Below, in pieces: positions 1 to 64,000 of a DNA stretch of 64,000 nt. A program made the position numbers and the translations under genes. The DNA comes from an uncultured Anaerolineales bacterium (GTDB lineage Bacteria > Chloroflexota > Anaerolineae > UBA7937 > JACPPX01): positions 4,789-68,788 of the forward strand of contig CAYGBX010000003.1 of the NCBI GenBank assembly GCA_964348195.1. The letters are read 5' to 3'. The notes beneath the pieces are model-generated. The model ran no database searches, was not told the origin of the DNA, and saw nothing but the letters and a program-made list of their open reading frames with translations. The number at the start of each line of letters is the position of its first letter. The first letter of the stretch is position 1.

Positions 1-572
1 CGAAAGGTTACCACCTCGAGTATGGATACTCCTGCATGGGATACGAGATTGCCGGCGGGTTGGGGGTGAAGATGGCCGCGCCCGATCGGGAGGTGTATGT
101 CATGGTTGGGGACGGCTCCTACCTGATGATGGCCAACGAGATCGTGACCTCCATCCAGGAGCGGCACAAACTCAACATCGTTCTGGTCAACAACCACGGG
201 TTCTCGAGCATCGGCGGGCTCTCTCAGTCCGTGGGAAGCGGGGGCTTCGGCACCCGGTATCGGTACCGCAACGCCAAGACCGGGCAGCTTGATGGGGACC
301 TCCTGCCAGTGGATCTCGCCGCCAACGCCAAGAGCCTCGGCGCCCACGTCATACAGGCCGCCGACCTGCCCAGCCTCACCGCCGCGCTCCAAGAGGCGAG
401 GCAGACCGATGTCACCACCGTGATCGTCATTGAGACCGACCCGGAAGAGAGGGTGCCCGGGTACGAATCGTGGTGGGATGTCCCCGTAGCAGAAGTATCG
501 GAGATGGCCTCAGTTCAGAAGGCTCGTGCCGAGTATGAGAAGGGCCGCGGGCGGGAGCAGCACCTCCTCTAG
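1..572 (+). CDS. iolD: IolD-like TPP-dependent acylhydrolase (3D-(3,5/4)-trihydroxycyclohexane-1,2-dione hydrolase), C-terminal part; 5' end outside window
   Basis: Open from the window edge in the frame of nt 3 (KGYHLEYGYSCMGYEIAGGLG...VGDGSYLMM...VNNHGF). This is the GDG-x(24-27)-NN TPP-binding motif of the acetolactate-synthase/IolD family. Other iol genes lie in the window. Confidence 0.8.
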   Translation, partial: KGYHLEYGYSCMGYEIAGGLGVKMAAPDREVYVMVGDGSYLMMANEIVTSIQERHKLNIVLVNNHGFSSIGGLSQSVGSGGFGTRYRYRNAKTGQLDGDLLPVDLAANAKSLGAHVIQAADLPSLTAALQEARQTDVTTVIVIETDPEERVPGYESWWDVPVAEVSEMASVQKARAEYEKGRGREQHLL

Positions 573-751
573 TCGGGACGATCGAGTGCCGCAATCAGGA
601 TCATGGACAACGCCCTCGGGAACCAATACCTGACGTCCCATACCCGAGGTCGATGGCCCTGGAGCCTCCTCCACATCCGCGAAGGCACGCCAGTCAGCGT
701 GCAGCTTCCTGACGAGATCCCCGCTCTGCGGGACTGAGGGCTGAACCCACC

Positions 752-1288
752 GTGCCACGTATCCTCGCCATCTGCTTTGACTTCGGCGACACACTGGCCG
801 ACGAGGCCACCGAGGTCAAAGACGAGACCCTAACGACCCTGCGCGCCGAGCTCATCCCCGGTGCGGCTGACGTGCTGCGGGAGCTCAAGCGCCGTGGGTA
901 TCGACTGGCGCTGATTGCCGACGGACGACCAGGGACCTACACCAACGTCCTCGCCCAGCACGGCGTCCACCCTCTGTTCGACGCCTTCGCCATCTCGGAA
1001 CTTCTCGGGGTGGAGAAACCAGATCGCCGCATATTCATGCACGCTCTGGACCACATGGGGATTGACGAGGCCGATTACCCTGCCACGGTGATGGTGGGCA
1101 ATCGGCTAGACCGCGATGTCAGGGGCGCCAATCAGCTCGGTATGATCAGCGTCTGGATGGACTGGTCGCCTCGAGGGAAGAAGCTCCCTGCTGACGCATG
1201 GGAACGGCCGCGCTACACCATCCGGGAGCCATATGAGCTGCTAGACGTGCTCGAAGCCCTCGAGGAGAGGCCCCCGGAGCTGGGCTGA
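752..1288 (+). CDS. HAD-superfamily hydrolase (phosphatase-like)
   Basis: GTG start. N-terminal motif I FDFGDTL, later LIADG and GNRLDRDV, matching the HAD motif I-IV pattern. 178 aa. Confidence 0.75.
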   Translation: MPRILAICFDFGDTLADEATEVKDETLTTLRAELIPGAADVLRELKRRGYRLALIADGRPGTYTNVLAQHGVHPLFDAFAISELLGVEKPDRRIFMHALDHMGIDEADYPATVMVGNRLDRDVRGANQLGMISVWMDWSPRGKKLPADAWERPRYTIREPYELLDVLEALEERPPELG

Positions 1289-1559
1289 GCGGGCCACTTT
1301 CTACCCAAGCGCCAAAACCAAGACTTGTGCGCACCCGGGCGAATCTCGAGTCGCTCCAGCGAGGAGCTAGGTCGCTCGTTGACCCCCCGATTCGCGCCAT
1401 TCGCCTCCGCAATCACTGCACCAGAAAGGCGATACTTCAGAGGCGGCAGAATGAGAAGCGCCGCTGGGATGGTTCCTTGAGTGAGCATCAATACTAGGAG
1501 CTAGAGCATGCTCCAGCCGATAGAAAGTCAGAACCGTGCGCACAAAGGCAGGGTGCACC

Positions 1560-2260
<701 letters not shown>

Positions 2261-2267
2261 CTCGCGA

Positions 2268-3917
2268 TCAAAGAGCTCGCCCGAGCTGCCGGTAGGTTTC
2301 TGCCTCACTGCGCCGGCGCGCTTCGTCCCAACCAAGTTCTTCTGCCAGAAGCTCGACCACGCGGGGCAGCGCCTCGATTGCCGCTGCCGGATCAAGGAAT
2401 GCCAGCCTTGTCCGGCGAGCGAGAACGTCGAGAGCGGTTTGCGCCAGTTCTTGGCGCGCTGCCCAAATCACCTCGGCCTCAATGTACGGGTAAGCGGGCG
2501 CTAGGCGTCCATCCAGGCCCTGTGCCGCTATGGCCCCCACCTCTTCGGCCCGATCGCCGTAGGCACGCTGCAGGTTCGCCGCCACCGGCGTGTCTAGAGA
2601 ATAGGCCGTCGCAAGCCGGCTGGCGGTCTGTGGCCCGTACCGCGCGCCTCCGACCAGCCGTATTTGGTCGGTGCTGCAGCTCGATCCTCGACGCAAGCCA
2701 CAATGCCGAACCGCGAAATTCATGGCGTCTTCCGCCATCTTCCGGTAGGTGGTCCATTTGCCCCCGGTGATGGTGATGAGATTTGAGGCGCTCAGCACAA
2801 TAACATGGTCGCGCGACAGCCGTGCCGTATCCTTCGCATCAGGAACCGCGACCAGAGGCCTGATCCCAGACCAGGCGGCCTGAACGTCGGCGCGGGTCAC
2901 TTGGAGATTGGAGTACATGTTCACGTGGTGCAGCAGGTAGTCGATCTCCTGCCCGCGAACCTGTGGGTGTTCACTGAGCTCAGTAGGGTTGTCGGTCGTT
3001 CCAATCAAGATATTGCCCAACCATGGCAGGACGAACAACACCCGCCCGTCCTCCGTCTCGGGTATGAGCAGACCTGCGTCCGGAGAGTCGAATTGGGTCT
3101 TGAGAACAACATGCACACCCGAGCTGACGCTCAGCATCGGCTCCGCATGGGGGTCATCCAGTTTGCGGACCTGATCGGCAAATGGACCTGTGGCGTTGAT
3201 CAGGGTGTTGGCTCTGATTTCCCAACGGTCGCCTGTGAGCTTGTCTTGGACCTGTGCTCCCGTCACACGCCCGGTTTCCTTCACGAGGGAGGTCACCTCG
3301 ACATGGTTGACCACCACCGCGCCATGGTTAATTGCCGTCACTGCGATGGCTAGGTTCATGCGCGCGTCGTCGAACTGTCCATCGTAGTAGAGAACCGCGC
3401 CGAGGAGCCTCTCAGGCTTCAGGATCGGGCAGCGCTCCAGTGCTTCTCCGGTTCGAAGGAAACGGCTCGAGCCAATACTCCCTTTGCCTGCCAGCGCATC
3501 GTAGATCTTGAGGCCGACCCAATAGTATGGGACCTGCCAAGCACGGTAGAGCGGTACAACGAGGGGGATCGAATTGGCAAGATGAGGGGCGATGCGGAGA
3601 AGTACGGATCGCTCGCGAAGCGCATCGCGAACCAAGTTGAACTGACCGCGATCCAGTTCTCTGACAGCCTTCTCCAGGTAGCCTACACCACCATGAATAA
3701 GCTTGGTGCTGCGCGAGGACGTGCCCGAGGCAAAATCGTTCTTCTCGACCAAAGCGATCTTCAACCCTCGGCACGCGGCTTCCAACGCGATACCGGTACC
3801 CGTGGCCCCGCCGCCGATCACCAGCAGGTCAAAGGTCTCGGCCCGGAGCTTCCCGACAAGGTTCTCCCGCAGAAGAGACCGACTAGGTGTGGCTTTCGAG
3901 CCATTGCTCGAGGTCAC
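2268..3917 (-). CDS. glpD: FAD-dependent glycerol-3-phosphate dehydrogenase
   Basis: 549 aa. N-terminal dinucleotide fold DLLVIGGGATGTGIALEAACRGLKIALVEKNDFASGTSSRSTKLIHGG, typical of GlpD. Full-length intact ORF. Confidence 0.9.
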   Translation of the reverse strand: MTSSNGSKATPSRSLLRENLVGKLRAETFDLLVIGGGATGTGIALEAACRGLKIALVEKNDFASGTSSRSTKLIHGGVGYLEKAVRELDRGQFNLVRDALRERSVLLRIAPHLANSIPLVVPLYRAWQVPYYWVGLKIYDALAGKGSIGSSRFLRTGEALERCPILKPERLLGAVLYYDGQFDDARMNLAIAVTAINHGAVVVNHVEVTSLVKETGRVTGAQVQDKLTGDRWEIRANTLINATGPFADQVRKLDDPHAEPMLSVSSGVHVVLKTQFDSPDAGLLIPETEDGRVLFVLPWLGNILIGTTDNPTELSEHPQVRGQEIDYLLHHVNMYSNLQVTRADVQAAWSGIRPLVAVPDAKDTARLSRDHVIVLSASNLITITGGKWTTYRKMAEDAMNFAVRHCGLRRGSSCSTDQIRLVGGARYGPQTASRLATAYSLDTPVAANLQRAYGDRAEEVGAIAAQGLDGRLAPAYPYIEAEVIWAARQELAQTALDVLARRTRLAFLDPAAAIEALPRVVELLAEELGWDEARRRSEAETYRQLGRAL

Positions 3918-3920
3918 GCA

Positions 3921-4574
3921 CTACCTCTCCGTGGTCGTTATGAAGTGAGCGAGAATGTCGCGGACCCCGTCGCCAGTTGGGCGAGGGGCCGCGTAGTAGA
4001 CCAGACGCTTGACCGCCTGGTTGGCATTGGCTGGCGCCGCGCTATGGCCCACCGCGGAGAGGAACTGGAGATCCACGTCAGAATCACCCACCCCCAACAT
4101 CTCCCCGAGCCCATAACCGGTGTGGTCCGCCAAGAAGGCGACGCCCCTGCCCTTGTGGATGCCACGCGGATGCTCATACAGGCAGGATCTGGAGTAGACG
4201 AGATCCACCGTATCGCGCAGCGATCCGAGCGCCGAGGTGGCCTGCTCCCGCAAAGTGTGAGTGTCCTCGGGGTGCGGATGGCCCCACTCCGGGTGTCGCA
4301 GGAACCGATAGCCGTCGGGCACGTAGAGTCCCGCGCCGTTCTCGAAGATCCCGGGCAGGTGGCCGTCGATCGCTTGCAGCATCCCCTCTACATAGGGAGC
4401 CGCACGGCCTGTATAGACGGTGACCTCCGGTCGGGTGGGATCTGCCCGGGCTGCCCGATTCAGTTCGGCCACCTCCTCAAGCAGCCAAAGATCCACGGGT
4501 CTGGCCTCGCCCCGGGTCAGCACCCCATCGATGTCAAACACCATCAGCCGGATCGGAATCACGCCTTGGGGCAC
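3921..4574 (-). CDS. HAD-superfamily hydrolase, subfamily IIB-like (Cof/sugar-phosphate phosphatase-like)
   Basis: GTG start preceded by GAAGGAGG. Motif I VFDIDGVLT and C-terminal GVGDSDVD (motif IV). Ends 4 nt before glpD. Confidence 0.65.
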   Translation of the reverse strand: MPQGVIPIRLMVFDIDGVLTRGEARPVDLWLLEEVAELNRAARADPTRPEVTVYTGRAAPYVEGMLQAIDGHLPGIFENGAGLYVPDGYRFLRHPEWGHPHPEDTHTLREQATSALGSLRDTVDLVYSRSCLYEHPRGIHKGRGVAFLADHTGYGLGEMLGVGDSDVDLQFLSAVGHSAAPANANQAVKRLVYYAAPRPTGDGVRDILAHFITTTER

Positions 4575-5047
4575 GATTCATGCCTCCTTCAGTGCGGTAG
4601 GATCGCCAGTGTAGTTTCACCCATACAGGCTTTCAATCTTGTCGAACGACACGCTGGCCGTCCGCCGAGCCCCCAGCACAGACCCGAAGCCGGTCATGGC
4701 GTCCATCTTGATCACGCTGCCATTCGAAGATGTCGTGCTGGCCCCAATTGACAGCACTGGCGAAGCCGTGTAGGGTGATCACAGAGAGAAGGTCTTCGCT
4801 TCGCAAGGCACGTCTGCAGCAACGCCGGCGCCGTCCAAGCTTCGTTGCCCCTCTACCTTTCCGCGAACGGCTACGCGGAGTCGCGTTTCGTTGAGTGGAG
4901 AGAGTTCATCGCCTGCATTCGGGATGACACGCCGTTGAGAGTGACTGGGCGCGACGGTCGCATTCCGGTGGTCATGGGCTTGGCAGCGCCGTTTCATCAG
5001 GAGAATCGGCCGGTCTAGCCGAGGGAACTTGACCCAGGTTCAAACGG

Positions 5048-6163
5048 ATGACACCGTTTCCAACTGCCGTCATCGGCAGCCTGCCACGACCGAAGTGGGT
5101 GCTGGATCTGCTGATGCACCATCACGCCGGCCATCTCTCTGGCCGTCAGCTTGACGCCGCGCTTGACCGGGCGGTCGGTTTTGCCATAGGACTACAAGAG
5201 ACCGCTGGCATCGACGTCATCTCGGATGGTGAGTGGCGGCGCATCGGCTATTTCGAGGTGTTCGCGGAGCGGGTCGGAGGTTTTCGAGCAGGTGAATACG
5301 CGACCGCGGCTCTGAGACCCGAAGAGGTGCCCGATGCAGGGCGAGCTCTCCCCCAACAATGGGTTCTCAAGCAGTTCAAGCAGGCCTTGGCGGTCGAACC
5401 CATCAGCTACACACAGCCGATCGCCGCCGACGCCGCTCGCTTCCTGCGAGCCAACACCGAGCGCCAGATCAAGGTCGCCTTGCCCTCACCCCACATGGTG
5501 GGCCGCAGGCTCTGGCATCCTGACTACTCCCGGGATGCCTATCCCGCACGACGGGACCTTGTCGAGGCAGTCATCCCGATCCTGCGATCAGAAGTCGAGG
5601 CGCTCCAATCGACCGGTGTCGATCTTGTCCAGTTCGATGATCCATGGTTCTGTTTCTTTGTCGATCCCAATTACCGGCAGCGCTTCGACGATCCAGAGGC
5701 GGAAATGGAAGAGGCCATTGACGGTCTCAATCGGGTGGTCGAAGGGGTCGACGGGATCAAGACGGCACTGCACGTCTGCCGGGGCAACCGCGAGCGAAGC
5801 CTGTACGCTCGCGGGGATTACGAGCCTGTACTGCCCTTCCTGATGGAGGCAAGGGTCGACCAACTGGCGATGGAGTTCGCGGCGTCGGAGGCGGGGGATA
5901 TCGGGGTTTTCGAAGGGCATTCCTGGGACAAGGAGATCGGGCTCGGCGTGGTCGATGTGCGAAGCCCAGAAGTCGATTCCGAAGAGGTCATCATCGAGCG
6001 GGTCGACCGCGCCCTGAAGCACTTCACGCCGGAGCAGATCACCCTGACCCCCGATTGCGGCTTCGCTCCGAGCAGCACCAATCCTATCCCGTTGAACGAG
6101 GCCTACCTGAAGCTGGAGACCCTGAGCCAAGCCGCCCAGACCTTGCGGAAGCGCTACGCCTAG
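5048..6163 (+). CDS. MetE-like protein (cobalamin-independent methionine synthase catalytic-domain family)
   Basis: 371 aa. N-terminus TAVIGSLPRPKW. Zn-ligand pattern retained: ALHVCRGN (H-x-C), LAMEF (E), TPDCGF (C). The physiological substrate cannot be inferred. Confidence 0.6.
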   Translation: MTPFPTAVIGSLPRPKWVLDLLMHHHAGHLSGRQLDAALDRAVGFAIGLQETAGIDVISDGEWRRIGYFEVFAERVGGFRAGEYATAALRPEEVPDAGRALPQQWVLKQFKQALAVEPISYTQPIAADAARFLRANTERQIKVALPSPHMVGRRLWHPDYSRDAYPARRDLVEAVIPILRSEVEALQSTGVDLVQFDDPWFCFFVDPNYRQRFDDPEAEMEEAIDGLNRVVEGVDGIKTALHVCRGNRERSLYARGDYEPVLPFLMEARVDQLAMEFAASEAGDIGVFEGHSWDKEIGLGVVDVRSPEVDSEEVIIERVDRALKHFTPEQITLTPDCGFAPSSTNPIPLNEAYLKLETLSQAAQTLRKRYA

Positions 6164-6224
6164 GCGGGACATTTCAACTCGACGCCAAGGGACTGGGCGG
6201 CTCCAGCCATGAAAGGAGGTAAGG

Positions 6225-6240
6225 ATCGAATATATTCGAT
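6225..6240. promoter_or_regulatory. 16-bp perfect palindrome ATCGAATATATTCGAT, candidate operator upstream of the ABC operon
   Basis: Perfect inverted repeat in an AT-rich patch. It lies 41 nt upstream of the GTG start of the binding-protein gene (RBS GGGAGGGGAGGAG at 6262-6274). Confidence 0.4.
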
Positions 6241-6280
6241 ACGGTCAACGGCCAAACTTTAGGGAGGGGAGGAGCATAAA

Positions 6281-7720
6281 GTGAGAAAGTATCTTGGGTT
6301 GGCGTATCTCCTGGGTGCTGCCGCTGTCCTGGTCCTGGCCGGATGCGCCACCCCCACCCCCGAAGTGATCGAGGTCCCCGGCGCCGAGCGGGTTGTCGAG
6401 GTCGAGGTCCCCGTCGGCGCCCAACTGGTCACCCTGACCGCGCGCTGCAAGGCCAGCCCCCCCTACGAGAACGGGCGCTGCGACAACCTGGTGGCCGCGA
6501 TAGGCGCCGCCAACACGGCATTGGCCCAGGCGGGCGACGAACGTCGCATCGAAGTCAACCCCATCCAGGATGACGCGGATTGGGGCGACTACAAGACCGA
6601 GTTCGAACTCGCCTCCGAGGCAGGTGAGGCGCCCGACATCATCGTCTCCGGCCACGAGCACATCGGCGACTGGGCCACGGCCGGATATCTCGTCGATGTC
6701 ACGGATCTGCTCGCCGACTACGCCGAATTCGACGACGTGATCGACAGCCTGTGGAGCTCGACCGAGTTGAACGGTCGGCGCTGGGGCGTCCCCCAGGATG
6801 CCGAGGCTCGCCCCATGTACTACAGCAAGCCACTCTTGCGCGAGCTGGGTTGGACCGAGGAAGAGATTGAAAGCCTCGACGAGCGCATCGCCGCCGGCGA
6901 GTTCACCTGGCAAGACATGCTCGACACCGCTGCTGAAGCCGTCGAAAAAGGCATCGTCGAGCCTGGCAACGGCTGGTGGCATCGCCCCGCCAACGGCCCC
7001 GACTTCCTGTATTATTACTACGCCGCCGGGGGAGAGGTTGAGCAGGAGGGATTTGACGGGCTCGTCTTCGACCAGGATGCTGCCCTGAAAGTCTACCAGT
7101 TGCTGTACGATGCCACACAGGTGCGCAGTATCCTGCGGCCCGACCGGCTGGACGGCGACTGGCCCGCCTTCAAGGAGGAAACCGCCCGGTTCGACAAAGT
7201 CATGTTCGTGTTTGAGGGGACATGGCGCTGGGCCTTCTGGCACACCAACATCCTCCAGGAGGAGGGCGGCGAGGACTACCTGTTCGAGAACGTGGGCTTC
7301 GCCCCGATCCCGGCAAATGCTGAGGGCACTGGCCAGGCCATCACGCTGACCCACCCGCTGGTGTATATGATCAGCTCGGAGTCCGAACACCCCGACCTGG
7401 CGCTGCTGCTGATCTCCAAGGCGACGGTCAAGGAGCTCAACACCACCTACGCTGTGGATAGCGGCCACCTGGGCATCCTGAAGTCGCAGTCCGACTACGC
7501 ACCTTACACGAGCGCCAAGTTCTTGAGCGCCACACTGCCGTTGCTCGACTTCACCACCTTCCTGCCCAACAGCCCCTACTGGAGCGCCTACTCGGAAGCC
7601 TACTACCTCGGCATCCAGGCCGTGGAGTCTGGCGATCGGACTCCGGAGGCCGCGCTGGACATCGTTGTGACTCAGCTCCAGAACGAGCTCAGCGACAACG
7701 TGATGATCGTCGGCGGATAA
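6281..7720 (+). CDS. ABC transporter extracellular solute-binding lipoprotein (family 1, sugar-type)
   Basis: Signal peptide plus lipobox VLAGC. 479 aa. Followed by two MalF/MalG-type permeases and a MalK-type ATPase. Confidence 0.85.
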   Translation: MRKYLGLAYLLGAAAVLVLAGCATPTPEVIEVPGAERVVEVEVPVGAQLVTLTARCKASPPYENGRCDNLVAAIGAANTALAQAGDERRIEVNPIQDDADWGDYKTEFELASEAGEAPDIIVSGHEHIGDWATAGYLVDVTDLLADYAEFDDVIDSLWSSTELNGRRWGVPQDAEARPMYYSKPLLRELGWTEEEIESLDERIAAGEFTWQDMLDTAAEAVEKGIVEPGNGWWHRPANGPDFLYYYYAAGGEVEQEGFDGLVFDQDAALKVYQLLYDATQVRSILRPDRLDGDWPAFKEETARFDKVMFVFEGTWRWAFWHTNILQEEGGEDYLFENVGFAPIPANAEGTGQAITLTHPLVYMISSESEHPDLALLLISKATVKELNTTYAVDSGHLGILKSQSDYAPYTSAKFLSATLPLLDFTTFLPNSPYWSAYSEAYYLGIQAVESGDRTPEAALDIVVTQLQNELSDNVMIVGG

Positions 7721-7731
7721 CGACCGTCGGT

Positions 7732-7773
7732 GGCAGGCAGGAGAGGGAGGGCATCTCCTCCCTCTCCCCTGCC
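7732..7773 (+). terminator. Strong GC hairpin after the binding-protein gene (intra-operon attenuator/stabiliser candidate)
   Basis: ggcagg-ca-ggagagggagg / gcatct loop / cctccctctcc-cctgcc. This is 11 + 6 bp of pairing with a 2-nt bulge. No U-tract. Confidence 0.4.
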
Positions 7774-7900
7774 CCGCCGGGCAGGGCGGCATCCCTGCAA
7801 GGACGCGGATCCTCTTTGATGGCGAGGAGTTGCACTCCGAGCCCTAGGTCGGGTGTAGAAACCCCTCCCATCGCGCGTGTAACCAAATGAGGAATCGGAT

Positions 7901-9331
7901 ATGCCGTCAACAAGCCAATCGTTGACTGCCGCACTCCCTGCTTCTCGATCAAGGATATCGGGCCACACGATTGCCATACCCGGCGCGGTGCTGGTCATCA
8001 TCTCGTTTTTCCTGCCGTGGTTTGATTTCATCGCTGGCGCCAAGGCATTAGCAACGCTAAGTGGGTTTCAGGTTGCATCTGGTGTTGCGCTCCTATCGAG
8101 TGAGGGGGCAGAACTCTTCCGCGGCTCCCCAGTTCATTTCCTGGTGCCGATGGTCGGCCTGGTTGTCCTGGTGCTGATCTTTTTTGCCTACCGGCGCGGG
8201 TATGTGACGGAGATGGACGGTTTCGCCACCATCGGCCTGAGCCTGATTGCGCTGCTCACCCTTTGGGGGCGATCCGTGGGAGCGCAGGGTGTTGCTGAGG
8301 AAGAGGGCGTGAACTTGCAGTTTCAATATGGCATGATGGCGGCTTATCTCGCCTTGATCGGGCTGATCGTCGCCGGCGCAATGTATCTGCGCGCCGTCGG
8401 GGAGCGAAAACCCGCCTTCCGCGGCACGTTGGGGGCGTGGGGTTTCATGAGCCCGGCGTCATTTCTCGTGCTGGTGTTCTTCTTTATCCCCGCGATCCTA
8501 CTGTTCATCCTCAGCCTGACCGACCTCTCCAGTTCCAACTTCAGCGATCCCTGGACCTTCATCGGCCTCGGGAACTACAGGAGGATGTTCAGCGACCCGT
8601 TCTTCCCCAAGATATTGGGCAACACCTTTCGCTACGTCATCCTCACGCTGGGCCTCTTCAACGTGGGCCTGGCGCTGGTGCTGGCTCTGTTGACCACCCA
8701 CATCAACCGTCGGGCGGGCTTTTTCTTCCGCCTGCTGTGGCTGCTGCCTCGCATCACACCCTCGGTGGTCTACATTGTGATGTGGCGACGCATCGCCCAA
8801 TCACCTCCCTCCGGCATCGCCAACCAGTTCTTGGGGATGTTCGGCGCTGAAAACCTGCCCTATTGGCTCCCCGAGCAGCCGTGGCTTTTTGTCATCCTGG
8901 TCAACGGCTTCGTCGGCGCCTCCTTCGGCCTGATCATCTTCAGCTCGGCCATCGAAGCCATTCCCAAAGACCTCGTCACAGCGGCGAAAGTGGATGGGGC
9001 CTCGGCATGGCACATCATCCGCGATATCACCCTCCCCCTACTGAAGTGGCCGCTGCTGTTCGTGACCACCTACCAGACCCTCTCGCTGCTCGTGTCCTTT
9101 GAGTACATCCTGCTGCTGACCGAGGGTGGGCCGGGGCTGTTCACCACCGAGGTGTGGGCGCTCACGTCTTACAAGCGGGCCCTGTTCACCTATTTCGGGA
9201 CCAATCAGTGGGGCTACGGTGCGGCCTGGGGGTTTGTCCTGGTGGCCATTGCCATCGGGGCGTCCATCATCTATCTGCGTATCTTTCGTTTCGGCGAGTT
9301 GGTGCAGGAACCCAAAATCGACGTTCTGTAG
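7901..9331 (+). CDS. ABC sugar transporter permease (MalF-like) with ~170-aa extra N-terminal membrane region
   Basis: C-terminal 300 aa have the typical CUT1 permease layout, including the EAA-like loop (AAKVDGASAWHIIRDITLPLL). The N-terminal extension is hydrophobic. Confidence 0.85.
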   Translation: MPSTSQSLTAALPASRSRISGHTIAIPGAVLVIISFFLPWFDFIAGAKALATLSGFQVASGVALLSSEGAELFRGSPVHFLVPMVGLVVLVLIFFAYRRGYVTEMDGFATIGLSLIALLTLWGRSVGAQGVAEEEGVNLQFQYGMMAAYLALIGLIVAGAMYLRAVGERKPAFRGTLGAWGFMSPASFLVLVFFFIPAILLFILSLTDLSSSNFSDPWTFIGLGNYRRMFSDPFFPKILGNTFRYVILTLGLFNVGLALVLALLTTHINRRAGFFFRLLWLLPRITPSVVYIVMWRRIAQSPPSGIANQFLGMFGAENLPYWLPEQPWLFVILVNGFVGASFGLIIFSSAIEAIPKDLVTAAKVDGASAWHIIRDITLPLLKWPLLFVTTYQTLSLLVSFEYILLLTEGGPGLFTTEVWALTSYKRALFTYFGTNQWGYGAAWGFVLVAIAIGASIIYLRIFRFGELVQEPKIDVL

Positions 9332-9343
9332 GCGGGAGCCAAT

Positions 9344-10246
9344 ATGTCAGTAACAACGTTTGAAACCGATCGCGCCTATGGCGCGCGGCGCGTCCTCGGC
9401 CAGACCATTCCCTACGTTCTGCTCATCATCACCATTCTGCCCATCGTGGTCGGCTTTGCCTGGATACTGATCGCCACCTTCTCCGTTCGAACCCACGGTC
9501 TGCTGCCGGTGGATGTCAACGGCAACATCGGCGGGTGGACGCTGCGAAACTGGACTTTCCTGGTGGATCCCCAGATCTGGCAAAGGACCCTGAACTCGTT
9601 CCTGATTGCTATCGGCATGGTCGTCGGGGTTGGATCTGTCTCAACGCTGACCGGCTACGCGCTGGCGCGCATGAACTTCTCTGGGCGCAAGGGCTTCCTG
9701 GGGCTGACCCTGGTGCTGCATGCCTTCCGCCCTGAATTGCTGCTCATCGCCATCTTCCAGGTGCTGCTTTTCGTCGGAGGTCTTCCGCTGATCGGAAACT
9801 GGGTCGGTTTCAACACCGCCGGGGGCGTGGCCCTGGTCATGGTTGCCCTAGAACTGCCGCTTGGGGTGTGGTTGATGAAGGGCTTCTTCGACAACATCCC
9901 CTGGGATATGGAGCGGTCCGCGCTCATTGACGGGGCCTCGCGCTTCCGCGTCTGGTGGGAGATCATCCTCCCCCAGATCCGTCCCGGCCTGGCCGCGCTG
10001 GCCATCTTCAACTTCATCACCGGCTGGAACGCCTGGTTGATCCCCTTCACCTTCACCATCGGCACAACGACATCCAACCTAGCGATCTACATCAACCAAC
10101 TTTCGACCAGCGACATGTCGCCCGTCCACTGGAACCAGATCGCCGCTGTCGGGCTATTTCAACTCGTCCCGGTGATGATCTTCTTCATCTTCACCCAGGA
10201 GATGCTGCTCAACATTTACTCCGGCGGGGTCAAAGGGGGGACGTAA
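9344..10246 (+). CDS. ABC sugar transporter permease (MalG-like)
   Basis: 300 aa, six hydrophobic segments, EAA loop SALIDGASRFRVWWEIILPQIRPG. Confidence 0.9.
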   Translation: MSVTTFETDRAYGARRVLGQTIPYVLLIITILPIVVGFAWILIATFSVRTHGLLPVDVNGNIGGWTLRNWTFLVDPQIWQRTLNSFLIAIGMVVGVGSVSTLTGYALARMNFSGRKGFLGLTLVLHAFRPELLLIAIFQVLLFVGGLPLIGNWVGFNTAGGVALVMVALELPLGVWLMKGFFDNIPWDMERSALIDGASRFRVWWEIILPQIRPGLAALAIFNFITGWNAWLIPFTFTIGTTTSNLAIYINQLSTSDMSPVHWNQIAAVGLFQLVPVMIFFIFTQEMLLNIYSGGVKGGT

Positions 10247-10305
10247 GCGGTGAGACGTTATGGGTCTTGCGCCTCCCGTTTCACACAATACGCGGGGAGA
10301 GAACC

Positions 10306-11382
10306 ATGAAAGTCGAACTCGAGAATCTCACCAAACGCTGGGGCGATGTGGTGGGGGCTGACTCTATCGACCTGGATATCGAGGATGGCGAATTTGTCGC
10401 CTTCCTGGGCCCCTCCGGCTGTGGCAAAACCACCACCCTGCTCATGGTGGCAGGCATCTACAAGCCGACGGAGGGCACCATCCGCTTCGACGGGCGGGTG
10501 GTCAACCAGGTGGCGCCCAAAGACCGCAACGTCAGCATGGTCTTCCAGAGCTACGCGCTCTATCCTCACATGACGGTCTTCCAGAACATCAGCTACCCCC
10601 TCAAGCTCAAGAGAACTCCGAAAGATGAGATGCGCGAACGGGCCCAGCGGGTGGCGGACATGATGGGCATCGGCCACCTGATGGATCGCAAACCGGCTCA
10701 ACTCTCCGGCGGTCAGCAACAGCGGGTTGCCCTCGGCCGGGCCTTGGTCAAAGAACCTCAGTTGCTGCTGTTTGACGAGCCGCTCTCCAACCTGGACGCC
10801 CGCCTGCGCCTTTCCATGCGGAGCGAGATCAAGCACCTCCAGCTAGATCTGGGTATCACCTCGATCTACGTCACCCACGACCAGGTGGAGGCCATGACCA
10901 TGGCTGACCGCATCGCGGTCATGAATGAGGGCAAAGTGCAGGCATACGCCACCCCCGACGAGTTGTACGACCAGCCGCGCACGCTCTTCATCGCCGGCTT
11001 TGTGGGCAACCCGCCGATGAACTTCCTGGAAGTGGAGGTCACCCGCGAAGATGGCGACTATCACGCCCGTGCGGAGGGGATTGACTTGAGTGTGCCCCCC
11101 GATCGGGGCGAGAAGGCGGCCGGCAAGGGGAAGGTCATCATGGGCATCCGCCCTGATGACGTGACCGTCGCCGACGGGGGCACCAGCGGCAAGATCTACG
11201 TCGTAGAGCCGCTTGGCCGCGATGACCTGCTTGACATACGCATCGGCGAGGCTGGCGTTCACGTGTTGGCCGATCCCACGTTGCGCCTGAAGATGGGCGA
11301 AAGCATCTCGATCAGATTCGACACTAACAAGATCCAGTTCTTCGACCCGGAAACTCAGCGATCACTGCTTTGGTCACAATAG
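10306..11382 (+). CDS. ABC transporter ATP-binding protein (MalK/UgpC-like)
   Basis: ATG at 10306 after GGGGAGAG. Walker A GPSGCGKTT, signature LSGGQQQRV, Walker B LLLFDEPLS, and a C-terminal TOBE-like domain. The longer track ORF from 9955 overlaps the permease gene. Confidence 0.9.
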   Translation: MKVELENLTKRWGDVVGADSIDLDIEDGEFVAFLGPSGCGKTTTLLMVAGIYKPTEGTIRFDGRVVNQVAPKDRNVSMVFQSYALYPHMTVFQNISYPLKLKRTPKDEMRERAQRVADMMGIGHLMDRKPAQLSGGQQQRVALGRALVKEPQLLLFDEPLSNLDARLRLSMRSEIKHLQLDLGITSIYVTHDQVEAMTMADRIAVMNEGKVQAYATPDELYDQPRTLFIAGFVGNPPMNFLEVEVTREDGDYHARAEGIDLSVPPDRGEKAAGKGKVIMGIRPDDVTVADGGTSGKIYVVEPLGRDDLLDIRIGEAGVHVLADPTLRLKMGESISIRFDTNKIQFFDPETQRSLLWSQ

Positions 11383-11389
11383 AGTTGGG

Positions 11390-12553
11390 GTGAGGAGCGT
11401 CGCCACCACGACCTTCACCCTCGCCATGGGCCTCGTCGCCCTGGTCGGCTGCGCTCGGGCCAACACACCTCTATCGCCCACCGCTGAGGTCATCCTCACC
11501 GGTCTGGACAACCCCCGCGGGGTGGCCGTCGGCCCCGCGGGCGAATTGTTAGTGGCCGAAGCTGGCACAGGCTACAGCGCGGTCGATCCCACTCAAATGA
11601 CGGGCAAATTGACCCAATTCACCGACCTCAATGGTGACGGTCATTTCGACGACGCGGGAGAGGTCGAGCGCTGGTTCAGCCATTTTCCGACCTATAACGC
11701 GCAGCATTTCACCCGCTCTGTTCGGGACGAAGTGGGTGGCCCCGGCGATCTCTTGCTGCACCGCGATGGGCGTCTCTTCCTCACGCTGGACGGTGGGTTC
11801 GAAAGGCGGTTCCTCTACGAGATCAGCCCAGATGGGCGGATAGGCCGCAATCTGTACCATCGAGGCGGCAATGTGAACGGCATTGCCTTCGACCCTAGCC
11901 AGGCGCGTATCTACGCGGTTGAGAGTTCCTTCAACCGTCTGATCGAGGTCACTCTCGACGGAGAGCTTCGCGATGTCGTCGAATTTCCCCCCCTGGACAG
12001 TGGCCAGGAGGCGGTCCCAGCTGGTTTGACGCTGGATCCCCAAACCGGTGACGTGCTCGTGGTCCTGTTCTCTGGGTCGCTTGTCGACGACGAGACGGGC
12101 GAGGTCATCCTGTTCATGCCGGGCGACGCCAAAGTGGTGCGCGTGAACCCCGAAACTGGTCAGTTCACCGAAGAAATCACTGGCCTGACGACTGCCATTG
12201 ATCTAGCAGCGGACGCCATGGGCAACCTGTTCGTCGTTGAGATGACATCATCCTTTGTCGAACCTTTCCCCACCGGGTTTGATTTTTTCGACCCCGATGC
12301 CCCCCCACTTCACGGGGGCTACCAGCGCTTCAGCGGGCGGGTTACCCTCTACCCAGCCGATGGTGGCCCGGCCCGGGTGGTGGCGGCGGGGCTCGACACG
12401 CCCACCAACATCACCCTGGGCCCCGACGGCGCGCTCTACATCTCCACGGGACAGGGCACGCCCGGCCGCCCCATTCCTGGCCCGCATGGGCCCACGACCA
12501 TCGTCGGGGAGATTCTGCGAATCACGAACTTCTTGAGAAGCACAGGAGGCTGA
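11390..12553 (+). CDS. Lipoprotein with beta-propeller (NHL/ScyD-ScyE-like) repeats
   Basis: Lipobox LVGC. N-terminal GLDNPRGVAVGPAGELLVAEAGTG and repeated hydrophobic-D/G-rich blades. Starts 8 nt after the ATPase gene. Confidence 0.55.
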   Translation: MRSVATTTFTLAMGLVALVGCARANTPLSPTAEVILTGLDNPRGVAVGPAGELLVAEAGTGYSAVDPTQMTGKLTQFTDLNGDGHFDDAGEVERWFSHFPTYNAQHFTRSVRDEVGGPGDLLLHRDGRLFLTLDGGFERRFLYEISPDGRIGRNLYHRGGNVNGIAFDPSQARIYAVESSFNRLIEVTLDGELRDVVEFPPLDSGQEAVPAGLTLDPQTGDVLVVLFSGSLVDDETGEVILFMPGDAKVVRVNPETGQFTEEITGLTTAIDLAADAMGNLFVVEMTSSFVEPFPTGFDFFDPDAPPLHGGYQRFSGRVTLYPADGGPARVVAAGLDTPTNITLGPDGALYISTGQGTPGRPIPGPHGPTTIVGEILRITNFLRSTGG

Positions 12554-12680
12554 AATGATTGTTCTTTGCGGACGCTCCGTCGCTGCTGACCAAGCTCTCT
12601 GTGAAGGCACCAGCTGGGCGCAGGCGCATCCAACGCCGCGGTAGTGTGTTCTAGTACGAGAAGGCACGGCCGCCATCGGG

Positions 12681-13076
12681 ATGGTGCTCAGTTCGGAGGG
12701 AGCCAGTTCTCAGGGAATCGGACAGCAGATGTCCACCATCGATGGCCCGCATCCGATATCCCTATACGACGCCACTGACCAGGGCTCCCGGGACCCCGAC
12801 CACGAGCTAGTCGCTCTCCATGCTCCGATCCTCAACTTTGATACCCGCGAGCCTCTTCTTCCCAAGGCGGTGGGGTATGCCATTTTCGGCAAGAGCGCTG
12901 ACTCCTCTCCGTCTCCGCGTCGAGTCGAACTGAGGCCAGACGGACACCCCGCAGCGACGATGGCCATTGAATATGCCATCTGGTGGGATTGGGATATCGT
13001 CCATCTCTATGACTTCGAGCGCGTCTGGGTGTTCCTCGACGCCGAAGGCACCGTTGTTTGGGCAGAAGCGGGCTAG
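12681..13076 (+). CDS. Hypothetical protein
   Basis: 131-aa ORF with coding-like GC3, and its stop lies 2 nt before the next start. Contains WWDWDIVHLYDFERVWVF (H-x-x-D-F/W-E pattern). No confident family assignment. Confidence 0.4.
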   Translation: MVLSSEGASSQGIGQQMSTIDGPHPISLYDATDQGSRDPDHELVALHAPILNFDTREPLLPKAVGYAIFGKSADSSPSPRRVELRPDGHPAATMAIEYAIWWDWDIVHLYDFERVWVFLDAEGTVVWAEAG

Positions 13077-13078
13077 CA

Positions 13079-14566
13079 ATGAAAACCAATTGGATGCGAG
13101 CGCTTTCCCAGCAGTTCGACCGCGCCTGTCGAGAGGTCGAGGACAAGCCCCTTTTGCTCCTCAGCGATATTGACGGCACGATCATCGACATGCGCTACCT
13201 CATCCGATCCGTGCTCCAATCCTACGACGCCCAACACGACACGAGCTTCTTCGAGAAACTGACCCCTTCGGACATCACGCTCCACGAGAACCACATAGAC
13301 CAGCTGCTTGACGCTCTGTCCATCCCGTCTGAGCGTCGCGAGGACATCATGGCCTGGTATCGCGAGCGGCGGTGGAAGCCAGAAGCCATCCGTGAGATGA
13401 ACCAACCGTTCCCAGGCGCGCTGGAGGTCATTCGCTGGTTTCAGCTCCAGCCCAACACCCACGTGGGCCTGGTCACGGGACGGCCGGAGGCGTTGCGCAA
13501 GGACACCCTGCACAGCTTGAACCAGCTCGGCAAGCCCCAGCGGGTGGCCTTCTCCGACGATCTGCTGTATATGAATCCCGGAGATTGGGAGGAAGAGGTA
13601 CCAGAAGTCAAGGTGGCTGGGCTGCGGCACTTCCGGGAGGCCGGCTACCACGTGTTCGCAGTGATCGACAACGAGCCGGCCAACCTGAAGGCACTCGCCT
13701 CTGCCGACTCCAACAAGGAACTGCTTCTGCTTCACGCCGACACCATCTTTGAAAGCAAGCGGACGCGCCTGCCTCGCGGCGCCGTGCGGGGCAAGGATTA
13801 TCGGTTATCGGAACTCATCCCTGACGAAACGGCACTGCCCTCCAACATTCAGTTGGCCTGGCACGGCGTGAACGACAAGGCCAACCTGCGTCAGTTTCTA
13901 GCCTCCGACGTGCGTTGGGCCGAGATGGACATCTTGCTAGATCCCATTGGACGGGAGGTGATCCTGCGCCATGATTCCTTTGGCGCTGTGCCACCGTCCA
14001 GCGAAGAGCGCTGGCTGACGTTGAGAGAGGCACTGGACGAGATCAAATCTAACGGTCGGGCAGCTAAGCTCGACTTGAAGGCCTCGGGAAGTCTGCTGGA
14101 AATGACGTTGGAGTTGCTGGCCGAGAAAGGCCTCTCCGACTTGGACCTGTGGTTCAACGCCAGCATCGAGAGGCTCATGGAGGCTGGATTCCAGAGGATC
14201 GTAGATGCCCATCCCCAGGCAATCATCCAGTGCCCAATCGACTTTCTCGTCCCGCTGATCCTGGCTACCCCGAACCGGGCGCGCAGCATCCTGAAGATGC
14301 TCGCTGGATGGGGCCTCAATCGTTTCTCCATAAGCTGGCTGGGTCCAGATCTGCCGGGTGTCTTCGACCAAATGGACCGATGGGGATACGAGATGAACAT
14401 CTACAACGTCCCCGATCTGGAGGCCTTCCTGAAGGCCGTTGTGCTGATGCCCCGGTCTGTGACCTCGGACTTCAACTTCCCGCAGTGGTACTACTATGGC
14501 CAGGGCTCTGGGGAGCGCGGTGCACGCCACACCTACGAGATTCGCAAGAGCAAGGAGCGAGGCTGA
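13079..14566 (+). CDS. Fusion protein: N-terminal HAD-like phosphatase domain + C-terminal menorin/FAM151 (DUF2181) PLC-like phosphodiesterase domain
   Basis: N-terminal half: LLSDIDGTIID (motif I), LVTGRP, VIDNEP. C-terminal half: LAWHGVNDKANLRQFL...AEMDILLD...ILRHD...AAKLDLKA...DLWFNASI. This mirrors the WAHAVNS...EADV...MAHP...KLDFK...WLNADI blocks of FAM151/menorin. Confidence 0.6.
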   Translation: MKTNWMRALSQQFDRACREVEDKPLLLLSDIDGTIIDMRYLIRSVLQSYDAQHDTSFFEKLTPSDITLHENHIDQLLDALSIPSERREDIMAWYRERRWKPEAIREMNQPFPGALEVIRWFQLQPNTHVGLVTGRPEALRKDTLHSLNQLGKPQRVAFSDDLLYMNPGDWEEEVPEVKVAGLRHFREAGYHVFAVIDNEPANLKALASADSNKELLLLHADTIFESKRTRLPRGAVRGKDYRLSELIPDETALPSNIQLAWHGVNDKANLRQFLASDVRWAEMDILLDPIGREVILRHDSFGAVPPSSEERWLTLREALDEIKSNGRAAKLDLKASGSLLEMTLELLAEKGLSDLDLWFNASIERLMEAGFQRIVDAHPQAIIQCPIDFLVPLILATPNRARSILKMLAGWGLNRFSISWLGPDLPGVFDQMDRWGYEMNIYNVPDLEAFLKAVVLMPRSVTSDFNFPQWYYYGQGSGERGARHTYEIRKSKERG

Positions 14567-14816
14567 GCCTCCTCTCAATACGACTGATGGCCCCGGATGA
14601 GAATCGGATCGGCTCTTTGACGATCAAATCACTTCCGGCTGTCCATCGAAGAGAAGTGAGACGGCCGATCTCCCCGGGTCATGCGGTTCCTCCGAGTGCC
14701 GGCTCTGCTCGGTATCTCCCGGATTTCACTCACCCGAGACAGCACGGTAGCAGAGGTTGGCTACCCGCGACCCGCCTTCAAACATGCTCACCGGTGCGAG
14801 GACGGGACGCAGCCCG

Positions 14817-16295
14817 ATGAGCGCGAATGACGTGGTTCAGAACTACATCGGCGGGGAGTGGCGGACGTCGAGCGCCGATGAGCAGCTGGAGGTCACCAAC
14901 CCAGCCACCGCAGAGGTGCTCGCTCTCGTCCCACTCTCGCCGCCGGCCGAGGTCGACCAGGCAGCCCAGGCGGCGGCCGCTGCCTTTCCGAGGTGGCGGC
15001 GCACACCAGCCGTCGACCGCGTCCAGCCGCTCTTCAAGCTCAAGGACCTTCTGGAACACCATTTCGAGGACCTGTCCCACACTATCACACTGGAGAACGG
15101 CAAGACCCTGGACGAATCCCGCGGCGAGATGCGCCGCGCCATCGAGAACGTGGAGGTCGCCTGCGGTATCCCCACCTTGATGCAGGGAGACTTTTCGGAA
15201 GACATCGCCCGCGGGATCGACGAGTACATGATCCGCCAGCCGGTCGGGGTCTGCGCCACCATCGCACCCTTTAACTTCCCGGCCATGATCCCCTTCTGGT
15301 TCATGCCCTACGCCCTGGCCTGCGGCAACACCTACATAGTGAAGCCTTCCGAGAGGACGCCCCTTACCATGGAGAAGGTCTTGGGCCTTCTGGAGGAGGC
15401 AGGGTTCCCGAAAGGTGTCGTGAACTCGGTGAACGGCGGGCCCGACACCGTGAACGCCATCCTGGACCACCCCCTGATCGAGGGGATCACGTTCGTGGGA
15501 TCCACGCCGGTGGCCCGACACGTCTACAGCCGTGCGGCCGCCAACGGCAAGCGGGTCCAGGCCCAGGGCGGGGCCAAGAACCCCACCATCGTCCTCCCCG
15601 ACGCCGATCTCGGGACCACGACCCGGATCGTCGCCGACAGCGTCTTCGGCAACGCCGGACAGAGGTGCTTGGCGACCGCACTGACCATCACCGTCGGGGA
15701 AGCGCGTCATGCCTTCGCGGAGGCAATGGCGGGGATCGCCGCCAGCCGCGTGGTTGGATACGGCCTGGAAGAGGGCGTCGAGATGGGGCCGGTCATCACC
15801 CCTCAGAGCAAGGCCCGGATCGAGGGGTTGATCGAAAAGGGTGCAGGTGAAGGCGCGACGCTGCTGGTGGACGGACGCAACACCGTCATCCGAGGCTATG
15901 AAGCTGGCAACTTCATCCGTCCCACCATCCTCGATGGCCTCCCCGCCGAGGGAGAGATCGCCCAGACCGAGATCTTCGGGCCCGTGTTGGGGATGATCCA
16001 TGCCGACACGGTGGACGAGGCCATCGCCTTGGTGAACAGCGGCCGGTACGGCAACATGGCCTGCGTCTTCACCACCAGCGGGGCTGCGGCACGCCAGTTT
16101 CGGTATGAGGCAGAGGCGGGCAACATCGGCATCAACATCGGGGTGGCTGCTCCCATGGCCTTCTTCCCTTTCAGCGGGTGGAAGGACAGCTTCTTCGGGA
16201 CCCTGCATGGGCAGGGGCGCCACGCCGTTGAGTTCTTCACTCAGACGAAGGTCGTGGTCGAGCGCTGGCCCCCCACGCGGAGGCATCCCTCCTAG
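14817..16295 (+). CDS. iolA: Methylmalonate-semialdehyde / malonate-semialdehyde dehydrogenase (CoA-acylating)
   Basis: Start [15 protein letters not shown]. Aldehyde dehydrogenase catalytic region [10 protein letters not shown]. About 490 aa, sitting in the iol context. Confidence 0.9.
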
Positions 16296-16384
16296 AACCG
16301 CGTGCTGAAGACACCTCCATCGCAGACATCCAGGCCCGCTCGTCCACGATGGGACGCCCGGTGCTCCCCGTTGCCCCCTAGGCC

Positions 16385-17323
16385 GTGTCCCGGCTGAAAC
16401 TGGCCAATGCCCCGGTTTCCTGGGGTGTGCTTGAGTTCGAGGGGCTGAAGGGCCGAGCCATCGGATACCAACAAATGCTGGATGAACTCGCCGCAACCGG
16501 CTACGTGGGCACGGAGCTCGGCGATTGGGGATACATGCCCACCCAGCCGGAAACGCTCCAGGCCGAGATGGCTAAGCGCGGTCTCGCCATGGTGGGTGGC
16601 TTCGTGCCCGTCGCGTTGAAGGACCCAAGCGCGCACGTCTCGGGCGAAGCCCGAGCCCTAAAGGTGGCAGGGCTTCTGGCGGGAGTGGCCGAGCTCAGCG
16701 GTCAAGACCAGGAGCCTTTCGTGGTGCTGGCCGACGCCAATGGCACAGACCCCACCCGGATCCAGAACGCCGGGCGGATCACCCCCGAAATGAGTCTCTC
16801 CAACGAAGCGTGGCAGGTCTTTGCCCAGGGTGCAGATCGGATCGCGCTGGCCGTGAGGGATCGGACCGGGCTGCCCACTGTCTTCCATCCTCACTGCGCC
16901 GGGTTCGTGGAAACCCCAGAGGAGATCGCCCGGCTCCTGGACCTCACGGACCCTGCCCTCCTCGGGTTGGCCTTCGATACTGGTCATTTCCTGTACGGCT
17001 CCAGATCCAACGATCCTCAACAGATCCTCGACGGGCTGGACCGCTTCGACGACCGAATCCGGCACCTTCACTTCAAGGACTGCCACGCCGAGGTGGCGAC
17101 TCGATCCCGATCCCAAGGTTGGGACTATTTCCGGGCCGTGCGGCAGGGGCTCTTCTGCGAGCTGGGCCAGGGAGCGGTGGACTTTCCCTCGATCTTGTCC
17201 TGGCTGGACGGTCGCGGCTACGAAGGATGGGCGGTGGTCGAACAGGACGTCCTCCCCGGCATGGGAACACCGAGGGAGAGCGCGGAGCGGAATCGGGCAT
17301 ACCTCAGTTCGATCGGAGTCTAA
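16385..17323 (+). CDS. iolE: Inosose dehydratase-like sugar-phosphate isomerase/epimerase (xylose-isomerase TIM barrel)
   Basis: Blocks [25 protein letters not shown] and [10 protein letters not shown] align with the IolE pattern HHHMG..DTGH..HVHFKD..YKGWIVVEAEQD. Confidence 0.7.
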
Positions 17324-17326
17324 CCC

Positions 17327-18352
17327 ATGATTGCAGATGAGACCTTGACACTCGGCTTGATCGGCGCCGGAGCAATCGGCTCCCTGCATGCCGCGCACCT
17401 AAGTTACCGAATCCCCCGGGCCGACCTCCAGATCCTCGCCGATGTCGTGGAAGAGGCTGCGCAGGGGGTGGCCAAACAGTGCCGCATTCCCGAGACGACC
17501 TCGGACTACCAGCGCATCCTCGAGCGCCCGGACATCGAGGCGGTGGTGATCTGCTCTCCCACCGAAACCCACGCCCGAATCATCGAGGAGGCAGCGGAGG
17601 CCGGAAAACACATCTTCTGCGAGAAGCCCATCGACCTCGATCTGGGCAAGATCGACGGTGCGCTGACTGCCGTTGAGAAGAGTGGTGTGCTCCTACAGGT
17701 CGGTTTCAACCGCCGCTTCGACAGCAATTTCAGGCGCGTTCGAGAGGCCATTCAGAGCGGTGAGATCGGCGAACCCCACCTCCTACACATCATCAGCCGC
17801 GACCCTGCCCCGCCACCTATCGAGTACCTCAAGGTTTCGGGAGACATCTTCGTCGATATGACGATCCACGACTTCGATATGGCCCGCTATCTTATCGGCG
17901 AAGAGGTTGAGGAGATCTACGCCACGGGTGGGGTCAGAATCGACGACGCCATCGCGGAGCTGGGCGATCTCGACACGGTCCTTGTCGTGCTCAAGTTCGC
18001 CGATGGAACCATCGGAACCATCGACAACAGCCGTCAGGCAGTCTACGGCTACGATCAGCGGGTGGAGGTCCTGGGAAGCAAGGGAAGCATCCGCACAGCC
18101 AACAACTTCCCCAACTCGGCTGTCGTCAGTGCCAAGGACCGGATCTACCGGGATCTGCCTCTTCATTTCTTCCTGGAGCGATACGTGGACAGCTACCTGG
18201 AGGAGATGACGCAGTTCGTGGACGCGGTGCTCTCAAGAGGCCCCTCCCCTGTGACGGGCCACGATGGGCGGAGCGCCGTCGTCCTGGGACTCGCCGCCCG
18301 GGCCTCGTACGACCAGAACCGATCCGTCCGGATCACCGAAATCTCGGGCTGA
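17327..18352 (+). CDS. iolG: myo-inositol 2-dehydrogenase (Gfo/Idh/MocA family)
   Basis: N-terminal Rossmann LGLIGAGAIG, EKP motif FCEKPI, GFNRRFD, DMTIHDFDMARYL. Confidence 0.85.
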   Translation: MIADETLTLGLIGAGAIGSLHAAHLSYRIPRADLQILADVVEEAAQGVAKQCRIPETTSDYQRILERPDIEAVVICSPTETHARIIEEAAEAGKHIFCEKPIDLDLGKIDGALTAVEKSGVLLQVGFNRRFDSNFRRVREAIQSGEIGEPHLLHIISRDPAPPPIEYLKVSGDIFVDMTIHDFDMARYLIGEEVEEIYATGGVRIDDAIAELGDLDTVLVVLKFADGTIGTIDNSRQAVYGYDQRVEVLGSKGSIRTANNFPNSAVVSAKDRIYRDLPLHFFLERYVDSYLEEMTQFVDAVLSRGPSPVTGHDGRSAVVLGLAARASYDQNRSVRITEISG

Positions 18353-18369
18353 GGCCCCAAGGCAGGATT

Positions 18370-19344
18370 ATGCGCCTTTCTCTCGGAAAGTGGCGCCGGC
18401 TACAGCAGATCGCCAGCTCCGGCGGGACCTTCTCCGTCTTGGCCATCGACCATCGGGGCGCTATGCGCCAGACTCTGCAACCGACCGCTTCCTCCCAGAT
18501 CACGGACAGCGATCTCGCTCAGGTGAAGCAAGACATAGTTCGGGAGTTGGCCCCCTACTGCTCCGCCGTCTTGCTCGATCCGGAGACCGGGGTGGGGCTG
18601 TCTCTGACGAGCGGGGCGCTCCCGGCGAGGACCGGTCTCCTCGTGGCCCTGGACTCGGGCTCCACCGGCGATCCCCAAAGGCCGGAGACCAGCCTTGTGG
18701 AGAATTGGTCGGTGGCCAAAGCCGCGCGCCTCGGCGCGTCCGGCGTGAAGCTCCTGATCTACTACCACCCTAGGGGGTCCGACGCCCCTGCCTTGGAGGA
18801 GCTTGTGGGACACGTGGCGGAGGCCTGCCGTCAGCACGATGTCCCCTTCTTTCTTGAGCCCCTCTCCCGAGATCCTGTGTCGCCAGGCAGAAAGCTTGCC
18901 CCAGAGGAGCGCCGTCGGCTGGGTCTAGAAGCGGCTGCGCGCCTCGTCCCTCTCGGGGTGGACGTGCTGAAGGCGGAGTTCCCCCTCGATGTCGAGCACG
19001 AGCCCGATGAGCATGCCTGGGTGGAAGCTTGCCGGGACCTCACCGACGCGTGCTCCGTGCCATGGAGTCTGCTCTCTGCAGGGGTGGATTTCGAGACTTT
19101 TGTGCGCCAGGCCCGTATCGCCTGCGAAGCCGGAGCCAGTGGAGTCATCGCTGGACGCGCGGTCTGGCGCGAGGCTGCCACGACCCACTCCGAGGCACGA
19201 CGCCGATTCCTGGCGGGGGTGGTGCGAGAGCGGATGACCCGTCTAGCCAGATTGTGTGAGAGGACGGGCCGCCCCTTCACCCAGGTATACCAGCCACCTG
19301 AGCTCCCCACTGGCTGGCATGCGGAGTATCCCGAGGCCCTGTAG
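18370..19344 (+). CDS. Class I aldolase of the LacD/tagatose-bisphosphate aldolase family (possible DKGP-aldolase role in inositol pathway)
   Basis: FSVLAIDHRG near the N-terminus, GVKLLIYY, VDVLKAEFP. 324 aa, immediately after iolG. Confidence 0.65.
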   Translation: MRLSLGKWRRLQQIASSGGTFSVLAIDHRGAMRQTLQPTASSQITDSDLAQVKQDIVRELAPYCSAVLLDPETGVGLSLTSGALPARTGLLVALDSGSTGDPQRPETSLVENWSVAKAARLGASGVKLLIYYHPRGSDAPALEELVGHVAEACRQHDVPFFLEPLSRDPVSPGRKLAPEERRRLGLEAAARLVPLGVDVLKAEFPLDVEHEPDEHAWVEACRDLTDACSVPWSLLSAGVDFETFVRQARIACEAGASGVIAGRAVWREAATTHSEARRRFLAGVVRERMTRLARLCERTGRPFTQVYQPPELPTGWHAEYPEAL

Positions 19345-19353
19345 AAACACGAA

Positions 19354-19381
19354 CCGTCCGGATCCTTGCGGGTCCGGACGG
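19354..19381. terminator. Hairpin between convergent genes (bidirectional terminator candidate)
   Basis: ccgtccgga (19354-19362) pairs with tccggacgg (19373-19381). The 10-nt loop has 2-3 extra possible pairs. Confidence 0.45.
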
Positions 19382-19404
19382 CGCAAACTCAGGAGTGCGG
19401 AGTT

Positions 19405-19968
19405 CTACCGCGGGGCCACTACGTCCTCCGTCACGGCTTCTTCTGTCATCGCTTCCTCAGTCACTGCTTCGCGCGCCTTCGCCTCGAGAGCAACTTCCCC
19501 TTCAATCCCGGGCTCGACGGTCACCGCGACCACATGCTCCCGGGGCACCTCGGTGCCACAGAACGGGCACCGCTCCCAATGGAGCTCCAGCAGCCGACCG
19601 CACTCGCCGCACACGTTCCTTAGCGAAGTGTGGCAGTTCGGGCACAACTGATAGTCCGCCCGAATGGGATGTTGGCAGACGGGGCAGTCATCGCGCTCCT
19701 CGAGGTCGCGGAGCAGGGTTTCCTCTTCCAGAGAGCGGTCGAAGGCCTCGGCGAGAGTCTCCCGAGGACGCAGGATGTAGTAGAGAAACAGCCCCGGGAC
19801 ATTGAAGAACAGCACCATCGCGACGGCCAAAGCCTGCACGAAGATGTCTTGGGTCCGAGCCCCGACGTCCCGGTAGGTCCATACCACCAGGCTGGCCCAA
19901 AAAGCGAGGAAGTAGAATCCCAGGACAGCCAGGAAGACCTGTAGAATCAACTGGAGATCTATCGTCAC
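19405..19968 (-). CDS. Membrane protein with C-terminal double zinc-ribbon
   Basis: Two N-terminal TM helices, then CPVCQHPIRADYQLCPNCH...CGECGRLLELHWERCPFCG (four CxxC pairs). Confidence 0.7.
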   Translation of the reverse strand: MTIDLQLILQVFLAVLGFYFLAFWASLVVWTYRDVGARTQDIFVQALAVAMVLFFNVPGLFLYYILRPRETLAEAFDRSLEEETLLRDLEERDDCPVCQHPIRADYQLCPNCHTSLRNVCGECGRLLELHWERCPFCGTEVPREHVVAVTVEPGIEGEVALEAKAREAVTEEAMTEEAVTEDVVAPR

Positions 19969-20068
19969 AGCACGGCTCCTGTGGAAGGTCGCGGGATTAT
20001 AGCATCAGTTCACGAGACACCGCACCCCGGCTCCGACCTTAAAATGGTCCGCGATTCGCCCCATTGTT

Positions 20069-20098
20069 TTGTATCGCCATCTCGGATTATGCTATAAT
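20069..20098 (+). promoter_or_regulatory. Candidate sigma-70 promoter for the nuclease-dnaB-dnaD-dnaC cluster
   Basis: TTGTAT (20069-74), 18-nt spacer, extended -10 TGcTATAAT (20090-98), in an AT-rich intergenic patch. Confidence 0.4.
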
Positions 20099-20159
20099 GC
20101 TCATCACCCCCGAACAAGACCTATTCACCGCCCGCATCATCGGGAAGGAGCCCACAGGA

Positions 20160-20657
20160 ATGATCCGCGTCGTGGTGGACAGCATCAAGGTAAGCCTGAT
20201 CTCCCAGCACCGCCTGGTGGTACTCAAAGAGGAGGACGGAGATCGGTTCCTTCCCATCTGGATCGGCCCCTTCGAGGCCGATGCCATCACCATCGGGATG
20301 CAGTCAATCGAGATGTCGCGTCCTTTGACCCACGATCTGATCAATGAGGTGGTCGGGGGATTGAATGGCGCCATCTCCCACATCTACGTCAACGATCTGC
20401 AGGAAGACACGTTTTTCGCCCAGATCGTCATAGACCTCAACGGCAGCCGACTGGAGATCGACTCTCGGCCCTCGGATGCCATTGCCGTAGCGGTGCGGGT
20501 TGATGTGCCCATCTTTGTGTCCGAGGGGGTCTTGGATCAGGCCGGTATTCTCCCCTCAAAAGAAGAGGAAGCCCTCACCGAGGAAGAGAAGGCGAAGCTC
20601 GCCCCCTTCACTGACCTAGTGGAGAGCTTGGATCTGGACAGCCTCGGCGAGGAGTAG
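20160..20657 (+). CDS. Bifunctional nuclease family protein (DUF151)
   Basis: ATG at 20160 after GGGAAGGAG. Blocks LPIWIGPFEADAI, RPLTHDL and DSRPSDAIAVAVR are typical of DUF151. Confidence 0.8.
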   Translation: MIRVVVDSIKVSLISQHRLVVLKEEDGDRFLPIWIGPFEADAITIGMQSIEMSRPLTHDLINEVVGGLNGAISHIYVNDLQEDTFFAQIVIDLNGSRLEIDSRPSDAIAVAVRVDVPIFVSEGVLDQAGILPSKEEEALTEEEKAKLAPFTDLVESLDLDSLGEE

Positions 20658-20659
20658 CC

Positions 20660-22009
20660 GTGGCTGGCGGCCCTCTGCCTCCCCAGAACATCGAAGCGGA
20701 ACAATCGGTTCTGGGGAGTCTTCTTTTGGACACGGACGCGGTCCTCCAGGTCTCCCCGTTTCTTTTGCCCCAGGACTTCTACCAGGAGTCCCACCGCCAG
20801 ATCTACCAAGCCATCCTCGATCTTCATGAGAAGCGCCAGCCCTCCGATCTCGTTACCCTGACCGACGAGCTGGAGCGCCGGGATCAGCTGGACGCAGTCG
20901 GCGGAGCCGCCTACCTTGCCTCCCTCACCAACGCGGTCCCAAGCCCGGTCCATGTGGAGCACTACGGCCACATCGTGGAACGGATCGCTGTCCTGCGACG
21001 GCTCATCGCGGCTTCAGGCGAGATCGCGGGGATGGCCTACGAAGAATCGGAGGATGTGGACCAGATCATCGACCACGCCGAGGAGATCATCTTCGGGGTT
21101 GCCCAGCGGAGGCTCGATCGGGATCTCATTCCCCTGGCCAAACACCTGGAGGAGTACTACGACTACATCGAGCAGGTCTCCGGCGAAAAGGGCGAGATCA
21201 TGGGGCTGCCCACCGGCTTCGACGATCTCGACAAGCTCCTTGCGGGGCTCCAAAGGTCTGATCTGATCATCGTGGCCGGACGGCCCGGCATGGGAAAGAC
21301 TAGCCTGGCGCTCAGCATCGCTTTCTCCGTCGCCCAGGAGCGGAACGCCCGAATCGCCCTGTTCAGCCTGGAGATGCCGTCCCAGCAACTGGCTGCCCGA
21401 CTGATCTGCGCCGCTACCGACCGAAATTCTCGCGTCGACTCGCTGAAGCTCCGTTCGGGGAAGCTCACCGACCACCAGCTCAGCGAGGTGATGCGCGCGA
21501 TGGGGGATCTTTCCCAGTACGAGATCTACATCGACGACTCGGCGACGCTCACACCTATGGAGCTCAGAGCCAAGGCTCGGAGGCTCCATGCCGAGAAGCC
21601 GCTGGATCTCGTCATCGTGGACTACCTTCAGCTCATGCGGGCTGGCATCCGGGCCGAGAACCGCGTGCGTGAGGTGTCCCATATCTCCCAGCAGCTCAAG
21701 GCGCTGGCGAGGGAGCTCCGCGTCCCGGTTCTGGCGTGCTCCCAGCTCTCGCGCGCGGTGGAGCTGCGGCACGACAAGCGGCCGGTACTCTCCGACCTGC
21801 GTGAGAGCGGCAGTATCGAACAGGATGCAGACGTGGTGATCTTCATCTACCGCGAGGTGGTAGGCGATGAGGAAGAGGCCGAACGGGCCAACGTGGCCGA
21901 CGTGATCGTCGCAAAGCACCGGAACGGTCCTACCGGACAGGTCCAGTTGGTGTTCCTAAAGGACCGCGCTCAGTTCGTGAGCGCCGAGCTCCGAAGGGTG
22001 GCAGCTTGA
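20660..22009 (+). CDS. dnaB: Replicative DNA helicase
   Basis: PPQNIEAEQSVLGSLL N-terminus, Walker A GRPGMGKTS, IVDYLQLM, SQLSR and ESGSIEQDAD motifs. Confidence 0.95.
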   Translation: MAGGPLPPQNIEAEQSVLGSLLLDTDAVLQVSPFLLPQDFYQESHRQIYQAILDLHEKRQPSDLVTLTDELERRDQLDAVGGAAYLASLTNAVPSPVHVEHYGHIVERIAVLRRLIAASGEIAGMAYEESEDVDQIIDHAEEIIFGVAQRRLDRDLIPLAKHLEEYYDYIEQVSGEKGEIMGLPTGFDDLDKLLAGLQRSDLIIVAGRPGMGKTSLALSIAFSVAQERNARIALFSLEMPSQQLAARLICAATDRNSRVDSLKLRSGKLTDHQLSEVMRAMGDLSQYEIYIDDSATLTPMELRAKARRLHAEKPLDLVIVDYLQLMRAGIRAENRVREVSHISQQLKALARELRVPVLACSQLSRAVELRHDKRPVLSDLRESGSIEQDADVVIFIYREVVGDEEEAERANVADVIVAKHRNGPTGQVQLVFLKDRAQFVSAELRRVAA

Positions 22010-22746
22010 AACAGGAGCGGATTCCTCGCGAAGCGGGCCGAAGGGCGGAGCAGCGCGGCAAAGGTCGTGGATCGATCGAGGACCGAGAGGGCCGCCTTCT
22101 CCCAGACGCTCTCTTCCGCGGCGTGGTCCCCGCCATCGACGACCTCGCGGAGCTCAAGGTCACCCTCCATCTCCACTGGCGCCTCCGCAATCACCGCAGA
22201 CACCTTCCGCTGATCTCTCGCTCCGAGCTCGCGGCGGATGCCGTCCTGGCCCAGAGTGTGAAGGCTCCGGGCCGCAAATCGGGAGATCTCATCGCAGAGG
22301 GTCTCGAGAAGGCCGTGGCGCGAGGGACAGTCCTGCAGATCACCTCGGCTGACGAGGATTGGTATCTGTTGGCCGATGATGAGGGTCATCGTTTGGCAAA
22401 GGCCCTCGAGGCCGGAGAGATTGCCCTCGAGGGCGGCCCGCCTGACGGGGAGGCCCCGGCCCTGCAACGGCCGAACATATTCGCCCTCTACGAACAGAAC
22501 ATAGGGCTTCTCCAGCCTTTGATCGCTGAGGAGCTGCGGGAGGCGGAGTCGCGATATCCTGCCGATTGGGTGGAGGAAGCTTTCAAGATCGCGGTTGAGC
22601 AGAACGTGCGGCGATGGCGCTACATCCAGCGGATCCTAGAACGCTGGGCTGAGGAAGGAAGGGGCAATCGAGGAGCTGAGCCAGGTTCTCAAGAATCTCG
22701 ATATCGATACGTCCGCGGAAAGTACGCCGACATCGTCAAGCGATAG
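22006..22746 (+). CDS. DnaD-domain replication protein (DnaD/DnaB_2-type helicase-loading partner)
   Basis: TTG start overlapping the dnaB TGA (TTGA). C-terminal NIFALYEQNIGLLQPLIAEEL...AVEQNVRRWRYIQRILERW is the DnaD-like repeat signature. Confidence 0.7.
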   Translation: MKQERIPREAGRRAEQRGKGRGSIEDREGRLLPDALFRGVVPAIDDLAELKVTLHLHWRLRNHRRHLPLISRSELAADAVLAQSVKAPGRKSGDLIAEGLEKAVARGTVLQITSADEDWYLLADDEGHRLAKALEAGEIALEGGPPDGEAPALQRPNIFALYEQNIGLLQPLIAEELREAESRYPADWVEEAFKIAVEQNVRRWRYIQRILERWAEEGRGNRGAEPGSQESRYRYVRGKYADIVKR

Positions 22747-22837
22747 CCCGCCCGACGCAGAGGTCTGCGCCATCTGCGGCGGTCTCGGCTGGATCCGCCA
22801 GGACCTCGAACCCGACGACCCCGGCTTCGGGAGGCTG

Positions 22838-24046
22838 GTGCCTTGTCCGCACCGTGCAGGCGAGCTCGCCGAGAAGAGGCTCGACGATCTACGACGGGCC
22901 AGCAACCTCGACCATCTGGCCGACAAGACCTTCGACACCTTCCTGCCGGAGGGCATTGGACTCCCTCCCCGAAGGAAGGAGAACCTGCGGCGTGCCTTCC
23001 ATCTGGCCAAGGAGTATGCCGATGAGCCGGCAGGCTGGCTGGTGCTCACCGGCGGCTACGGGTCCGGCAAGACCCATCTCGCAGCGGCCGTCGCCAATCT
23101 GCAGCTAGAGCGAGGAAAGTCGGTTCTCTTCGTGGTGGTTCCAGACCTGCTGGACCACCTCAGAGCCACTTTTGGGCCCGAGAGCGCGGTCCCTTACGAC
23201 GAACGGTTTCAGGCCCTGCGCGAGGCGCCGCTCCTGATCCTCGACGACCTGGGAACCGAGAGCACCACGCCCTGGGCCCAGGAGAAGCTCTACCAGCTCC
23301 TGAATCACAGGCACGTAGCCCAGCTGCCCACGGTGATCACCACCAACCGTCCGCTGGAGAAGATCGAGGCTCGGCTCCGCTCACGCATGGCTGAGCCGGG
23401 GTTCTCTCAGATCTACCACATAGAAGTCCCCGACTTTCGGGGTTCGGGTGTCGGGCCCTGGGAGGATCTGGATACCCTCGGTCTCTACAGCGACAAGACC
23501 TTCGACCGCTTCAACTCGCGCCAGGGAGAACTCCCCTCGGAGGAGGTGCAGAATCTCGGGCGGGCCGTTGAGCTGGCCCGCGGCTACGCTGAGGAGCCGG
23601 AAGGGTGGCTCACCCTCACCGGCGAGTACGGGTGTGGGAAGACACACCTGGCCGCGGCGATCGCCAACCGACGCAAGGACCTGGGAGCTCCGGCCCTGTT
23701 CATCGTGGTGCCGGACCTCCTGGACCATCTGCGAGCCGCCTACGATCCCAAGAGCACGGTTTCCTACGATCAGCTGTTCGAGATCGTTCGCCACGCTCCC
23801 TTCCTAGTCCTTGACGATCTTGGGACCCAGTCGGCTACCCCCTGGGCCCGGGAGAAGCTCTATCAGATCTTCAACCACCGCTATGCTGCCCGGCTTCCCA
23901 CCGTGATCACCATGCAAGAATCCCTGGAGGAGCTGGAACGCGAGGAGCCCCGACTTGCATCGCGCCTGGCCGACGTCGCGGTCTCCACGGTCTATGCCAT
24001 TCTGGCGCCCTCTTACCGTGGGGAACCTCGAAAGACCAAGCGATAG
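22838..24046 (+). CDS. DnaC/DnaI-like helicase loader with two tandem AAA+ modules; true 5' end probably upstream (zinc-ribbon coding sequence at 22763-22850 lacks a canonical start)
   Basis: Walker A GYGSGKTHL (aa 74-80) and GYGCGKTHL (aa 264-270). Walker B LLILDDLG and FLVLDDLG, offset exactly 190 aa. In-frame upstream sequence encodes EVCAICGGLGW...LVPCPH. Confidence 0.8.
   Translation: MPCPHRAGELAEKRLDDLRRASNLDHLADKTFDTFLPEGIGLPPRRKENLRRAFHLAKEYADEPAGWLVLTGGYGSGKTHLAAAVANLQLERGKSVLFVVVPDLLDHLRATFGPESAVPYDERFQALREAPLLILDDLGTESTTPWAQEKLYQLLNHRHVAQLPTVITTNRPLEKIEARLRSRMAEPGFSQIYHIEVPDFRGSGVGPWEDLDTLGLYSDKTFDRFNSRQGELPSEEVQNLGRAVELARGYAEEPEGWLTLTGEYGCGKTHLAAAIANRRKDLGAPALFIVVPDLLDHLRAAYDPKSTVSYDQLFEIVRHAPFLVLDDLGTQSATPWAREKLYQIFNHRYAARLPTVITMQESLEELEREEPRLASRLADVAVSTVYAILAPSYRGEPRKTKR
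22916..24013 (+). repeat. Intragenic tandem duplication (~570 nt unit) of the DnaC-like ATPase module
   Basis: Module 1 is about 22916-23443 and module 2 about 23486-24013. Roughly half of the aligned residues are identical by eye, including DKTFD, PDLLDHLRA, TPWA.EKLYQ and LPTVIT. Confidence 0.8.
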
Positions 24047-24156
24047 CCTTCTACCCCATCGCAGCCCCAGAGGTCACCGTCTTGCCGTCGGACCGCCGCA
24101 GGACTGGCGACTCTATCGCTTCGCCACAGACGTCCATCTGAGAAAGAGAGGTTGAC

Positions 24157-24588
24157 ATGCCCGTTCGTCACGCTGAGGCCACTTGGCAGGGGAACCTGCG
24201 AGATGGCAAGGGCACCATGCGGTTTGGGGAGGGGCTCTTCGAGGGGCCCTATTCGTTCCCTTCCCGATTTGAGGAGGGCACGGGGACGAACCCCGAGGAG
24301 CTCCTGGGGGCCGCCCACGCCGGCTGCTTCTCCATGGCGCTTTCCTCTCATCTAACCAAGGCCGGTCACCCACCCGAGGAGATCAGAACCAGGGCCTCGG
24401 TCAGCATCGAAAAGATGGAGGGCGACTGGACCGTCACCCGCGTCCATCTCGACACCGAAGCCAACGTCCCAGGGATCGCCGAGGCCCGCTTCCTGGAAGC
24501 AACGGAGCACGCCAAGGAGAGCTGCCCCATCTCAAGGGCTCTGTCCGGCGGTCCCGAGGTCACCCTCAAAGCGCGTCTCATCGCCTGA
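24157..24588 (+). CDS. osmC: OsmC-family peroxiredoxin
   Basis: 143 aa. GTNPEELLGAAHAGCFSMAL and ESCPISRAL carry the two conserved Cys of OsmC. Confidence 0.9.
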   Translation: MPVRHAEATWQGNLRDGKGTMRFGEGLFEGPYSFPSRFEEGTGTNPEELLGAAHAGCFSMALSSHLTKAGHPPEEIRTRASVSIEKMEGDWTVTRVHLDTEANVPGIAEARFLEATEHAKESCPISRALSGGPEVTLKARLIA

Positions 24589-24844
24589 GAGACTCTTTCT
24601 CAGTCCAACGTCTACCGCCGCCGCTCTGGCAAGAAACCAGAGAAGGACAGCTGGTGCGCACATGCGAGACTCAAGACGGGGAGCGATGCAATGTTTGCGC
24701 CCGGACGGAGATGTCCCTGCATCCGGGATCGTCCCCCCGGCGCCTCATGAGCGGCTCGGCGTCACAATGAGCAGTGCCGGTGAACCTGGTGCGAGGGCTT
24801 CTAGGCGGTAACTCTACTCAAGGGTGTGCTTCAGTGGCCCCGCG

Positions 24845-26161
24845 CTAGGCAACTTCCTCCAGGAGCTGCGTTAGTTGCCGAGCCACACGAGGGTCCTGCT
24901 CCCCCAGCTCACTCAACATCGCGCCATAGTAGCTCTCAAGGAAGGGACTGATCGACCGAGGAGGCACCCCGTAGCTGACAAGGGCCTCGTGGACTCCAGC
25001 GGCCTCCCCCGCCAGGAGGGTCAGATCTCCCAGGGTGAGAGCAGCAGCGACCCTGCCAGCGAGGGCACCGTTCGCTACAGCTAGGTCAGTTGGCAGCATG
25101 CTTGCGGAATCCAGCGCCTCGCGCACCCTGTCCTCCACCTGATGTCGAACCGCCTGGAAGTGTTCTGCGGCTTCCCGACCGTCCGTGGCCGGCGGGGCTG
25201 GTGAGCTTAGGGAACGCTCGACGATGATCCGCTCTACGGCTTCAGGGACCTGGCCAAACTCCTCCCCCAAGAACGAGCCTGGGATACGATCTCGAACCCC
25301 GGGACGCAGATTGAAGATGCGGCCCCCGTAGGTCAGAGGAATCCCCTGCTGCTGGAGAAGGGGCGCGAACGGAAGCAGGTTGGCTGCGGTGTGGAGCTGC
25401 TGCGCGGAGAGGATGGTCAGCCGTGGCCGGCTTCGTGTCAAGGCATGCTTCATCCGGGCCACCGGTACATCGGCGCCCAGATTGACCACATCCCATCCTC
25501 TTCGCCGGAGGAGGTATGAGATGAGGAGAGGGGCAAAAACATGTCTTTCATCTGGGGGACAAGCGACAAGGATGCGACCGCTCCGGGTGGGGTGTGGGGA
25601 AGCGATAATCAGTGCCTCCAGCCGTCGCATTGCCTGCTCGCTCGCAAAGTGCTCCTGCTGAACCGTGGCACGCCCCTCTTGCCAATCCTCCCCCAACATG
25701 GCCAGACCTTCAGATATGATCTGCACAGAGACCGTCTCCGCGGGGTAGACGGCGAAGGCCTGCGCCAGAATCTCGTCCGCGCGGTGCTCCTCAAAGTCCT
25801 TGCAGGCTTGCACCCATGAACGTCGAAGTTCTTCGAGCGCCGGCCCCTCAGCCGAGCCAACGAGAGCCGTACGGATAGAGTCGTAGGCCAGCTCCACCAA
25901 GGGATCCTTGCCCTCTTCCTCCAGGCGACGCCATAGCGCCACCGCTTTGGAGATAATCAGACCCTCCTCCTGCCGGGCGACCAGCCACTTCAAAGTCTGG
26001 ACATCCCGGGGAGAGTAGAGACGGTGTCCGCCCGGAGATCGCTCAGGCATCGGCAGCCCGTACCTCCGCTCCCAGGCACGGACAGTAGCTGGCTTCAACC
26101 CCGTCTCCTTCACCACAGCCTTGAGATTGAAGCTCGCCGCGTCTCCTTCGTCATAGATCAT
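24845..26161 (-). CDS. MerR-family, B12-binding light-responsive transcriptional regulator (CarH/LitR type) with ~130-aa C-terminal extension
   Basis: N-terminal MerR HTH (FNLKAVVKETGLKPATVRAWERRYGL). W-x9-E-H motif (WQEGRATVQQEH). B12-binding Rossmann region ILVACPPDERHVFAPLLISYLLRRRGWDVVNLGADVP (E-x-H). Confidence 0.85.
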   Translation of the reverse strand: MIYDEGDAASFNLKAVVKETGLKPATVRAWERRYGLPMPERSPGGHRLYSPRDVQTLKWLVARQEEGLIISKAVALWRRLEEEGKDPLVELAYDSIRTALVGSAEGPALEELRRSWVQACKDFEEHRADEILAQAFAVYPAETVSVQIISEGLAMLGEDWQEGRATVQQEHFASEQAMRRLEALIIASPHPTRSGRILVACPPDERHVFAPLLISYLLRRRGWDVVNLGADVPVARMKHALTRSRPRLTILSAQQLHTAANLLPFAPLLQQQGIPLTYGGRIFNLRPGVRDRIPGSFLGEEFGQVPEAVERIIVERSLSSPAPPATDGREAAEHFQAVRHQVEDRVREALDSASMLPTDLAVANGALAGRVAAALTLGDLTLLAGEAAGVHEALVSYGVPPRSISPFLESYYGAMLSELGEQDPRVARQLTQLLEEVA

Positions 26162-26326
26162 CGGCTAGACCACCCCTCTCAATCGAGGCCTCGGCATCTA
26201 CGCCACTCTTATACAACGATTGCACACTATTTGTCTAGTTTCACTCGCACCTCCCGGATCCGTGCGCCGTTCCGCTTCTAGCCCCTGAGTCTCCCTCCAG
26301 CGGGGAGGCCTCCTGTACTTACACCG

Positions 26327-26360
26327 AATCTCGACAAGAACCTGGACAACATGTTGACAA
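26327..26360 (+). promoter_or_regulatory. Candidate CarH-type operator: three direct repeats matching nAnnTnnACAn
   Basis: aatctcgACAa (26327-37), aacctggACAa (26339-49), catgttgACAa (26350-60). Each has A at position 2, T at position 5 and ACA at positions 8-10. The element overlaps the fasciclin-gene promoter. Confidence 0.6.
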
Positions 26361-26372
26361 TGCCTGTATAAT
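26343..26372 (+). promoter_or_regulatory. Candidate sigma-70 promoter of the fasciclin gene
   Basis: TGGACA (26343-48), 18-nt spacer, TATAAT (26367-72). RBS AAAGGAGGGAG lies ahead of the ATG at 26411. Confidence 0.5.
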
Positions 26373-26410
26373 AGCGACATTCCGTATCCCCACAAAGGAG
26401 GGAGATTCAG

Positions 26411-27370
26411 ATGAAAGTGCCCGTCTTAGTAGGGCTGGCGGCCCTGATTGCCATGGGGGTGGCGGCGTGCTCGCCGGCTCTTCCGCAGGCTCCAGCTGAA
26501 CCGCCAGCCATCCCTGCTCCGCCGGAGGCCTCAGAGCCCAGGACTGCACCCGATCCAGCCGACATCGTAGACACTGCAGTGGAGGACGGCCGCTTTACGA
26601 CTCTCGTAGCTGCTCTTGAAACGGCCAATCTGGCGGATGCACTCAAGGGCGAAGGTCCCTTTACAGTCTTCGCTCCCACCGACGCCGCGTTCGGGGCACT
26701 GCCTGAGGGGACCCTCACCAGTCTACTCGACAACATCCCCGTGCTGACCGACATCCTTCTCTACCACGTGGTGGACGGTGCGCTGCTGGCCACAGACGTG
26801 TCTCAGCTGAACTCGGCTCCCTCACTGATGGGTCAGTATGTAACCTTCGAATCCGACGCCCGTGGCGTCATGATCGATCAAGCGAATGTCATCCTCACCG
26901 ACATCGAGGCGAGCAATGGCGTGATCCACGTCATCGACGCTGTCCTTTTGCCTGAAAGCCGCAGCATCGTTGACATCGCAGTCGAAGACGGACGGTTCAC
27001 CACGCTGGTTGCAGCTCTCCAAGCAGCCGATCTGGCCGAGACACTGGCCGAGAATGGTCCCTTCACGGTCTTCGCTCCCACCGACGACGCCTTCGCACAG
27101 CTCCCAGAAGGTACCGTCGAGGCCTTGCTGCAGGACATCCCGGCACTGACCGACATCCTTCTCTACCACGTTGTCGACGGAAAGACGATGGCGGCTGAGG
27201 TAGCCGAACTCGATGCCAGCGAGGTAACAACGCTCCTGGGACAGACGCTGGGCGTCACGATCGAGGGACGCCGCGTGATGATCGGCGAGGCTCAGGTCCT
27301 AATTGCCGACATCGAAGCCTCCAACGGAGTCATGCACGTGATTGACAGCGTGCTCCTTCCCAGCTCCTAG
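26411..27370 (+). CDS. Lipoprotein with two fasciclin (FAS1) domains
   Basis: Signal peptide plus lipobox VAAC. FAS1 blocks are duplicated: RFTTLVAAL..A.L...L...GPFTVFAPTD.AF..LPEGT...LL.....LTDILLYHVVDG...NGVIHVID.VLLP. Confidence 0.9.
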   Translation: MKVPVLVGLAALIAMGVAACSPALPQAPAEPPAIPAPPEASEPRTAPDPADIVDTAVEDGRFTTLVAALETANLADALKGEGPFTVFAPTDAAFGALPEGTLTSLLDNIPVLTDILLYHVVDGALLATDVSQLNSAPSLMGQYVTFESDARGVMIDQANVILTDIEASNGVIHVIDAVLLPESRSIVDIAVEDGRFTTLVAALQAADLAETLAENGPFTVFAPTDDAFAQLPEGTVEALLQDIPALTDILLYHVVDGKTMAAEVAELDASEVTTLLGQTLGVTIEGRRVMIGEAQVLIADIEASNGVMHVIDSVLLPSS

Positions 27371-27517
27371 GATTGACTCGGCCTGGCTCGCATGAGCCCG
27401 GTCGAGCAGAGCGAAGCGACCAACGAGCGGGTTGGGCGAGGCCCCAGCCCGCTCGGCCTTGAACGCACCGAAGCCCAGACCTCGGTCCGGGCCCTGCCCG
27501 TATCCGCCACGGAGGCT

Positions 27518-28282
27518 CTAGTCCGATCGCACTCCCGTACGGTCCCCCACACTGCGTCTCACGGCCACCGCGGCCGCCAGTGCAGCCAGTCCAGCAGCGA
27601 CCCAACTGGCATTGCCGACAACCGCCACGCTGACATTCCGAACCCCAATGCCGGCCAGGGCCCACACCAGAACCATGGAGAAGGCGAAGTCGGATCGCGC
27701 GAGCGCTAGGATCCAGCCGATCGTCAGCGCTACAGCCACCATGAAGACGGTCCAGACTTCGGGGTCGATCCCCAGTCCACCCCAGCCCAAGACGACAAAA
27801 ACCACGGCAGCGTTGGCGATCGTGGCAACACTGATCCAGCCAAGGTAGATGCTTACGGGAAGGTGCACCAGCAATCGCTCCCCAAGCGGGACCGATTCCC
27901 TTCCTACTCCCAGCCTCAGGTAGGTGGCGATGAGCAGTCCCAGAAGCGCGACCATCGCCACAAGTGTGAGGGGGAACAACTCATAGTGCCAAAGGAGAAT
28001 CCACGCGATGTTAGCCAGCCCGCTCATGGCAAACCAGTCTCTGCTTCGATGCAGCCGCAGGTTCTGTCGCTGGGCCGGTAGCGCCTGATACACGGCGAAA
28101 GCCACCAGCCCCAGATAGATCAGACCCCAAATGACGAACACGTAGTTTGCCGGCGTGAAATAGACGTCAAAGCGATTGGATATCTCCCCCGTTGTCTGTC
28201 CGTTGATCGGCAGCGCATTGGCCAGACCGTTTACCACCAACGTGGCCAGGACAGATACCACTACGGCAACACTTCCCATCAT
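27518..28282 (-). CDS. TspO/MBR-related tryptophan-rich membrane protein (long form)
   Basis: Start MMGSVAVVV after GGGAGGG. Five or more TM segments. Blocks NALPINGQTTGEISNRFDVYFTPANYVFVIWGLIYL and NIAWILLWHYE resemble actinobacterial/cyanobacterial TspO-related proteins. The track ORF start at 28537 overlaps the upstream gene. Confidence 0.55.
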   Translation of the reverse strand: MMGSVAVVVSVLATLVVNGLANALPINGQTTGEISNRFDVYFTPANYVFVIWGLIYLGLVAFAVYQALPAQRQNLRLHRSRDWFAMSGLANIAWILLWHYELFPLTLVAMVALLGLLIATYLRLGVGRESVPLGERLLVHLPVSIYLGWISVATIANAAVVFVVLGWGGLGIDPEVWTVFMVAVALTIGWILALARSDFAFSMVLVWALAGIGVRNVSVAVVGNASWVAAGLAALAAAVAVRRSVGDRTGVRSD

Positions 28283-28319
28283 TCGCCCTCCCGGCTGGCA
28301 GAACAGGATTGTCCCGCCA

Positions 28320-29819
28320 TCATGCTCCTTCCAGTCGAACTGCCTCCTCTGCTGCAAGGCTACCTGCTCGTCGCACCAGATTCCGCAGCAGGCCATCGAA
28401 GATGAGGCTGTGAATAGGATAGAGCAGAACCCAATATGCCAGGCCAAGTAGGCCTTTCGGCGCGTAGATCGCCGTCTGGTGGAGAACCGCCTGCCCCTCC
28501 GAAACAGGAGCGATGGCGAACTCCAACCACGCCTCACCCGGCAACTTCATGTCAGCCCTCAGTCGCAGTCGCCGGTTCGGCTCCAGCTCTTCAACCGTCC
28601 AGAAGTCTACCGTGTCCCCCACCCGCAAGCTTCTCATCGTTCCACGCCTCGCACGCAGGCCAACTCCTCCCAGGACCCGATCGATCGCGCCGCGCAGTCG
28701 CCACACCCAGTTCATATAGAGCCAGCCTCGATCGCCACCGAGCTCCGAGAGAGCTTTGAATACCCTGGCGGCAGACACCTCAGCCGTGCGCTTCCGGTGC
28801 TCTAGAATCATCCCCCTCCGCCATGCAAACTTCACGTGAAGACTGTCCGAACCACGTAGCTCTGCCATGTCCCGGTCGACCGCTGCCATACGCAACTCCC
28901 GCAGCGCAGATCGGACGGCGGTCGTATAGTCCATCGGTTCAATATGCGGGAATAATCGGCGTGCCGAATCCTCCCTAACGATCACCTCATTGCGCAAACC
29001 CTCGATCAAGGGCTGCGCAACATTCGCAGAAATCGGAGTCACTAGGTGCACCCAATAGGAAGACAGGCGCGGAGTCAGGACCGGCACCGGAAGCATGGCA
29101 CGGCGCAGACCCCGCACCTCCGCGTACCGCGTCATCATCTCTGCGTAGGTGAGAATCTCGTCTCCACCGATCTCAATGATCCGTCCCTCGCTCCGCGGCT
29201 GGGTCAGCGCCTGTTCGAGGTAATCCAGACAGTCCTCGATGGCGATGGGTTGGATCCGGGTGTATACCCACCGTGGGCAGATCATCACCGGGAGATGCTC
29301 AGTGAGGTATCGCACCATCTCGAAAGAGAGGCTACCGGCCCCTACGACGACTGCAGCCCTGAATTCGGTGACCGCGACGCCGCCCTGTCGCAGTGCTTCG
29401 CCTGTCTTCTGGCGCGACTCCAAGTGAGGCGAGAGGCTTTCCTCAGGGTTCCCGAGGCCACCAAGGTAGATGATGCGCCGTACCGCCCCCCGCTTTGCGG
29501 CCAGGCCAAAATGCCCAGCGGCCTCCACATCCGTCCGGTGGAACTGACTACCAGCCATCATGCCATGGATCAAGTAGTAGGCTGTGTGAATTCCGGCTAG
29601 GGCAGGCTTGAGAGTCTCCGGGCGAAGTACATCACCCCTCACAACCTCTACGCGGTCTCTCCAGGGTTGATCTCTGAGACCTGACGGGTCCCTGACCATG
29701 ACACGCACGTCGTATTCGGATTGCAGCAACCGAGGAATGAGTCTGCTCCCGATGTATCCCGTGGCACCGGTGACCAGGATCCGCTTCCTGCTGTTCGTCC
29801 CCGCTCCGGCTTCGCTCAT
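28320..29819 (-). CDS. NAD(P)-binding SDR-family protein with C-terminal DUF2867-like domain
   Basis: RILVTGATGYIGSRLIPRLL Rossmann motif, about 300-aa NmrA/SDR-like part plus a 170-aa C-terminal domain. Its ATG overlaps the uvdE stop (ATGA). Confidence 0.75.
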   Translation of the reverse strand: MSEAGAGTNSRKRILVTGATGYIGSRLIPRLLQSEYDVRVMVRDPSGLRDQPWRDRVEVVRGDVLRPETLKPALAGIHTAYYLIHGMMAGSQFHRTDVEAAGHFGLAAKRGAVRRIIYLGGLGNPEESLSPHLESRQKTGEALRQGGVAVTEFRAAVVVGAGSLSFEMVRYLTEHLPVMICPRWVYTRIQPIAIEDCLDYLEQALTQPRSEGRIIEIGGDEILTYAEMMTRYAEVRGLRRAMLPVPVLTPRLSSYWVHLVTPISANVAQPLIEGLRNEVIVREDSARRLFPHIEPMDYTTAVRSALRELRMAAVDRDMAELRGSDSLHVKFAWRRGMILEHRKRTAEVSAARVFKALSELGGDRGWLYMNWVWRLRGAIDRVLGGVGLRARRGTMRSLRVGDTVDFWTVEELEPNRRLRLRADMKLPGEAWLEFAIAPVSEGQAVLHQTAIYAPKGLLGLAYWVLLYPIHSLIFDGLLRNLVRRAGSLAAEEAVRLEGA

Positions 29820-30847
29820 TTCAAAGAGGCTCGCTTCTCGAAGTCTGCCGACCTCTCCCCGAAGCCGAACAACACAGCAAGGTCGGGAGCGTAGCGGATC
29901 AGATCCTCCCGCAGCTGCAGCAGGGCGAGGTCCTTGGCCTTGGCTTCCAGCATGACATCCGGCCCAAGCGGGCCTAGCGGCCGATAGAACTCAACAAAGG
30001 CGAAGGGGTCGACAAACTCGGCATGGGCCCTCCAGGAGCGCTGGGTGATCCCCGACTTCCTGCCCTCTCGAAATCCCCAGTCGGTGCGCGGTGAGGAGTA
30101 GTGCAGTTTTGGATGTGCATTCCAATCATCCCAGGTCTCCAAGCATGCCTGAGCGGCTTCGACCATCGGGATGTCGTCCGGATCGTAGCAGCGGTGGTGG
30201 TGCCCATCGAAAACCACCCGGATTCCGGTCTGGCGATGGAGGCGCAGCACGTCAGCGACGCCAAAGCGGCTGTCGTCGTTTTCCACCACCAGCCGTCGGC
30301 GAGCCACCGCGGACAAACAGTCGAGTCGGCGCGCAAAGCGCTCCAACGCGTCGCTCCAGTCACCATAGACTCCACCGACGTGAGTATTCACCACCGCGTC
30401 GTCGTCCAGGCCCATCGCCTCCAGGATTTCAGCCTGAACTTCGATGTCGGCCATCGACCGCTGTGCCAGCTCATCGTCGGGTGTGTTCAGCACAACGAAC
30501 TGTCCCGGGTGGAAAGACATTCGAACGCCCTGTTCCCGAATCGCTGCACCGATCAAATCTAGGCGCCGGCGGCTTTCTTCGACCTGGCCGTGGAACTGTG
30601 GATGATCCGGATGGGTTGCGTAGGGAGCCAATGCCGAGGCCATGCGATACATGCCGATCCCCTGGTCATGCAGGTACTCCAGGACACGGCTGAGGTGATC
30701 CAGGCTGACCCGCAGGCTGGGGCCGCTTGACCAGCGTCGCGAATCGTGGGAGCGCAAACCCGGCCGACCCAGGACCTTCACGGCAAAGCCCAGCCGGGGT
30801 CGCCGATCTGTCTCTCCCGTCGGCTTCTGCGTATCAAAGGGATTCAC
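29816..30847 (-). CDS. uvdE: UV damage endonuclease
   Basis: RLGFAVKVLG...GIGMYRMASALAPYATHP...SFHPGQFVVLN...NTHVGG, the TIM-barrel UvdE/UvsE blocks. GTG start. Confidence 0.85.
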   Translation of the reverse strand: MNPFDTQKPTGETDRRPRLGFAVKVLGRPGLRSHDSRRWSSGPSLRVSLDHLSRVLEYLHDQGIGMYRMASALAPYATHPDHPQFHGQVEESRRRLDLIGAAIREQGVRMSFHPGQFVVLNTPDDELAQRSMADIEVQAEILEAMGLDDDAVVNTHVGGVYGDWSDALERFARRLDCLSAVARRRLVVENDDSRFGVADVLRLHRQTGIRVVFDGHHHRCYDPDDIPMVEAAQACLETWDDWNAHPKLHYSSPRTDWGFREGRKSGITQRSWRAHAEFVDPFAFVEFYRPLGPLGPDVMLEAKAKDLALLQLREDLIRYAPDLAVLFGFGERSADFEKRASLK

Positions 30848-31021
30848 TGGAAGCCTTTCAGGATGTCACGCGTCGCGGATGCCTGGCCCTATGTCCGGTG
30901 GGGTGGCCCGTCACAGCATGGGGCCTCGCAGCGGAGAGGATCGATGTCGCGGAGGGTCCTTCTAGAACTCCCTACGTGTAGTCCATCCAACTCCCGGACC
31001 CATCTGGCCACCAGGATCCAC

Positions 31022-31695
31022 CTAGTCCGCATTCCGCATCACGCGATCTACGAGGGAGCGATCTTGCAGAAACGCTCCGCGGAGGGCCTGGGTGTGCATG
31101 GTGCCTCTCCGCTGCTCGACCCCCCGCATTGCCGTGCACAGGTGAAATCCCTCCACGACCACTGCAACCCCGAGCGGATCCAAACGATCGTCAATGAAAT
31201 CCGCGATCTCAGCCGTCATGCGCTCCTGAACCTGCAGTCGACGGGAGAATGCATCCACAATCCGCGGGATCTTGCTCAATCCCACCAGCCGCCCCTGCGG
31301 GATGTACGCCACATGCGCCTTGCCGTAGAAGGGCAGCAAGTGATGCTCGCATGTGCTGTAGAAGTCGAGGTCTGCTACCGTCACGGGCTCATCGTAGTCC
31401 TCATGGAAAACCGCACCGTTGATGATCGCGTCCAGGTCCACATCGTATCCGCTGGTGATCTCTCGCAACATGCTCGCAACCCGCCGGGGGGATCCCTAAG
31501 GCCCTCACGTTGCGGGTCCTCGCCTAGCTCGACGAGCAGAGTGTGCACCGCTTCAATCATCTCCAGTGGGGGCAACTGCTCGCCCCGAACGGCCATCACC
31601 CGTTCGAGCCTTCCTCTCCCAGCCAATTCCCGCCCGACGACGAGATCAGGCATAGCATCGCTGGCCCCTTCAAGGTTGAGAGCGCTCGAAGTCAT
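31022..31695 (-). pseudogene. folE: GTP cyclohydrolase I, reading frame broken by a 1-nt deletion in a homopolymer (or sequencing error)
   Basis: ATG at 31695 with GGGAGG 8 nt upstream gives ...LVELGEDPQREGLRDPP. The rest (RRVASMLREITSGY...YSTCEHHLLPFYGKAHVAYIP...) continues in the -1 frame. The join is at the G6 run 31486-31491. Total length is 674 nt, which is 225 codons minus 1 nt. Confidence 0.85.
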
Positions 31696-31732
31696 GTCTA
31701 GACCTCCCTATCTAGCACTCTTGCCGGTGGAC

Positions 31733-31761
31733 ACAATATCAGATATCGCGCGAAGTGTCAA
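31733..31761 (-). promoter_or_regulatory. Candidate sigma-70 promoter of the folE-uvdE-SDR-tspO-like operon
   Basis: Minus strand: TTGACA (31761-31756), 17-nt spacer, extended -10 TGaTATTGT (31741-31733). The -35 hexamer lies inside operator repeat 3. Confidence 0.55.
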
Positions 31762-31787
31762 CATCTTGTCTAGATAGTGTACAAGGT
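31755..31787 (-). promoter_or_regulatory. Second candidate CarH-type operator (three exactly 11-bp-spaced direct repeats on the minus strand)
   Basis: Minus strand reads accttgtACAc tatctagACAa gatgttgACAc. Repeats 2 and 3 fit nAnnTnnACAn perfectly and are 9/11 identical to repeats 1 and 3 of the 26327-26360 element. Confidence 0.6.
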
Positions 31788-32215
31788 TGCGTATGTAGAG
31801 ACTATGACGGCGGTGGGCCTTTCCCCCCAACTTTGCAGGCCAACCCTGGATCCCACTCCTCCGTAGCGTGGGTCATCACGGTCACGGGTCTGGACCCTGG
31901 GGGACATTTGGGATTCAATCACTCCACGACATGGGGTAGTCGGTAAGAACATGGACAGACCTGGCGAGGAGAGCGGCAAACCAGCTACGAGAGGGGCAAA
32001 ATCGACGATGAAAGGGGCAATTCGGCGACGAGCGAGAAACCGAGTCGCCAGTCCGCAGGGGCGACGGGGACCTCAGGTGCGCGACTTGCACGTCTCGAGG
32101 AAAGATGTCACAACCAGCGGACGGAAGGGCGAATAGTACCAAAGTCCCGCAGAGCCAATCGTGTCTTCCATCGGTTCAGACAATGCTCTCATCTTTTGGA
32201 AGGGAGGCGTAGGTA

Positions 32216-32467
32216 GTGAGAGCGTTCCTATTCCTTATCTTCATCGCCGGTTCGCTCGCGGTTGCATTCAAATGGGAGGACGTCCCGTCCGCCCTGCAAC
32301 CATACCTTCTGCCGGTGGCTGCAGTATGGGTGTTCGCCTTCCTCCTCATCATGATGGGTTGGGGCCGCTCGGGTCAGGCCGTAGCATCTACCCGTTCCGG
32401 CTACTATCCCACTCCTAAGTACCGGCGAACGGAGAAGCCCTTGCCACCCCAAGCCCGCCAGTCCTAA
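32216..32467 (+). CDS. Small hypothetical membrane protein
   Basis: GTG start after GGAAGGGAGG. Two hydrophobic segments, 83 aa. Followed by a strong hairpin. Confidence 0.4.
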   Translation: MRAFLFLIFIAGSLAVAFKWEDVPSALQPYLLPVAAVWVFAFLLIMMGWGRSGQAVASTRSGYYPTPKYRRTEKPLPPQARQS

Positions 32468-32487
32468 GTGGCAGACCGGCGGTAGAA

Positions 32488-32520
32488 GCAGAGCGTCGGG
32501 CAGAAGGCCCGACGCTCTGC
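32488..32520. terminator. Bidirectional terminator hairpin between convergent genes
   Basis: Perfect 14-bp stem gcagagcgtcgggc / gcccgacgctctgc with a 5-nt loop agaag. Weak T-rich tails on both strands. Confidence 0.6.
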
Positions 32521-32540
32521 CCTTTCCCCAATCGCAGAAG

Positions 32541-33422
32541 TCAGTCTCGGCCGGCCGCCTCCATGTCGCCTAGCTCGTACAGAATGGCCGCGGCGGCCAC
32601 CAGTCCGGCCGTTTCCGCCCGCAGAACCCGAGGCCCCAGCGTCACCGGCACCGCCCCATAGCGGGATCCTTCGGTCAGCTCGCCTCTGGTGAACCCTCCT
32701 TCAGGTCCGATGAAGAGGTTCACAGAGAACGGGGGATGCCGCCGATCGCGCAGGGCTTTCCGAAGGGGCAATCCGATGTCGTCGCCATCTCCGGTGCGGG
32801 ATGACCGTCCCCCGGCGCGCTTTGCCGGTACGCCGCGCCCATCGCCCCCGGAGGACTGGCGAGTCGGTCTCGAGTTCGTCGGCCTCGTCTCTTCTTCCCT
32901 GCCCGCAGGGCTGGCCACGAGAGTTACGCCTCCCTGGCTCGCCGCCTCCCAGGCTTGCCGCAACATCAGCGGCCCCTGCAACTCCGGCATCCGTCCCCGA
33001 CCAGACTGCTCGGCAGCCTCCTGGATGATACGTCTCCATCGTTCCTGCCGTTCGGAGCTCACGTTGTCCAGGCTGGCGATGATGGTGCGCTGGGACACCA
33101 CCGGTACAAAGGCCACCACCCCCAGTTCGGTGCCCTTCTGGAGGACGAATTCGAAGGATCTCCCCTTCAGCACCGCCTGATACAGGGTGATCTTGGTCCG
33201 AGGCTCGCTCGGGGCGAGGGTCTTCTGAAGGACCCGGCCCCGAACCTCCTCCCGATCCACCAGGGTCAGATGGATCCGATACTGCCACCCGGAGTTGTCG
33301 AGGACCATGATCTCCTCGCCGGCCCTGAGTCGCAGCACATTCCGAATCTGGTGGACCGCGGGACCCTGGAGAACAGCCTCATTTCGCCTCAACCATTCCG
33401 GCGGCACGAAGAAGCGATGCAC
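32541..33422 (-). CDS. rsmE: 16S rRNA (uracil1498-N3)-methyltransferase with a low-complexity insertion
   Basis: MHRFFV N-terminus, LYQAVLKG, EQSGRGRMPEL, FIGPEGGFT, LGPRVLRAETAG. 293 aa, against about 245 aa in typical RsmE. Confidence 0.85.
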   Translation of the reverse strand: MHRFFVPPEWLRRNEAVLQGPAVHQIRNVLRLRAGEEIMVLDNSGWQYRIHLTLVDREEVRGRVLQKTLAPSEPRTKITLYQAVLKGRSFEFVLQKGTELGVVAFVPVVSQRTIIASLDNVSSERQERWRRIIQEAAEQSGRGRMPELQGPLMLRQAWEAASQGGVTLVASPAGREEETRPTNSRPTRQSSGGDGRGVPAKRAGGRSSRTGDGDDIGLPLRKALRDRRHPPFSVNLFIGPEGGFTRGELTEGSRYGAVPVTLGPRVLRAETAGLVAAAAILYELGDMEAAGRD

Positions 33423-33904
33423 TAGAGAGCCTTACCCAAGTCCAGACTCTGGGTCGAGTACCCCTGGCTCTCGTACAATTGGCGAGCCTCCTCGTGATGG
33501 GCTGCTACGGTTACCCCCACCTTCACACAGCCCCGAATCTTGCCCCAGTCCTCTGCCACCCGGAGCAGCCGCTTCTCCAGGCCCTGTCCGCGGAAGGCCT
33601 CCGCCACGAATAGATCCATCACGACGGCCCGTCGCAATCCGGCCGCATCCGCGCTCTCTTCCATAACCCATACATAGCCTGCCATCTCTCCTTCGTCGCT
33701 CCGTGCCACGAAGGCGTCGTTGGGAGAGCCCTCTTCGTCCCTGATGCGATTCACCCGCTCGAAAGCCTGCTCGGCGACCGCACCCCAATCGGCTCGACTC
33801 TGCTGCTCCGGGCCCAGACGCGCCCAGGCGGCGAGCTTCTGAGCCTCCATGATCACCATCCAGTCTCGATCGGTGGCATCATCGATCCCGATCGCCATCC
33901 TCAT
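33422..33904 (-). CDS. GNAT-family N-acetyltransferase
   Basis: The acetyl-CoA binding region FRGQGLEKRLL is in the expected position. The start may be the internal Met at 33859, which would avoid overlap with prmA. Confidence 0.7.
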   Translation of the reverse strand: MRMAIGIDDATDRDWMVIMEAQKLAAWARLGPEQQSRADWGAVAEQAFERVNRIRDEEGSPNDAFVARSDEGEMAGYVWVMEESADAAGLRRAVVMDLFVAEAFRGQGLEKRLLRVAEDWGKIRGCVKVGVTVAAHHEEARQLYESQGYSTQSLDLGKAL

Positions 33905-34790
33905 TCCCCTTCTTGCCGGCCAGGGTCACCCAATCGCCCTGCGCCCGGCTCTCGATCCCCTCCAAGCCGTAGGCTCCGAGCACCAGCCGGCACTCCGCCT
34001 CCCACCCTGCCAGGATTCCTCCCGCAATGAAGGCACCGGAGGGAGAAAGTTGGCTGAGGAGTCCCTTCTCCACCATCTCGATGATGGTGTGGGCCAGGAT
34101 GTTCACAACAATCAAATCGAAGGAGCGAGACCCAATCAACTCCTCCGATCCCTGGACAATCTCAACCGTCGCACCCACTCCATTGGCTCGCACGTTGGCC
34201 CGGGCAACCCGAAGAGCCACGGGATCGGTGTCCAGAGCCAACACTTCATCCGCGCCCAGCTTGGCGGAGGCAATCGCCAAGATGCCGGATCCGGTACCCA
34301 GATCGAGGACCGCCGTCCCCGGCCGCAGGTACTCCTCAAGCGCCTCGAGACAGAGTTGCGTGGTGGGATGCGACCCGGTGCCGAAGGCCAACCCAGGGTC
34401 CAGCCGGAGAATGATCTCGCCAGGGGCCTCCTCGTAGGGGATCCAGGAGGGCACGACCACCAGCCGCCGGCCTACCCGTTGCGGCCTATACCCCTCCTTC
34501 CAGGCCTCTGTCCAATCGGTCTCCTCCAGAGGAGTGAATTGGGGCTCCGGGATCGGCCGGATCTGCCCAAGGTGCCAGAGCGCCCGCTCCACTTCCCGCC
34601 TCCTCCGATCTTGAGAGGAATCAGGGGCGAGGAATGCCTTGACCAGAACTGTATCCGGCTCGCCTTTGCCGTCTGGTTGCGTCTCCACGACGGCGCCGCC
34701 CTCTAGGTACCTGGCGAGGACCTCGGAGACGGCCTCGGCAGTTTCGGATTCCACCGAAACACTGATCTGCAACCAGCGGGGCTCTTTCAT
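33879..34790 (-). CDS. prmA: Ribosomal protein L11 methyltransferase
   Basis: W..ISV N-terminal domain, LDPGLAFGTGSHPTT, VLDLGTGSGILAIA. Confidence 0.9.
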   Translation of the reverse strand: MKEPRWLQISVSVESETAEAVSEVLARYLEGGAVVETQPDGKGEPDTVLVKAFLAPDSSQDRRRREVERALWHLGQIRPIPEPQFTPLEETDWTEAWKEGYRPQRVGRRLVVVPSWIPYEEAPGEIILRLDPGLAFGTGSHPTTQLCLEALEEYLRPGTAVLDLGTGSGILAIASAKLGADEVLALDTDPVALRVARANVRANGVGATVEIVQGSEELIGSRSFDLIVVNILAHTIIEMVEKGLLSQLSPSGAFIAGGILAGWEAECRLVLGAYGLEGIESRAQGDWVTLAGKKGNEDGDRDR

Positions 34791-34820
34791 AACAAAAAGA
34801 GGCTGGGACCGATCCCAGCC
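34791..34820 (-). terminator. Intrinsic terminator after dnaJ, abutting the prmA start codon
   Basis: Minus strand: ggctggga-tcgg-tcccagcc (8-bp GC stem) followed by tctttttgtt, then ATG of prmA at 34790. Confidence 0.6.
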
Positions 34821-34923
34821 ATTATAGCCCCGCGCGGGGACCCCTCCAACGGTCGGCTTGCCTTCGGCGCCTCAGGCCCTGTTCACAGGTAGGAGGCTTT
34901 CTCCATCTCAAACACGGCGCCGG

Positions 34924-36027
34924 CTACGCCGAGCCTCGAAATGCCTCCAGGATTCGGTCGAGGAACCCTCTCTCGCCTTGAGGTATGGGTTCCTTGCCGA
35001 GAGTCTTCCCCAGCTGGCCAAGGAGGTCTCGCTGCTCGTCGCTCAGCTCCGTCGGGGTGACCACGTACACTGTCACCAACTGGTCCCCTCGCCGCCTTCC
35101 GTTCAAGTGAGGGACTCCCAGGCCCTTGAGCCGAAGGGTCTCGCCGGTCTGCGTGCCGCTCGGAAGGGCGATCGTCACCTCGCCGTCTACGGTGGGAACC
35201 TCCACTTCGTCACCCAGCGCCGCCTGGGCGATGTTGATGGGCAACTCAAGCAGAATGTCTGAGTTCTGACGCTTGAAGAAGGCGTGAGGGCGGACAGCGA
35301 CGTCGACATACAGGTTGCCAGGGGGTCCTCCTCTGAGCCCTGTATCCCCTTCTCCAGAGAGTCGGATCCGGGTGCCATCGTCGATCCCAGCAGGGATGGT
35401 GACGGCTATCCGGCGCGTGGCGCGCACCCGCCGGCCGCCTCGACACTCTTGACAGGGCGTGTTCGCCACCTCGCCTTCTCCCCCGCAACGGGAACAAGTG
35501 GTCACACTCACGAAAGATCCCAAGAGTGACTGGCGGACGTGCCGTTCCTCGCCCGTCCCGTTGCACACGGGGCAGCGGGACGGTTCCGTCCCCGGCTCAG
35601 CGCCCGAACCCTGACAGCGCGGGCAGGTCTCGAGCCGTTCGATCTCGATCTCCTGCTCGGCTCCAGAGATCACGGTTTCGAATTCGACCGTCAGCCCGAT
35701 ACGCAGGTCTCGGCCCCGCTCTGCCCGCACCCGCGGCCCCCGAGCGCGGGTCCCGAACCCGAAGAAATCCTCGAAGATGTCGGAGAATCCCCCGAAGCCC
35801 ATTCCCATGTCGCCAACTTGGCCGAACCGGTCGTACCGGGCTCGCCGCTGGGGATCGCGCAGCACCTCGTAGGCGTCGTTGATCTCCTTGAACCGCTCCT
35901 CCGCCTCAGGGCTCTTGTTCACATCTGGGTGGTACTTCTTGGAGAGCCGGCGGAAGGCCCGCTTGATCTCATCCCGCGAGGAATCACGCGGAACGCCTAG
36001 GGTCTCGTACAGGTCACGGGGACTCAT
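34924..36027 (-). CDS. dnaJ: Molecular chaperone DnaJ
   Basis: J-domain with HPD (KKYHPDVN), G/F-rich region, four CxxCxGxG zinc-finger repeats. Confidence 0.95.
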
Positions 36028-36114
36028 GGATTCTCATGCGCGATCGGGGCAACAGGAGAAAGTATACCTCAGCTACCGAGCCTCAGGCAGACCAATGGAA
36101 GCGAAGACTCTGGA

Positions 36115-36576
36115 TCAGCCGGCTTCGTCGGGTGGTCGACGGAGCCTCTTCACCTCGGAGCGGCGCTTCTTCTCTGCCAGGCGCCTCTCTCTCGCCGTCC
36201 GGGAGGGACGGCTCGGCTTCCTCTTCCGAGGCCGGCGCAGGGCCTCCGCCAGGAGCCGCCGAAACCGCTCCGTGACGTCCTGTCGGTTCTGGGCCTGGCT
36301 GCGCGTCGCCTGAGAGGTCAGGTGGAGAACGCCTGCCGTATCGATGTATCCCGACAGCTTCTCATGGATCCGCTTCTTGTCGCTCTCGCTCAGGCTCGGC
36401 GAATCGTGCACGTCGAATGAGAGCTCTACCTGGGTCTCCCTCCGATTCACGCGCTGGCCCCCCGGCCCGCTGCTTCGAGCGAACCGGAACCGGATCTCGG
36501 TGAAAGGAATGGCGACCCGAGCGTTGATGCGAATGTTCCTGTCTTCGCCCCTTTGCCTATCCTCTGGCTCTGTCAT
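36115..36576 (-). CDS. arfB: Alternative ribosome-rescue factor ArfB (peptidyl-tRNA hydrolase, GGQ protein)
   Basis: SSGPGGQRVN motif and a basic C-terminal tail. The ATG at 36576 overlaps the HIT-gene stop (ATGA). Confidence 0.85.
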   Translation of the reverse strand: MTEPEDRQRGEDRNIRINARVAIPFTEIRFRFARSSGPGGQRVNRRETQVELSFDVHDSPSLSESDKKRIHEKLSGYIDTAGVLHLTSQATRSQAQNRQDVTERFRRLLAEALRRPRKRKPSRPSRTARERRLAEKKRRSEVKRLRRPPDEAG

Positions 36577-37136
36577 CCCTGTCCTGGCTCTCGGTGTCTG
36601 CCTAGGCGGCTCTGGGTGACAACTCTCCAAGTGTGGCCCGTCAGCGCTGCACGGACGCGATCGCACACCGCCTCGATCGCCTCCCTACCGCCTCGAGGAG
36701 CCTCCGGCCAGTCATCCACCCTAGGTCCCCAATACTCTCGCGGCGCTCCTGGATACCGAGGAACCACGTGCATGTGGAAATGGGGAACCCCATCCCCGAT
36801 TACGAATGCGTAGATGTGTTCTGCCCCTTCCACCTCCATGAGGGCTCGCGCGAGCCTGGACGCCTGCCACGCCACAGCCTGGGATTCCTCCTGGGTGAGG
36901 TCCCCGAGTCCCGGTGCATGGCGCTTCGTCTCAACCATGAGATACCCTAGGTAGGCCGTCTTCTGATTCTCTCGGGTATGAGCGTGACCCGCATAGATCA
37001 GGTCGTCCTGGTAGATCGCGCCCCCCGGGACGATGAAGAGGCCGCGATGCTTCTGGCAGATCACGCAATCCGACGGAAAATCATCCTCTAGTGCCATATC
37101 CCGATCCCGCCCCGGATCGTCCCGTCCCCCGCTCAT
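36573..37136 (-). CDS. HIT-family hydrolase
   Basis: CVICQK N-terminal motif and histidine triad HFHMHVVPR. The start overlaps the upstream stop (ATGA). Confidence 0.8.
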   Translation of the reverse strand: MSGGRDDPGRDRDMALEDDFPSDCVICQKHRGLFIVPGGAIYQDDLIYAGHAHTRENQKTAYLGYLMVETKRHAPGLGDLTQEESQAVAWQASRLARALMEVEGAEHIYAFVIGDGVPHFHMHVVPRYPGAPREYWGPRVDDWPEAPRGGREAIEAVCDRVRAALTGHTWRVVTQSRLGRHREPGQG

Positions 37137-37639
37137 TCCTGGGAGACGTCGGACTCATCCTCGGCGGATGAGCCGAGAGGCTTCTCCATGGTGAAGAGCG
37201 GAGTGCCGAGGAGATCGCGGGGCCCCTGGTCCGTCCGGCGGAAGCCAAACCGCTCGTAAAGTCGGATCGCCCCAGAGAGAAACGGAGTGCTGCTGAGATA
37301 CATTCGCAGCACGCCTGCTTCGAGAGCATGTGATTCCACCTCTTCGAGCAGGCGGCGCCCGATCCCCTGTCCCTGCGCTGAAGGAACTACCGCCATCCCC
37401 CTCACGTACAGTCCGTCCTCTCTCTCCACAGCCGAAGCGGTGCCCACAACTTGGCCCCCCTGTAGGGCGATCCAGATCGGGCCCTCCGTCATTCTGTCCA
37501 CGACCTCTTCGCCCGGAAGCGCGGTCGCCGCGAAGCCTTCGGGAGTGTAGAGGTGTTCGAACTCTGCGAATGCTTCGAACAGAAGCGAGGCGATCGCCTC
37601 AGTGTCCTCGGATGCAGCCCGTCGAATCTCGATGCTCAA
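37133..37639 (-). CDS. GNAT-family N-acetyltransferase
   Basis: 168 aa. VVPSAQGQGIGRRLL motif A. Confidence 0.8.
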   Translation of the reverse strand: MSIEIRRAASEDTEAIASLLFEAFAEFEHLYTPEGFAATALPGEEVVDRMTEGPIWIALQGGQVVGTASAVEREDGLYVRGMAVVPSAQGQGIGRRLLEEVESHALEAGVLRMYLSSTPFLSGAIRLYERFGFRRTDQGPRDLLGTPLFTMEKPLGSSAEDESDVSQE

Positions 37640-37723
37640 GGAGGGTTCACACTCTCAGCTAGTCCCGAGCCATCCCGACGACGGTCTGTCGCAGGAGCAG
37701 ATGGGTCACTATCCAATCCGTCA

Positions 37724-38509
37724 TTACTCCTCGATGGCTCCCCCGATTCGCCGCAGGTGCTCCCTGAAAGTGTAGGAGGGATCCGCGTCTCGCCTGGACA
37801 AGAACTCCTCGAACTTCAGTAGGTCCCGCAGCGTGGTGCCAGTCTCCACCGCCCTTGCCTGACGCCGCTCGGCCTGACGAATAGTCTCCGCAGCAGTAAC
37901 AACCTCGCCGGCCCTGCTCAGCGGCACGAAGAGGACGCCGTCGGCATCGGCAAAGACTACATCGTCCCTCCCCACCGCGAAGTCGCCAAATCGAGCCGCC
38001 TCCAGCGCTTCCGGCTCCCGCTCGTCCAGCCGCTGAGGTCCCGAAGGAATCGCTCCGTAGCTGAAGACGGGAAAACCGATCTGAACGAGATCCGCCGTGT
38101 CTCGGTGGTAGCCCCAAACCACCATCCCAGCCAGTCCGGAGGCCCTGGCCTCAAGCGCGCTGAGATCCCCCACGCACGCCTCATCTCGTCGGCCTCCATT
38201 ATCTATCACCAGGACATCGCCTTCCTCAGCTGACCCCATCGCCTCGAGAATGATGTCCACGCTGCCGTAGTGCCTAACCGGCACGACTTGACCGGCCAGT
38301 TTGCTCCCTGTGACGACTCCTCGAATCCCAGGTGGTGCAGACCGAATGGGCACCCCCTCGCGGAGGCAAGCGTCCGCTACCAGTGGCGTTGACACCTCAG
38401 AGAAGCTCTCACTGAGACTCTGGTTGTCCATTCGATCCTCCATCGCTAGGCAGCCCGCCAAGCGCAGGGAGAACTGTCCAATGGCTCCCGGCCTCGGGCT
38501 GCGAGACAT
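37724..38509 (-). CDS. RraA-family protein (RraA / HMG-aldolase / oxaloacetate decarboxylase-like)
   Basis: DVLVIDNGGRRDEACVGDLSALEARASGLAGMVVWGYHRD is the RraA-family core. The start may be an internal Met. Confidence 0.7.
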   Translation of the reverse strand: MSRSPRPGAIGQFSLRLAGCLAMEDRMDNQSLSESFSEVSTPLVADACLREGVPIRSAPPGIRGVVTGSKLAGQVVPVRHYGSVDIILEAMGSAEEGDVLVIDNGGRRDEACVGDLSALEARASGLAGMVVWGYHRDTADLVQIGFPVFSYGAIPSGPQRLDEREPEALEAARFGDFAVGRDDVVFADADGVLFVPLSRAGEVVTAAETIRQAERRQARAVETGTTLRDLLKFEEFLSRRDADPSYTFREHLRRIGGAIEE

Positions 38510-38558
38510 GGCAGCCGTCTAGCTTGGCACGAAGCTGACATTGAGACTCTGGTTCTCT

Positions 38559-38813
38559 CTATGCCTGCGCGTCGGAGTTGGCTGCCCGAAGAACACCTCT
38601 ACCCAGGAAGCCCGCGGACAAGATGAGCGATCCGGTCACGAAGAAGGTGAGTCTCACCACCCACCACTCGGCCTCTAGATATGGCTCCGTGCCGTGATAG
38701 ATGTCCGTGAGCGCTAGGTAGCTCGCCACCAGCCCGACCAAGGCCAGCACACTCAGGCCCAACGTCACGAACGCGTACCGTCTCAATCCACTCATGAGCT
38801 TCCTCCTTGGCAC
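38559..38813 (-). CDS. Small hypothetical membrane protein
   Basis: 84 aa with two predicted TM segments. No family assignment. Confidence 0.4.
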   Translation of the reverse strand: MPRRKLMSGLRRYAFVTLGLSVLALVGLVASYLALTDIYHGTEPYLEAEWWVVRLTFFVTGSLILSAGFLGRGVLRAANSDAQA

Positions 38814-38829
38814 CTAGCAGACGCCCGAT

Positions 38830-39273
38830 TCACAGATAACGGCGAACCTTCTCTCGGTACTTCCGATACTCGTCTCCGAATTGACCCTCCAAGAACCGTT
38901 CCTCTCTGCGGACGGACAGGAAGTGCATCGGGACAATGACGGCTGGGAAGAGGATGACGAGCCACAGGGAGTTCACTGCCAGGGATATTCCCAGGTATAT
39001 CATCGACCAACCCACATACATGGGATTCCGGCTCCACGAGTAGGGTCCACCCGTGATGAGTCTCGTAGGAGATTCGATATTCATCTCCCCCGCCTGTCTG
39101 GTGGCCCGTGCAGCAAGACTCAGACCTCCCAGGATGAGCGGTGCGCCAAGAGCCAGACCGATCCGCGAATCAGGAAAGATGCCGTCGGGACGGAAGAAAT
39201 GGATGACGAGCCCCAGGATCAACCCGCCCAGGTGTTCGACTGGGATGGGGAAGTTGCTCCATCTCCAGTTCAC
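38830..39273 (-). CDS. Isoprenylcysteine carboxyl methyltransferase / phospholipid methyltransferase family protein
   Basis: LITGGPYSWSRNPMYVG...REERFLEGQFGDEYRKYREKVRRY, the ICMT/PEMT signature. Confidence 0.75.
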   Translation of the reverse strand: MNWRWSNFPIPVEHLGGLILGLVIHFFRPDGIFPDSRIGLALGAPLILGGLSLAARATRQAGEMNIESPTRLITGGPYSWSRNPMYVGWSMIYLGISLAVNSLWLVILFPAVIVPMHFLSVRREERFLEGQFGDEYRKYREKVRRYL

Positions 39274-39348
39274 CCCTATACCCCCTCGGTCGGACGGACT
39301 TCGCCTCGGTTCTCTTCCGGCTCCGATCCGGGCGCTCTAGTGATCCGT

Positions 39349-39813
39349 CTAGTAGATCGGCGGGAACAAGAAGGAGGTCCGAGCGACGTGCTCCTTCCAC
39401 TCCTCGCCAAACATGCGTTCGAGGGCCTCCTCCTCTCGACTGGCGTGGGCGATGGCCGTGGGCACCATGAGCAATGGCGTAGCGACCAATCCCCAGAGGC
39501 TCATCAGCCCGATCGAAAGGCCGAGGAATGCGATGATCCACCCCAGATAGTAGGGATGACGAACGAATGCATAGGGCCCGGTGGTGACCAGGGTGTCGCT
39601 CACGGGCTCTATATCCCCGATCTTCTTGCTCGGCCTCCTCAGGTGAAGGCCTGACCAGATCACCAGAAGAACGCCGGCTCCGAAGCCCCCGAAACCCAAG
39701 GCCCTAGACAGCGTGCCATCAATGGCCAGACTATCCCTGCTGAGGAGAATGATCACCAGGACCGCGATATCAGCGATCTGATGTGCCCAGAACACCACTC
39801 TGTCGCTCATCAA
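39349..39813 (-). CDS. Isoprenylcysteine carboxyl methyltransferase / phospholipid methyltransferase family protein (paralogue)
   Basis: LVTTGPYAFVRHPYYLG...REEEALERMFGEEWKEH. Confidence 0.75.
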   Translation of the reverse strand: MMSDRVVFWAHQIADIAVLVIILLSRDSLAIDGTLSRALGFGGFGAGVLLVIWSGLHLRRPSKKIGDIEPVSDTLVTTGPYAFVRHPYYLGWIIAFLGLSIGLMSLWGLVATPLLMVPTAIAHASREEEALERMFGEEWKEHVARTSFLFPPIY

Positions 39814-39914
39814 AGGGCTCTCCTTCCCGCCGTAGGGCTCTGCCGTGGCTGAAGCGGGTCAGGTGCCAGCGCACAGTGTCCGGGCCTCGACCCGCCGGTG
39901 GTACCCGAAGACCG

Positions 39915-40226
39915 CTACCCGGTGGACTCGCTCGATCCGAAGACCTCATAGTGGTGAACCGTCACCTCCTCTATGAGATGCGCTTCCTCCTCCAACACCA
40001 CGGCCTGGGTCCAGTCCTCTCCCACCGCCTCCTTCAGAGCATCGACGTTCTGCCACAGCGAGACGATGCAGCACTCCCCGGCATCCCCGTCGATGGGTTT
40101 TCCGAAGTAGTAACCGAGCATGCCACGCTTGGATTCAAGCCAGGGAGCCGCTGCCTGCTCGGCCTCCTCCTGCCACTCTCCGAGCTTTCCCTCCCGGATC
40201 TTGGCTCGAAACACTCTCACGATCAT
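39915..40226 (-). CDS. ABM-domain-like (ferredoxin-fold) small protein
   Basis: ATG at 40226 after GGGAGGAGGAAAC. MIVRVFRAKIREGKLGEW...SLWQNVDALKEAVGEDW is typical of antibiotic-biosynthesis-monooxygenase-like proteins. Confidence 0.5.
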   Translation of the reverse strand: MIVRVFRAKIREGKLGEWQEEAEQAAAPWLESKRGMLGYYFGKPIDGDAGECCIVSLWQNVDALKEAVGEDWTQAVVLEEEAHLIEEVTVHHYEVFGSSESTG

Positions 40227-40245
40227 GTTTCCTCCTCCCTGTGCC

Positions 40246-40899
40246 TCACCCCTCCTGCCTCCGAAAGAGTGAAGGCAGGATTCCGGCCCACAGAACGAGC
40301 GCCATCGCAGCGAAACCCAGGATCTCCCCCGGCACCGGTCTCCTGAAGAACTCATCCGGCGGGAAGGAGATCAGCGCGTAGGTGATGATCTGATGAACTG
40401 CCAGCGGGATCGACGCCAGGGCCACACCCCCGAACACGACCCCGTGCACCATGAGGTACCCCCTGTGGAGAAACGACTGCCCGCGCTCCTCTGGTCCCTC
40501 CACGCGATCGCGTAGGGACCAGTGCAACAGGAAAGCAAGGATCCCAATGGCTGCGAACGCTCCACCAGCGTAAAGATCCTGGGTTCGAAGCGACTCATCG
40601 TAGCGGATATCCGACTCCTCCACGAACCGGAAGCTTGTCCGCCCTTCCACCTCTCCCAGATAGCTGAAGGGCGTTCCCAGCGCATAGGCGAGACCGGCCC
40701 TGATCAAGAGACCGCCCCCCGTGAAGAGAACCAGCGCTGCCAGGAACATCATGGCGTAGGCGTAGAACCGGTGCAGGAAGCGTTGCTGCAGGGACTCCGG
40801 TTCCCTCTCGGACCGGATGTACACAATGGCAGCGACCAGGACCGCCACGAATCCCAACATCAAGATCAGCGGAATCAGCACATCAGCGCCTATGGCCAT
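40246..40899 (-). CDS. Hypothetical polytopic membrane protein
   Basis: 217 aa with about six hydrophobic segments. RBS GGAGGAG before the ATG. Confidence 0.5.
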   Translation of the reverse strand: MAIGADVLIPLILMLGFVAVLVAAIVYIRSEREPESLQQRFLHRFYAYAMMFLAALVLFTGGGLLIRAGLAYALGTPFSYLGEVEGRTSFRFVEESDIRYDESLRTQDLYAGGAFAAIGILAFLLHWSLRDRVEGPEERGQSFLHRGYLMVHGVVFGGVALASIPLAVHQIITYALISFPPDEFFRRPVPGEILGFAAMALVLWAGILPSLFRRQEG

Positions 40900-40986
40900 C
40901 TAGCTCCTCCGTAGCCAGCAGGAAGAATCCCCGAACGGGCATGTACTCCGTGCACAGTGCCCCACGTCGCATCCGGGCGGCATTAT

Positions 40987-41664
40987 TCACTCGCTCCCTC
41001 TAACCCAGGCAAAGAACAGCTCAGTCCCAGATACGGCACCGGCGTTCGTCACTTCATTCAATTCAGCCGCGGCTCCAAACAAGGACACGAAGTCCCGGTA
41101 GTCGTCGAAGCCCTCGTCCTGGGCGCTGAACGAGTGGACCATCATCATCGACTGCACGGCATGGAATCTCGGCGCCTCAAGCACCGCCGATGCAGTACGG
41201 TGAAGAAGCTGATATCGGATCGGTCCTATCTCCATGCCCTCCAGTTCAAGAAGGCTCCTGATGAACTTCAACCTCTTCCTCTTGCCTGAAGAGGCGTCAC
41301 TGAGCCAATCCTGCACAGTGGGACCGAAGGGCTCAGCTACCTTTCCCTCGACCGCCATCGAGACTAGCCCCGAATCGGTACGGGCCAGAACCCAGAGATC
41401 GCTCTGGGATGGCGTACGTCCCCCGGGCAGTGCCACTTGATGCTCTGGAATCGCCAGAAGTAGCTCAATACTCGTGAACCTGCCCGATTTGGCCAGAACC
41501 CGACGCACTGATTCAGGGAACCCATCGGCCTCCTGCCAAGCGTGCGCCAGGGCGTGCGCTGAGTATCCAGCCTTCCACTGTCTGTCCGGCTTAGCGAGGA
41601 ATTCCTTCCAGTCGTTCGCTGATGATGCTGGAACATAGACCAAGGGCATGGGATGACCTGCCAA
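40987..41664 (-). CDS. Uncharacterised protein with PD-(D/E)XK-like motif (resembles the family I believe is catalogued as DUF6946)
   Basis: SQSDLWVL-x-...SMAVEGKV (D-x16-E-x-K) and RYQLLHRTAS...MMVHSFS. Fourth gene of the low-GC cassette. Confidence 0.5.
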   Translation of the reverse strand: MAGHPMPLVYVPASSANDWKEFLAKPDRQWKAGYSAHALAHAWQEADGFPESVRRVLAKSGRFTSIELLLAIPEHQVALPGGRTPSQSDLWVLARTDSGLVSMAVEGKVAEPFGPTVQDWLSDASSGKRKRLKFIRSLLELEGMEIGPIRYQLLHRTASAVLEAPRFHAVQSMMMVHSFSAQDEGFDDYRDFVSLFGAAAELNEVTNAGAVSGTELFFAWVRGSE

Positions 41665-41672
41665 CTAGACCG

Positions 41673-42164
41673 CTAGCTGGCCGCCCTCCTCAATCTCGAG
41701 CGCTCAGGAACGCCTTCCATCAGCTCTTCAAGCTTCGATAGCCCGATCGGTCTCTGGCCGTTCTTCTGCATCCTTCCAGCAGCCTCCCAGGCAATCTGGC
41801 CCGGGCCATTGTACGCCTCCTCGAAAGTCCCGTCCGGTTGGATTTGGATCACCAGAAGATGATCGGGGTTGATGGAGATCCCAATGGAGCGGCGCTGCGT
41901 GGCCTTTATCTGAACCAGACGGCCGTCCAGGGCTCTCGCATCATGCCCCTCTTCTGACGCCGGCAATAGCTCCAGCCCGTAGGCGTGGGCGGCGAGTACT
42001 TCTCCGATGCTTCCGACTAGATGACCATCCGGCGTGAATCGCCGGTGAGGGAACAGCTCCTCCAGCTTCGCTACGGTCGAGTAGATCTCCCGAATCAAGG
42101 TCGGAATCTCTTCAATCGCCTCTCTCTCAGCAGAGTAGTTGCCGCCCATCTTTCCACTAGCCAA
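41673..42164 (-). CDS. Uncharacterised protein with PD-(D/E)XK-variant motif (resembles the family I believe is catalogued as DUF6998)
   Basis: FTPDGHLVGSIGEVLAA...GHDARALDGRLVQIKATQ (E...D-x9-Q-x-K) and YNGPG. The start is TTG at 42164 or ATG at 42149. Confidence 0.5.
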   Translation of the reverse strand: MASGKMGGNYSAEREAIEEIPTLIREIYSTVAKLEELFPHRRFTPDGHLVGSIGEVLAAHAYGLELLPASEEGHDARALDGRLVQIKATQRRSIGISINPDHLLVIQIQPDGTFEEAYNGPGQIAWEAAGRMQKNGQRPIGLSKLEELMEGVPERSRLRRAAS

Positions 42165-42175
42165 TCAAGGCGGTC

Positions 42176-42895
42176 TCAGATCAGGTTGGCCTTGTAGTAG
42201 TGTCGCAGGTATTCGAAGTAGCCTCTCTCTTCACTCGATGGCCGGAAGACGCTACTAGTGAAGACCTTATGAAGGACCTCCGCCATGGACGCAACATCGG
42301 GCGCCTGAAATGCGTTCCAGTCCGTATCCGTGGGATGTCCAATGTTCTGCAAGTGGACCTTGTTTCTCAGGGGCCGAAGTTTCTTGAGGGACGCATAGAC
42401 GGAGTGGTCAGACCCCAGAACCCTGTGCCTCTCCGCCTTCTTTAGCATCGCATCGAAGGTCATCTCCTCCAGCTTCGGAGAGGCGAGACGGGTGAGAATG
42501 TGAGAATCAACCTTCGTGATTCTGCCGTCGATTCTCTTCGGGTTACCTGGCGCCACCGCCTTTAGTGCCCACTCCGTCACAGAGTGCACGCCTCTCGCTA
42601 CCAGGAGATAGTGGAGTAGCGATTCAATGATCGCGCACCCCACTACGATGATCGTCTTCCGCGTCTGAGTTCTGAGAACTGAGCTCAGCTTTAGGTCCTT
42701 CAGGCATCGGTCCAAGAATTCGACATGCTGCAGGTTGTAGGCGATGTTCCTGCGCAGGGCGTATGTGTGACGGTAGCCCCGGCCTGAGTAGATGACCTTG
42801 ATTAGAAGGTCATCCAAGCGCTCTATCGGGACAGGGTACCAGCCCGAGCCAGATTCGTTGACTCTAGTCAATCTGGACATTGCGGGACCTACCAC
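42176..42895 (-). CDS. Uncharacterised helical protein with HEPN-like R-x(3-6)-H motif
   Basis: LKKLRPLRNKVHLQN near the C-terminal third. About 50% G+C. Overlaps the upstream ORF by 17-32 nt. Confidence 0.4.
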   Translation of the reverse strand: MVGPAMSRLTRVNESGSGWYPVPIERLDDLLIKVIYSGRGYRHTYALRRNIAYNLQHVEFLDRCLKDLKLSSVLRTQTRKTIIVVGCAIIESLLHYLLVARGVHSVTEWALKAVAPGNPKRIDGRITKVDSHILTRLASPKLEEMTFDAMLKKAERHRVLGSDHSVYASLKKLRPLRNKVHLQNIGHPTDTDWNAFQAPDVASMAEVLHKVFTSSVFRPSSEERGYFEYLRHYYKANLI

Positions 42896-43463
42896 TCTTC
42901 TGGGATTGACCCTTCGCTTCGATTAGATTCCTCAATCTTCCCCATCCTGGATCCAAGGAATCCTCGGGGCGCTCCAATAGTCCTTTCCATCGGTCACCCA
43001 CCTGCTCCTCATCGATCATCCCGAGAAAGGTCTCGAGAGCAGGCTGAAGGGCATTGCCGATACCCGTAAAGTCCCAGCCCTTTCTTTCTCTCTGCGGATA
43101 GACCAGGTGAACGATCTGCTTGTCGACATAAAAGACCAGTTCGTCGTACTCCAAGGCAGAGGGCAGCTCTCCACGCGCTTCGCGCCAGTCGCCTTTCTCC
43201 TGGAAGAAATGCTCAGCAACCATGTCGTCTTGTCGTACGCGTCTCTTCTTTCGCTCCCTCTGTTCCTCGCCATAGAAGAAGTCGACCAGGTTTCTTGAAT
43301 GAATGGCTCCAGCTTCGATGAGCAGCTTCCTGGTCAATTGGTCGTCAACACCCTCTTCGAAGGCCTCCGCGATTCCAGTCAGCATCTGCCACTCATAGAA
43401 GAGCCGGTCAGATGCGCCCCTCAGATCCTCTGCCGTTTTCGACTCCCACCCGGTGTCGGCCAT
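42864..43463 (-). CDS. Uncharacterised helical protein, first gene of the low-GC cassette
   Basis: 199 aa. IHSRNLVDFFY and VDKQIVHLVY motifs. About 48-50% G+C. The ATG lies 15 nt after the dnaK terminator hairpin. Confidence 0.4.
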   Translation of the reverse strand: MADTGWESKTAEDLRGASDRLFYEWQMLTGIAEAFEEGVDDQLTRKLLIEAGAIHSRNLVDFFYGEEQRERKKRRVRQDDMVAEHFFQEKGDWREARGELPSALEYDELVFYVDKQIVHLVYPQRERKGWDFTGIGNALQPALETFLGMIDEEQVGDRWKGLLERPEDSLDPGWGRLRNLIEAKGQSQKSGRSRNVQID

Positions 43464-43477
43464 GGTCTTGTAAGCGA

Positions 43478-43501
43478 AGCGGGGGGCTTGCGCCCCCCGC
43501 T
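43478..43501 (-). terminator. GC-rich hairpin immediately after dnaK
   Basis: agcggggggc / ttgc / gccccccgct, a perfect 10-bp stem starting 3 nt after the dnaK stop. No U-tract. Confidence 0.5.
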
Positions 43502-43503
43502 CG

Positions 43504-45396
43504 TTACTCGTCTACCTCTTTGAATTCGCCTTCGACGGTGCCTTCGTCCTCGGGCGGAGGCTCGCCGCCAGGTTCGCCTCCTCCCGCCGCCGCCTCCTGC
43601 TGGTACATCTCGGCCCCGATCTTCTGCATCGATTCGGAAAGCTCGGACGCCTTCTGGCGGATGAGGTTGATGTCCTGGCCCTTCATAACCTCGCGAACCT
43701 CCGCCACTTTCGATTCGACCTCTGACCGAACCCCATCGGGCACCTTGTCGCCCAGGTCTCCCAGGGTCTTCTCGGCAGCGTAGGCCACGGAGTCTGCCTG
43801 GTTGCGGACCTCGACCTCCTCCTTGCGCTTGGTGTCCTCCGCCTCGTACTTTCTAGCGTCCTCAACCATCTTCTCGACCTCTTCGTCACTGAGGCCGCTC
43901 GAGCCCGTGATGGTGATGTTCTGTTCCTTGCCGGTGGCTTTGTCCTCGGCAGACACGTTGAGGATCCCATTGGCGTCGATGTCGAAGGAGACCTCGATCT
44001 GAGGCATCCCCCGGGGAGCAGGTGGGATCCCGTCCAGGTGGAACCGGCCCAGGGTCTTGTTGTCGCCGGCCATGGGCCGCTCGCCCTGCACCACGTGGAC
44101 CTCGACTGTGGTTTGGCCGTCGGCGGCGGTGGAGAAGATCTGGCTCTTCTTGGTGGGGATGGTGGTATTGCGCTCGATGATTCCCGTGGCCACCCCGCCC
44201 AGGGTCTCGATGGAGAGTGTCAGGGGCGTCACATCGAGCAGGAGGATGTCCTCCACCTCGCCCCCGAGGACCCCAGCCTGGATAGCAGCACCCACTGCCA
44301 CCACCTCGTCGGGGTTGATTCCCTTGTGTGGCTCCCTGCCGAAGAACTCCCCCACCATCTTCTGCACGGCCGGCATACGGGTCTGGCCACCGACCAGGAT
44401 CACTTCGTCGATGTCGGAACCCTGCAGCTTGGCGTCCTCCATAGCCTGCTTCATGGGCGGCATGGTTCGCTCCACCAGGTCTCCCACCAGCTGTTCCAGC
44501 TTGGACCTGGTGAGCCTCATCTGGAGGTGCTTCGGGCCCGAGGCATCCGCAGTGATGAAGGGAAGGTTGATCTCGGTCTCGCCGACGGTGGAGAGCTCCA
44601 CTTTGGCCTTCTCCGCCGCCTCCTTCAGCCTCTGGAGAGCCATCCGATCCTGGCGCAGATCGATTCCGGATTCCTTCCTGTACTCCTCAGCCACCCACTC
44701 GATGACCCTCTGATCGAGGTCGTCCCCGCCCAGGTGGGTGTCCCCGTTGGTGGATCGGACCTCGAACACGCCCTCCCCGATGTCTAGGATGGAGATGTCG
44801 TAGGTGCCGCCGCCCAGGTCGTAGACGGCGACAGTCTCGTCCTCCTTCTTCTCGAGACCGTAGGCCAGGGATGAAGCAGTGGGCTCGTTGATGATGCGGA
44901 GTACCTCCAGACCGGCGATCTTGCCGGCGTCCTTGGTGGCCTGGCGCTGGGAGTCGTTGAAGTAGGCAGGAACGGTGATCACCGCCTGGGTGATCTTTTC
45001 TCCGAGGTAGGCCTCGGCGTCGGCCCGCATCTTCTGAAGGATCATGGCGGAGATCTCCGGAGGCGAGTAGTCCTTGTCGCCCATGCGCACCTGGACATCG
45101 CCGTTGCTGGCCTCGCTCAGCGTGTACGGGACCAGCTCGATATCGTGTTGGACTGTGGGATCCTTGAACCTTCGGCCCATAAACCGCTTGATGGAGAAGA
45201 TGGTGTTCTCGGGGTTGGTGATGGCCTGGCGCTTGGCCACCTGTCCCACCAAGCGCTCGCCGTTCTTGGAGATGGCCACCACCGACGGAGTCAAGCGGTT
45301 CCCCTCGGCGTTGGGGATGACGGTAGGCTCTCCGCCCTCCATCACCGCCATCACCGAGTTGGTGGTACCTAGGTCGATTCCCAGAATCTTCGCCAT
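43504..45396 (-). CDS. dnaK: Molecular chaperone DnaK (Hsp70)
   Basis: [17 protein letters not shown]-type (DLGGGTYD) and full-length Hsp70 blocks. 630 aa. Confidence 0.97.
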
Positions 45397-45414
45397 TTGA
45401 TCTGCTCCCTGAGT

Positions 45415-46131
45415 CTAGTCTGATGTCTCAGAAGGTTCGGATGTCTCGTCAGTCTCGGCCGCTTCGGTCTCCTTCGATTCGGCGGCCCCGCGCGCCACCT
45501 TGACCAAGGCGGGACGGATCACTCTGTCGTGGAGCGTGTACCCGCGCTGCAGCTCCGCCAGCACCGTGCCCTCCTCGTGGTCATCGGAGGGTTCGTAAGC
45601 CACAGCCTCGTGGAGCATGGGATCGAAGGCCTGACCCACCGCCTCGATAGGCTTGAGCCCCTCCGCCTGCAGCGTCCATTCCAGCTTTCGATGGATGAGG
45701 AATATTCCGTCCACCCAGGTCAGGTGGCTGAGGTTGGAGGGCAGCGTGGCCCCCGCTCGCTCGAAATCGTCCATGATAGGCAAGAGCTTGTTCACCAGAA
45801 CGCTGTTGGCGAACTGGATCACCTCCTCCTTCTCCCGGTCGTTTCGCTTCCGAAAGTTGGCGAAGTCGGCGCGAGCTCGACGCCACCTGTCCAGGTACTT
45901 CTCAACCTTCGCCCGCTCCTTCTCGACGAGCGCCTTCAAAGCGTCAGGATCATCGGGGAGCGGCTCCAGCGCCTCGTCCTCTGCTTCCTCACCCAGCTGC
46001 TCCTGGACATCGGCTGCTTTCGAATTCTCGACCGCCTCCAAATCATCCGGTTGGACTGGCTCTTTCTCTTCTGATTCCACTCTCTCTACCATTACGCCCC
46101 TACTCACTCCCAACGGTGCGAGCGCTCGCAC
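45415..46131 (-). CDS. grpE: Nucleotide exchange factor GrpE
   Basis: RARADFANFRKR, FDPMLHEAV, RPALVKV. The start may be the internal Met at 46092. Confidence 0.9.
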   Translation of the reverse strand: MRALAPLGVSRGVMVERVESEEKEPVQPDDLEAVENSKAADVQEQLGEEAEDEALEPLPDDPDALKALVEKERAKVEKYLDRWRRARADFANFRKRNDREKEEVIQFANSVLVNKLLPIMDDFERAGATLPSNLSHLTWVDGIFLIHRKLEWTLQAEGLKPIEAVGQAFDPMLHEAVAYEPSDDHEEGTVLAELQRGYTLHDRVIRPALVKVARGAAESKETEAAETDETSEPSETSD

Positions 46132-46274
46132 CCAACCCTACCCATTCTACGCCGTCTTGCCGTCCTCGAGGATCTAACCGTCCTAGCCCGTCTTGCTGTT
46201 CCAGGCGGGCTAGCCATAGCAGACAGTCTGCCGTTCCCAGACGGTCGAGCCACCCTGGTCTAGCTAGCCATCCT

Positions 46275-46301
46275 AGGCGGTCTGGCATGGCCAGACCGCC
46301 T
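46275..46301. other. 12-bp-stem palindromic hairpin inside the hrcA-grpE spacer
   Basis: aggcggtctggc / atg / gccagaccgcct. Confidence 0.35.
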
Positions 46302-46371
46302 GGCCACATGAGACGGCCAGGCCACCCAAGACTGTATCGCCCTCCAGAAGACTCTAAACATGCTACATGTC

Positions 46372-47391
46372 CTAACCGTACCAGACCGAGAAGAGATCGC
46401 TCATCACGTCCGACACGTAGCGCACTGCCGAGACGGACCGTTCATAGGGCATGCGCAGCGGGCCCAAGACTCCTACGAGGCCCGTGGCCCGTTCCACAGA
46501 GCCGTATCGGCTGACCACGATGCCAAAGCGACGGACAGCCTGCCAGCGCCCCTCTCCCGCAATCAAGATTTGGACTCCAGCCGGACCAAGGGGTGCCTGA
46601 GCCAAAATGGTCGTCAGGGCCCCAGGACCCTCCAGCAATGTCAGAACTTCCTGGATCCGTTCTGCCTCGGCGAATTCCGGTGCCTCCAAAATGTGCTCCA
46701 ACCCATCATGGAACAGCTCGCCCTCGGCGATCCGCTGGGGTCCCACCATCAACTGGGCAACGTGCAATCCGACATGGGCCTGACGAGGATCCAAGGACTC
46801 CAAGAGCGCTTCGATCTGGATGTCTGTCATCCCCTCGAAGCGGGCGTTCAGGTCGGCGGCTAGCCGATCCAGCCCCCTCTGAGAGGATGGAGGCAGCTCC
46901 GTCAGGATCTCCTGGCGGATGGCGCCGTCCCTCGAGACCGACACCAGCAACACGCCCCCCTCCTGCAGCCTCACAAGCTCCAGGTGCTTGAAACGCGTCC
47001 TCTCCGATGTAGGAGCCGTCACGACCGCCGCGGAGCGCACATTCTCCGCCAGAATGGCCGCGGCCAAGCGCAGCCACTGCGTCAGGTCGAGGGCGGACTG
47101 GTGAAACTGGTGGCGGATGGTCCGCTGTTCCGCAGGCGTCAGATCACGCTCCTCCATCAGATTGCGCACGAAATAGCGGTAGCCCTTCTCAGTGGGAATC
47201 CGTCCCGCGGAGGTATGAGGCTGGCTCAGGTATCCTGCCCGCTCCAGGCGCGCCAGCTCCTTGCGCACCGTGGCAGATGACACCTCCAATCCCGCCCGTC
47301 CGGCCAGAGCCAACGACCCAACTGGAGCCGCGGTCACAATGTGGTCACGAACCACATACGCCAGAATCCGCTCACGACGATCGGTAAGCAC
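46372..47391 (-). CDS. hrcA: Heat-inducible transcription repressor HrcA
   Basis: LTDRRERILAYVVRDHI...PVGS N-terminal winged helix, SSATVRKELARLE, GYLSQPHTSAGRIPT. Confidence 0.9.
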   Translation of the reverse strand: MLTDRRERILAYVVRDHIVTAAPVGSLALAGRAGLEVSSATVRKELARLERAGYLSQPHTSAGRIPTEKGYRYFVRNLMEERDLTPAEQRTIRHQFHQSALDLTQWLRLAAAILAENVRSAAVVTAPTSERTRFKHLELVRLQEGGVLLVSVSRDGAIRQEILTELPPSSQRGLDRLAADLNARFEGMTDIQIEALLESLDPRQAHVGLHVAQLMVGPQRIAEGELFHDGLEHILEAPEFAEAERIQEVLTLLEGPGALTTILAQAPLGPAGVQILIAGEGRWQAVRRFGIVVSRYGSVERATGLVGVLGPLRMPYERSVSAVRYVSDVMSDLFSVWYG

Positions 47392-47406
47392 CCCTATACC
47401 CTCAAA

Positions 47407-47433
47407 CTAGCACTCTAAGACAGAGAGTGCTAA
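47407..47433. promoter_or_regulatory. CIRCE operator (HrcA binding site)
   Basis: CTAGCACTC-N9-GAGTGCTAA against the consensus TTAGCACTC-N9-GAGTGCTAA. It lies 16 nt upstream of the hrcA start. Confidence 0.9.
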
Positions 47434-47438
47434 CGGCA

Positions 47439-47467
47439 AGGATACCACGGCCCCAGGAGGCTGTCAA
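47439..47467 (-). promoter_or_regulatory. Sigma-70-type promoter of the hrcA-grpE-dnaK operon
   Basis: Minus strand: TTGACA (47467-47462), 17-nt spacer, TATCCT (47444-47439). CIRCE begins 6 nt downstream. Confidence 0.6.
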
Positions 47468-47539
47468 GAACGGCTCGAATGGGGAAAAGTCCCCACTCCG
47501 AATTGAGTATGAAGGGAAACGGAGCGCCGCTTCGGACGT

Positions 47540-48943
47540 CTAGCGGGCGTTGTTGTCCCGGAAGACCTGGACGACGGTCTTTACCAGGATCTTGAGGTCT
47601 AGAAGCAGCGACCAATGCTCCACGTACCAGAGATCGTACTTGGTCCGGTCCACGATGGAGGTGTCGCCGCGCAGCCCGTTGACCTGGGCCCACCCCGTCA
47701 TCCCTGCCTTCTCGCGGTGACGGGCCATGTACCGCGGGATGGCCTGCACGAACTCCTCCACGAAGACCGGTCGCTCGGGGCGCGGGCCGACCAGGCTCAT
47801 CTCCCCCAGGAGCACATTGATAAGCTGCGGCAGCTCGTCCAGGCTCAAGCGCCTCAGGATTCCTCCGATCCGGGTCCGCCGAGGGTCATCTGCTTTGGAC
47901 CACACCGGCCCAGTCTCCGCCTCGGCATCGGCGCGCATGGATCGAAGCTTGATCAAGTGGAAGGGAATTGCGTCCAGTCCCATCCGCTCCTGCGTGTAGA
48001 AGACCGGACCTTTGGAGTCGAGCTTGATCAAGATGGCCAGGAGCAAGAGGACTGGGGATAGAACGACGAGTCCCACAGCGCTGAGCACCACGTCCATAGC
48101 ACGTTTCAGCGCCAACCGCCAACCCCGTAGAGCCACATCCCGAACGGTCAGCAGCGGCATCCCCCCCAGATCGTCCACGCTGGCCTCGGACGTAATGATC
48201 TGAAAGACATCGGGGTACACCTTCACCGTCACGTTCTCACGCTGACACTGGTCGATGATGTCGAGAACCTCGTCGCGTGAGGCCTGCGGCAGCGCGACGA
48301 TCACCTCATCCGGCATGTGCTCTGCCACGAGTTCGGATAGATCCGACATTGTCCCCAGCACCTCGCCCGGGACTTCATCCTCCTCCGCGGTCGCCCCATT
48401 GGATACGAACCCCAGGATCCGGTATCCCAGTCCCGGGGTCTGCACAATTCGCCGGTAGATGGCCCGTCCGACCTCATTCCTGCCCACGATTAGCACCCGA
48501 TCCCCCGCCACTCCGCGGCTGCGGAGGATCCAGCGAAGCCGGTTGTGGAGGTACCTCCCCAGGGTCACGAGCAGTATCGTGAGGCCCCAGGCGTAGGCCA
48601 CCATGAGCCGCGGGTAGTCAGGGTTGTTCTTGAACAGGAAGAAGCTCGCGGCTACTGAGATCAAAATCCCAACCGAGGTGCCGGCCAGAATCCCGTAGAA
48701 CTCATCGACGAACGATCCCGCGCGGGCTCGATGGTAGAGCCGGTAGAAGAAGAACACCCCAACCACTGCTACTACCTGGATGATCGCGACCGGGACATAG
48801 GCATCGAGCGAGGGGATGGCCACCAGCGGCGGGCTCTCCGTCCGGATCCGAAGATGATAAGCCAGGACGAACGCGACGGTCACCAACTGGATATCGAGGA
48901 AAAGCAGCGTTGCCGTCAGGACAGGCGCAGATCGCTGCCTCAT
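47540..48943 (-). CDS. Polyprenyl-phosphate hexose-1-phosphate transferase (WbaP/bacterial sugar transferase family)
   Basis: N-terminal TM bundle plus the C-terminal block KRAMDVVLS...[11 protein letters not shown]...KLRSM...[24 protein letters not shown]. Confidence 0.85.
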
Positions 48944-49857
48944 CTCGCCGCCTCCGACGCTCCCTGTGGCGGCGTTCCGAACAAGACCTCCCTCCCCACC
49001 GTCACTCCCCCACGCAGGACGATACCGGCCAGGATCAACCAGTGCAACCAGCGCGGCGTCGTCTCCGCATAGTGCTTCTTGTAGAACAGGTGCTGGGCCT
49101 GATAGAAGGCCGTTCGTGCCACCTTCGGATTCTGGGTGCTGGCGCTGCGTTTGTAGTGCAGCACCTCCACCTGGGGGTTGTAGTAGACCTTCCAGCCGGC
49201 CGCCTTCGCTCGGTAGGCGAGGTCCAGGTCCTCTCCGTACATGAAGAAGGCCTCGTCTAGGTACCCCACCTGCTCTAGGGCCTCGGCTCGAATCAGCATG
49301 AAGGCCCCCACCACAGAATCGACCTCCGTTATCTCATCCGGGTCGAGATAGGTCAGGTTGTACCGACCGAAGCGCCGGCTCCGCGGGAAGAGCCGGCTCA
49401 AGCCCACCATTCGGTAGAAAGCCACCTCGGGACTGGGAAAGGAGCGTCGACAGGCCAGGTCCAGACGGCCGTCGGCCATCACGAGCTTGGGTCCTGCGAT
49501 GGCAACCTCGGGCCGCTCCTCCATGAAGCGCAGCATGTTGGCCAGCGCCGCTCGGGGCAGGACTGTGTCAGGGTTCAAAAGGAGATAGTAGTCGGCCTCG
49601 GCCCGGCGCAGCCCCTGGTTGTTGGCCTGAGCATATCCCAGGTTCTCGAGGTTCCGCGCAAGGTCGACCTGAGGATAACGTTCCTCGACCGCCACCGCAC
49701 TTCCATCCGTCGAGGCGTTGTCCACCACAATGACCTGAGAAGAGAACCCGTCCTCGCTGGCGAAGATCGAGTCCAAGCAGGCGAGGAGGAGATCCTTCGT
49801 GTTGTAGTTGACGATAACGATGGCCAAGTCCGGCATCGTTCTCTTGCTGCCGCTCAC
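48940..49857 (-). CDS. Glycosyltransferase family 2
   Basis: AIVIVNYNTKDLL...VIVVDNASTDGS...YGEDLDL (DxD-like). Its stop overlaps the downstream start. Confidence 0.85.
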   Translation of the reverse strand: MSGSKRTMPDLAIVIVNYNTKDLLLACLDSIFASEDGFSSQVIVVDNASTDGSAVAVEERYPQVDLARNLENLGYAQANNQGLRRAEADYYLLLNPDTVLPRAALANMLRFMEERPEVAIAGPKLVMADGRLDLACRRSFPSPEVAFYRMVGLSRLFPRSRRFGRYNLTYLDPDEITEVDSVVGAFMLIRAEALEQVGYLDEAFFMYGEDLDLAYRAKAAGWKVYYNPQVEVLHYKRSASTQNPKVARTAFYQAQHLFYKKHYAETTPRWLHWLILAGIVLRGGVTVGREVLFGTPPQGASEAAR

Positions 49858-49926
49858 CTGATCCTATCAGGATGAGGTGCTTGTCACAACGGTCCGGCCG
49901 ACCCCTCACCTTCCAGGGTCATACCC

Positions 49927-52662
49927 TCATCCAATAGAAACCGTCGCCAAGGGGAGGAAGCCGCCCTCCCCCAAATCGGGGTCTACAGCCAGCCTCTCCA
50001 GGCTTCTTGGGTCGTAGATCCCCACACCCAGAGTGTAGTCGCCCGGCGGGATCTCACGCGAGATCGAGATCTCGTGTACCTCCGACACACGCTCCCCCGT
50101 CCTCCAGCGGGTAGTGGGATAGAGAGCCCCCACAAACAGGTTGTCGTGCTGGGCATAGATCCTTCGCGAGGCATCGGTTAGGTGTACAAACGAGCTGTAG
50201 GTGCGGTCCAGGGTTTGGTGCACGTGCCAATAGAGGGTCAGCCGCAGTCTGTCGCCCGGCCCAGCATCGCCGGTGTCCAACACGTACCCCGACAGGGTGA
50301 TCAGATCCCCGAAGTCGACGTCTCTCAGGGGCTGGCCCTCACCCGGAAGTGGCTGCGCCACCTCGCCCACGGAGACGCTCTGCAGGATGGCAGAGGGCTG
50401 CCAGACCCTGAATCCACTATCGGACACCACCGGCAAGTTCTGCCCTGTCCCTCCGTCGTAGAGCCCTGCCTCGACAAGGTAGTCCCCAGCCGGAAGCGTC
50501 TCCGCGATGGGGATTAGGAACGCGTCGCGGTTATATTCGTCGAGATCCCAGCGAGAGCTAGGATAGTTGAGACCAGGATGGACGTGATCCTCCTGTGCAT
50601 GGATGTTCCAGCGGCGGTCGATAAGATGCACGAAGGAGCGGTAGTCGGTGTCAAGCGTCTCCCGCGCGCGCCAGTACAAGGTCACGCCCAGAGTGTCCCC
50701 AGTGTGCAGTGATTCCCCCGCAAGATCGTAGCCCAGCAGAGACACCTCATGGCCAAAGTCAATCTGGACCGAGACCTGCGCCGATTCCACCTGTTCCCCG
50801 TCGAACCCGTACTTCAAGGGCGTGTCTTGGTTGTCTAGGTAGGAGACCTTGAACATGAGGACCAGTATTCCAAGCAGAGCCAGACCCCCCCATGGCGGTG
50901 TCGCCCCCTCATGAGAGGACGCTGGCCGCGTGATACCCTTGCCCGAGGAACGCAACACCACAGCGGCCAAGGCCAAGAGCAGAACCACGCCTCCTCCCGA
51001 AATCAGATCGGCGGCGAGGCGAATTGGCGTCTCCTCGAACCGAAGAAGGATTTCGCGCTGTCCGGCGGGGACGCTGACCTCAATCAATCCCGTCCCCGAG
51101 GACGGCACCGCCGCGACGCGGTTCCCGTCGACGTACGCTCTCCATCCCGGGAAGTACAGGGTGTTGAAAGTAACGGAGGTCGGTTGAGGGACATATAGGA
51201 CCATCTGTGTCTCAGTTGGCCGCGCCTCCACTTCCACCACTGAGCTCCCATCAGGAAGGGAACTGTGATCTATCCGCGCCACGGCTCCCGAACCGTCCGG
51301 CATCGTCTCCACCCAGATGGGCAGGATCTCGCCGTAGGAGGTAGCTCCCAGCGTGCCGTAGCGCCTCTCTAGGGACCAAAGCTCATCCAGGGCCGGATCA
51401 GCTGGGATTCCCTCTTGGTAGCGCGGATAGAGGAGCGGCACGCTCGAGATCATGAGAAGAAGGAGGACCGAAACGAGCACCGCCAGCGCTCGACGCTCGC
51501 CCTCCCACCTTTCGATCATGATATGAACCGCTGTTCCAGCCAGACTTGCCACCAAGAAGGTTAAAGGAGCCATCAGGCGATAGGTCCATTGCAGAATCGT
51601 GAGTACAGACGCGTTCTCCCACAGCGGTCCGGAAAGGGGGAGCAGAAGCACGGCCAAGATCCCAGCTCCCCACAGAGTCAGCCCGAAGTGCCACCGGGAA
51701 CGATGGTCCCGAAGCTGGCGCAGACCAACCACAGCCACAATCACCAAGAGTGTTTGCACCGACCCGATTCCTACCACGCCGGTGTTCATCAGCCCAAGGT
51801 CGCGAGGCGGCGGGCCAGTTAGGAGGCGGGAAATCGGCAGCAGTGCCACTGCCAGAGGAATTCTCTGGGTTTGAATCCAACGGCTGTCCGCCACAGCCGG
51901 TATCCAGAAGAAGGCGCTCAGAGCAAGACCCATTAGCAGGGCGGCCCCATTCAGGTTGAAGCCACGCCTTGACCACATCCCGCTCCCGAGAAGACCAACC
52001 CAGAAGAACAGGATCAATGGCGACAGGAGAGCCGCCGTGGCGTGATGGGTCAAGATGAGGGCTCCATAGGCCAACCCGGTGGCTATGAGGTAGCCAAGGT
52101 TCAACCTTGAGGCCAGTCGATAGGAAGCCCAGAGCACCAGCGGGAACAGGGCGAGACCCAGGGTCTCCCCCAGGTTTCCCCGCTGGAACGACTGGAAAAG
52201 CATGTACGGGGCGTACATGTAGGCGACCGCCGAGAGCACGGCCGCCCTCTCGTTCAGAAGATCACGCATAAAACAATACATCGTGACTCCCGCGAGCAGG
52301 ATCGCAGCCGCCATCGCCAGGTTATAGCTAAGGACCAGGCTGGCCCCTATCCGGTGCAAGGCAGCCGGCACGAAATACGAGAACGGGGGAAAGAAATCGA
52401 AAAGCGGAAGCCCGTACCCACCCAGGAGATCCGGGGCCCATCGCGAGAAGATATGCCCCAGTCCCAGGAGATGAGAAAATTCTGCATAGCGGTACAGATG
52501 GAGAAGCCAATCCGCGCTCCGCAAAGGTTCCCAGGTAAGTAGGGGATGGACCGCGGGCAGGCCCAGGATCGTAATGGAGCCGAGCCACGGAACCGGGAGG
52601 TGCAAAGAGAAGCCTCCGGCCACAACACCAGGCCGTGCTCCAGGAGACAACCGAGATCTCAA
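49927..52662 (-). CDS. Large polytopic membrane protein (COG5617 'PTPS-related'/GT-C-like N-terminus) with two C-terminal ~100-aa repeat modules
   Basis: The start is uncertain. TTG at 52662 overlaps the TGA of the upstream GT2 gene. The first 228 codons of the track ORF run out of frame over that gene. N-terminus HLYRYAEF...RWAPDLLGGYGLPLFDFFPPFSY. The repeat modules contain LTLYW...YSSFVHL...PPGDY. Confidence 0.6.
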   Translation of the reverse strand: MRSRLSPGARPGVVAGGFSLHLPVPWLGSITILGLPAVHPLLTWEPLRSADWLLHLYRYAEFSHLLGLGHIFSRWAPDLLGGYGLPLFDFFPPFSYFVPAALHRIGASLVLSYNLAMAAAILLAGVTMYCFMRDLLNERAAVLSAVAYMYAPYMLFQSFQRGNLGETLGLALFPLVLWASYRLASRLNLGYLIATGLAYGALILTHHATAALLSPLILFFWVGLLGSGMWSRRGFNLNGAALLMGLALSAFFWIPAVADSRWIQTQRIPLAVALLPISRLLTGPPPRDLGLMNTGVVGIGSVQTLLVIVAVVGLRQLRDHRSRWHFGLTLWGAGILAVLLLPLSGPLWENASVLTILQWTYRLMAPLTFLVASLAGTAVHIMIERWEGERRALAVLVSVLLLLMISSVPLLYPRYQEGIPADPALDELWSLERRYGTLGATSYGEILPIWVETMPDGSGAVARIDHSSLPDGSSVVEVEARPTETQMVLYVPQPTSVTFNTLYFPGWRAYVDGNRVAAVPSSGTGLIEVSVPAGQREILLRFEETPIRLAADLISGGGVVLLLALAAVVLRSSGKGITRPASSHEGATPPWGGLALLGILVLMFKVSYLDNQDTPLKYGFDGEQVESAQVSVQIDFGHEVSLLGYDLAGESLHTGDTLGVTLYWRARETLDTDYRSFVHLIDRRWNIHAQEDHVHPGLNYPSSRWDLDEYNRDAFLIPIAETLPAGDYLVEAGLYDGGTGQNLPVVSDSGFRVWQPSAILQSVSVGEVAQPLPGEGQPLRDVDFGDLITLSGYVLDTGDAGPGDRLRLTLYWHVHQTLDRTYSSFVHLTDASRRIYAQHDNLFVGALYPTTRWRTGERVSEVHEISISREIPPGDYTLGVGIYDPRSLERLAVDPDLGEGGFLPLATVSIG

Positions 52663-53630
52663 GGGCCGTGGGATCCTACTGGGCGATGCCGCCAGCGCCA
52701 CCAAACCCCGACGGGGTAGCCGAGCATCTTGGCAACGTCTCCCGCAAGGCGGATCACAGGTACCCAGAAGATAGCCACCACGCGCTGGATGGGCCCGAGT
52801 TCGGACATTCTCGGAACCAGCCTGCGGAAGGGCGCCCAAAGGTGAGCCAACGCGAGCATAAAGAGAAGGGCCCAGAACCAGGGTGTGATCGCACCCCCCA
52901 AGACCAGCAGCGCCGGGCCCAGGACCAGATACGAGGCATACCTCGCGGCGTGACGGGACCGCCACAGATCCGCCTTTCCATCGCCTCGGGCGTAGAGATA
53001 GTACTGCCTGACGAAGGCCGAGATGCTGGGACGTGGGGCAAACCGAACCACGGCATCTGGGACGAACTTGAATCGGAAGCCTGCCCCTTGAAGCCGTAGG
53101 TCGAACACCAGATCCTCCGAATAGTCGAGCCACTCCGGGTACCCTCCGACTTCGGACCAGCTGCGCCTGCGGAAGGCGACCGACCGGCTCGAGGGAAGGA
53201 ACCGCTCCGGATCGACATCGGACAGGTCCGGATACGTCGTCGCTGCGAGTGCCGTCTGGAACGCGGAGCCCGAGTCGGCGACGAAGAAGCCGCTGGCCAC
53301 ATCCACCTCTTCGTCCCGGAGCGCTCCGACGAGGTGTTCGAGCCATCTCGGATCCGCCCGCACCCCGCCGTCAGTGGAGGCGATCACGTCCCCCATGGCT
53401 TGGCCTATGGCCTCGTTTCGCCCCTGCGAGATGTTGGCGCCCTCACGGCTGATCAGCTTCAGGGGGAGTCGCTCCTGGCCCTCGCGCAGAATATCGAGCG
53501 TACGGTCTGTGGACCCACCGTCCACGACAACGATCTCGTCGGCCGGCCGTTCCTGCGTCGCCAGAGAGTCTAGGAGGTCTCCAATGCTCCCTTCCTCGTT
53601 CTTCACCGTGGCGACGACAGAGACCCGCAT
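52659..53630 (-). CDS. Membrane-anchored family-2 glycosyltransferase (polyprenyl-phosphate sugar synthase-like)
   Basis: Start MRVSVVATVKNEEGSI. VVVDGGSTDRT, a DxD-like STDGG/YSEDLVFDLR region, and hydrophobic C-terminal segments. Confidence 0.8.
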   Translation of the reverse strand: MRVSVVATVKNEEGSIGDLLDSLATQERPADEIVVVDGGSTDRTLDILREGQERLPLKLISREGANISQGRNEAIGQAMGDVIASTDGGVRADPRWLEHLVGALRDEEVDVASGFFVADSGSAFQTALAATTYPDLSDVDPERFLPSSRSVAFRRRSWSEVGGYPEWLDYSEDLVFDLRLQGAGFRFKFVPDAVVRFAPRPSISAFVRQYYLYARGDGKADLWRSRHAARYASYLVLGPALLVLGGAITPWFWALLFMLALAHLWAPFRRLVPRMSELGPIQRVVAIFWVPVIRLAGDVAKMLGYPVGVWWRWRHRPVGSHGP

Positions 53631-53759
53631 CTGCACCTCAGCCGCGATTATAGGAACGGGCCAGAGCCCCCTCAATCCGCCTACTGCGAGATCTCCGTTT
53701 TCGGGTCCCGACGCTACATAAGACGACTCTGCAACACCGGGTGCCGGATCGGAGCGCAA

Positions 53760-56189
53760 CTAGCCTGGTATGGTCACGAGTCCCAGATCCAGTGTGCCCG
53801 GGCCCAACGCTCCACCCTCCCCATCCCCAACTCGCATCAGGATTCGATAACGGCCGGGGACTAGTTCTGAAGGCAGGATCAGGTGATGTGGATCCCGTAT
53901 GATCTCTCCCTCCCGCCAGAGGTCGTAGGGATGGAGTCCCTCTGAAGGCGGTATGCCCTGTGCTACGGCCGCCTCGCCCTCTGGTCCGGAGATCAGCAGA
54001 TCCAGCGACGGAGACGTGCTGGGAGGAGCCATCACCTGCCAGAAGAGGATCAGCTCAAGGACCTCGCCCGGCATCAGGACGACATCGGGTCCTGCTCCCC
54101 CTCCCAGTCGAGTCAGGTTGTACCCCAGGAGCCTCAGCGGACCGAAAGCAACCTCCCGGCGAGCCATGATCCCAAGCGCTTCGGGGGACGGAGGTGCGTC
54201 AGGTCGGGTGACTTCCAAGCTACCCAGCACCAGATGGTCTCCCACCCCGGTCCCATCCTGGCTTACGGTGAGCCGAGAGCCGTCGCGCCCATAGAGGGCC
54301 AGAATCACTTCGTAAACCCCCGGGGGCGTGCCTGGAAAGATTCCTAGGCCGATCTGATCCTGCACTTCCTCTCCTACCAACCACTCCGAGGTAGGACGGC
54401 TCCCGCCTGCGGGTTCAGAATCCCGCTGTCCCACGATGTGGCCCAGCCGATCCAGAGCCTGCAGAGACACGATGAATCGCTCAGCCGCTGGAGCCGAGGC
54501 TTCCCAAAGGAGGGAGAAGGCATGGATCCCGCCTGACTGCACCAGCTCGGCTGCCGTCGAGAATCCTGCCAGTTCAATGCCCTCCCCGAACCGGACTCCG
54601 TCAAGTTTCACGAAGCCATCCCCAAGAGACTGGGGACCGCCGTAGGAGGCCAGTCGCACGTCTCCGTACCAGGCATCGAGGGCTTGGTAGGCCTGGGTGT
54701 CCAACCACCGCTCCACCACGCCCTCGGGATCGCTGTCCTCAGTGGCCCAGAGCACGGCGTGGATCTGCCGCCGATCGGCGAGCATCTGATGCAGGGCTCC
54801 TACCGTTTGAGATGGGTCGGGTGGGCGCTCCACCGGGAAGGGGATGACCTCGGCCTCTCCGCCGTAGTAGTAGGAAAAGATCTCCACCTGGGTGGGCGCG
54901 TTCAGGAGGATGGCATCCCCCGACCCTGCGGCCGCCTCCAGATAGTGCGCCAAGCCGCGATAGTCATCCCTGGCGTAAGCGGGATCGAAGTAGTAGTTCC
55001 AGAGGGGCCCGACACTGGCGGCGGCCAGGAACAGCAAGATGGTCACCGGCAGCACACGATGTGCCACACTGCCCAAGCCCTCCGATGTATCCCGCAACCC
55101 CGCCAAGAGGGCTGTCCATGCGCCCTCGATTCCTCTTCCCAAGAGAAGGTGAAAGGCAGGCGTGGCCACCAGCAGCAGCTTGACGCTGAAGAAAGGGCGG
55201 CTCAAGGAGAGAAGGTACATGGCAATGGGCGGCGTGAGGAGATAGATCAGAGCGCTCCCCACTGAGAGTCCATAAGAGCCAGACGCCCTCTCCTGCGCCG
55301 CCGTCGAATCTCCCCCTGGCTGTGGAAGCAGCCCAACGACCGCGACTCCCAAGAACACGAGCAGCATCCAGGCTCCGCTACCATCCCAAGAGGTTCCGAG
55401 GCTGAAGCTCCGCAACATTTGCTCCCCCAGAAAGACAAGGGAGAAAGGCGGGCTGGTGGAGGGCCACCGGACGAGGGCCCCACCGGCAAAGAGGAGCCAG
55501 GGTACGTAGAGAACAGCAACCGCAGCCTGGACTCCTATCCACGGCAGTGGGACCTCTCGCAACCTCAAGGAGGGCCACAGGAGGAGCCACCAGCCAACCA
55601 CCAAGTTCGCGACAACCACGACTGTGAATCCGAAATAATGAGTGTAGAGGGCCGCCGACGCGAAGAGGAGGTATCCTGACAGCCACAGAATCGGGCGGCG
55701 GAGGCGTGCCGACGTCTGATCGGGCGGATCCGCCGAGCCTGCCAGAAAGCGGATGGTGGATAGTACAGCCAAGGCACCCCAAAGGGTGGCCAGGATGTAC
55801 ATCCGCACTTCTTGAGAGTAGTGGACCCCCAGGGGCGAGAAGGCGGCTACGGCACCGGCGAAGGTCGCAGCCCGCCGCCCCATCAGGTCCTTGCCCAGAA
55901 GGTAGGTCACCCACACTACCGCCACACCGGTCAGGGCGGAGAAGCCCCGCAGGGCGACCTCATCCCGACCGAACCCTGCTGTCCAGAGGCGAAGCATCTC
56001 ATAGTAGAGGGGGGGATGGATATCGTCGGCCGCGTTACGGGCGATGGTGATTGGGTCCCGCGCGGCAAGAGCCGCACTCGTTCCCTCGTCGTACCACAAG
56101 CTCTGGCCGTCCAGGCGATAGAGGCGCAGCGCGGCCGCCACCAGAAGGATGCCCAGCAGCATCCAGCGAGAGCGGAGTTCGTCAGCCAC
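53760..56189 (-). CDS. GT-C glycosyltransferase, family 39/ArnT-PMT-like, with C-terminal repeat modules
   Basis: LRLYRLDGQSLWYDEGTSA...DIHPPLYY first-loop signature. About 11 or more TM segments, then about 330 aa of extracytoplasmic domain. Confidence 0.8.
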   Translation of the reverse strand: MADELRSRWMLLGILLVAAALRLYRLDGQSLWYDEGTSAALAARDPITIARNAADDIHPPLYYEMLRLWTAGFGRDEVALRGFSALTGVAVVWVTYLLGKDLMGRRAATFAGAVAAFSPLGVHYSQEVRMYILATLWGALAVLSTIRFLAGSADPPDQTSARLRRPILWLSGYLLFASAALYTHYFGFTVVVVANLVVGWWLLLWPSLRLREVPLPWIGVQAAVAVLYVPWLLFAGGALVRWPSTSPPFSLVFLGEQMLRSFSLGTSWDGSGAWMLLVFLGVAVVGLLPQPGGDSTAAQERASGSYGLSVGSALIYLLTPPIAMYLLSLSRPFFSVKLLLVATPAFHLLLGRGIEGAWTALLAGLRDTSEGLGSVAHRVLPVTILLFLAAASVGPLWNYYFDPAYARDDYRGLAHYLEAAAGSGDAILLNAPTQVEIFSYYYGGEAEVIPFPVERPPDPSQTVGALHQMLADRRQIHAVLWATEDSDPEGVVERWLDTQAYQALDAWYGDVRLASYGGPQSLGDGFVKLDGVRFGEGIELAGFSTAAELVQSGGIHAFSLLWEASAPAAERFIVSLQALDRLGHIVGQRDSEPAGGSRPTSEWLVGEEVQDQIGLGIFPGTPPGVYEVILALYGRDGSRLTVSQDGTGVGDHLVLGSLEVTRPDAPPSPEALGIMARREVAFGPLRLLGYNLTRLGGGAGPDVVLMPGEVLELILFWQVMAPPSTSPSLDLLISGPEGEAAVAQGIPPSEGLHPYDLWREGEIIRDPHHLILPSELVPGRYRILMRVGDGEGGALGPGTLDLGLVTIPG

Positions 56190-56194
56190 GGACT

Positions 56195-58618
56195 CTACCG
56201 GATCTCGAGGGGCTTCAGCAGCAGCCGATCGCCCACCGGTTCGCCGCCTGCGGTCCGCACGGGCAACCGCTCTCCGGTCTCGAGGAGGTACATTCCCACC
56301 TCAACGGAGTAGCTCCCCCGCGGCGCGTCCAGATCGATCGAAAGGGTGTGGCGATCGCGAATCACCCGCCCTACCGGCCATTGGAAGGTGGGAAGCCCCC
56401 CGCTCAACGGAACCCCATCATGTTGGCCCCACACCGGGCCCTGGGTATCTGGATTGAAAGCCTCACCTACGAGGTGCGTGAAGACCGTATAGCTGCTCGC
56501 CAGTTTTTCGTCTGCCTTCCAGTAGAGATCCAGGTCGATGGTTCCACCCGCTCTAGCGCTGCCACTCACTGAATAGCCCACGAGTTGTATCACCTCCCCC
56601 AAGCGGGCGTCGACCACCTCCCGAGGAAGGGCCTCTGGTGGGAGAGTCGGCGTCTGGACCACCACTTCTCCGAACCACACGCCCGGGGCGCTGGAGGAAG
56701 ACCCGCTCAGGTTGAAGCGGTATCGACCAGGTGGAGTTCGCTCATAGACTCGAAACGAGACCTCCACCCGCTCCGTAGTGCTGCCTCTCGTCATTTCCAG
56801 TTCCCGCATCTCGAGGATCTGGCCTTCATCGTGTACCAAGGCGAGCGTCAAGGGTACGAGCTTCGGCTCACCCGGACCCGCCACATATATGGCGGCATGG
56901 ATGGTGTCTCCCTCGCGGAACTCGACGGTGGGCAAGTCGTACCCCAGGAACGCGGATCCCAGCCCCAGGTTCTCCCGCAGCGGGTGCTCGATCGGCGCCG
57001 TAGAAGCAACAGCAGGGCGCGACGGATCCGAGGCAAAGAGATTCAGAGCGTTGTGGCCGAATGCCAGACTCATTGGGCGTTCAAAGCGCGCTTCCAGCCA
57101 TGTCACTGCCAACCCCCCAGGATCATCCAGCGGTCCGTCGACGGAGGCCAGCCAGATCCGATTCAGGCCCTCCACCGCGTTCCCCATCTGCCCCTCCAAA
57201 TTGCCGCCGGACAGGGAGGGCGCCCCGTTCGGAACCAGTCGCACCGGCAGGGAAGAGTGTGTGGGCTGCAGGCGCTCGTAGTAGTAGAGGAAGATGGGGT
57301 AGCGGCTGCCGGAGACCAGGACCACGCCATCGCCAGGGCGGGCGTAGGCCGCAATGGTGCGGACCATCGACTGGAGCTCATCCCTCAGATAGCGATCCCC
57401 GTAGTAGCCTGCCAGGCTCCAGCCAAAGGCACCCAACACAAAGAGACCGGCGATGAGCCCAGCCATCCTCTTCCGACGCCAGAGGGCCACAAGGCTCCAG
57501 GCCAGCAGCAGATAGAAGAGCGGAGCGAAGGCCAGGAAATACCGGGCCTCCAGCCGAGGCACATAGAAGAGGGTGCGCGGCAGAAGCAGCAGATACACCA
57601 GAACGAGGGGTAGAACCAGGGCAATGGCCATAAGCCCGAAGGTCTGTAGGCGGAATCCGTCACCTTCCGCTCGGAGCCTACGGAGAGCGAACCATGCCCC
57701 CACTCCTGCGATCGCAGCGAAGAGAAGTCCGGAGGCCCAGTACCGATCGATGTGGGTGGAGATCCCCAGGGTCAGGAGAGTCCAGTAGAGACGCAACACG
57801 AACCCGGGCTCGATCGGCTCCGCCACGGACCAGGTCGGGATCCGTCCCAGCGCCAGCGCCAGCCAAGGGACGAACAGCCCTATCGTCGCCGCCTGGCTGA
57901 CAGTCCACCGCCGCAGAAACGGTCGGGCCGGTCGGGAGCCAGACCGCAGATAGCCGACCATCACCATAAGGTTCTGCACCGCAAGCACCGCCACCGAGAG
58001 GTAGAGGGTGTAGAGGGCTGCCGCGGTAGCCAGGATGTATCCCAACCATAGCCCAAGCGCTTCTTCTCGCCGAAGTCGGAGGAAGAGATAGACTGATGCC
58101 AACGCCAGCAGGGCCCCCAGGATGTACATCCTCATCTCCTGGGACCACCACACGGGGAACCGAGCAGTCGCCACCAGGAGAAGTGCGAGATTGGCCGCCT
58201 CCCGGCTCAAGAACATCCTCGCCAGCACGTAGAGGACCGCCACCAAGAGCACACCGAAGATCACGGAGAGGAACCGTACGGCGAACTCGCTCTCTCCGAC
58301 GGCGCGGATCCACGGCCAGAGAAACCAGAAGAAGAGCGGTGGGTGGACGTCCCCCGCTGTCCAGAGGGTCATCTCCGCGAACGGTTTGCGGGCCGCCCAC
58401 ACAGCCAGGCCTTCGTCCCACCAAATGTTCTTGGCCCCAAGCCGGTAGGTCCGAAGGGCGAAGGCGATCCATACCAGGGCGACCGCAGCCGATCTCGAGA
58501 CCGCGAAGCTCTGGACCCAAGCCGCTCTGCTCCAGCTCACAAGTAGGTTTCTGGGGGAACGCGCCGCCGCCACTGCAGAAGGCGAAGCAGGCCGATCACC
58601 AGACCAAAGGCGCCCCAA
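56195..58618 (-). CDS. GT-C glycosyltransferase, family 39/ArnT-PMT-like (paralogue), with C-terminal repeat modules
   Basis: LRTYRLGAKNIWWDEGLAV...DVHPPLFF. The C-terminal module contains IDLDLYWKA...YTVFTHL...PRGSYSVEVGMY. The start is uncertain. Confidence 0.75.
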   Translation of the reverse strand: MGRLWSGDRPASPSAVAAARSPRNLLVSWSRAAWVQSFAVSRSAAVALVWIAFALRTYRLGAKNIWWDEGLAVWAARKPFAEMTLWTAGDVHPPLFFWFLWPWIRAVGESEFAVRFLSVIFGVLLVAVLYVLARMFLSREAANLALLLVATARFPVWWSQEMRMYILGALLALASVYLFLRLRREEALGLWLGYILATAAALYTLYLSVAVLAVQNLMVMVGYLRSGSRPARPFLRRWTVSQAATIGLFVPWLALALGRIPTWSVAEPIEPGFVLRLYWTLLTLGISTHIDRYWASGLLFAAIAGVGAWFALRRLRAEGDGFRLQTFGLMAIALVLPLVLVYLLLLPRTLFYVPRLEARYFLAFAPLFYLLLAWSLVALWRRKRMAGLIAGLFVLGAFGWSLAGYYGDRYLRDELQSMVRTIAAYARPGDGVVLVSGSRYPIFLYYYERLQPTHSSLPVRLVPNGAPSLSGGNLEGQMGNAVEGLNRIWLASVDGPLDDPGGLAVTWLEARFERPMSLAFGHNALNLFASDPSRPAVASTAPIEHPLRENLGLGSAFLGYDLPTVEFREGDTIHAAIYVAGPGEPKLVPLTLALVHDEGQILEMRELEMTRGSTTERVEVSFRVYERTPPGRYRFNLSGSSSSAPGVWFGEVVVQTPTLPPEALPREVVDARLGEVIQLVGYSVSGSARAGGTIDLDLYWKADEKLASSYTVFTHLVGEAFNPDTQGPVWGQHDGVPLSGGLPTFQWPVGRVIRDRHTLSIDLDAPRGSYSVEVGMYLLETGERLPVRTAGGEPVGDRLLLKPLEIR

Positions 58619-58830
58619 CCCCCGAGAGATCTGAGCCTCGATCGCCGAACCACCACCCGTAGCGGCAGTCGGTCCTCATACCCACGGAGGATATCCACCG
58701 TCCCATCCATTGAGCCTTCATCGACCACCACCAGGTGATCCGGCGGATGCGGCTGCCCCACAAGTGACTCCAGTAGCGCTCGGGCTTTCTCCGCCTCGTC
58801 CTTCACGGTGGCCACCGTGATGACCCGCAT
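58537..58830 (-). pseudogene. Truncated family-2 glycosyltransferase remnant (N-terminal ~55 aa only)
   Basis: MRVITVATVKDEAEKARALLESLVGQPHPPDHLVVVDEGSMDGTVDILRGYEDRLPLRVV parallels the first 60 aa of the GT2 at 52659-53630. It then degenerates and runs into the 5' end of the next gene. Confidence 0.55.
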
Positions 58831-58847
58831 TCTCCGTCCAGCCCCCT

Positions 58848-60584
58848 CTAGAGAGTAGCTCTCGAGGCCCGCCACCGCTGTAGCCAGGCCGCAACTCCGA
58901 GCAATCCCATGATGCCGAAGCCCACTATAGCCACGCGCGTCACCTCGGGGCCTGGATTCCGGCGGACAATCACGCCATCGATCGAGATGCTACCGCTCTG
59001 GACCGTCATCTCAAGAGAGTGCTCTCCATAGGGCAGGCCCTGGGCCACGACCACCTCACCCACCTCAGCGGCCTGCTCCAGAGTCCGCCTCGTGTTGTCG
59101 ACCACCAGTTCGACGGATCCCCGAGCGGGCCCGAAGACCAGGCTCAGATCCGTTCCCGAGAACCGGAAGGACAACCGATCTCCGGCCGCACCGCTCCGAC
59201 GATACCCCCCGAGGACCGCATCTCGATCCAGCACATCCTCCCACGCGCCATCGTAGATCAACGCCCAGTGGTCCTCCTGTCTGTAGCCCAGGCCCAGGAC
59301 AGGCACCTGGGAGGCCAGCTCGCTGAGTGAGTCATAGACCGGAAGGGGCTCAAGATCTGGCTCCAACATCCGGAAATAGTAGAAAGGCTGATCCGCCTCC
59401 CGGTCGGAAGCCCGTTTGAGAAACCAATAGCTCATGGGCCCCATCCAAGGCCACTCCGCCTGTGCCCTCAGGTAGGCTTGCACCGCGTAGGCAGCCTGAC
59501 CCTCCTCGGTGACCCGACCGTAGATGGGATCTCCAGCGAAATACTCGGGCAACGCGTTCCAGCCCATCTCCGATGCCCAGATTGGCTTGGAGCCGTCTCC
59601 GTTTCGGACCATGATCTCACGCAGGAGGAGCGGGCGAGGGAAATTGGTCCGGGAGGGATCGACCCGTCTGTCGGTCGGTCCCGTCCAAAGCCCGTAGGCC
59701 TGAGCCGACATGATGTCGAAACAGGCTGAGGCCCCATGGTCGTACATGGCCTCAAGATAGAGGAGGTCGCTCAGATTCAGGGGACCGGTCTCAATGGTGG
59801 CAGCCAGCGCCGCACTCAGGACCACGGCGCCGGGATCTGCCGCTTTGATCCGGCGCGTGGCTTCACACATAAGATCTGCGTAGGCAGCGGGATCCGGTGG
59901 GTCCCCTCCCCACTCCACCGCCAAGTTGGGCTCGTTCCATATCTGATAGTAGACAATCCGGCCCCGGTATCGCGCTGCCACTGCCTCAGCGAATGCCCCA
60001 AAGTCCGACGCGTCGCTGGGTGGAGACTGAATCACGCCGGGCTTTGCCTCAGTGTCCAGCGCCCAACGTGGAGGCTGGTCGAGACGGGCGATGACCCCCA
60101 GACCACGCTCCACCGCCGCCTCCACGATCCGATCGTACTTATTCCATGCCGAGCGAGCGGGCTCGTGGCGTCGGTCCTCAAAGTCTCCCTGGCCGTGGAT
60201 CTCGATGTCCTCCCAGGGGAACTGCTGGCGGATCCAGGCAAACCCCGCCTCTCGGACTCGGTCCAGGCTTGCTTCCACGACCTCGTAGTCCGGTTCCTGC
60301 TCCAGAAAGGTATTCACACCGTAGGGTTTGGAGCTCGTGTGGTCTATGGGCACCATCGGTTCGGTGCGGAGCGAAGGTTGGGTCAGACGGAGCAGGATAA
60401 GAGCGCCGGCTCCCTTAATCTGTTCACTGAGGGCCGTCTCGCCCGTCCAGTCGAAGAGCGCCTGTCGGAGCCATCCGGCAGCGGGGACGGCCGAGGCGAC
60501 CACCACCACCAAGAGGACTGCGAGGAGCGGATGGAGGAATCTCGGTCTCGGCGTGTATCGGTCTGTCGTCATAGGGCAGGGCAA
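58848..60584 (-). CDS. Membrane-anchored clan-A (GH5/GH39-like) glycoside hydrolase
   Basis: N- and C-terminal TM helices. TIM-barrel blocks FAWIRQQFPWEDIE and YYQIWNEPN (catalytic acid/base NEP). Confidence 0.65.
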   Translation of the reverse strand: MPCPMTTDRYTPRPRFLHPLLAVLLVVVVASAVPAAGWLRQALFDWTGETALSEQIKGAGALILLRLTQPSLRTEPMVPIDHTSSKPYGVNTFLEQEPDYEVVEASLDRVREAGFAWIRQQFPWEDIEIHGQGDFEDRRHEPARSAWNKYDRIVEAAVERGLGVIARLDQPPRWALDTEAKPGVIQSPPSDASDFGAFAEAVAARYRGRIVYYQIWNEPNLAVEWGGDPPDPAAYADLMCEATRRIKAADPGAVVLSAALAATIETGPLNLSDLLYLEAMYDHGASACFDIMSAQAYGLWTGPTDRRVDPSRTNFPRPLLLREIMVRNGDGSKPIWASEMGWNALPEYFAGDPIYGRVTEEGQAAYAVQAYLRAQAEWPWMGPMSYWFLKRASDREADQPFYYFRMLEPDLEPLPVYDSLSELASQVPVLGLGYRQEDHWALIYDGAWEDVLDRDAVLGGYRRSGAAGDRLSFRFSGTDLSLVFGPARGSVELVVDNTRRTLEQAAEVGEVVVAQGLPYGEHSLEMTVQSGSISIDGVIVRRNPGPEVTRVAIVGFGIMGLLGVAAWLQRWRASRATL

Positions 60585-60644
60585 AGCCGACCCGCAGGTG
60601 AGAGCCGTGGAGACCGAAGGAGAATCGGATCGTGTGCGGGGAGA

Positions 60645-61277
60645 CTAACGAGTTGCGACGAAGGTGATGTCAATCCAGTTGCGAGCGCCAGAGTTGCAGT
60701 GATCGTCGCTATCGAACGTAACGACCTCGGAAAGAGGATTGTTGTTGGCATCGACCACAGCGACCCACCACCGCCACCCCATGTTAGTCCCTTGCAGGAA
60801 GAAATCGAAGTTTCCTTCCCCCCCCACCACCTGGATGGGAACCTCTCCCCCGTCCCACCAGACCCGCACACGGGCACCGACAGCTCCCGAGACACCGTCC
60901 TTCTGATAGACGCGTCCTATCGCCCGGGTCTGGTCGCAGTAGGTCGCGAACCCCACTGACGACGCGACGTAGTCGAATTGCGGGGTCGGAGTGGCAGTGG
61001 GCGGCACCGGCGTAGCTGTCGCCGGGAGAGGGGTCTGCGTGGGCGTGGCGGTTGGTTCGGGAGGAGTAGTGGCCGTGGGAGTCGCGGTTGCGGTCACGGT
61101 CGGTGTGTCGGTAGCCGCCGGGGAAGCCGTGTAGGTCGGCTGGAGAGGCCTAGTAGGGCTAGGACTGGGGGTAGGGAGCTCCGCGACAAGGAGCCTGCCT
61201 CCCGCCACAAGCCCAATGGCGGCCCCCAGGAGTAGCCCCACTCCGGCCAAGATCAATGGCAACCGCTGACGAGTCAC
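60645..61277 (-). CDS. Membrane-anchored hypothetical protein with Pro/Thr-rich linker and Cys-containing C-terminal domain
   Basis: N-terminal TM helix, about 70 aa of PT-rich linker (TPTVTATATPTATTPPEPTATPTQTP), and a 110-aa C-terminal domain with two Cys. Confidence 0.5.
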   Translation of the reverse strand: MTRQRLPLILAGVGLLLGAAIGLVAGGRLLVAELPTPSPSPTRPLQPTYTASPAATDTPTVTATATPTATTPPEPTATPTQTPLPATATPVPPTATPTPQFDYVASSVGFATYCDQTRAIGRVYQKDGVSGAVGARVRVWWDGGEVPIQVVGGEGNFDFFLQGTNMGWRWWVAVVDANNNPLSEVVTFDSDDHCNSGARNWIDITFVATR

Positions 61278-61317
61278 CGCCCAATCCCGGCCTCGGCCCT
61301 GGCGAATCCCACTGCGC

Positions 61318-62601
61318 CTACTCCTTGATGTATGGCTTGCCGTCGGCGGCAGGAGGGATGGCCCGCCCTACCACACCGGCCACCACGATGATCGTCACCA
61401 GGTAGGGGGTCATCAGAATGAATTCAGAGGGGATGGGAGTGGCCAGGATTCCCAGTTTCTGCTGCAGCGCTCGCGCGAACCCGAACACCAGGCCCGCGGC
61501 GAGAGCGCCAAACGGTCTCCATCGGCCGAAGATCATCGCCGCCAGCCCGATGAATCCAATGCCGGCAGTCATGTTCTCTTCGAATCGGGAAACCTGGGTG
61601 AGCGAGAGGAACGCCCCGCCTGCCCCCGCGATCATGCCACCCAGGATCACATTCCGGTATCGGGTCCAGTAGACGTCGATCCCGACCGTGTCCGCGGCTC
61701 GCGGGTGCTCACCGACCGATCGTGACCTCAGCCCCCAGCGGGTGTAGAAGAAGCCCAGGTGAAGCAGAACCACCAGGAGAAACGTGGCGTAGATGAAGAG
61801 GTTGTGATTGAAGAACATCGAGCCCAGCACCGGGATGTCGGCGAGGATCGGGATTCGAATCGCGGCGAACTGAGGCGCAGAGTTGAGGTGCTGGGCCTCC
61901 GCGAGAACCCGAGTGGCCAAGAACGAAGTCAACCCAAGAGCGAAGATGTTGATGACCACTCCGGCGATGATCTGATCCACCAGGAAGCGGATCGTCAGCC
62001 ACGCCAGGAAGGCCCCGAGGAGCGCCCCCACCACCAATGCACCGAAGACACCTCCCCAAAGTCCGAATGCGCTTCCCAGAATGGTAGCCGCGAACGCCGA
62101 AGCCAGCATCTGTCCTTCGATCCCGATGTTGATGATCGCCACGCGCTCGCACATTAGTCCGGTCAAGGCACCCAGGGTGACCGGCACCGACAGGATCACT
62201 GTCGAGCGCAGCATCCCAACCATGCTGAACGACTTCCCGGCCGCCGCCCACGCCAGGAAGGCCAGAGCGAAGAACCCTAGTCCCACGGCCAGCATCAGAT
62301 CCGTGCGCTTCACGTTCCAGCGCCGAACCTGTAGCCCGCCCAGGAACGCCAGGACGCCTGCTACCACGAACGCCAGGATCCTGGTATTGACGACCCAGAG
62401 GATGTCGGGGAACCGATCGGTGGGGAAGGCAAGGTTGAAGGTGGCGTCCAGATCCCCCATCACATTCAGACCGAAGGCCCAGAAGACGAGAGCCGCCAGA
62501 ACGATGAGGATGACGCCAACGTAGGTGGCGCGTCGCTCCTCGGGCGTCGCCCTCACTCTGGTCTGAGGAATCAAGCCTTCCGTCGCCATCACTCGGCCCA
62601 A
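61318..62601 (-). CDS. ABC transporter permease (Bmp/nucleoside-simple sugar type, NupQ-like)
   Basis: 427 aa with 8-10 TM segments. Overlaps the upstream permease gene by 13 nt. Confidence 0.8.
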   Translation of the reverse strand: MGRVMATEGLIPQTRVRATPEERRATYVGVILIVLAALVFWAFGLNVMGDLDATFNLAFPTDRFPDILWVVNTRILAFVVAGVLAFLGGLQVRRWNVKRTDLMLAVGLGFFALAFLAWAAAGKSFSMVGMLRSTVILSVPVTLGALTGLMCERVAIINIGIEGQMLASAFAATILGSAFGLWGGVFGALVVGALLGAFLAWLTIRFLVDQIIAGVVINIFALGLTSFLATRVLAEAQHLNSAPQFAAIRIPILADIPVLGSMFFNHNLFIYATFLLVVLLHLGFFYTRWGLRSRSVGEHPRAADTVGIDVYWTRYRNVILGGMIAGAGGAFLSLTQVSRFEENMTAGIGFIGLAAMIFGRWRPFGALAAGLVFGFARALQQKLGILATPIPSEFILMTPYLVTIIVVAGVVGRAIPPAADGKPYIKE

Positions 62602-63812
62602 CCTCTGCTGACCTGAGCCGGCTCCTTCTCGGCACGCCTGACCCTGAAGATGGCTCTCACCAGCTCAGGAGCAGCGATGAACACAATGATGAGCGCCTGG
62701 ATCACAACAACAAGTTCAATCGGAATCTGGGCTGCGGCCTGCATGTTCCGTCCACCCGCCTTCAACGCACCAAAGAGCAGGGCCGCCCAGAGGACACCCA
62801 CCGGATGCGACCGTCCCAGCAGCGCCAGGGCGATGGCATCAAACCCGATCGTGCCTGAGAACCCAGGGGTCACCTGGTACGGCGGAAGCCCCATCACCTG
62901 GTTGGCTCCCGCGATCCCTGCGAGGCCCCCGGAGATCGCCATCACGCCCACGTAGAGCCAAGCCACGTTCATGCCCGCGTATCGGCTGGCGCTCGGGTTC
63001 AAGCCCACTGCCCGGAACTCGAACCCCAGCGAGGACCGAAACAGCAGCCAGTTGACGAAGATAACCGCCGCGAAGGCTATGAAGAGGCCGATCGTGACCC
63101 GGTAGTCGCTGCCGAAGATCGCCGGAAACTGCGCCGAGGGCGGAAGCTTCTCGGAGAGAGGGCTGGCCCTACCGACCTCCTGGAACACTGGGGTCTTCAG
63201 CAAGAACTCGACCAGGCGGAGGGCTACAAAGTTGAGCATGATGGTCGTGATGACCTCATGGGCGCCGGTCCGGGCCTTCAGAAAACCGGCGATCGCGGCC
63301 CACATGGCTCCCCCGAGCACTGCCGCCACAAGAGCCAAGAGAATGTGCGGGCCCGTGGGCAGAGAGATGTGAAGCCCCACCCACATACCGGCCATCCCAC
63401 CGATCAACATCTGACCGTTGGCTCCGATGTTGAACAGCCCGGCTCGGAACCCCAGCGCCACCGCCAGTCCAGCCAGCATCAGCGGGGTGGCGGCAAAGAG
63501 CGTCTCGGACAGTGCGTAGATGGAACCGAAGGCCCCCAGGAGAAGGGCCCTATAGGCCACCCAAACGCCCTCCAGCATCTGGCCGAGGGCACCCGCTGGA
63601 TCTGTGTTCATCACAGCCCAGGCATCGAGGTCCGTCAGTGCGATGACGAAGGCCCCCACAACCAGAGCCACCAGCAGTGCTAGCGCCGGCATCAGCAGCG
63701 CCTGCCCCAGACCAGCTCCGACCCCGGTGGCCCGAGCCAGCACATCGGGCCGCCGGTCCTCCGGCGCCGCTTCCTCCGACCGAGATGGGGGAGAGTCCAT
63801 CGGGTCGCTCAT
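62589..63812 (-). CDS. ABC transporter permease (Bmp/nucleoside-simple sugar type, NupP-like)
   Basis: 407 aa, polytopic. Its ATG overlaps the stop of the upstream ATPase gene (ATGA). Confidence 0.8.
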
Positions 63813-64000
63813 GTCGTCGCCCCAAGCATGGCCAGACCGATCTCAGTGGTTGTAGCTTTGTCGGGATCGAACTCGCCGACGATCCGGCCTCGATACATCA
63901 CCAGCAGTCGATCGGAGAGGGCCACCACTTCGTCGAGTTCTGAGGAGACGATTAGCACACCCGCGCCTTCGTCCCTCTTCTCCACGATCCGGGCGTGAAC
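63809..64000 (-). CDS. ABC transporter ATP-binding protein, C-terminal end (5' part outside window)
   Basis: The minus strand reads [44 protein letters not shown]..., the distal part of the second ATPase domain of a Bmp-type transporter. Confidence 0.75.

Follow-up and report, generated by a model that had tools for sequence, protein, structure and literature searches.

What controls the promoter that precedes folE in this uncultured Chloroflexota genome, and are the three short repeats in which its −35 element is embedded the operator of the B12 photoreceptor encoded 5.4 kb away? Among B12 photoreceptors, CarH serves as the reference and is in wide optogenetic use, but its operators have been experimentally defined in few lineages, almost only at carotenoid promoters. 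Published CarH operators consist of 11-bp repeats of the form nAnnTnnACAn, with a looser form nnnnTnnACAn, and tolerate degenerate pseudo-repeats; there are three repeats in Thermus, one of them covering the −35 element, and four in Bacillus megaterium (PMC8156234, PMC9304148). Here, we analyzed a 64-kb window, the whole stretch of contig DNA under study, against a comparison set of 83 loci encoding relatives of the regulator (770 kb). We consider it likely that the folE-promoter site is a CarH/LitR-type operator of three tandem 11-bp repeats, the promoter-proximal one holding the −35 element of a sigma-A promoter, and that it serves the adjacent B12 photoreceptor.

Direct reading of the minus strand from 31787 to 31755 gave ACCTTGTACAC, TATCTAGACAA and GATGTTGACAC in succession, with ACA triplets at 31780-31778, 31769-31767 and 31758-31756 (plus-strand TGT starts at 31778, 31767 and 31756) and a period of exactly 11 bp, just as the first-pass annotation of this DNA had described. 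The second repeat, DR2 (TATCTAGACAA, 31766-31776), and the third, DR3 (GATGTTGACAC, 31755-31765), fit nAnnTnnACAn at all five defined positions (5/5 each), in agreement with the earlier statement that both are perfect, whereas DR1 (ACCTTGTACAC, 31777-31787) retains the T and the ACA, has C for A at position 2, and fits at 4/5 positions, but it conforms fully to the looser nnnnTnnACAn. Scored with a position weight matrix (PWM) of the regulator family, DR2 was the best of the three repeats (14.6) and close to the commonest repeats of the relatives, such as TATCTTGACAA, while DR3 was moderate (6.6) and DR1 weak (3.4).

DR3 includes TTGACA (31761-31756), the −35 element of a predicted promoter that continues through a 17-nt spacer (31755-31739) into an extended −10 element, TG-a-TATTGT (31733-31741), found by consensus scan 17 nt 3′ of the −35 and made up of TG at 31741-31740 and TATTGT at 31738-31733. 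A neutral promoter scan of 24-34 kb scored TTGACA-17-TATTGT at 10/12, with the TG, and returned just two promoter-like sites, this one and the companion element discussed below, thereby recovering independently the promoter that had been proposed here. The site thus combines 11-bp direct-repeat periodicity, the repeat consensus (for DR1 in its loose form only) and overlap with a predicted −35, all of which are features of CarH operators. Reading the site as an RNA element was dropped because Rfam and tRNA scans of the window gave no matches. Transcription is predicted to start at about 31725-31728, upstream of a ribosome-binding site GGGAGG (31708-31703) and the ATG (31695-31693) of the first folE ORF on the minus strand. 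Both elements of the folE start claimed earlier are therefore present, but ATG 31695 is one of two plausible starts, giving a longer N-terminus than that of FolE in the related locus L025, with Met35 as the alternative, and the gene is frameshifted. On the other side of the site, an 83-aa hydrophobic putative membrane ORF (32216-32467, plus strand, RBS AGGGAGG) diverges from folE, with ~410 nt of apparently non-coding DNA between it and the operator, and a strong GC-rich hairpin (32486-32520) lies just past the rsmE stop.

Four genes follow the promoter on the minus strand. The first, folE (31022-31695), encodes GTP cyclohydrolase I in two overlapping ORFs separated by a 1-nt frameshift at a C6 run (31486-31491), where one added C would restore a continuous folE, ...EGLRDPPRRVASMLREITSGYD...; the frameshift is either a homopolymer assembly error or the mark of a pseudogene, and because of it this first gene of the operon may be defective. 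Located 174 nt 3′ of folE, uvsE (29816-30847) encodes a UV damage endonuclease (TIGR00629, 160 bits against a cutoff of 124), and its stop is overlapped by 4 nt by the start of a gene for an SDR/NmrA-like protein with a DUF2867 domain (28320-29819). The last putative operon gene (about 27518-28282) encodes a multi-pass conserved membrane protein without a Pfam or NCBIfam family, and an assignment as TspO-like was dropped because no such match was found. Within the folE-uvsE gap, the promoter scan and the PWM turned up neither another promoter nor a terminator or repeat site, and no internal promoter, terminator or repeat site was detected throughout the four-gene stretch. The promoter would drive folE, and its transcript would most likely extend through uvsE and the genes for the SDR-DUF2867 and membrane proteins; co-transcription of all four is the simplest model that we infer, with the 174-nt gap between folE and uvsE leaving doubt. 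Such an output would be physiologically sensible: UvsE nicks UV photoproducts, and the pterin/folate pathway, which GTP cyclohydrolase I feeds, provides photolyases with their antenna cofactors.

The presence of two matching composite sites in one window had been judged unlikely to be a coincidence, and the counts agree. Three tandem copies of nAnnTnnACAn with at most two mismatches occurred twice in the 64-kb window against 0.01 expected, and ACA-N8-ACA-N8-ACA once against 0.10 expected. With a PWM built from 62 repeats of related loci only, the window sequences being excluded, exactly three sites in 64 kb exceeded 20 bits, namely 26339-26371 on the plus strand (24.7) and 31787-31755 and 26241-26209 on the minus strand (24.5 and 20.1), all three clustered around the CarH-like gene, whereas the best score in 30 shuffled windows that keep local composition (200-bp blocks) was 12.9. 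As far as the motif is concerned, the PWM is in part circular, because the published consensus served to pick its training sites; the tests of site location, phasing and periodicity are independent of this circularity.

The highest-scoring of the three sites belongs to the companion operator at the fasciclin promoter (26327-26372, plus strand), which was recovered by repeat pattern, promoter scan and PWM. It contains a repeat at 26327-26337, one extra base, a repeat at 26339-26349 that holds the −35 TGGACA, a further repeat at 26350-26360 and a pseudo-repeat at 26361-26371 (TGCCTGTATAA) that overlaps the −10 TATAAT (26367-26372), and its promoter, TGGACA-18-TATAAT, scored 11/12 in the neutral scan. 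Two repeats of the folE site are 9/11 identical to repeats of the 26327-26360 element (tatctagacaa versus aatctcgacaa and gatgttgacac versus catgttgacaa), which agrees with the earlier comparison; calling the two sites near-identical was an overstatement, since the resemblance covers just two of the three repeats. The first two perfect repeats of the companion are 12 bp apart (12+11 spacing), the in-phase triple being 26339-26371. The third operator-like site, AAACTAGACAA ATAGTGTGCAA TCGTTGTATAA (26209-26241, minus strand), which the earlier finding had not mentioned, scored 20.1 against the shuffle maximum of 12.9 and ends 47 nt 5′ of the regulator ATG, suggesting autoregulation of the regulator gene. 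Autoregulatory sites are common among relatives of the regulator, and the third site would complete the local regulon of the adjacent regulator, a putative regulon that these sites support.

The presumed regulator is a 438-aa protein (24845-26161, minus strand) with a MerR HTH, a B12-binding_2 domain, a B12-binding domain (Pfam PF13411/PF00376, PF02607 and PF02310) and a ~150-aa globin-like C-terminal domain. It shows the domain order of class I CarH/LitR, an N-terminal MerR winged-helix followed by a four-helix bundle and a Rossmann B12-binding domain; its predicted fold matches 5C8D/5C8E, and its best PDB sequence matches are the Thermus thermophilus CarH entries 3WHP and 5C8D. We aligned 30 homologues, which share 46-53% identity and come without exception from Anaerolineae/Chloroflexota-type assemblies, and found the Wx9EH motif (W160, E170 and H171) and the lower-axial His207 invariant in 30 family members, the window protein included. 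The DNA-binding domain is identical to that of T. thermophilus CarH (TtCarH) at 30/66 positions (45%), and at 21/31 across the helix-turn-helix and wing. The NCBIfam CarH equivalog NF052513 was still the best-scoring model, although the 134 bits reached fall below its cutoff of 400. At the level of sequence, the regulator is thus a distant, longer CarH relative and not an equivalog, and the proposal that a B12 photoreceptor is encoded beside these sites holds at that level, with the MerR HTH, both B12 domains, Wx9EH and the lower-axial His all in place.

The same repeats recur throughout the loci of the regulator's relatives. Strict triple repeats numbered 24 in the 770 kb against about 0.8 in shuffles, and 113 matches reached at least 16 bits with the PWM against 1-5 in shuffles. 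A periodicity test free of any motif model agreed: over the 150 bp 5′ of each of 70 regulator genes, ACA-ACA occurred at exactly 11 bp 29 times against 3.3 expected (about 9-fold) and at 22 bp nine times against 2.9 expected, whereas distances of 10 or 12 bp were not enriched. The best −35 was exactly in phase with a repeat in 41/51 strong sites of the related loci, part of this phasing being built in because the repeat core TnnACA resembles the −35 consensus, and the −35 fell in the third repeat, as at folE, in 11 related sites, for example those of the conserved membrane protein in L076 and an SDR in L067. Genes 3′ of the related sites included the regulator itself (about 24 loci), divergent crtI/crtB pairs, heliorhodopsin, DegV, SDR-DUF2867 and the membrane protein, the crtI/crtB targets tying the regulator subfamily to the classical CarH role; no crt, heliorhodopsin or DegV gene was found in the window.

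Genes of the window itself also recur beside related regulators. SDR-DUF2867 adjoins them in four loci (L012, L070, L071 and L076), as does fasciclin in four, and the membrane protein lies near CarH-like regulators in eight (L012, L024, L027, L029, L054, L071, L076 and L079), with repeats preceding its gene in L071 and L076. In L025, folE and the regulator gene are divergently oriented, with TATCTTGACAA AATTTGTTCAC in the folE promoter, and in L072, uvsE comes after crtI as the last gene of an operon headed by the repeat pair CATGTGTACAA ATCATATACAA. The locus of the closest homologue, L005 (53% identity), lacks a strict triple repeat and shares no neighbours with the window, and when the regulator alone was used to scan contigs, all loci recovered were distant ones of Acidobacteriota/Planctomycetota. 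The local regulon of the adjacent B12 photoreceptor that the first-pass annotation had put forward is supported, as a putative one, by every computational test run, including the 11-bp enrichment, the −35 phasing, the recurring genes and the third site.

The strongest array in the related loci, four to five in-phase repeats at 7486-7551 of L029 (plus strand, PWM 40.9), precedes a heliorhodopsin gene (start near 7598; PF18761, E 3e-101) that is followed by a CarH-like regulator and the conserved membrane protein, an arrangement that would be B12-photoreceptor control of heliorhodopsin. Triple repeats also precede DegV genes in L007 (7480-7555) and L073 (3023-3066), and in L007 (complete genome CP070818) the operon reads DegV-DUF3159-DUF1295-long CarH-epimerase/DUF1731, with a short 327-aa CarH divergent from it.

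Which protein reads the folE-promoter site is a separate matter from whether it is an operator. Since 327-aa and 440-aa CarH-like genes lie side by side around one triple repeat in L007, and short-form regulators in L056, L058, L075, L080 and L084 use the same repeat type, the motif alone cannot assign a site to one paralogue. That the operator is real but bound by another CarH/LitR paralogue whose gene lies elsewhere in the genome, such as a short CarH of ~300-330 aa, is nonetheless unlikely, given that a search of the 64-kb window for a second CarH-like gene found none, that the single gene present has its own upstream site, and that long-form regulators are preceded by the same repeats in many loci.

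[quoted passage not shown] Because repeat 3 covers the −35, RNA polymerase with sigma-A would be blocked from that element. UV-to-green light would then cleave the Co-C bond, the oligomer would fall apart and the operon would be transcribed, the expected output in the light being GTP cyclohydrolase I, for pterin/folate precursors, and the UV-damage endonuclease. The binding, oligomeric state and light response in this scheme are inferred by homology, and the transcription start is a predicted one. An activator mechanism was rejected, because MerR-type activators sit on 19-20-nt spacers, whereas here the spacer has 17 nt and the repeats cover the −35 and the DNA 5′ of it.

The regulator carries ~150 conserved C-terminal residues (window 24845-25300, minus strand) without a Pfam match. 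An AlphaFold model of the regulator (pLDDT 86) predicts for residues about 105-438 a fold whose best superpositions are with the photocobilins SasPcob and AbPcob (8J2W/8J2X/8J2Y), with a TM by target of 0.81-0.83 over 331-345 columns that span the B12 module and the globin-like domain, and in this predicted structure the globin-like helices pack onto the B12 module. The family profile likewise aligns with AbPcob well into the globin domain. Trp389, nearly invariant in the family, seems to correspond to the AbPcob pocket Trp and is Gly in the window protein, making bilin binding by the window protein doubtful; as for equivalents of the SasPcob pocket residues Asp270/Trp296, Trp389 aligns with the AbPcob pocket Trp and the Asp has no reliable placement. 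The extra C-terminal domain could also alter oligomerisation of the regulator. In photocobilins, B12 and biliverdin allow both green and red light to be sensed (PMC10979010), and the MerR-B12-photoglobin architecture has been catalogued computationally, Chloroflexi included, by authors who state that none has been studied experimentally (PMC8717448); we found no functional study of this architecture in the literature searched.

These features bear on the signal. A reading in which the adjacent regulator binds the site, with a signal that is not simply UV-green light through AdoCbl because a bilin bound by the globin-like domain adds red-light control, or because the protein reports cobalamin availability or redox state, would draw on the predicted superposition over both the B12 and the globin domains (8J2W/8J2X), on the alignment with AbPcob, on the green and red responses of photocobilins and on the catalogued architecture. 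We regard it as quite improbable, since the family Trp apparently aligned with the pocket Trp is replaced by Gly in the window protein and the AdoCbl motifs of the regulator are intact, so that the classical light response is the simplest expectation. As for the reading in which there is no operator and the three TnnACA units arose by chance in an AT-rich promoter or represent tandem −35-like or UP-like elements, the repeat core does overlap the −35 consensus and promoter regions are AT-rich in this 62% GC genome, but it is very hard to sustain when composition-preserving shuffles never exceed 12.9 against 24.5 observed, the only three passing sites in 64 kb all cluster around the CarH-like gene and exact 11-bp phasing is a property of the whole family. 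The site upstream of folE is real and well supported as a predicted CarH-type operator, as judged from the DNA and its comparison with relatives.

Among the closest known systems, the locus recalls T. thermophilus CarH (LitR; 5C8E) in its MerR-family regulator with Wx9EH and a lower-axial His, and dark repression would be expected (PMC8156234, PMC9304148). Unlike T. thermophilus CarH, its host phylum is Chloroflexota (Anaerolineae-like), its target is folE-uvsE-SDR-membrane protein and not carotenoid genes, and its regulator is ~150 aa longer with a globin-like domain; in addition, the window regulator reads W-Q where TtCarH has, next to the motif Trp, the His of its bis-His light state. The sites also resemble the CarH operators of Bacillus megaterium and Myxococcales, in which true repeats combine with degenerate pseudo-repeats in variable number and overlap the −35 and/or −10 (PMC9304148), and the companion (26339-26371) and third site (26241-26209) share the DR-DR-pseudo-repeat(−10) design found there, although the operators of those lineages control carotenoid clusters, and the known oligomeric states there are a tetramer or two dimers.

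In its targets, the locus resembles the light regulons of Pseudomonas class II LitR (PplR/PmlR), in which folE is light-induced together with DNA-repair and photoprotective genes (PMC9758184). Class II LitR, however, has no B12-binding Rossmann domain and acts together with LOV photoreceptors. Its operators are of another type and its mechanism is different, and the passages of PMC9758184 consulted do not name uvsE as light-inducible. A link of UvsE with CarH/LitR was likewise not found in the literature searched. Compared with the photocobilins SasPcob (8J2W) and AbPcob (8J2Y), the regulator has the same predicted pairing of a B12 domain and a C-terminal globin-like domain; the photocobilins characterised so far either stand alone or carry a fused diguanylate cyclase, and they control enzymes, whereas the window protein has a MerR DNA-binding domain and is missing one conserved pocket Trp.

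CarH operator logic thereby extends to an uncultured Chloroflexota lineage, where it putatively wires a UV-damage endonuclease and the first pterin/folate enzyme to light. Light-induced folE is already described for Pseudomonas class II LitR (PMC9758184). The interest of the locus rests on its lineage, on its UV-repair and folate targets and on the regulator's uncharacterised MerR-photocobilin architecture. The window sites offer ready DNA probes for the long, photoglobin-containing CarH subfamily, and the relatives add testable links from B12 photoreception to heliorhodopsin, to DegV and to two conserved proteins without an annotated function. More tentatively, the three window sites and the dozens in related loci may be the first defined DNA targets, and the first regulon, of MerR-photocobilin transcription factors; such repressors, carrying B12 and bilin-type (photoglobin) chromophores, might place UV-repair, folate, carotenoid and even heliorhodopsin genes of Anaerolineae under two-colour light control via a CarH-style repeat operator, a possibility to which we give less than even weight.

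Beyond the regulator gene, the window also encodes a 402-aa protein (22838-24046, plus strand) composed of two tandem IstB/DnaC-like AAA+ modules, which Pfam matched in two stretches and whose halves are visibly alike.

Follow-up and report, generated by a model that had tools for sequence, protein, structure and literature searches.

The interval behind dnaK in the 64-kb stretch of DNA analysed here (the window) appears likely to hold several separate accessory genes, each an independently mobile module of its own, within a hypervariable dnaK–dnaJ slot of an Anaerolineae genome, and not one multi-component system. The initial annotation had put forward four genes in this interval, here termed A to D, as one candidate undescribed defence or toxin system. 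We reject the four-gene system, since B, C and D occur elsewhere as solo genes without a conserved partner and A is confined to this lineage. Homologues of the genes essentially never co-localise elsewhere, as seen with tblastn and then with profile HMMs. Judging from genomic context and fold, the accessory genes of the patch are probably defensive.

Four minus-strand open reading frames (ORFs) are present where they had been annotated (Table 1). All four have protein homologues, so that none is a chance ORF. Taking the maximal ORFs, 8 nt separate C from D and 11 nt separate B from C, as reported initially. With the homologue-supported ATG starts of B and D listed in Table 1, A shares 17 nt with B. 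The inter-gene gaps span 8–23 nt, with all genes on one strand. This tight packing and the overlaps suggest co-transcription. The motifs quoted for B, C and D were all found and are conserved within their respective families. As previously noted, the ATG of A lies 15 nt beyond a hairpin that follows the dnaK stop codon (GCGGGGGGC-GCAA-GCCCCCCGC). The hairpin has a folding energy of −26.6 kcal/mol (z = −5.3 against shuffles) and is a probable terminator or attenuator. An exact copy occurs only once in the window, which rules out a dispersed REP-like repeat. A scan of the window for promoter and terminator signals gave none exceeding the shuffled background.

Table 1 Features of the dnaK–dnaJ slot, listed from the dnaK side
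Feature	Position in window	Strand	Description
Hairpin 3′ of dnaK stop	43479..43500	−	Stable, GC-rich; from sequence reading and folding
Gene A, 199 aa	42864..43463	−	All-helical orphan, lineage-restricted
Variable segment (B, C, D and DUF5671 gene)	40237..42902	−	Delimited by blastn breakpoints against L001
Gene B, 234 aa	42176..42880	−	Unannotated solo-gene family; homologue-supported ATG 42880, maximal ORF from GTG 42895 (239 aa)
Gene C, 163 aa (DUF6998)	41673..42164	−	Stand-alone PD-(D/E)XK nuclease
Gene D, 220 aa (DUF6946)	40987..41649	−	Stand-alone PD-(D/E)XK; homologue-supported ATG 41649, maximal ORF from TTG 41664
DUF5671 membrane protein, 217 aa	40246..40899	−	Pfam PF18920 at 1.7e-13; missing from L001

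The genes hrcA, grpE, dnaK and dnaJ normally form a heat-shock operon, and the slot falls inside it. Comparison of the dnaK–dnaJ interval in close relatives showed that the segment is not conserved core, because B, C and D are missing from that position in these relatives. In L001, the closest syntenic relative, whose DnaK is 90% identical, the order is hrcA-grpE-dnaK-A-RHH-PemK-ABM-PEMT-RF1-dnaJ; an RHH–PemK pair of the MazEF type holds the place occupied here by B, C, D and the DUF5671 gene. Blastn against L001 placed the breakpoints at window positions 42903 and 40236, with homology returning just past the DUF5671 gene. Two further relatives, L002 and L003, carry differing cargo on both sides of A. 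Across close relatives, the slot houses MazEF, restriction-like nucleases, a weak HNH-like protein and unknowns. In L003 the C–D block is intact and in the same order, at another sub-site across A. The post-dnaK hairpin forms the dnaK-proximal boundary of the slot and is kept in L001 and L002, while L003 has two copies, one on each side of the inserted block. A further, near-identical contig (L118) has the same gene order and many frameshifts.

Composition also sets the cassette apart, and windowed G+C and tetranucleotide scans bear out the earlier impression that it looks foreign. The G+C content is 54.8% for A, 54.9% for B, 59.4% for C and 58.2% for D, against a window mean of 62.2% (sd 2.3%, 600-nt windows). 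Together, A and B form the G+C minimum of the window (55%); in a scan of the whole 64 kb, all 600-nt windows below 56% lie inside 42001–43400. Tetranucleotide deviation is maximal across 40751–43900, and the variable segment, at 58.6% G+C, falls in the lowest 2.4% among windows of its size. The initially described dip is real, but it is shallower than the hand counts implied, and the flanks measure 60–65% rather than reaching 72%. With dnaK and dnaJ bracketing cargo that varies between close relatives and has atypical composition, the slot resembles defence islands and integration hot spots. It differs from typical hot spots in its very small size, ~2.7 kb, and in that the window lacks an integrase, a tRNA and att repeats.

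Beyond this lineage, each of B, C and D is found solo in many phyla, whether on chromosomes, on plasmids or on proviral contigs. In a recount with profile HMMs, 25 of 26 independent B loci held B only and one held B and C. At 84 of 85 D loci D stood without the others, the exception (L031) having C 1 kb away and not adjacent; B and D were both missing from all nine C loci. None of the plasmid records carrying B (7), C (14) or D (7) carried more than one of them. All-against-all clustering of neighbours gave no conserved partner for B (26 loci) or D (85 loci).

These counts bear on the alternative that C–D or B–C–D operate as one module, for example as a nuclease hetero-complex or as a HEPN-like RNase effector paired with a DNA-sensing nuclease, the solo copies elsewhere being degenerate or differently partnered versions. 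The shared strand, the short gaps and the 17-nt overlap are what such a module would look like, and it can draw on three cases of proximity elsewhere: the C–D order retained in L003 despite its position across A, the C homologue 1 kb from D in L031, and a DUF6998 gene directly after the B homologue of Nitrosococcus wardiae, the single recurrence of B–C adjacency. We nevertheless consider it quite unlikely, as C is missing from nearly all B and D loci, no C locus holds B or D, and no plasmid has two of the three genes. L003 belongs to the same lineage, so its C–D block counts as a single evolutionary event, and the Nitrosococcus DUF6998 protein is highly divergent, with the catalytic Q/E replaced by Ser. 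The intact block in L003 and the recurrence in Nitrosococcus may still reflect some functional coupling.

Genes found next to the solo homologues encode, among others, integrases, transposases, components of restriction–modification systems, Cas3, a type ISP enzyme and toxin–antitoxin pairs, and many neighbours are housekeeping or ordinary metabolic genes. The recurrent integrases and transposases are among the points that would fit selfish cargo of mobile elements, in which the genes, left behind by repeated insertion and deletion without benefit to the host, encode nucleases of an addiction or toxin-like kind, or nucleases or anti-defence proteins derived from phages. The MazEF addiction module in the slot of relatives, the L003 insert between duplicated hairpins, the match of C to a phage orthologous group (1e-49) and the presence of C and D homologues on IMG/VR contigs point the same way. 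The window itself, however, contains no integrase, transposase, tRNA or Rfam element, and no meaningful flanking repeats were found at the junctions. No small antitoxin-like ORF is conserved beside B, C or D, and C has no homologue in 50,697 GenBank phage genomes. On balance we regard selfish cargo as very unlikely, and favour independent accessory modules.

Gene A adjoins dnaK in L001 too, where B, C and D are missing, and keeps its place beside the slot in relatives; it marks the slot's conserved border and lies outside the inserted block. The final ~13 residues of A are unique, the reading frame running into the inserted DNA. Homologues of A amount to only four proteins in a 5.8-billion-protein database, and searches against Pfam, NCBIfam, PHROGs and PADLOC gave no match. 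Because just four sequences exist, the structure model (pLDDT 47.9) is not usable. A had been described as HEPN-like and linked to B through an ‘xVHL’ echo. We found no conserved R-x4-6-H in the four-member alignment and no family match, and profile–profile comparison of the A and B families with hhalign gave a probability of 0.2%, which removes both proposals. A relationship between A and a HEPN_Cthe2314-like protein of Vibrio was likewise rejected (hhalign 0.2%). The DUF5677 tail of a DUF6998 fusion protein shows no similarity to A or B.

Gene B belongs to a family of ~140 clusters; its 137 homologues carry no Pfam domain. P0004, the B protein of a sister contig, is 99% identical to B. Numbered on the 239-aa maximal ORF, residues E91, R177 and H181 are invariant among members of 23–62% identity, N178 is nearly invariant, and the LRNKVHL motif is conserved across the family. 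The structure model (pLDDT 86.8) folds as a helical bundle that carries a beta insert (residues 106–142); E91 sits in the helix formed by residues 72–100, and the insert comes after that helix. HEPN proteins are marked by an Rx4-6H motif in which a polar residue follows the Arg, by a conserved acidic residue in helix 2 and by an insert separating helix 2 from helix 3 (PMC3710099). B, proposed to be HEPN-like, shows three of these four hallmarks, the acidic helix-2 residue, the helix 2–3 insert and the polar residue after the Arg, and departs from the fourth, the motif spacing. The invariant spacing in B is Rx3H (R177…H181, R-N-K-V-H), and the upstream R174 needed for Rx6H alternates between R and K within the family.

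The structure searches suggested initially as a check gave no significant match of any kind for the B model in PDB or BFVD. Against PDB, the best Foldseek hit had an E value of 1.2 and a HEPN toxin came 28th (E 5.3), and against BFVD there was no match at E ≤ 1e-3. A Pfam scan of 32 family members (24 + 8) at E ≤ 1 yielded no HEPN family and no recurrent family, and the B profile matched PDB sequences only at chance level, to importins. The UniRef name ‘HEPN AbiU2-like’ on a single B homologue was not reproducible. B resembles AbiD/F, AbiJ, AbiU2 and HEPN_Cthe2314 in being solo, sporadic, helical and ~230 aa long (Anantharaman et al. 2013; PMC3710099), and resembles HEPN proteins in its invariant acidic residue in a long helix and its insert before the motif helix. 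Its motif, L-R-x-x-R-N-K-V-H, is nearly the same as the LRTPRNKVAHQ of a protein encoded next to the Vibrio B homologue, which itself matches HEPN_Cthe2314 weakly. B departs from HEPN families in having Rx3H instead of Rx4-6H and in the failure of any HEPN profile to match the 32 scanned members. The most plausible candidate role for B would be that of a single-gene, Abi-style HEPN-like RNase acting through E91 and R177/H181.

Gene C matches Pfam PF22522 (DUF6998) with 174.3 bits (E 1.5e-51; gathering score, 27 bits) over profile positions 2–136 of 136. DUF6998 comprises ~1,500 representative clusters, chiefly solo proteins of ~150 aa, and is without literature. The proposal that C is a PD-(D/E)XK-type nuclease holds: the conserved catalytic candidates of its family, E55 (GE55), D75 and Q85-I-K87, align with the active-site Glu, ‘AD’ and ‘QIK’ of Eco15I. 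The family profile matches Eco15I with an E value of 3.2e-4, over 41 residues only. No multi-gene system in PADLOC-DB v2 matched, in keeping with the initial view that no named defence system is present; A, B and D had no significant match there, and C matches only the single-gene mREase_II models (7e-7 and 2e-6; 2.4e-6 over residues 43–132).

From these alignments, C appears to be distantly related to the BisI/Eco15I modification-dependent restriction enzymes. Members of the BisI family cut GCNGC only if several of its cytosines are methylated, which they recognise through methyl-binding pockets. Like Eco15I, C is a small stand-alone PD-(D/E)XK protein (163 aa, compared with the 174-aa chain of PDB 8q5m) with no partner methyltransferase, and the two align at the helix-1 Glu, at the Asp of ‘xD’ and at ‘QIK’, an unusual form of (D/E)XK. 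The C-terminal half of DUF6998 (NGPG...W...NGQR) has no counterpart in the BisI family, and Pfam files C in a separate family. As the likeness is limited to the catalytic core, ~41–90 residues, modification dependence of C is a guess.

Gene D is a full-length member of Pfam PF22187 (DUF6946; 294.3 bits, E 5.9e-88) and has at least 4,900 homologues. Among 20 diverse members, E74, D89 and E106-x-K108 are invariant and QLLHRTAS is conserved. A search of PDB sequences with the D profile gave no match. DUF6946 belongs to the nuclease clan CL0236 and is described as an EndoMS-like putative restriction endonuclease with an (E/D)-Xn-(E/D)XK site (Durairaj et al. 2023, Nature; PMC10584680), in agreement with the PD-(D/E)XK assignment first made for D from its motifs. 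With its invariant active site, D resembles the uncharacterised EndoMS(NucS)-like family and is not distinguishable from the rest of DUF6946; what is new here is the absence of a conserved partner gene across the 85 sampled loci.

The kinship with EndoMS raises the possibility that the nucleases serve repair, with D cutting at mismatches or lesions in the manner of EndoMS/NucS and C being a repair nuclease for damaged or modified bases, both as non-essential accessory genes. Vertical inheritance and conserved synteny are usual for repair genes, and neither applies here. The homologues are spread sporadically across phyla and occur on plasmids and proviral contigs, and the genes are low in G+C and occupy a slot that houses MazEF in a sister genome, all of which makes a repair role unlikely. 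It would accord with the fusion of DUF6998 to ADP-ribosylglycohydrolase and, weakly, to a UDG-like domain, with the many ordinary metabolic genes beside homologues, and with the mismatch endonuclease EndoMS being the closest structural relative of D (PMC10584680).

No methyltransferase is encoded among A–D and the DUF5671 gene, or conserved at C or D loci. PEMT and ICMT genes nearby are lipid or protein methyltransferases. As independent accessory modules, C and D would be stand-alone Mg-dependent PD-(D/E)XK DNA endonucleases. Given the lack of a partner methyltransferase, they would most plausibly be type IV or type IIM-like enzymes whose targets are modified DNA or DNA that is foreign in some other way; the active-site core of C matches that of the m5C-dependent BisI family. 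B, C and D would each act alone, and would lie side by side because a recombination-prone slot gathers such genes, much as defence islands do. That B and DUF6998 instead cooperate as a two-gene module, as hinted by their adjacency here and in Nitrosococcus wardiae, seems distinctly improbable.

The four-gene defence system does not hold up and so is not to be prioritised as one. In its place, we gain the hypothesis that DUF6998 is a BisI-related, methylase-less restriction nuclease. The B family has no Pfam model, yet it combines a confident predicted fold with an invariant E and R-N-x-x-H, making it a cheap target for toxicity and phage-challenge assays. The dnaK–dnaJ heat-shock interval of Chloroflexota, in turn, can act as a site where accessory genes are readily swapped. 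Specialists in defence islands would find none of these three points surprising. More tentatively, and with more doubt than confidence, B may be the founder of a new single-gene family of HEPN-like abortive-infection RNases with a contracted R-N-x-x-H site, and DUF6998 proteins may be widespread solitary modification-dependent restriction enzymes of BisI descent. If both are true, two or three of the genes in the slot of this Anaerolineae lineage would be new anti-phage genes that work alone.

All four minus-strand ORFs behind dnaK (A–D) were found exactly where the initial annotation had placed them and are real genes, because all four proteins have homologues. With homologue-supported starts, A lies 40 nt from dnaK and overlaps B by 17 nt, followed by gaps of 11–26 nt (B–C) and 8–23 nt (C–D). 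The G+C content is 54.8% (A), 54.9% (B), 59.4% (C) and 58.2% (D), whereas the window averages 62.2% (sd 2.3%, 600-nt windows); the reported compositional dip is real, although smaller than the hand counts had indicated. Across the whole 64 kb, all 600-nt windows below 56% G+C fall within 42001–43400, and the maximum tetranucleotide deviation is also at the four-gene region.

Coordinates of the genes, hairpins and related loci
Feature	Contig	Position	Strand	Remark
A	window	42864–43463	minus	ATG 15 nt beyond hairpin
B	window	42176–42880	minus	ATG 42880, homologue-supported
C	window	41673–42164	minus	DUF6998
D	window	40987–41649	minus	ATG 41649, homologue-supported; DUF6946
Hairpin	window	43479–43500		directly 3′ of dnaK stop
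Second indel versus L001	window	36592–38768		
301-aa gene behind dnaK	L002	258–1163		
301-aa gene behind dnaK	L003	105–1010		
Hairpin copies	L003	72–93, 2257–2278		loops TTAC and GCAA
B+C pair	L121	10001–11442		Nitrosococcus wardiae CP038033
243-aa neighbour of B homologue	L123	9234–9965		Vibrio splendidus
243-aa neighbour of B homologue	L124	4058–4789		Vibrio splendidus

The nuclease folds proposed for C and D proved right. D belongs over its full length to Pfam DUF6946 (E 5.9e-88). Durairaj et al. 2023 had already defined this family, assigned it to the PD-(D/E)XK clan CL0236 with EndoMS as nearest structure, and described its members as putative restriction endonucleases whose function is unknown (PMC10584680). 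Residues E74, D89, E106 and K108 are invariant among 20 diverse members. C is a full-length member of DUF6998 (E 1.5e-51), of which we found no mention in the literature searched. A DUF6998 profile built from 24 members resembles Eco15I, a BisI-family m5C-dependent restriction enzyme (E 3.2e-4); the conserved E55, D75 and Q85-I-K87 of C align with the experimentally validated helix-1 Glu, 'AD' and 'QIK' of its active site (PMC11347163). C is also matched by the methyl-directed type II REase models of PADLOC. DUF6998 further occurs in rare putative fusions: P0325 (570 aa) joins it to an ADP-ribosylglycohydrolase, P0286 to a weak UDG-like domain and P0341 to DUF5677. These fusions, which may be metagenome gene-call artefacts, hint at a link to modified or ADP-ribosylated DNA. 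The weightiest of three rival explanations is that C and D are repair nucleases, not defence genes.

The family of B comprises at least 137 clusters, from Proteobacteria, Nitrospirota, Cyanobacteria, Firmicutes and others, and no Pfam domain occurs in any of them; a scan of 32 members returned no recurrent Pfam family. The predicted model is confident (pLDDT 86.8, pTM 0.80) and shows a helical bundle in which residues 106–142 form a beta insert; Foldseek gave no significant match in PDB or BFVD. Among homologues spanning 23–62% identity, P21, Q56, K80, E91, R177 and H181 are invariant and N178 nearly so (residues numbered on the 239-aa ORF). Of the published HEPN hallmarks (PMC3710099), B shows three: helix 2 carries the acidic residue, an insert separates helices 2 and 3, and the Arg is followed by a polar residue. 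Its spacing, however, is Rx3H, whereas the HEPN hallmark is Rx4–6H. In Vibrio splendidus, the protein encoded 35 nt upstream of the B homologues is 243 aa long and weakly matches the HEPN_Cthe2314 family; its motif LRTPRNKVAHQ, a canonical Rx4H, is one residue longer than the near-identical LRPLRNKVHLQ of B. Towards the HEPN-like label given to B we lean slightly, with candidate status only; B is an unannotated family of interest with an incomplete HEPN signature. The UniRef name of one B homologue, P0116 (Luteimonas notoginsengisoli, 'HEPN AbiU2-like domain-containing protein'), was not reproduced by Pfam scan, in which neither it nor other scanned family members matched any HEPN family, HEPN_AbiU2 included, at E ≤ 1.

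A is an orphan. It matches no family, its structural model is unusable, and a search of 5.8 billion proteins gave just three homologues, each from the same single metagenome. It shows no relationship to B, and hhalign found none to the Vibrio splendidus neighbour either. Residues 97–141 of an A-family profile gave marginal matches (E 0.03–0.09) to ETS-type winged-helix DNA-binding domains (FLI1, ERG), with the common pattern YDxL..Y.DK.I...V...R....FDF..IA.ALQP; this is no more than a lead, which may hint at a winged-helix element in A or be chance.

Outside this lineage, the genes do not travel as the undescribed four-gene defence or toxin system that had been suggested. B relatives had A, C or D within 10 kb in 0 of 20 genome loci and no conserved neighbour of any kind, and the closest B homologues (64–76% identical) have unrelated neighbours. 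A C homologue lay near D in 1 of 85 loci, 1 kb away, again with no conserved neighbour, and B and D were missing from all nine C loci, which lay on plasmids and IMG/VR contigs. Plasmid records for B (7), C (14) and D (7) had none in common. A profile-HMM recount gave the same picture: B alone in 25 loci and with C in one, D alone in 84 and with C in one, C alone in nine. A true C–D or B–C(–D) module ranks second among the rivals. The only B–C adjacency found beyond the lineage, in Nitrosococcus wardiae, joins a B homologue (63% identical) to a divergent same-strand DUF6998 98–122 nt downstream with Ser in place of the catalytic Q/E, within an IS- and phage-rich island (IS630 transposases, Cro/YdaS, a Pyr_excise gene).

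Solo homologues have varied surroundings. On plasmids, C adjoins Cas3 in Clostridium botulinum, a type ISP enzyme in Roseomonas and, where the plasmid is a small one from Citrobacter, Mob and YefM/YoeB genes; B lies near HicAB in Nitrospira. When 150 neighbours of D and 84 of B/C were scanned in bulk with Pfam, the matches included recurrent integrases and scattered restriction–modification or defence domains (N6_N4_Mtase, R.HinP1I, Mrr_N, NERD, Methylase_S, ResIII, WYL), intermixed with housekeeping genes. This content fits a picture of B, C and D as accessory genes with a sporadic distribution, which would frequently end up in defence or mobile regions.

The contigs bearing A homologues come from close relatives (DnaK 90%, DNA ~82% identical). 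L001 reads hrcA-grpE-dnaK-hairpin-A-RHH-PemK-ABM-PEMT-RF1-dnaJ. Its DNA homology to the window spans dnaK and A, ends at 42903 and returns at 40236; therefore, by sequence comparison, the window-specific segment is B-C-D plus a DUF5671 membrane gene, at the position of L001's MazEF-type pair. A in the window has a unique C-terminal tail reading into the inserted DNA. In L002 a 301-aa gene separates dnaK from A, with three other genes beyond A; in L003 a 301-aa gene, C and D intervene, and the region downstream of A is identical to L001. The two 301-aa proteins are equal in length and unrelated in sequence (L003, sub-threshold HNH_2 match, E 0.024; L002, no match at all), which is further evidence pointing to fast cargo turnover directly behind dnaK. 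The second indel relative to L001 holds an 84-aa membrane ORF and RraA-like, GNAT acetyltransferase and HIT-family genes, between a PEMT paralogue and a small RF-1-domain gene that abut in L001; dnaK and dnaJ are thus ~7.5 kb apart in the window, and the interval contains at least two variable sub-sites. A near-identical 4.9-kb contig, L118 (GCA_012974985.1, JABAOH010185132.1), carries grpE-dnaK-A-B-C, with dnaK and B each broken into two ORFs, most likely by assembly frameshifts rather than as pseudogenes.

The hairpin behind dnaK has a 9-bp GC stem and a GCAA loop (−26.6 kcal/mol, z = −5.3). L003 contains this 22-nt post-dnaK hairpin, GCGGGGGGC-loop-GCCCCCCGC, in two copies that bracket the block of the weak HNH-like gene, DUF6998 and DUF6946, which suggests that in this lineage the hairpin is where cargo inserts or recombines. 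There is no visible transposase or integrase. Selfish mobile-element cargo is the least weighty rival.

We favour a reading in which C and D would be stand-alone PD-(D/E)XK DNA endonucleases lacking a methyltransferase partner, tolerable if cutting were restricted to DNA that is modified or in some other way non-self; given its BisI-like core, the best guess for C is a type IV or IIM-like role. For B, a single-gene RNase of the Abi type is envisaged. The three would act independently, their adjacency arising because the dnaK–dnaJ slot gathers and exchanges cargo. The initial observation was largely right, but its headline of an undescribed four-gene system is not supported. The region is a small patch of accessory genes, probably defensive, of modest interest and not a new kind of system.
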